Shown: positions 1-308 of the stretch, in pieces | Position numbering within the stretch: position 1 is the first letter of the stretch | Layout: the number at the start of each line of letters is the position of its first letter | Source of the DNA: Escherichia coli | GTDB lineage: Bacteria > Pseudomonadota > Gammaproteobacteria > Enterobacterales > Enterobacteriaceae | Direction: 5' to 3' (one strand) | DNA length: 308 nt | Assembly (NCBI RefSeq): GCF_003334385.1 | Contig: NZ_QOWN01000208.1 | Notes under the pieces: model-generated | What the model saw: only the letters and a program-made list of their open reading frames with translations | Told to the model about the DNA's origin: nothing | Database searches by the model: none | Made by a program: the position numbers and the translations under genes

Positions 1-1
1 A

Positions 2-55
2 CCGCCACTTGCCATTCCGTACAGAAGTCGGATATCCTTCGCCCGAAAAGCATGA
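2..55 (+). CDS. Possible 3' end of an upstream protein-coding gene (partial; C-terminus ...PPLAIPYRSRISFARKA, TGA stop at 53-55)
   Basis: Of the three forward frames, only frame 2 has a stop (TGA 53-55; next in-frame TAA 74-76) before the terminator at 81-115; frames 1 and 3 read through the hairpin. If a forward-strand gene ends before the terminator, it must be in this frame. Only 17 codons are visible, several are rare (AGA, CGG, ATA, CGA), and the product cannot be identified. The gene may equally have ended upstream of the window. Confidence 0.2.
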   Translation, partial: PPLAIPYRSRISFARKA

Positions 56-80
56 AACACATTTCTGCCATGCTAAAGAG

Positions 81-115
81 AAACCCCGGTATCAGCAGAT
101 ACCGGGGTTTTCTTT
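81..115 (+). terminator. Rho-independent (intrinsic) transcription terminator
   Basis: Perfect inverted repeat: left arm AAACCCCGGTATC (81-93) pairs with right arm GATACCGGGGTTT (98-110) around an AGCA loop (94-97). The GC-rich core is 10 bp (84-93 with 98-107), followed by the T-rich run TTTTCTTT (108-115). An A-rich stretch upstream (AAAGAGAAA) would give a weaker U-rich tract on the reverse strand, so it may act in both directions. Confidence 0.85.
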
Positions 116-182
116 CATGTCCACCGATAATCCTGTTGGTAAAAACCGGTAATGGCATAAAAATTCTGAATATCTTCACATT

Positions 183-210
183 TTCACAAACTGACTGTGG
201 CGCGTATAAT
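183..210 (+). promoter_or_regulatory. Sigma70-type promoter: -35 TTCACA (183-188), 16-bp spacer, -10 TATAAT (205-210); predicted start near G217
   Basis: The -10 hexamer matches the TATAAT consensus exactly and the -35 matches TTGACA at 5 of 6 positions, with 16-bp spacing. The region upstream (about 157-182) is A/T-rich and UP-element-like. A purine at 217 lies 7 nt past the -10. There is no extended -10 TG. Confidence 0.6.
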
Positions 211-216
211 TTCGCT

Positions 217-308
217 GCGTTAGTGTTTTTTTGCCCGAGTAACAAAAACAACTCCTTAACTCTAATCTTTGTCTGTCCCCGCAGCTCCGCGATCACTGCG
301 GGATTTTT
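217..308 (+). ncRNA. Candidate small regulatory RNA of about 90 nt (alternative: terminated 5' leader or attenuator of a gene beyond the window)
   Basis: The segment is bounded by the predicted promoter start (~217) and the intrinsic terminator at 278-308. It has no ATG; the only GTG (223-225) has no Shine-Dalgarno. It contains AACAAAAACAAC (241-252), an (ARN)4 pattern of the kind bound by the Hfq distal face, then CUCCUU (252-257), complementary to the AAGGAG Shine-Dalgarno consensus, and ends in a hairpin plus U-tail. I could not match it to any sRNA sequence I remember. Confidence 0.35.
278..308 (+). terminator. Rho-independent terminator (3' end of the candidate sRNA or leader)
   Basis: A 7-bp stem, CCCGCAG (278-284) pairing with CTGCGGG (296-302), with five G-C pairs and an 11-nt loop (285-295), followed by ATTTTT (303-308). 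The T-run reaches the window edge, so its full length is unknown. The T-tract lies 3' of the stem only on the forward strand, which gives the orientation. Confidence 0.65.

Follow-up and report, generated by a model that had tools for sequence, protein, structure and literature searches.

A terminator-type hairpin between the tail genes I and J of lambdoid prophages, beside PasB, and its probable role on the late-operon strand

The 308-nt stretch of Escherichia coli DNA analysed here (the whole of which we call the window) contains a very stable hairpin upstream of a promoter, and the question that this locus raises is on which strand such an element might stop transcription, and to what end. 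A preliminary description had placed a near-symmetrical 13-bp stem with an A-tract and a T-tract at 81-115, and the repeat search and RNA folds carried out here confirmed both the coordinates and the description. The arms AAACCCCGGTATC (81-93) and GATACCGGGGTTT (98-110) are 100% complementary over 13 bp, with a 10-bp core of CCCCGGTATC/GATACCGGGG, and enclose the loop AGCA (94-97), while A-rich and T-rich flanks (AAAGAGAAA and TTTTCTTTC) lie to the 5' and 3' sides of the hairpin respectively (Table 1). Since the A-tract and the U-tract pair with each other and extend the stem, the element is symmetrical. Folding of the + strand from 70 to 125 gave -26.1 kcal/mol (z = -6.6) and of the - strand from 66 to 125 gave -30.1 kcal/mol (z = -5.5), with none of 200 shuffled sequences folding equally well in either case, and the hairpin was still contained in a 165-nt fold of the - strand.

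The features of an intrinsic (Rho-independent) terminator are present, with a G+C-rich stem, a short loop and a U-rich tract directly 3' of the stem on both strands (TTTTCTTTC on the + strand and TTTCTCTTT on the - strand). A terminator scan matched the + strand (14 pairs, 7 of them G-C, with the tail CTTTCATGTC) and there were 2 terminator-like sites in the window compared to 0.2 expected from shuffles. On the d'Aubenton-Carafa-type score computed here, for which values above 0 are terminator-like, the two strands of the hairpin reached +47.9 (+) and +38.8 (-), and the stricter rule of the scan accepted it on the + strand only. The hairpin thus looks like an intrinsic-terminator-type element of an ordinary kind, potentially a two-way one; none of the sequence features of a strong intrinsic terminator is lacking, and action in both directions is possible, as had been proposed from its two tracts. 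Upstream A-tracts strengthen one-way terminators, and the good score on the + strand may be a by-product of the symmetry of the hairpin. A sequence further to the right, AAAAACCGGTA at 141-151, resembles the left arm at 81-91 (repeat D2) and is 82% complementary to the right arm at 100-110 (repeat I3); position 143 within it is polymorphic (A or T), the folds show no alternative structure and the similarity is probably due to chance. An antiterminator pairing of 141-151 with 100-110 was considered, but it is absent from the 165-nt - strand fold and was treated as chance.

Table 1. Positions of the features found in the window, with the evidence for each
Feature	Position	Strand	Reading	Evidence
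Weak sigma-70 promoter-like match TTGCCA-18-TATCCT	9-38	+		9/12 consensus
Weak second hairpin AGCATG/CATGCT, large loop with AAACACA	48-73		TTTT after the stem on the - strand	Score -19.9, sub-threshold
A-rich tract AAAGAGAAA	75-83	-	Reads UUUCUCUUU, a putative U-rich tail in the I-to-J direction	Sequence, score +38.8
The same A-rich tract	75-83	+	Upstream A-tract, lengthens the stem	Extended helix in folds
Perfect 13-bp hairpin (putative class A allele of the I-J hairpin)	81-110	Either		Repeat search, scan, folds, score
T-rich tract TTTTCTTTC	108-116	+	Putative U-rich tail for + strand termination	Score +47.9
Conserved upstream region (152-182) and predicted PasB promoter	152-210	+		Alignments, scan 11/12
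Predicted PasB promoter: -35 TTCACA (183-188), 16-nt spacer, -10 TATAAT (205-210)	183-210	+		Scan 11/12
PasB sRNA gene	217-308	+		Probe match, mapping, promoter, terminator
PasB terminator: stem 278-284/296-302, then T-run	278-302	+		Scan and score

Among 5,426 complete E. coli genomes, 1,651 had a match to the window, some of them as many as 6. It makes up most of a ~341-bp spacer between the tail genes I and J of lambdoid prophages. The start of gene J (tail tip, host specificity) is ~23 nt beyond the left end of the window, and the stop of gene I (tail assembly) ~10 nt beyond its right end. Both genes are on the - strand, so the + strand is antisense to the late operon and a forward-strand gene is absent upstream of the hairpin; the annotated records of the locus have no + strand gene there, and no good + strand promoter was found inside J within 500 nt. 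For a + strand transcript ending at the hairpin, the scan gave a single candidate promoter, the weak promoter-like match at 9-38. The upstream forward-strand unit whose 3' end the hairpin had been supposed to mark is thus absent, and it is on the - strand that a unit lies upstream of the hairpin, namely gene I. No - strand promoter that would give a short - strand RNA up to the hairpin was found inside the spacer, either at the scan threshold or by eye.

The promoter downstream of the hairpin belongs to an sRNA that has already been described. PasB is an 83-nt Hfq-dependent sRNA of EPEC strain E2348/69, encoded in prophage PP6 between E2348C_1436 and E2348C_1437 (PMC8550237), and its published Northern probe, AATCCCGCAGTGATCGCGGAGCT (PMC8550237 table S6), is the exact reverse complement of window positions 283-305, so the promoter at 183-210 and the terminator at 278-302 belong to the PasB gene. 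The start predicted from the promoter (~217) gives a transcript of ~95 nt. The 83-nt RNA published for E2348/69 matches window positions 232-308 and a few T past the window end, and the difference would be due to processing of the 5' end or to a published boundary that is only approximate. PasB is thus a promoter-sRNA-terminator unit inserted antisense in the I-J spacer, and the hairpin lies outside it, more than 100 nt upstream of its start. A 2026 preprint on the Pas sRNAs places PasB within a phage structural-gene operon and does not discuss promoters or the I-J hairpin.

When spacers from several genomes were aligned, homology common to all of them began only at about window position 152, the J-proximal part of the PasB spacer occurring in two unrelated versions, which we call class A (~341 bp; G1/2, ATCC 25922 and EC958) and class B (~240 bp; E2348/69, Sakai Sp11, Sp14 and Sp15, and O55:H7). 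Class A, to which the window belongs, is the commonest context of PasB (1,692 places in 1,446 genomes, out of ~2,388 PasB places), and the subtraction leaves roughly 700 places that are class B or other. The class A hairpin, AAACCCCGGTATC-AGCA-GATACCGGGGTTT, is absent from E2348/69 and from the three examined PasB loci of Sakai, a strain with existing Term-seq data (PMC7547250); these carry instead a class B hairpin, CAGGCACC(C)-loop-(G)GGTGCCTG, that is unrelated to it in sequence. On the PasB strand AAAAACAA precedes the class B hairpin, and on the tail-gene strand the hairpin is followed by TTGTTTTT; it is terminator-like on the tail-gene strand only, in the I-to-J direction, scoring +28 to +41 on the - strand and -20 to +1 on the + strand. 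Among about 50 IMG/VR copies of class B, one stem pair is C-G in 23 (the hairpin being of E2348/69 or Sakai type in 22 of these, and the flank of O55:H7 type in 1), T-A in 15 and, in a third form, a C.A mismatch on the PasB strand that is a G.U wobble on the tail-gene strand (13 copies). This variation favours selection on the tail-strand RNA, although it is suggestive only, and the argument from the wobble is weakened by the opposite bias of the loop-closing pair in the commonest class B variant, which favours the + strand (U.G on the + strand and C.A on the - strand).

The Sakai copies of this spacer have been seen in Hfq-binding data under other names. EcOnc22, EcOnc23 and EcOnc24 are Hfq-dependent sRNAs of ~85 nt in EHEC Sakai that are destabilised without Hfq (Tree et al. 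2014), and their Hfq-CRAC peaks sit in the I-J spacers of Sp15, Sp14 and Sp11 respectively. Their printed coordinates (NC_002695.1) seem to overlap the class B hairpins, which are at 2902742-2902763, 2676673-2676694 and 2166723-2166744 of NC_002695.2. The offset between the two versions is, however, about +137 to +146 at 1.94 Mb (by the position of AgvB) and ~+135 at 2.93 Mb (by the Stx1-phage tR' hairpin compared to the published 3' end of StxS), and after this correction the peaks are inside the PasB copies (~2902830-2902924, 2676761-2676855 and 2166811-2166905; L129, L130 and L131), for example at 2902849-2902909 with the PasB 3' end at 2902924. As the corrected peaks fall within PasB, EcOnc22-24 are PasB homologues, a link that is absent from both PMC8550237 (table S6) and the 2026 Pas preprint. 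An Hfq-bound + strand RNA over the hairpin was rejected, since the apparent overlap vanishes with the ~+135 correction, and the suggestion that a stable 3' end here might yield 3'UTR-derived sRNAs found no support, the published Hfq peaks in this type of spacer mapping to PasB and not to the hairpin. An AgvB-type anti-sRNA was also discounted because AgvB is located elsewhere, near the lysis genes, and has no match to the window.

Phage lambda, which has no PasB, has a hairpin of its own in its 60-nt I-J spacer. On the sense strand this reads AAACCGCC-TGCG-GGCGGTTT followed by TGTCATTT (J02459 15463-15490), and the stretch GTGAAACCGCCTGCGGGCGGTTTTGTCATTTATGGAG has the stem ACCGCC/GGCGGT, the loop TGCG and, on the late strand, a tail rich in T. 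No feature is annotated in this spacer in the GenBank record J02459. A search with the aligned I proteins gave near-identical PasB-bearing alleles only, and the diversity came from two additional scans with more distant I proteins. These gave 155 further loci with I genes of the lambda and Salmonella types, and the I-J spacer was delimited in 136 of them, these being 134 short spacers (56-128 nt, 41 distinct sequences), one of 626 nt (L294) and one of class A. A sense-strand hairpin with a T-tract was found in all 134 of the short PasB-less spacers, scoring +12 to +58 (typically ~+34) in the sense direction compared to ~+2 (range -31 to +13) in the antisense direction. The loops of these hairpins vary (TGCG, TCCG, TCAG, TTCG, TTAG, GATA and others), as do their flanks, while the stem and T-tract are kept. 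The long spacer of L294, which is of Salmonella type, ends in another hairpin, ATGCGCC-TGCG-GGCGCAT followed by TTTTTAT.

The presence of a hairpin and T-tract before J in these PasB-less relatives makes it a conserved positional feature of lambdoid tail operons. The class A hairpin shares the position and the late-strand T-tract of what we define here as the I-J intercistronic hairpins, and its - strand score of +38.8 is within their range, but it has no sequence homology to the lambda-type hairpin or spacer; a blastn search with the class A J-leader and hairpin against the 155 loci and lambda matched only the one class A locus. By these comparisons it is an analogue of the lambda-type hairpin in position and form and not a homologue, a late-strand terminator-type hairpin before J is realised by at least four unrelated sequences, and the I-J hairpin is, to judge from its distribution, older than PasB. 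The spacer of L294 also holds a different insertion, with two hairpins after A-runs, AAAAAAACAGGGCAGTGGTGCCCTG and AAAAAAAACAGGGCGGTGGAACCCTG, that are terminator-like in the antisense direction, and these may be more antisense small transcription units ahead of the final sense hairpin before J.

The hairpin in the window is thus probably one allele, class A, of a hairpin of intrinsic-terminator type that is conserved between I and J and would act on the late-operon (-) strand. The - strand is suggested as the selected one by lambda and the 134 of 134 PasB-less spacers, where the hairpin is on the sense strand, and by class B, where it is terminator-like on the - strand only; a late-strand role is further favoured by there being no annotated + strand gene upstream to terminate. 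Polymerase without the phage Q antiterminator modification would stop at about window positions 80-75 on the - strand, and stray transcription from I or from inserted upstream genes would in this way be kept out of J, lom and the tail-fibre genes in the lysogen. It is established for lambda that Q-modified polymerase reads through terminators, and in lytic growth it would be expected to read through this hairpin too, which, being stable, might also shield the 3' end of any RNA terminated there. From the observed structure and genomic position of the hairpin, the strand asymmetry of the hairpins in its relatives and the identity of the neighbouring sRNA, we infer that termination, Q read-through and a biological benefit would follow. 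Against this reading, the class A hairpin scores higher on the + strand than on the - strand, and it is ~100 nt from the start of J compared to ~20-40 nt in lambda and class B, making the positional equivalence inexact. To our knowledge there has been no functional study of the lambda I-J hairpin, and we know of no experiment that explains keeping a terminator specifically before J; our literature search found no experimental work on the lambda hairpin and no paper containing the sequence of the class A hairpin.

It is unlikely that the selected role of the hairpin is instead on the + strand, where it would block antisense-J transcription from interfering with the PasB promoter 70-100 nt downstream. 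This would fit the best terminator score and the only scan call both being on the + strand, the strong promoter at 183-210 coming next, and class A being the context of 1,692 of the ~2,388 PasB places. However, the + strand upstream of the hairpin has neither an annotated unit nor, over 500 nt inside J, a good promoter, PasB-less phages carry an I-J hairpin anyway, and class B loci, including those of strains in which PasB/EcOnc22 has been detected, have no + strand terminator before the same promoter, so insulation is not required for PasB expression. The downstream promoter that the preliminary description had shielded from read-through is thus real, strong and on the + strand, but class B expresses PasB without such shielding. 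By its symmetry the class A hairpin could also stop + strand (antisense-to-J) transcription at ~112-116, upstream of the PasB promoter; insulation of this promoter by + strand termination is plausible, but is probably a by-product, perhaps a useful one, and not the conserved function. The earlier interpretation is therefore supported in part, as a two-way terminator-type hairpin near a real promoter, with its conserved role on the other strand.

A different + strand role, which we regard as improbable, is that the hairpin is the terminator of an unannotated Hfq-type sRNA of ~70 nt (window ~45-115), transcribed from the promoter-like sequence at 9-38 in tandem with PasB. The predicted fold of such an RNA, with the weak hairpin of 48-73 as a 5' stem-loop carrying AAACACA in its loop followed by the terminator and U-tail, is stable (-31.9 kcal/mol, z = -6.9), and its linker AAG-AGA-AAC is made of three A-R-N triplets, but the z-score is mostly due to the hairpin itself and the TTGCCA-18-TATCCT promoter match is weak (9/12, with an 18-nt spacer). 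An Rfam scan at a permissive E-value found no family at its gathering threshold, the best matches (IR_84, 21.8 compared to 51, and, nearby, STnc310, 19.5 compared to 40) being terminator-driven, and the invariance of the sequence gives no conservation test. Prophage sRNA genes often cluster (PMC4104026), but no published RNA was found here, the sequence was not found in the papers searched, and the Sakai Hfq-peak candidates EcOnc33 (~71 nt) and EcOnc54 were rejected as the upstream sRNA because they are located at other prophage positions. If real, this sRNA would be new and very widely distributed, in about a quarter of sequenced E. coli. Late-strand transcripts without antitermination that reached the hairpin would carry a perfect complement of PasB, and could therefore be considered as its antisense partner or sponge, but we give a low probability to a second RNA of either sort, whether in tandem with PasB or antisense to it.

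We also think it improbable that the hairpin is an RNA element of the late mRNA only, which would not terminate transcription and would serve as an exonuclease barrier or as a processing or structure element that sets how stable, or how well translated, the I-side and J-side parts of the message are relative to each other. In favour of this, Q antitermination of late transcription would silence a terminator during lytic growth, the stability of the stem is very high, and in lambda and class B the hairpin is near the ribosome-binding site of J. A barrier to 3'-to-5' exonucleases needs no U-tract, however, and the T-rich tail is kept in four unrelated alleles (the lambda type, L294, class B and class A), which speaks for termination and not for a role in RNA stability alone. 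That the class A hairpin has no selected function at all, and is a palindromic scar or recombination junction on a young, nearly clonal module, is very improbable. It would fit the 95-100% identity of the module everywhere, the existence of deletion variants and the mosaic spacer, in which one class A module is joined to several PasB alleles. However, elements of this type are found again and again at this junction in sequences that are unrelated, and chance would be most unlikely to produce a perfect 13-bp stem and its matched tracts.

The hairpin is nearly invariant, both in its 1,692 places in 1,446 of 5,426 complete E. coli genomes (95-100% identical) and in 114 segments from IMG/VR, which leaves no covariation to support the class A allele. 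Natural variants without it are rare, namely L148 (IMG/VR, n = 2), in which a 47-nt deletion between TTTCT direct repeats (window ~66-112) takes out exactly the hairpin and leaves the remainder of the class A spacer and PasB, and L140; these show that the hairpin is dispensable for prophage persistence. A dispersed palindromic repeat (REP/BIME or MITE end) was rejected because there are only 1-4 copies per genome, and every class A locus inspected was either an I-J spacer with PasB alongside or a rearrangement derived from one. One partial match (NZ_CP032791.1 2133893-2133943) covers window positions 40-89 only and breaks off within the left arm; a gene for a tail assembly protein is annotated over it, and it is probably a rearranged locus. 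In one phage contig (L107) an IS3-family insertion at ~128 separates the hairpin from the PasB promoter, and it was therefore rejected as a class A hairpin without PasB, which is on the far side of the insertion. The 10-bp stem CCCCGGTATC/GATACCGGGG also occurs with other loops and flanks in unrelated metagenomic phage contigs (L015, L017-L020, L090 and L112), as terminator-like hairpins in which the loop is AAAC or GTTT with the same flanks, that is, a flipped loop in a palindromic stem.

A coding function was likewise considered, since in phage ASU11 a 66-aa 'hypothetical protein', gp9c, is annotated on the - strand across the palindrome (L133 1158-1358, window ~158 down to -43), overlapping the start of J. 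It has no Shine-Dalgarno sequence, its frame is broken by 1-nt deletions (L094 type, n = 4, and L092) and by the 47-nt deletion of L148, and class B has no equivalent, all of which argues for a spurious gene call.

Lambda and all of the relatives sampled, PasB-less phages included, thus have a terminator-type hairpin immediately ahead of J, the host-range gene, and we found no annotation or study of it. It would be a test case for whether Q antitermination might gate J, lom and the tail-fibre genes in lysogens. For PasB, the comparison gives the anatomy of the locus, in which promoter, sRNA and terminator are inserted between I and the hairpin in two spacer classes, together with the link to EcOnc22-24.

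Bidirectional intrinsic terminators are a well-described class in E. coli and typically lie between convergent genes. The class A hairpin resembles them in having a G+C-rich stem between an A-tract and a U-tract and terminator features on both strands, but it differs in its placement, as I and J are co-directional and the hairpin precedes the one antisense unit, PasB, instead of following it, with PasB transcribed away from it. It is similar to moron terminators and tR' in being in a lambdoid late operon and adjoining an inserted promoter-sRNA-terminator unit, with bypass by Q to be expected; morons at such late-operon sites are discussed in PMC4104026. It differs from moron terminators in that it is not the inserted unit's own, PasB having the terminator at 278-302, and in that PasB-less phages carry an I-J hairpin too. 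With PasB of E2348/69 it shares the spacer, without being part of the sRNA. The closest parallel in position is the lambda I-J hairpin, which also lies between the I stop and the J start and has a G+C-rich stem and a 4-nt loop, flanked on the late strand by a 5' A-tract and a 3' T-tract. The two have no sequence homology, the stem is 6-8 bp in the lambda type compared to 13 bp in class A, and the lambda-type score is clear on the sense strand only (~+34 compared to ~+2) whereas that of class A is high on both strands. In class A the ~170-bp PasB insertion separates the hairpin from I, and the hairpin is ~100 nt from J compared to ~25 nt in lambda.

Follow-up and report, generated by a model that had tools for sequence, protein, structure and literature searches.

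PasB is one of five prophage small RNAs (sRNAs) obtained by Hfq RIL-seq in EPEC E2348/69, where it occupies NC_011601.1 1466343-1466261 (83 nt) and ranks among the most connected accessory-genome sRNAs of the Hfq interactome (Pearl Mizrahi et al. 2021, PMC8550237). In an hfq mutant, its log2 changes of -6.8 and -2.4 reveal strong Hfq dependence. A 2026 preprint by Zhu, Shabalina and Storz describes PasB as widely distributed and embedded in an operon of phage structural genes. Neither report mentions pasB promoters or CRP. AgvB and AsxR (Tree et al. 2014) are similar to PasB: they are short Hfq-binding sRNAs that form inserts at fixed lambdoid-prophage positions, and their 5′ part varies whereas the 3′ part, terminator included, is conserved (in PasB, the variable part starts at position 233 of the DNA analyzed here). 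They differ in lying downstream of the late promoter PR′ rather than between genes I and J, and in being present in Rfam, where our sequence had no match.

Three CRP-controlled systems offer comparisons for the pasB promoter, as far as they are represented among the RegulonDB sites listed in Shimada et al. 2011. CyaR, like PasB, is an Hfq-dependent sRNA with a CRP-type site in its promoter (RegulonDB TTAGAAACCGATCACA at -42.5). However, CyaR is a core-genome, chromosomal sRNA activated by CRP from a class II site of 10.5 bits, whereas PasB is phage-borne and fits class I by its published 5′ end. The lac promoter region resembles that of pasB in having a CRP dyad of equal score (15.3 vs 15.1 bits) about 60 bp upstream of a weak promoter, together with an overlapping upstream promoter for which the same site lies at a non-activating distance. 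In contrast to lac, the pasB product is a prophage sRNA, the upstream pasB promoter (P1) is near-consensus where that of lac is weak, and one pasB half-site reads TCTGA. The kbaZ-agaVWA site TGTGAATCAGATCAGA (-60.5, 15.3 bits) shares with pasB one perfect half, one TCTGA/TCAGA half and the same distance class, but it is known from that listing as the control site of a sugar-catabolic operon, not of an sRNA. The PasB sRNA and its distribution are thus already known. What is new here is that a CRP-type site bounds the pasB module on the left and is its best-conserved element, a role for which we found no mention in the literature searched.

Prophage Setting and Identity of the sRNA Gene

The window, the whole 308-nt stretch of DNA analyzed here, matches about 1,650 complete E. 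coli genomes, with as many as six matches in one genome and each of them in a prophage. In a UPEC genome with an exact match, it fills a 340-bp gap between a tail assembly gene (lambda I) and gpJ. Both genes lie on the opposite strand, and the window is antisense to the late tail operon. This I-J tail-gene spacer of a lambdoid prophage is also the location in E2348/69 and in every homologue examined. A survey of 5,426 complete E. coli genomes gave 5,544 places with PasB-type modules, spread over 1,808 of the genomes (about a third); a single EHEC genome may have as many as 11. Distant BLAST matches extend the I-J module family to lambdoid phages, Stx phages among them, with identities as low as about 71%. 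Homology of family members to the window starts at 154-157, just 5′ of the CRP-like site described below. The PasB module is a self-contained antisense insert of lambdoid prophages between tail genes I and J.

The window carries the promoter and gene of pasB. Window 284-306, read as its reverse complement, is identical to the published PasB Northern probe AATCCCGCAGTGATCGCGGAGCT. The published coordinates fall in the I-J gap of E2348/69 prophage PP6, and this copy aligns with the window from about 155 through the terminator. Laid on the window, the published 5′ end is T232, a position deduced from RNA-seq coverage and from an approximate size on Northern blots rather than by a 5′-end-specific method, and the 3′ end falls in the U-tract cut by the window end. 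In agreement with the description by Zhu et al., the gene is intergenic within a phage structural operon and ends in a Rho-independent terminator. The features of this part of the window are as follows.

80-111, no strand assigned: GC-rich hairpin with T-runs on both strands, resembling a bidirectional intrinsic terminator (14-pair stem in the scan)
232-308, plus strand: PasB sRNA as published, from the probe and the E2348/69 coordinates mapped on the window (the 3′ U-tract continues past the window)
265-269, plus strand: ATCTT, single-stranded and invariant, 5′ of the terminator (invariant alignment columns; unpaired in folding)
278-308, plus strand: Rho-independent terminator, with CCCGCAG at 278-284, CTGCGGG at 296-302, A, and a T-run from 304-308 onward (folding, and the scan, whose second terminator-like hairpin spans 286-302)

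The region upstream of the module differs between lineages. Window 1-154 is lineage-specific, with 100% coverage in PPompW-type prophages; in E2348/69 and in the majority of Stx phages, its place is taken by a shorter sequence unrelated to it. A 47-aa open reading frame at 9-152 (TTG start) is probably no gene; it crosses the hairpin and this lineage-specific sequence. The hairpin at 80-111 lies between the sRNA module and gene J and is outside the conserved module. A GC-rich hairpin terminator in the tail-operon direction was seen between the PasB module and the J start in every lineage (window 80-111; L002 1431-1454; L008 219-242), with sequences unrelated between lineages. Such a hairpin would halt a non-antiterminated transcript running through gene I, antisense to PasB, ahead of J.

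A Strong CRP-Type Site Upstream of pasB

An earlier note on this DNA had pointed out TCTGA-N6-TCACA at 165-180 as a 9 of 10 match to the CRP core TGTGA-N6-TCACA. This reading of the sequence was confirmed, with the halves at T165-A169 and T176-A180, the spacer atatct at 170-175, and C166 as the single core mismatch. The elements of the site are as follows.

155-164, plus strand: A-rich 5′ flank ATAAAAAT, the left edge of the conserved module and a mosaic junction (homology start at 154-157; alignments)
162-183, no strand assigned: CRP-like 22-bp dyad AATTCTGAATATCTTCACATTT, centre 172.5, 15.09 bits, the best-conserved promoter block
165-169, no strand assigned: left half-site TCTGA (consensus TGTGA, mismatch at C166), departing in 1 of 53 variants (TATGA)
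176-180, no strand assigned: right half-site TCACA, perfect, invariant in 53 of 53 variants

The dyad was scored with a symmetrised 22-bp matrix built from the 186 RegulonDB sites with positions taken from Table S4 of Shimada et al. 2011 (PMC3105977), which recovered the textbook CRP consensus AAATGTGATCTAGATCACATTT. At 15.09 bits, the dyad ranks above 90% of these 186 sites (scored leave-one-out) and compares with 15.3 bits for lac, 15.0 bits for mglB and a known-site median of 10.1 bits. The earlier note had named a low weight-matrix score as grounds for rejection, and the score obtained is level with that of the lac site. The next-best position in the window reached 7.3 bits. The dyad has G168 and C177 at the most informative matrix positions (7 and 16, 0.93 bits each), and none of the 53 variants departs at either. 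Its flanks, AAT and TTT, fit the consensus AAA...TTT. The sole matrix penalty comes from C166 (-2.8 bits), and a TGTGA version of the site would reach 19.3 bits. C is the rarest base at position 5 of the left half, with 6/186 in the symmetrised counts, and 13 of the 186 sites carry it in one half. RegulonDB activator sites with a TCTGA/TCAGA half include, besides kbaZ-agaVWA (-60.5), that of epd (-70.5).

A match of this quality is rare by chance. Shuffles predict 0.11 occurrences of the core pattern with at most two mismatches, and the window contains one. A 15.09-bit match has a chance of 1.5e-6 to 3.8e-6 per position, or about 0.001 expected per window. In 1.07 Mb of phage DNA, 153 matches reached at least 14 bits; 135 of these were the same site in homologous modules, and only six other distinct sequences scored as high. 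By its matrix match, the flagged sequence is a strong CRP-type site rather than a marginal one. We consider it likely that CRP binds at 162-183.

Conservation of the Dyad across the Module Family

IMG/VR loci were collected by terminator match alone (CCCGCAG-N8-16-CTGCGGGATTTTT) to avoid selecting on the CRP-like site. Among 71 distinct upstream sequences, 61 have the site at a fixed distance, and these gave 53 distinct 120-nt segments, the variants counted throughout. One departing sequence was found for TCTGA and none for TCACA. In the spacer, positions 170, 171, 172 and 174 depart in 6, 12, 23 and 4 sequences, and the outer flank position 163 departs in 23. All 10 half-site columns show at most one departure, a level reached by 30 of the 79 columns from 155 to 233 (hypergeometric P = 2e-5); because the variants share ancestry and recombine, they are not independent trials, and this value serves as a description and not as proof. 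The 5-6-5 frame starting at 165 was the best of all frames, with 1 departure vs at least 6 elsewhere. In a separate alignment of 16 representatives, the longest run of invariant columns was ATAAAA-TTCTGAA-nn-TCTTCACATTT.

At least six unrelated upstream sequences join the module directly 5′ of the A-rich flank. Although identity within the family falls to about 71%, the two pentamers are essentially invariant, and variation is seen in the spacer and in each of the two candidate -35 hexamers; the CRP-like site is conserved more strictly than either -35. As a sequence pattern, two constant pentamers around a freely varying spacer, with the module boundary at the footprint edge, mark a site that selection maintains for a dimeric DNA-binding protein. 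A still more distant member, in ECOR29 (L137 505-770), keeps AATTCTGAATTTCTTCACATTT despite a different terminator. This locus lies in a degraded prophage with a gpJ pseudogene, has a terminator stem of CCCCACAG...CTGTGGG, and retains GATAAT and TACAGT along with the CRP-like site.

The behavior of C166 is odd. It is nearly invariant, and no variant carries TGTGA, which would not be expected if selection acted simply on CRP affinity. Its retention could reflect tuning to a moderate affinity, an overlapping constraint, or a different protein.

Two Candidate Overlapping Promoters and the Geometry of the Site

As the earlier note had stated, the dyad adjoins a -35 hexamer. The promoter scan gave TTCACA at 183-188, a 16-bp spacer and TATAAT at 205-210, here called P1. 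Column conservation points to a further promoter, P2, composed of TGGCGC, 17 bp and TAGTGT and located 16 bp downstream of P1. The elements of both are as follows.

183-188, plus strand: P1 -35 TTCACA, the second copy of the repeat, lineage-specific (scan; 32 of 53 variants)
205-210, plus strand: P1 -10 TATAAT, predicted start G217 (scan; nATnAT in 50 of 53 variants, GTGCAT in 3)
198-203, plus strand: P2 -35-like TGGCGC, with T198 and G200 conserved, equal to positions 1 and 3 of TTGACA (column departures)
221-226, plus strand: P2 -10 TAGTGT, in the family TAnnnT, predicted start G233 (column departures)

P1 has 11 of 12 consensus matches, both in the window and in E2348/69, and is the only consensus-grade promoter that the scan found in the window. 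Given this match and the nATnAT that 50 of the 53 variants keep, P1 too is likely to be a genuine promoter in most copies. On the minus strand, the scan found no promoter over the CRP-like site, where manual inspection gave poor hexamers alone. The TTCACA direct repeat described in the earlier note exists, at 175-180 and 183-188, but did not hold up as an element: the second copy occurs in just 32 of 53 variants and is replaced elsewhere by TCCGGC, TTCTGT, TTTGCA, TCTGCA and others, leaving no invariant position in the hexamer. Because this copy is not conserved, the repeat is incidental. Judged from the aligned variants, it is a coincidence, in this lineage, of the right half-site and a -35 hexamer, not a repeated element. 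The second TTCACA was also considered as a further CRP half-site and rejected at the 7.3 bits of the 22-mer containing it, 170-191.

The conservation of P2 follows a different pattern. Positions 197, 198 and 200 each depart in one of the 53 variants, vs 11-19 at 199 and 201-203. In the -10 element, departures number 0 at T221, 1 at A222 and 0 at T226, compared with 30, 18 and 15 at the freely varying 223-225. P2, as a candidate defined by these columns, has its conserved bases exactly at the first and third positions of the -35 and at the first, second and sixth of the -10, the ones of greatest weight for sigma-70. Its predicted start is G233; the PasB 5′ end as published, T232, lies 6 nt past the P2 hexamer. 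The three variants with a ruined P1 -10 (GTGCAT) retain the CRP-like site, P2 and the terminator. In phage 1717-type copies, the promoter scan found no consensus promoter, as expected of an activator-dependent promoter. Ten IMG/VR copies have a Cu/Zn-superoxide-dismutase-like open reading frame with its own terminator inserted upstream on the sRNA strand (L029, e.g. 350-830; L035, L036, L055, L059, L061, L068, L104, L123 and L130). The CRP-like site and P1 are gone from these copies and the P2 hexamer is retained as TAATGT; PasB-family homology resumes at GTTAATGT (window 219), two bases before the hexamer.

We lean towards P2 for the RNA start, and only tentatively, because P1 is probably real and the published 5′ end was read from RNA-seq coverage together with a Northern size that is approximate. 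The end at 232 could instead arise by RNase E processing of a P1 transcript. RNase E prefers RN|WUU. A cut at U231/U232 would place G at +2, unlike this preference, which makes processing the less likely origin.

These starts determine how the site is classified. Class I CRP sites are centred near -61.5 (or -71.5, -82.5, -92.5), 5′ of a promoter that has a -35 and a -10 of its own. The earlier note had placed the site close to the class II position, and its measurement was reproduced: the centre is 44.5 bp upstream of the P1 start G217. The assignment does not follow, since class II sites, which overlap the -35, are centred near -41.5, and the activator sites of this class in the 186-site table span -39.5 to -43.5. 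No activator site in this table lies at -44.5 to -48.5, and the distance from the dyad centre to the P1 -10 (T205) is 32.5 bp vs 29.5 bp for class II. Relative to the published 5′ end T232, itself approximate, the dyad centre is at -59.5, and relative to the P2-predicted G233 at -60.5. Both values fall in the main class I peak of the table, which comprises 18 sites between -59.5 and -62.5. The near-class-II frame is probably wrong for this site, because -44.5 and 32.5 bp fall outside the range and the conserved P2 agrees with the published 5′ end.

Proposed Catabolite Control of PasB and Alternative Explanations

The strong and strictly conserved match to a CRP site suggests that PasB is probably under catabolite control. 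Our best explanation, which we hold tentatively and place a little short of an even chance, is activation of pasB by cAMP-CRP, acting at P2 from a class I position. In the absence of glucose, with cAMP high, a CRP dimer would bind the TCTGA-N6-TCACA dyad at the upstream edge of the pasB gene. From there, contact with the alpha C-terminal domain would let CRP bring RNA polymerase to P2, a weak promoter. Acting about 60 bp upstream of the T232/G233 start, it would promote synthesis of the approximately 83-nt Hfq-dependent PasB. For the near-consensus P1, which overlaps 16 bp upstream, the site at -44.5 would be unfavourable, and CRP may be neutral or inhibitory there, as for the overlapping upstream lac promoters. 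The analysis shows the identity of the gene, the quality of the match, the pattern of conservation and the fit of P2 to the published 5′ end; CRP as the bound protein, activation as its effect and P2 as the start acted on are inferred. Two points stand against P2 as the only target. P1, with 11 of 12 matches, should be active without an activator, and the conservation of its nATnAT pattern in 50 of 53 variants is left unexplained.

Expression data bear on this scheme in a limited way. Spot 42 is a CRP-repressed sRNA. PasB was higher in overnight static LB than in exponential DMEM, conditions that also differ in growth phase and oxygen, and Spot 42 behaved in the opposite way, about five-fold higher in DMEM (PMC8550237). 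The PasB contrast agrees loosely with CRP activation and is weak evidence, being confounded by growth phase. Our literature search found no ChIP, SELEX, footprint, binding or crp/cya results for this prophage promoter.

Other explanations of the conserved dyad were weighed against class I activation at P2. CRP might serve as a displaced class II activator of P1 from -44.5. P1 is the only consensus-grade promoter of the window and the dyad adjoins its -35, and activator sites are tabulated at -43.5 for malI and tdcABC, 1 bp closer. We regard this reading as unlikely, since it would put the site in the interval without tabulated activator sites and 3 bp too far from the -10, at a promoter that should need no activator. 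Moreover, the P1 -35 has no invariant position, its -10 is ruined in three variants that keep the CRP-like site, and the published PasB 5′ end lies 15 nt downstream of G217. A host or phage-encoded protein other than CRP, with a preference for the asymmetric TCTGA...TCACA, would account for a non-consensus C166 that stays nearly invariant although TGTGA would score 19.3 bits. The dyad can also be read as CTGAA-N4-TTCAC, reminiscent of the Cra palindrome. Cra (FruR) operators are TGAAAC/GTTTCA-type palindromes with a central CG. CTGAA-TATC-TTCAC lacks this CG, and the conservation fits a 5-N6-5 frame and not that of Cra: A170, which would fall within a Cra half-site, varies (A, T, G), whereas C179 and A180, beyond that half-site, are invariant. 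Cra was rejected on these grounds. The consensuses of FNR, ArgR, TyrR, PhoP, PhoB, OmpR, RcsAB, IHF, Fur and ArcA, compared over 160-190 on both strands, fitted more poorly than CRP. A phage-specific repressor is disfavoured by the wide range of immunity regions among the phages that carry the module. A non-CRP protein also seems an improbable occupant of the site.

Two further readings concern the role of the element rather than its ligand. The block might have no specific regulator and act as a polymerase-contact or DNA-bending element (an A-tract or UP-like sequence for P1 or P2) or as a preferred recombination edge. The distal UP-element consensus is AAAWWT. Window 158-165 matches it, and a mosaic junction lies at 155. 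However, the UP match fails from 166 on, G168, C177 and C179 are invariant though not A/T, and a UP element or A-tract would not yield two invariant pentamers around a variable spacer, so that we give this reading very little chance. Alternatively, CRP could mainly repress or switch, occluding P1 and redirecting polymerase to P2, and thereby change the 5′ end of PasB rather than its amount. There is a precedent in lac, where a single CRP site is tabulated as activator at -61.5 and repressor at -39.5/-46.5 for overlapping promoters, and P1 and P2 lie 16 bp apart with the -10 pattern conserved in each. Yet a single PasB size was reported (PMC8550237), and many family members have a very poor P1, which means that a switch cannot be the general function. 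CRP acting mainly in this manner is highly unlikely. The broader proposal that the dyad is the control point of a two-promoter switch (217 vs 233), operated by cAMP-CRP or by a regulator that prefers TCTGA...TCACA, is quite unlikely by our reckoning. If it were true, PasB would exist as isoforms with or without a 16-nt U-rich leader, and the activity of a phage-borne sRNA, possibly including pairing with antisense late tail transcripts, would be tied to the carbon status of the host, in an arrangement conserved across thousands of prophage copies.

Class I activation at P2 by cAMP-CRP gives a testable hypothesis on the timing of PasB, namely its production when glucose is absent and cAMP is high. 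If confirmed, a widespread, horizontally transferred sRNA would join the CRP regulon, and a phage insert would carry its own host-regulator site as its boundary. It would be a CRP-dependent sRNA promoter like that of CyaR and would involve no new mechanism; CRP-controlled sRNAs and host-regulated prophage inserts are already known.

Variation within the sRNA and Neighboring Terminators

Within the sRNA, the 5′ part (233-264) is highly variable and begins exactly at 233, whereas ATCTT and the terminator (265-308) are constant. With a conserved promoter upstream, this variable part lies at the expected place of a seed-bearing 5′ end. Its versions include GCCCGAGTAAC, GTCGTGACAT, CGGGCCAATA, GATGCCTGAAAA and others. 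The seed proposed by Zhu et al. lies in a region that includes the ATCTT at 265-269. At 240-252, the CA-rich stretch AACAAAAACAAC is similar to CACAACA, the target consensus of GcvB R1 cited in connection with AgvB, and by this analogy PasB might pair with GcvB as well.

The CA-rich stretch had also suggested AgvB or AsxR as the identity of the gene. This was rejected, as those sRNAs are encoded downstream of PR′ and measure 51-60 nt, and the Rfam scan of the window gave no match, merely sub-threshold chance hits over the upstream hairpin. The prophage sRNA svsR, which limits phage infection, is encoded at the 3′ end of cI and so is not this gene. In some loci, the terminator motif CCCGCAG...CTGCGGGATTTTT occurs two to three times within a few hundred bases (L019 249-497; L044 7727-8428; L072 324-1026). 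Because of this recurrence, neighboring genes for other sRNAs seem to share the PasB-type terminator stem.

Follow-up and report, generated by a model that had tools for sequence, protein, structure and literature searches.

A lambdoid Escherichia coli prophage carries the gene for the small RNA PasB between its tail genes I and J

The window, that is, the whole 308-nt stretch of E. coli DNA analyzed here, corresponds to the gap that separates tail assembly gene I from tail tip gene J (the I-J gap) in a lambdoid prophage. The unit described below is on the + strand and antisense to the tail operon, I and J both being encoded on the opposite strand in every annotated copy, and the I-J context is shared by UPEC, EPEC, EHEC, and 12 phage records. 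Matches to the window were found in 1651 of 5426 complete E. coli genomes, at up to six places per genome, and in 53 phage records, Stx-converting phages among them. Because several phages match positions 157-308 alone, we regard this part, hereafter the PasB unit, as a module separate from positions 1-156. The features of the unit are as follows.

162-183, + strand: CRP-like operator, AATTCTGA-ATATCT-TCACATTT, with invariant half-sites (core 165-180, centre between 172 and 173)
183-188, + strand: -35-like hexamer TTCACA, located by a consensus scan and taken as the -35 element in a preliminary description of the window
205-210, + strand: -10 hexamer TATAAT, located by a consensus scan
217-308, + strand: predicted PasB primary transcript, based on promoter geometry, with +1 at about G217 and a U-run that extends 3 nt past the window (about 95 nt)
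226-232, + strand: U7 run, present as a U5-U9 run in nearly all body classes
232-308, + strand: equivalent of the published mature PasB, from the Table S6 coordinates mapped by alignment (about 80 nt in this allele, 83 nt in E2348/69)
238-252, + strand: (ARN)5 run, AGU-AAC-AAA-AAC-AAC, a candidate Hfq distal-face motif
248-261, + strand: candidate seed 1, ACAACUCCUUAACU, with the conserved family core AAYUCC
262-276, + strand: candidate seed 2, CUAAUCUUUGUCUGU, with the family core AAUCUUC, in which AATCTT is nearly invariant
278-308, + strand: Rho-independent terminator, with the stem CCCGCAG/CTGCGGG (278-284/296-302), an 11-nt loop, an A, and a U-run from 304

The preliminary description had read positions 183-308 as a free-standing sRNA gene, with a near-consensus sigma70 promoter, a GC-rich hairpin and T-tract on the same strand, and a transcript of about 90 nt running from 217 to the U-tract. 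The promoter is indeed present, since TTCACA (183-188), a 16-nt spacer, and TATAAT (205-210) match the consensus at 11 of 12 positions, and the three promoter-like sites in the window are well above the 0.2 ± 0.5 in dinucleotide shuffles. The hairpin and T-tract were likewise found by scanning, folding, and family alignment; the window holds two terminator-like sites (0.2 ± 0.4 in shuffles), and the one on the + strand ends at 302 and is followed by ATTTTT. Its register was set by folding of 217-308, which gave a 7-bp stem, together with the family alignment. The T-run comprises eight residues in the source genome and runs past the window end, the U-tail being counted as 7-8 residues, and the terminator is located about 10-16 nt from the gene I stop codon on the other strand.

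The sRNA encoded by this unit is the already described PasB and not a discovery. The PasB northern probe (AATCCCGCAGTGATCGCGGAGCT) matches positions 283-305 exactly on the minus strand and therefore detects an RNA of the + strand. In EPEC O127:H6 E2348/69, PasB (E2348CN_0006) was assigned to the minus strand of NC_011601.1 at 1466343..1466261, 83 nt within prophage PP6 (Table S6 of Pearl Mizrahi et al., 2021, PMC8550237), and this interval falls between gene I (ending at 1466255) and gene J (starting at 1466496). The E2348/69 PasB locus is about 95% identical to positions 157-308 and has the same gap, orientation, promoter, operator, and terminator as the unit in the window, from which it differs by a 4-nt deletion and several substitutions at 258-270 and one extra U in the tail of the window allele. 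Because of the exact probe match, the same I-J gap, and the identity of about 95%, we assigned the candidate to PasB; the proposed free-standing sRNA gene is thus supported and has a name. The similarity search led to the I-J gap of lambdoid prophages, and the Rfam search was blank: no family was at threshold for the window, 183-308 lacked even weak matches, and PasB is absent from Rfam 15. Reading of the sequence alone had located a real sRNA gene. As a side observation, the segment between the operator and J at the E2348/69 locus is unrelated to the module at 1-156 of the window.

RIL-seq in EPEC E2348/69 yielded five "pathogenicity-associated" sRNAs, of which PasB is one; northern analysis validated it, and its stability is Hfq-dependent (PMC8550237). 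The log2 fold changes of pasB in the hfq mutant versus the wild type were -6.8 and -2.4, and its baseMean was 482-1082 versus 2-27 for the flanking tail genes (PMC8550237), a difference that led us to conclude that PasB has its own promoter in the lysogen. In RIL-seq, PasB had 37 interactions and was the second RNA in 99-100% of its chimeras, which is a signature of sRNAs, with 1820 chimeras under the non-activating condition; its partners under the activating condition were bfpB, ler, perB, bfpI, ftsZ, galE, rplX, and an RNA adjoining pasA (PMC8550237). PasB is thus among the more connected accessory-genome sRNAs of the EPEC Hfq interactome and contacts the virulence mRNAs ler, perB, and bfp. 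It is also covered in a preprint by Zhu, Shabalina and Storz (2026), and no function or regulator has been reported in the Pas literature.

A discrete Hfq-dependent RNA of about 83 nt is known from E2348/69, and the intact promoter and terminator suggest that the present allele would yield one as well. The anticipated RNA of about 90 nt differed from the published one in its 5' end, since the published start in E2348/69, which is based on coverage, maps to position 232, the last U of the U7 run. The conserved GCGUUA (GCGTTA) begins at the predicted start, 217, throughout the family, and the -10 hexamer predicts a length of about 95 nt for this allele, 98 nt for that of E2348/69, and 91 nt for that of EHEC O157:H7 Sakai; the northern size of EcOnc22, a Sakai sRNA discussed below (about 85 nt), is between the published and the predicted-start lengths. 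By reading of the sequence, we found no plausible -10 element that could serve a start at 232. The gap between 217 and 232 is likely to reflect processing at the U-run or imprecise annotation, and the U7 run may itself serve in processing or pair with the A-rich run. A 5' hairpin of the U-run and the A-run was predicted for this allele and was discarded as a conserved element, as it was not recovered as a consensus across classes.

PasB belongs to a wider family. A sensitive search found full-length homologs of 157-308 at 71-95% identity in 147 phage records, and when viral contigs were scanned with the upstream block, more than 120 loci emerged, whose 49 unique RNA variants fall into at least six body classes. 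Among 73 I-J gaps beside close relatives of the window's I protein, which represent one tail lineage, 70 carry the PasB unit, and the segment from the unit to J ranges from 83 to 746 nt. The three gaps without the unit hold an unrelated insert of about 851 nt (L184, L192), and in two gaps of the L165 type, operator and J are separated by a module of 746 nt. The motifs common to the RNA classes are GCGUUA, the U-run, the ARN run, AAYUCC, UAAUCUUC, and the terminator. The terminator, with a loop of 4 to 16 nt, is the sole structure conserved throughout the family and shows compensatory changes at two pairs, such as CCCACAG/CTGTGGG in L023.

The -10 hexamer and the compensated terminator stem thus bore out the expected conservation, while the -35 hexamer did not. 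Of 136 units that contain the operator, 125 have, at a constant spacing from it, a -10 of the ATAAT or ATCAT type. TTCACA, in contrast, is specific to certain classes and cannot be the -35 element of the family; it is kept only in PasB-proper and class B sequences, and diverged homologs have TTCTGT, TTTGCA, or TCCGGC in its place.

Three sRNAs of EHEC O157:H7 Sakai, EcOnc22, EcOnc23, and EcOnc24, are about 85 nt long, bound by Hfq, and destabilized without it (Tree et al., 2014, PMC4104026). We found that they sit in the I-J gaps of prophages Sp15 (Stx1), Sp14, and Sp11, respectively, and that in each of these prophages their shared northern probe maps to a PasB-like body through an exact match of 23 contiguous bases. 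Because of the same I-J gaps and the position of this probe, PasB and EcOnc22-24 constitute one family. EcOnc22-24 share with PasB the strand, an identical operator block, the distance to the -10, the terminator stems, and the motifs AAYUCC and UAAUCUUC, but belong to a different body class, with about 73% identity over the unit, a different -35 region, and an ARN run of three triplets. Since the sequence around the motifs differs, the targets of EcOnc22-24 probably differ from those of PasB; a 2021 review still gives them as unknown. The link between PasB and EcOnc is unstated in both Pas papers: the EHEC homologs in Table S6 are those of PasA and PasD, with none given for PasB, and the name "EcOnc" is never used in the 2026 preprint. 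We also noted that the EcOnc22-24 coordinates of 2014 are about 148-150 nt below the probe position in the current RefSeq sequence (L135-L137, NC_002695.2) and, taken at face value, would wrongly indicate the neighboring module.

The preliminary description had missed a regulatory block just upstream of position 183. In the family this block has the form AAWTTCTGA-N6-TCACATTT (162-183), the N6 spacer being its sole variable part. Its half-sites are invariant in 14 homologs at 71-100% identity, and the distance from the operator centre to the first base of the -10 is 32 bp in 13 of the 14 BLAST-derived homologs. The core consensus of CRP is TGTGA-N6-TCACA within a 22-bp site, and canonical CRP sites are centred at -41.5 or -61.5. 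When compared with this established consensus, rather than with a position weight matrix, the operator matches at 9 of 10 core positions, and its flanks match also. Across 1.07 Mb of other phage DNA, cores of this kind turn up by chance 0.038 times per kb, which corresponds to 0.012 expected per window. Readings of the operator as a LexA, Cra, or FNR site were set aside as poorer fits than CRP, judged by eye. With +1 at 217, the operator centre is at about -44.5 and not at the class II position of -41.5, and the PasB promoter is therefore not classed as a canonical class II CRP promoter.

The invariant CRP-like site raises the hypothesis that PasB might be controlled by carbon source. Spf is repressed by CRP. 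According to Pearl Mizrahi et al. (2021, PMC8550237), PasB is more plentiful in overnight static LB cultures than in exponential cultures in DMEM. Spf behaves in the opposite way in LB and DMEM, conditions that differ in many other variables, and the high level of PasB in LB and its low level in DMEM are thus circumstantial support for CRP control. Promoter, start site, and CRP are not mentioned in either Pas paper. The sequence comparisons establish the family link of PasB with EcOnc22-24 and the conservation of the operator, and CRP is a candidate regulator. Only tentatively do we put forward the full picture, in which PasB and EcOnc22-24 form one widespread family of the I-J junction with an invariant operator and terminator and a diversifying body of at least six classes, the operator being perhaps a CRP or CRP/FNR-type site that ties expression to the carbon status of the host. 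If true, this would give a first handle on when these virulence-associated prophage sRNAs are made.

As to the RNA body, at least three consecutive ARN triplets are present at a fixed position in 44 of 48 unique variants despite the differing sequences of the classes, and the run length of those 44 is reached by 0-6% of shuffles. ARN motifs bind the distal face of Hfq, and such binding has been reported for AgvB. The window sequence contains the modules expected of an Hfq-binding sRNA, namely the U-tail of the terminator and the ARN run. The segment before the terminator, including 248-276, is predicted to be unstructured and contains the two candidate seeds. The allele in the window is rare, with 4 of 5426 genomes 100% identical to the window; most E. 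coli copies have four more bases in the RNA body (312-nt alignments), and compared with them this allele lacks 4 nt (TTCA/TCAT) and carries several substitutions at 258-270, in the second motif. Because the deletion falls in that motif, the target set of this allele may differ.

We examined complementarity as the length of contiguous helices between the E2348/69 allele of PasB and six RIL-seq partner fragments of E2348/69. PasB nt 32-45 (ACAACUCCUUCACA), which represent seed 1, form 9-bp helices with ler and bfpI and a 7-bp helix with perB, and the summed helix length over the six partners was 41 against a background of 30.1 ± 3.0 (P = 0.0035). For PasB nt 46-58 (UUGAUCUUCAUUU), the E2348/69 form of seed 2, the helices measured 10 bp in the case of bfpI and 8 bp in that of ler (P = 0.0015), whereas the control segments gave P = 0.22 and 0.35. 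The enriched segments coincide with the two motifs conserved throughout the family, and the predicted helices are short (7-10 bp) and inside coding regions. Unrestricted duplex folding of PasB with its partners was uninformative because shuffled sequences scored equally well. An anti-Shine-Dalgarno mimic (CUCCUUA, as in the 16S rRNA tail) was also considered and rejected, as the sites predicted in ler, bfpI, perB, and ftsZ are in coding regions and not at ribosome-binding sites. The partners galE, bfp, and ler are also found with many other sRNAs in RIL-seq, and some PasB chimeras may reflect abundance on Hfq and not regulation.

Hfq-dependent base pairing in trans is the most likely mechanism. 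Transcription would start from the sigma70 -10 hexamer (205-210), probably near 217, and proceed antisense to the tail operon, which is silent in the lysogen, until the intrinsic terminator (278-308) ends a transcript of about 80-95 nt, as shown for the E2348/69 allele. Hfq, on which PasB depends according to the literature, would bind the U-tail and, judging from the motifs, probably the (ARN)5 run. The unstructured region 248-276 would serve as a bipartite seed that pairs with the ler, bfpI, bfpB, and perB mRNAs, mostly in coding regions; the chimeras with these four mRNAs are from the literature, and the pairing registers are predicted here. We consider it highly probable that window 157-308, as the PasB gene, encodes a prophage-borne, Hfq-dependent, trans-acting sRNA and is a self-contained "moron" insert between I and J. 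The leads added by the present analysis are the unification of PasB with EcOnc22-24, the invariant CRP-like operator, the ARN run, the narrowing of the seed to two motifs, and the deletion in this allele.

The position of the gene raises the question of action in cis, in which the RNA would pair with the I-J intergenic part of the late tail mRNA during lytic growth and alter processing or the expression of I and J. The RNA is perfectly complementary to that part of the tail-operon mRNA and is antisense between I and J at every locus examined, with 70 of the 73 gaps of one tail lineage carrying it, and this fixed position is consistent with a phage-related role. However, it overlaps neither the coding sequence nor the ribosome-binding site of I or J, and the J start is 84-190 nt or more past the promoter, across the variable module. 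The body diverges strongly between classes while the tail genes stay similar, which better fits diversifying trans-acting seeds, and lysogens with silent tail genes contain abundant PasB, which is found in chimeras with host and virulence mRNAs. Action in cis is thus improbable. It is also quite unlikely that the unit is only a transcriptional insulator with incidental promoter- and terminator-like elements, the stable RNA being a functionless by-product. PasB has no validated targets, its published functions are given as unknown, and the neighboring variable module also has terminator-like hairpins; nevertheless, the operator, the -10, the ARN run, the two motifs, and the terminator are conserved in homologs at 71-100% identity while the linkers drift, the RNA is Hfq-dependent and behaves like an sRNA in RIL-seq, and the complementarity to partners is concentrated in the conserved motifs.

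Titration of another sRNA, as by the prophage anti-sRNAs AgvB and AsxR with their ARN motifs, would be conceivable through the C/A-rich AACAAAAACAAC, a single-stranded segment (241-252) that resembles GcvB target elements and could mimic GcvB target sites. The longest helix between PasB and GcvB is 6 bp, however, and the duplex energy with GcvB R1 was no better than that of shuffles (fraction 0.23-0.37), whereas AgvB as the positive control gave a 10-bp helix and a fraction of 0.013. Together with the absence of a gcvB-pasB chimera among the RIL-seq pairs of the activating condition, a locus that is not the PR' moron site, and the lack of an Rfam match to AgvB/AsxR, this makes a role as a GcvB sponge very unlikely, and we rejected it on the basis of the duplex test. 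A small protein, encoded on the + strand or by an antisense "MKINV..." ORF on the tail-operon strand, is hardly credible. In its favor, both strands contain mechanical ORFs, the annotation of phage PhiR12_4 includes a 32-aa hypothetical protein on the strand of the tail operon, and in some classes the antisense ATG follows an SD-like GGGGA or GGGAGA. The + strand ORFs, however, have their starts ahead of the transcription start, and neither their frame nor their extent is the same in the window, E2348/69, and Sakai, alleles between which no conserved ORF was found on the + strand of the unit; the absence of an ATG from 217-308, as originally described, was confirmed by reading of the sequence. 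The 4-nt indel and other non-triplet indels break every frame, and the similarity of the antisense ORFs, of 22, 32, and 39 aa, ends where nucleotide conservation ends. The most abundant classes have CGT in place of the antisense ATG, and in the window it is deleted, for which reason the MKINV... ORF is probably not a gene. This ORF, which corresponds to about 176-270 of the window on the minus strand, starts at the reverse complement of the conserved AATCTTCAT, with an SD-like G-run before it; it is found at L002 6304-6372 (+), L135 3267-3386 (-), and L005 520-618 (-) and encodes 22 aa in E2348/69, 39 aa in Sakai, and 32 aa in PhiR12_4.

Trans-acting PasB can also be compared with other prophage sRNAs. 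AgvB/AsxR (EcOnc01-03) are, like PasB, prophage-encoded, short, and Hfq-bound, with ARN motifs, and both families combine a conserved terminator region with variable target recognition and are convergent to phage genes. In contrast to PasB, AgvB/AsxR are located at the PR' moron site, are 51-60 nt long, and have no sequence or Rfam relationship to it. An AgvB/AsxR identity was rejected, as that family is defined by the PR' moron site and a shared conserved 3' region of about 42 nt and the present locus is the I-J gap, and AgvB/AsxR-type mimicry of a core sRNA target site (GcvB R1) was set aside in view of the 6-bp helix. HnrS (EcOnc10-12) resembles PasB as a multicopy, Hfq-associated sRNA of the prophage late region in EHEC and EPEC; it is 66 nt long, acts at the hha ribosome-binding site, and affects the LEE virulence circuitry. 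HnrS was rejected as the identity of the present RNA, because it corresponds to EcOnc10-12 in Sp9, Sp10, and Sp12, outside the I-J gap family, and so was svsR, which is at the 3' end of cI.

In some viral contigs, PasB-like units occur in tandem, with two operator copies 180-470 nt apart (L036 at 8302 and 8772, L053 at 1686 and 1865, L071 at 9949 and 10128, and L131). In the second copy the terminator stem has diverged (CCUCCCGU.../...GCGGGAG), and no recognisable -10 was seen in the second copies of L053, L071, and L131.

The neighboring part of the window, 1-156, is an independent, exchangeable module that separates the PasB operator from the start of J. Within it, a 14-bp hairpin of very high stability at 80-111 (z = -7.3 on the + strand and -6.0 on the - strand) resembles a terminator in both directions. 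A weak promoter-like site at 9-38 (+) is located upstream of this hairpin and could yield a second short transcript of about 70 nt. Alternative versions of the module, 83-93 nt long, have a different hairpin that faces the direction of the tail operon and shows compensatory variation.

Follow-up and report, generated by a model that had tools for sequence, protein, structure and literature searches.

A predicted small RNA gene between the lambdoid prophage tail genes I and J of Escherichia coli, very probably a divergent allele of EcOnc22/23/24

The DNA segment analyzed here (termed the window) is a 308-nt sequence from Escherichia coli. Comparison with an identical UPEC copy shows that it fills the entire intergenic space from tail gene I to tail gene J of a lambdoid prophage; both genes are on the opposite strand. 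The I–J position is also found in 12 phage copies and in the prophages Sp15, Sp14 and Sp11 of E. coli O157 Sakai. The features of the window are shown in Table 1. The gene arrangement is most likely that of a small RNA gene inserted in the manner of a moron between I and J and transcribed against both tail genes. Related sequences (alleles) were compared in alignments of 14 I–J gaps, of 12 RNA regions, and of 56 distinct alleles obtained from 141 IMG/VR copies.

Table 1. Sequence features of the 308-nt I–J gap (numbered from the first nucleotide of the window).
Feature	Position	Strand	Remarks
G+C-rich hairpin, A-run before and T-run after	80–111		14 pairs, 7 of them G-C; between the small RNA cassette and gene J
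CRP-like box TCTGA-N6-TCACA	165–180	+	candidate activator site
Sigma-70 promoter TTCACA-16 bp-TATAAT	183–210	+	−35 box at 183–188, −10 box at 205–210
Predicted small RNA, ~92 nt, divergent EcOnc22/23/24 allele	~217–308	+	from promoter and terminator
U7 run near the 5′ end	226–232	+	U5–U8 across the family
(ARN)5 tract AGUAACAAAAACAAC	238–252	+	candidate Hfq distal-face binding site; ARN-type run in 56/56 alleles
CUCCUU, C/U-rich, complementary to AAGGAG	252–257	+	candidate part of a seed
AAUCUU	264–269	+	predicted unpaired in the consensus structure; candidate seed core
Rho-independent terminator	278–308	+	arms CCCGCAG (278–284) and CUGCGGG (296–302), 11-nt loop, U-tail from 304

The sigma-70 promoter has 11 of 12 consensus matches (0.2 such sites expected), and promoter and terminator are both kinds of site that occur far above shuffle expectation. 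The start of the transcript at G217 was placed from the position of the −10 box, and the 3′ end is in a U-run that continues past the window and reaches 8 U in the genome. The −10 box is kept across the family as TATAAT, AATAAT, GATAAT or TATCAT. The window allele has a consensus −35 box; other alleles do not keep this element, and none is recognizable in the Sakai allele, which is expressed. The absence of a −35 box in the Sakai allele fits an activator-dependent promoter, as expected.

A candidate for the activator site is the CRP-like box. It is the only match to TGTGA-N6-TCACA at one mismatch or less, with 0.02 expected by chance. Among 14 BLAST-retrieved copies the two half-sites never change, variation being confined to the N6 spacer, and the distance from the box to the −10 box is free of gaps in 55 of the 56 alleles. 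The center of the box is ~43.5–44.5 bp upstream of the transcription start (a distance that depends on a predicted start), i.e. ~2–3 bp beyond the class II position of −41.5. Because of this offset from the canonical position, control by CRP is put forward as a hypothesis and not as a result: cAMP-CRP may gate transcription of the small RNA via the 165–180 box. No mention of the CRP-like box was found in the literature searched.

Upstream of the small RNA promoter, the hairpin at 80–111 looks like a bidirectional terminator. Most other alleles display a different hairpin at the same place, CAGGCACCC..GGGTGCCTG, which is followed by TTGTTTTT on the minus strand. This hairpin shows a compensatory change (C:G to T:A) and forms a minus-strand terminator just before J. 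In the Sakai allele the upstream hairpin (positions 5742–5765 of the Sakai sequence L015) is likewise called as a minus-strand terminator. A possible role of such a terminator within the late tail operon is to shield J from transcription not modified by Q.

At the other end of the predicted RNA, the 3′ hairpin and U-tail reported in a sequence-only reading of the window are real. The seven base pairs of the terminator stem are invariant in 12 of 12 sequences, with the loop variable both in sequence and in length. The transcript ends 11 nt before it would reach the stop codon of gene I, with which it converges, and no gene follows on its own strand. Since it terminates, at a strong terminator, before the convergent gene I, the alternative that the motifs belong to an mRNA leader bound by Hfq is not supported.

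RNAalifold applied to the family RNAs shows the terminator to be the only part conserved as structure. The 5′ body folds weakly, and in ways that vary from allele to allele. In the window allele a weak A:U hairpin between the U7 run and the A-rich tract is possible, but the fold of positions 217–280 (−6.2 kcal/mol, z = −0.75) is no better than that of shuffled sequences and is not conserved. Burial in stable structure had been named as a finding that would count against a binding role for the segment at 241–262; no conserved structure extends over it. With weak folds in the body and none conserved, the segment is probably accessible. Rfam covariance models gave no match over positions 210–308 at E-values up to 10, and the weak sub-threshold matches at 62–189 are all due to the 80–111 hairpin.

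The sequence-only reading had drawn attention to four A-R-N triplets at 241–252 followed immediately by CUCCUU. The four triplets (AACAAAAACAAC) are present, and the register in fact begins at position 238 (AGU AAC AAA AAC AAC), so that the tract is an (ARN)5. CUCCUU is also present at 252–257; it overlaps the tract by one base rather than following it, as C252 is shared with the last triplet. To estimate chance levels, 20,000 sequences of 92 nt, matching the transcript in composition, were simulated with a first-order Markov model. A run of four ARN triplets occurs in 2.3% of these, CTCCTT in 7.1%, and an ARN4 run with CTCC directly after it in 0.1%. At the size of the whole window (308 nt, one strand) the ARN4 run occurs in 8.9% of simulations. 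Thus either motif taken singly is weak evidence. It is mainly context and conservation that give the motifs meaning, i.e. ARN and CUCC are adjacent and both are conserved in homologues.

The alignments display a fixed order of elements. An invariant upstream block and the −10 box are followed by a 5′ GCGUUA, the U-run, a variable stretch and the A-rich run of ARN type; thereafter come (C/U)UCC, a variable stretch, [A/G]AUCUU, a further variable stretch and the terminator. The ARN-type run has at least two repeats in all 56 alleles and at least three in 53, and YUCC comes directly after it in 49. CUCC is frequent but not universal, being absent from 11 of the 56 alleles. The variants at the CUCCUU site are CUCCUU, UUCCUU, CUCCAU, CUCCCU and CCCCCU, with a few of UUCUCU, UUAUCU and CUCUUU. 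Within the RNA body, conservation is highest at the internal block AAUCUU, which reads [A/G]AUCUU in every one of the 56 alleles. Directly after this block the window allele shows a 4-nt deletion relative to AAUCUUCAUUUG in its closest relatives.

Outside these blocks the RNA body diverges strongly among alleles, with promoter and terminator held constant. Predicted RNA lengths range from 88 to 101 nt. One and the same variant of the terminator loop (e.g. UCCGCGAUCA, UUCCUGUCCGCGAUCA or UCCGCAACU) is found together with different 5′ and seed segments. The mosaic character of the alleles, as seen in the alignments, suggests recombination between prophage copies.

The family is widespread in E. 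coli. Of 5426 complete E. coli genomes, 1651 contain the 308 bases by a stringent search, and a single genome can have as many as 6 copies. A sensitive search detected the module in 1808 of the 5426 (33%), at 5543 places and with up to 11 per genome, and at none of these sites is it annotated. Only 46 records of the sensitive search are ≥99% identical to the window allele, which is thus a minor variant. EHEC, Stx phages and UPEC carry the family, often with several different alleles. In a collection with one genome per species, a strict pattern matched only E. albertii and two contigs of other organisms. The latter, with exact cassette matches, are a Collinsella sp. MAG (L023) and a 460-bp contig of Parendozoicomonas haliclonae (L024), and most likely represent contamination or mis-binning. 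As the species-wide scan gave only E. albertii and these two probable contaminants, no claim is made beyond Escherichia.

In one viral contig (L037, positions 8175–8550, minus strand) two different cassette alleles follow one another, with ~84 bp between them; both are complete with a CRP-like box, a −10 box, an A-rich tract, AAUCUUC and a terminator of their own.

An alternative is that the minus strand of the gap is coding, i.e. that the late mRNA contains a small cistron between I and J whose ribosome-binding site is AAGGAG, the complement of CUCCUU. Sequence conservation in the gap would then be due to coding. On that strand AAGGAG is followed 6 nt later by TTG, and the frame is open across the whole window. 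In addition, the reverse complement of AAUCUUCAU gives ATGAAGATT in 59% of copies, which begins a short open reading frame (MKIN...), and two phage records carry hypothetical proteins annotated in the I–J gap. These frames are poorly kept among copies, however. The window frame (>90 aa) closes after 13 aa in the ASU11 copy, which is 96.5% identical, and in the Sakai allele the motif that resembles a Shine-Dalgarno sequence is not followed by a start codon. The MKIN open reading frame is without an ATG in 41% of copies, including the window (where ACA is found), its lengths vary from 15 to more than 35 aa and its C-termini are unrelated. It shifts in frame because the length of the A-run varies, and the indels in the alignment are of 1, 2, 4, 7 and 8 nt. 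The RNA that has been detected experimentally is on the plus strand. A coding role for the minus strand is therefore considered very improbable.

The annotated gap proteins mentioned are at positions 2958–3158 of L002 (ASU11_gp9c) and 1520–1618 of L004, on the strand of the tail genes, and one of them runs through the terminator hairpin. They are probably over-predictions; RefSeq PGAP annotates nothing at this place. Long open frames that span the window on both strands were also considered, in L001, at 7947–8465 (+, 172 aa) and 7958–8449 (−, 163 aa). They are not conserved, and the double open frame over a 341-bp gap looks like a chance occurrence, though an unusual one.

The RNA predicted in the window can be related to RNAs detected in E. 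coli O157 Sakai. Hfq-CRAC peaks termed EcOnc22 (in Sp15), EcOnc23 (in Sp14) and EcOnc24 (in Sp11), all on the plus strand, are given in Table S2 of Tree et al. 2014, and the Sakai RNA is ~85 nt by northern blot and is destabilized in an hfq deletion (Tree et al. 2014). The published coordinates refer to NC_002695.1. The shift to NC_002695.2 was calibrated at +136 bp by comparing the Term-seq 3′ end of StxS1 (published as 2,925,944) with the tR′ U-run at 2,926,079–81; cross-checks gave about +137 to +144 for AgvB1 and +133 to +138 for AsxR. In the current Sakai record each of the three peaks falls in an I–J gap, equally far from J, which is on the minus strand. With the shift applied, the EcOnc22 peak corresponds to L015 5851–5911 and reads AUGCCUGAAAAAUAACUCCAUAACGUUAAUCUUCAUCGUUCUCUCCCGCAGCUCCGCUAAC. 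In the Sakai allele it takes in the A-rich tract, CUCC and AAUCUUC as well as the 5′ terminator arm. Compared with the Sp15-type allele, the window is 72.9% identical over 152 nt (E = 3e-16).

Chimeric reads from RNase E-CLASH agree with this assignment. In PMC5286369 the EcOnc22/23/24 half of the chimeras is GCCTGAAAAATAACTCCATAACGTTAATCTTCA, which is identical to L015 5853–5885, and one read ends in ...CUGCGGGAUUUUUUU. Thus locus, strand, homology and the sequence of the CLASH reads agree and establish the family identity: the window RNA is very probably a divergent allele of the EcOnc22/23/24 family.

Several of the reads in supplementary file 9 of the same publication begin at the same base (GCCUG...; L015 5853–5927). 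In one of them ...CUGCGGGAUUUUUUU is joined straight to GCCUG..., which is like a circularized species of ~75 nt extending from GCCUG to the U-tail. The common start could be a processed 5′ end or an artefact of RNase trimming. The few partners of the Sakai allele in these CLASH records (yjbJ, ECs5349 and ECs4701) are supported by 1–2 reads, with unconvincing statistics (PMC5286369). The yjbJ fragment starts at the first bases of the listed yjbJ coding sequence, at a place where the coordinate shift is uncalibrated. No complement of the Sakai site for yjbJ (AACGUUAUGG) is found in the window allele. In a 2021 review the targets of EcOnc22 are given as unknown, and literature searches with sequence strings from the RNA gave nothing relevant. 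An identity with EvrS (Esr023) was considered as well; that RNA is 154 nt long and single-copy, and is hence a different RNA.

These data bear on the proposal of the sequence-only reading that the segment is part of a small RNA with an Hfq-binding scaffold. The small RNA is supported by its own promoter and terminator. Hfq binding holds for the family through Sakai EcOnc22, where the CRAC peak extends over the homologous A-rich/CUCC segment and the RNA is hfq-dependent; Hfq crosslinking, hfq dependence and mRNA chimeras on RNase E all belong to the Sakai allele only. The favored interpretation, given a probability of about 0.55, is that the window encodes an Hfq-dependent, trans-acting base-pairing small RNA of class II-like layout within the EcOnc22/23/24 family. 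On Hfq, the proximal face would be occupied by the terminator U-tail and the distal face by the (ARN)5 tract. Targets encoded by the host or by other prophages would base-pair with the C/U-rich, unstructured stretch from CUCCUU to AAUCUU. We infer the distal-face contact of the ARN tract, the bases of the seed and the targets. CUCCUU as an anti-Shine-Dalgarno seed is plausible but unproven, and it is not a property of the whole family since CUCC is missing in 11 alleles. The earlier reading thus appears largely right as to the kind of molecule and unproven in the detail of the anti-Shine-Dalgarno seed.

The RNA is also perfectly complementary to the I–J intercistronic part of the late tail mRNA and is opposite the late operon in every copy, so that a cis-antisense role and a trans role are not separable by sequence. 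In a cis-antisense role the RNA would pair with this part of the late mRNA, produced by its own prophage upon induction or by a superinfecting relative with the same allele, and would trigger cleavage by RNase III or RNase E. The outcome would be a lower expression of J and of downstream genes, or an RNA-based superinfection exclusion in which alleles represent specificities. Lambda OOP and STnc6030 of the Salmonella prophage BTP1 are precedents; STnc6030 is antisense to injection and tailspike genes and excludes BTP1 but not P22. The strong divergence of the RNA bodies between a constant promoter and terminator is in keeping with such specificities, and all copies examined, namely the window, its close relatives and the Sakai allele, have a hairpin that separates the cassette from J.

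Other properties are not those expected of an RNA that acts purely in cis. Neither an invariant AAUCUU nor a conserved ARN run would be needed, and the Sakai RNA is abundant and Hfq-dependent in uninduced lysogens and has been recovered in ligation products with chromosomal mRNAs. Since the target region, ~60–260 nt upstream of J, does not code for protein, any effect on J must be indirect. STnc6030, at 786 nt, overlaps coding sequence, unlike the 92-nt intergenic RNA. Two different tandem alleles in one gap are unneeded for self-targeting, whereas tandem alleles, each with its own promoter and terminator, fit diversified trans-acting specificities. Taken together, AAUCUU, the ARN run, Hfq dependence in uninduced lysogens and the tandem alleles suit a trans role better than a cis role, and the cis-antisense explanation is considered rather unlikely.

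A trans-acting RNA could also act on other small RNAs instead of mRNAs. Two sponges for small RNAs, AgvB and AsxR, were described by the same group in Sakai prophages; their ARN motifs bind Hfq at its distal face. An anti-sRNA sponge of this type would use its A/C-rich tract to mimic an mRNA site, titrate a core small RNA and thereby de-repress the regulon of the latter. The tract AACAAAAACAAC is C/A-rich and resembles GcvB target sites, and in one CLASH table (PMC5286369, supplementary file 4) the EcOnc22 coordinates (2902729–2902766) are labelled ‘asxR2’. This label, given despite the absence of AsxR sequence in common, may be a working name that hints at a suspected anti-sRNA role. The locus differs, however, being the I–J gap and not the PR′ moron site of AgvB and AsxR, and there is no similarity to the 42-nt 3′ domain that these two RNAs have in common (a control comparison of AgvB1 with AsxR gave 93% over 42 nt). 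Complementarity to core small RNAs was tested for GcvB only. The predicted pairing with GcvB is matched by ~40% of shuffled sequences for the window, 37% for the Sakai allele and 17% for positions 238–262, as compared with 2% for AgvB1. Among the EcOnc22/23/24 chimeras in the CLASH records retrieved there is no small RNA partner. A sponge role is thus considered quite unlikely.

Two related proposals were rejected. Identity with AgvB does not hold, AgvB being located at the PR′ moron site with no sequence in common. An anti-GcvB sponge role was dropped because the pairing is no better than that of shuffles, whereas AgvB1 stands out.

Returning to the trans-acting RNA, the window represents a real but ordinary member of a known, functionally uncharacterized family of prophage small RNAs, and it confirms and extends this class. 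What is new is the invariant CRP-like box, the unannotated presence in 33% of complete E. coli genomes and the mosaic alleles. The family was detected in 2014 and no function has been assigned since, and genome pipelines leave it unannotated. Once the window is assigned to EcOnc22, what was an unnamed intergenic motif becomes a gene open to experiment, with a defined promoter and with candidates for a CRP input, an Hfq site and a seed.

A broader and decidedly speculative proposal is that the I–J gap hosts a standard cassette, consisting of a constant promoter gated by CRP, a constant terminator/Hfq scaffold and an exchangeable pairing segment, with the alleles representing different RNA specificities. 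If this is true, the specificities could be directed against superinfecting phages by pairing with late tail mRNA, or they could retune host genes according to carbon status, and a third of E. coli genomes would carry a widespread, unannotated regulatory layer. Specificities for host targets or for phage exclusion would be relevant to the biology of prophages and their hosts in pathogenic E. coli. The finding gains weight only if the allele series turns out to represent specificities or if control by CRP is borne out.

Of the known systems, EcOnc22 is the closest. Both RNAs are encoded in the I–J gap antisense to the tail genes, and the lengths are comparable (92 nt predicted for the window, ~85 nt by northern blot for Sakai). 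The upstream box, −10 box, U-run, A-rich tract, (C/U)UCC, AAUCUU and terminator stem are homologous. Over the 152-nt module the two are only 73% identical, and the window allele differs by its consensus −35 box, the 4-nt deletion after AAUCUU and a different upstream hairpin. The presumed pairing region is CUCCUUAACUCUAAUCUUUGUCUG in the window and CUCCAUAACGUUAAUCUUCAUCGUUCUCU in Sakai; since these differ, the targets of the two alleles may differ as well.

ChiX, a model class II Hfq-dependent small RNA of E. coli K-12, binds both the proximal and the distal faces of Hfq. It displays the same order of elements as the window RNA, i.e. an ARN run (AAUAAUAAAAAA), a U/C-rich stretch of anti-Shine-Dalgarno type (UUCCUCUUUGA) and a terminator with U-tail. 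There is no sequence homology between the two, and ChiX is a core-genome gene with chiP as target and the chb mRNA as decoy.

AgvB and AsxR are, like the window RNA, short Hfq-binding RNAs of prophages with ARN motifs, and they also form multi-copy allelic families with variable 5′ parts. They differ in their location at the PR′ moron site and in their common 3′ domain, which the window RNA does not have, and the latter shows no significant complementarity to GcvB. STnc6030 and OOP are similar in being expressed in the lysogen and transcribed against phage genes, which in the case of STnc6030 are late structural genes. STnc6030, with its 786 nt, overlaps coding sequence and OOP overlaps the 3′ end of cII, whereas the window RNA, at a predicted ~92 nt, is wholly intergenic.
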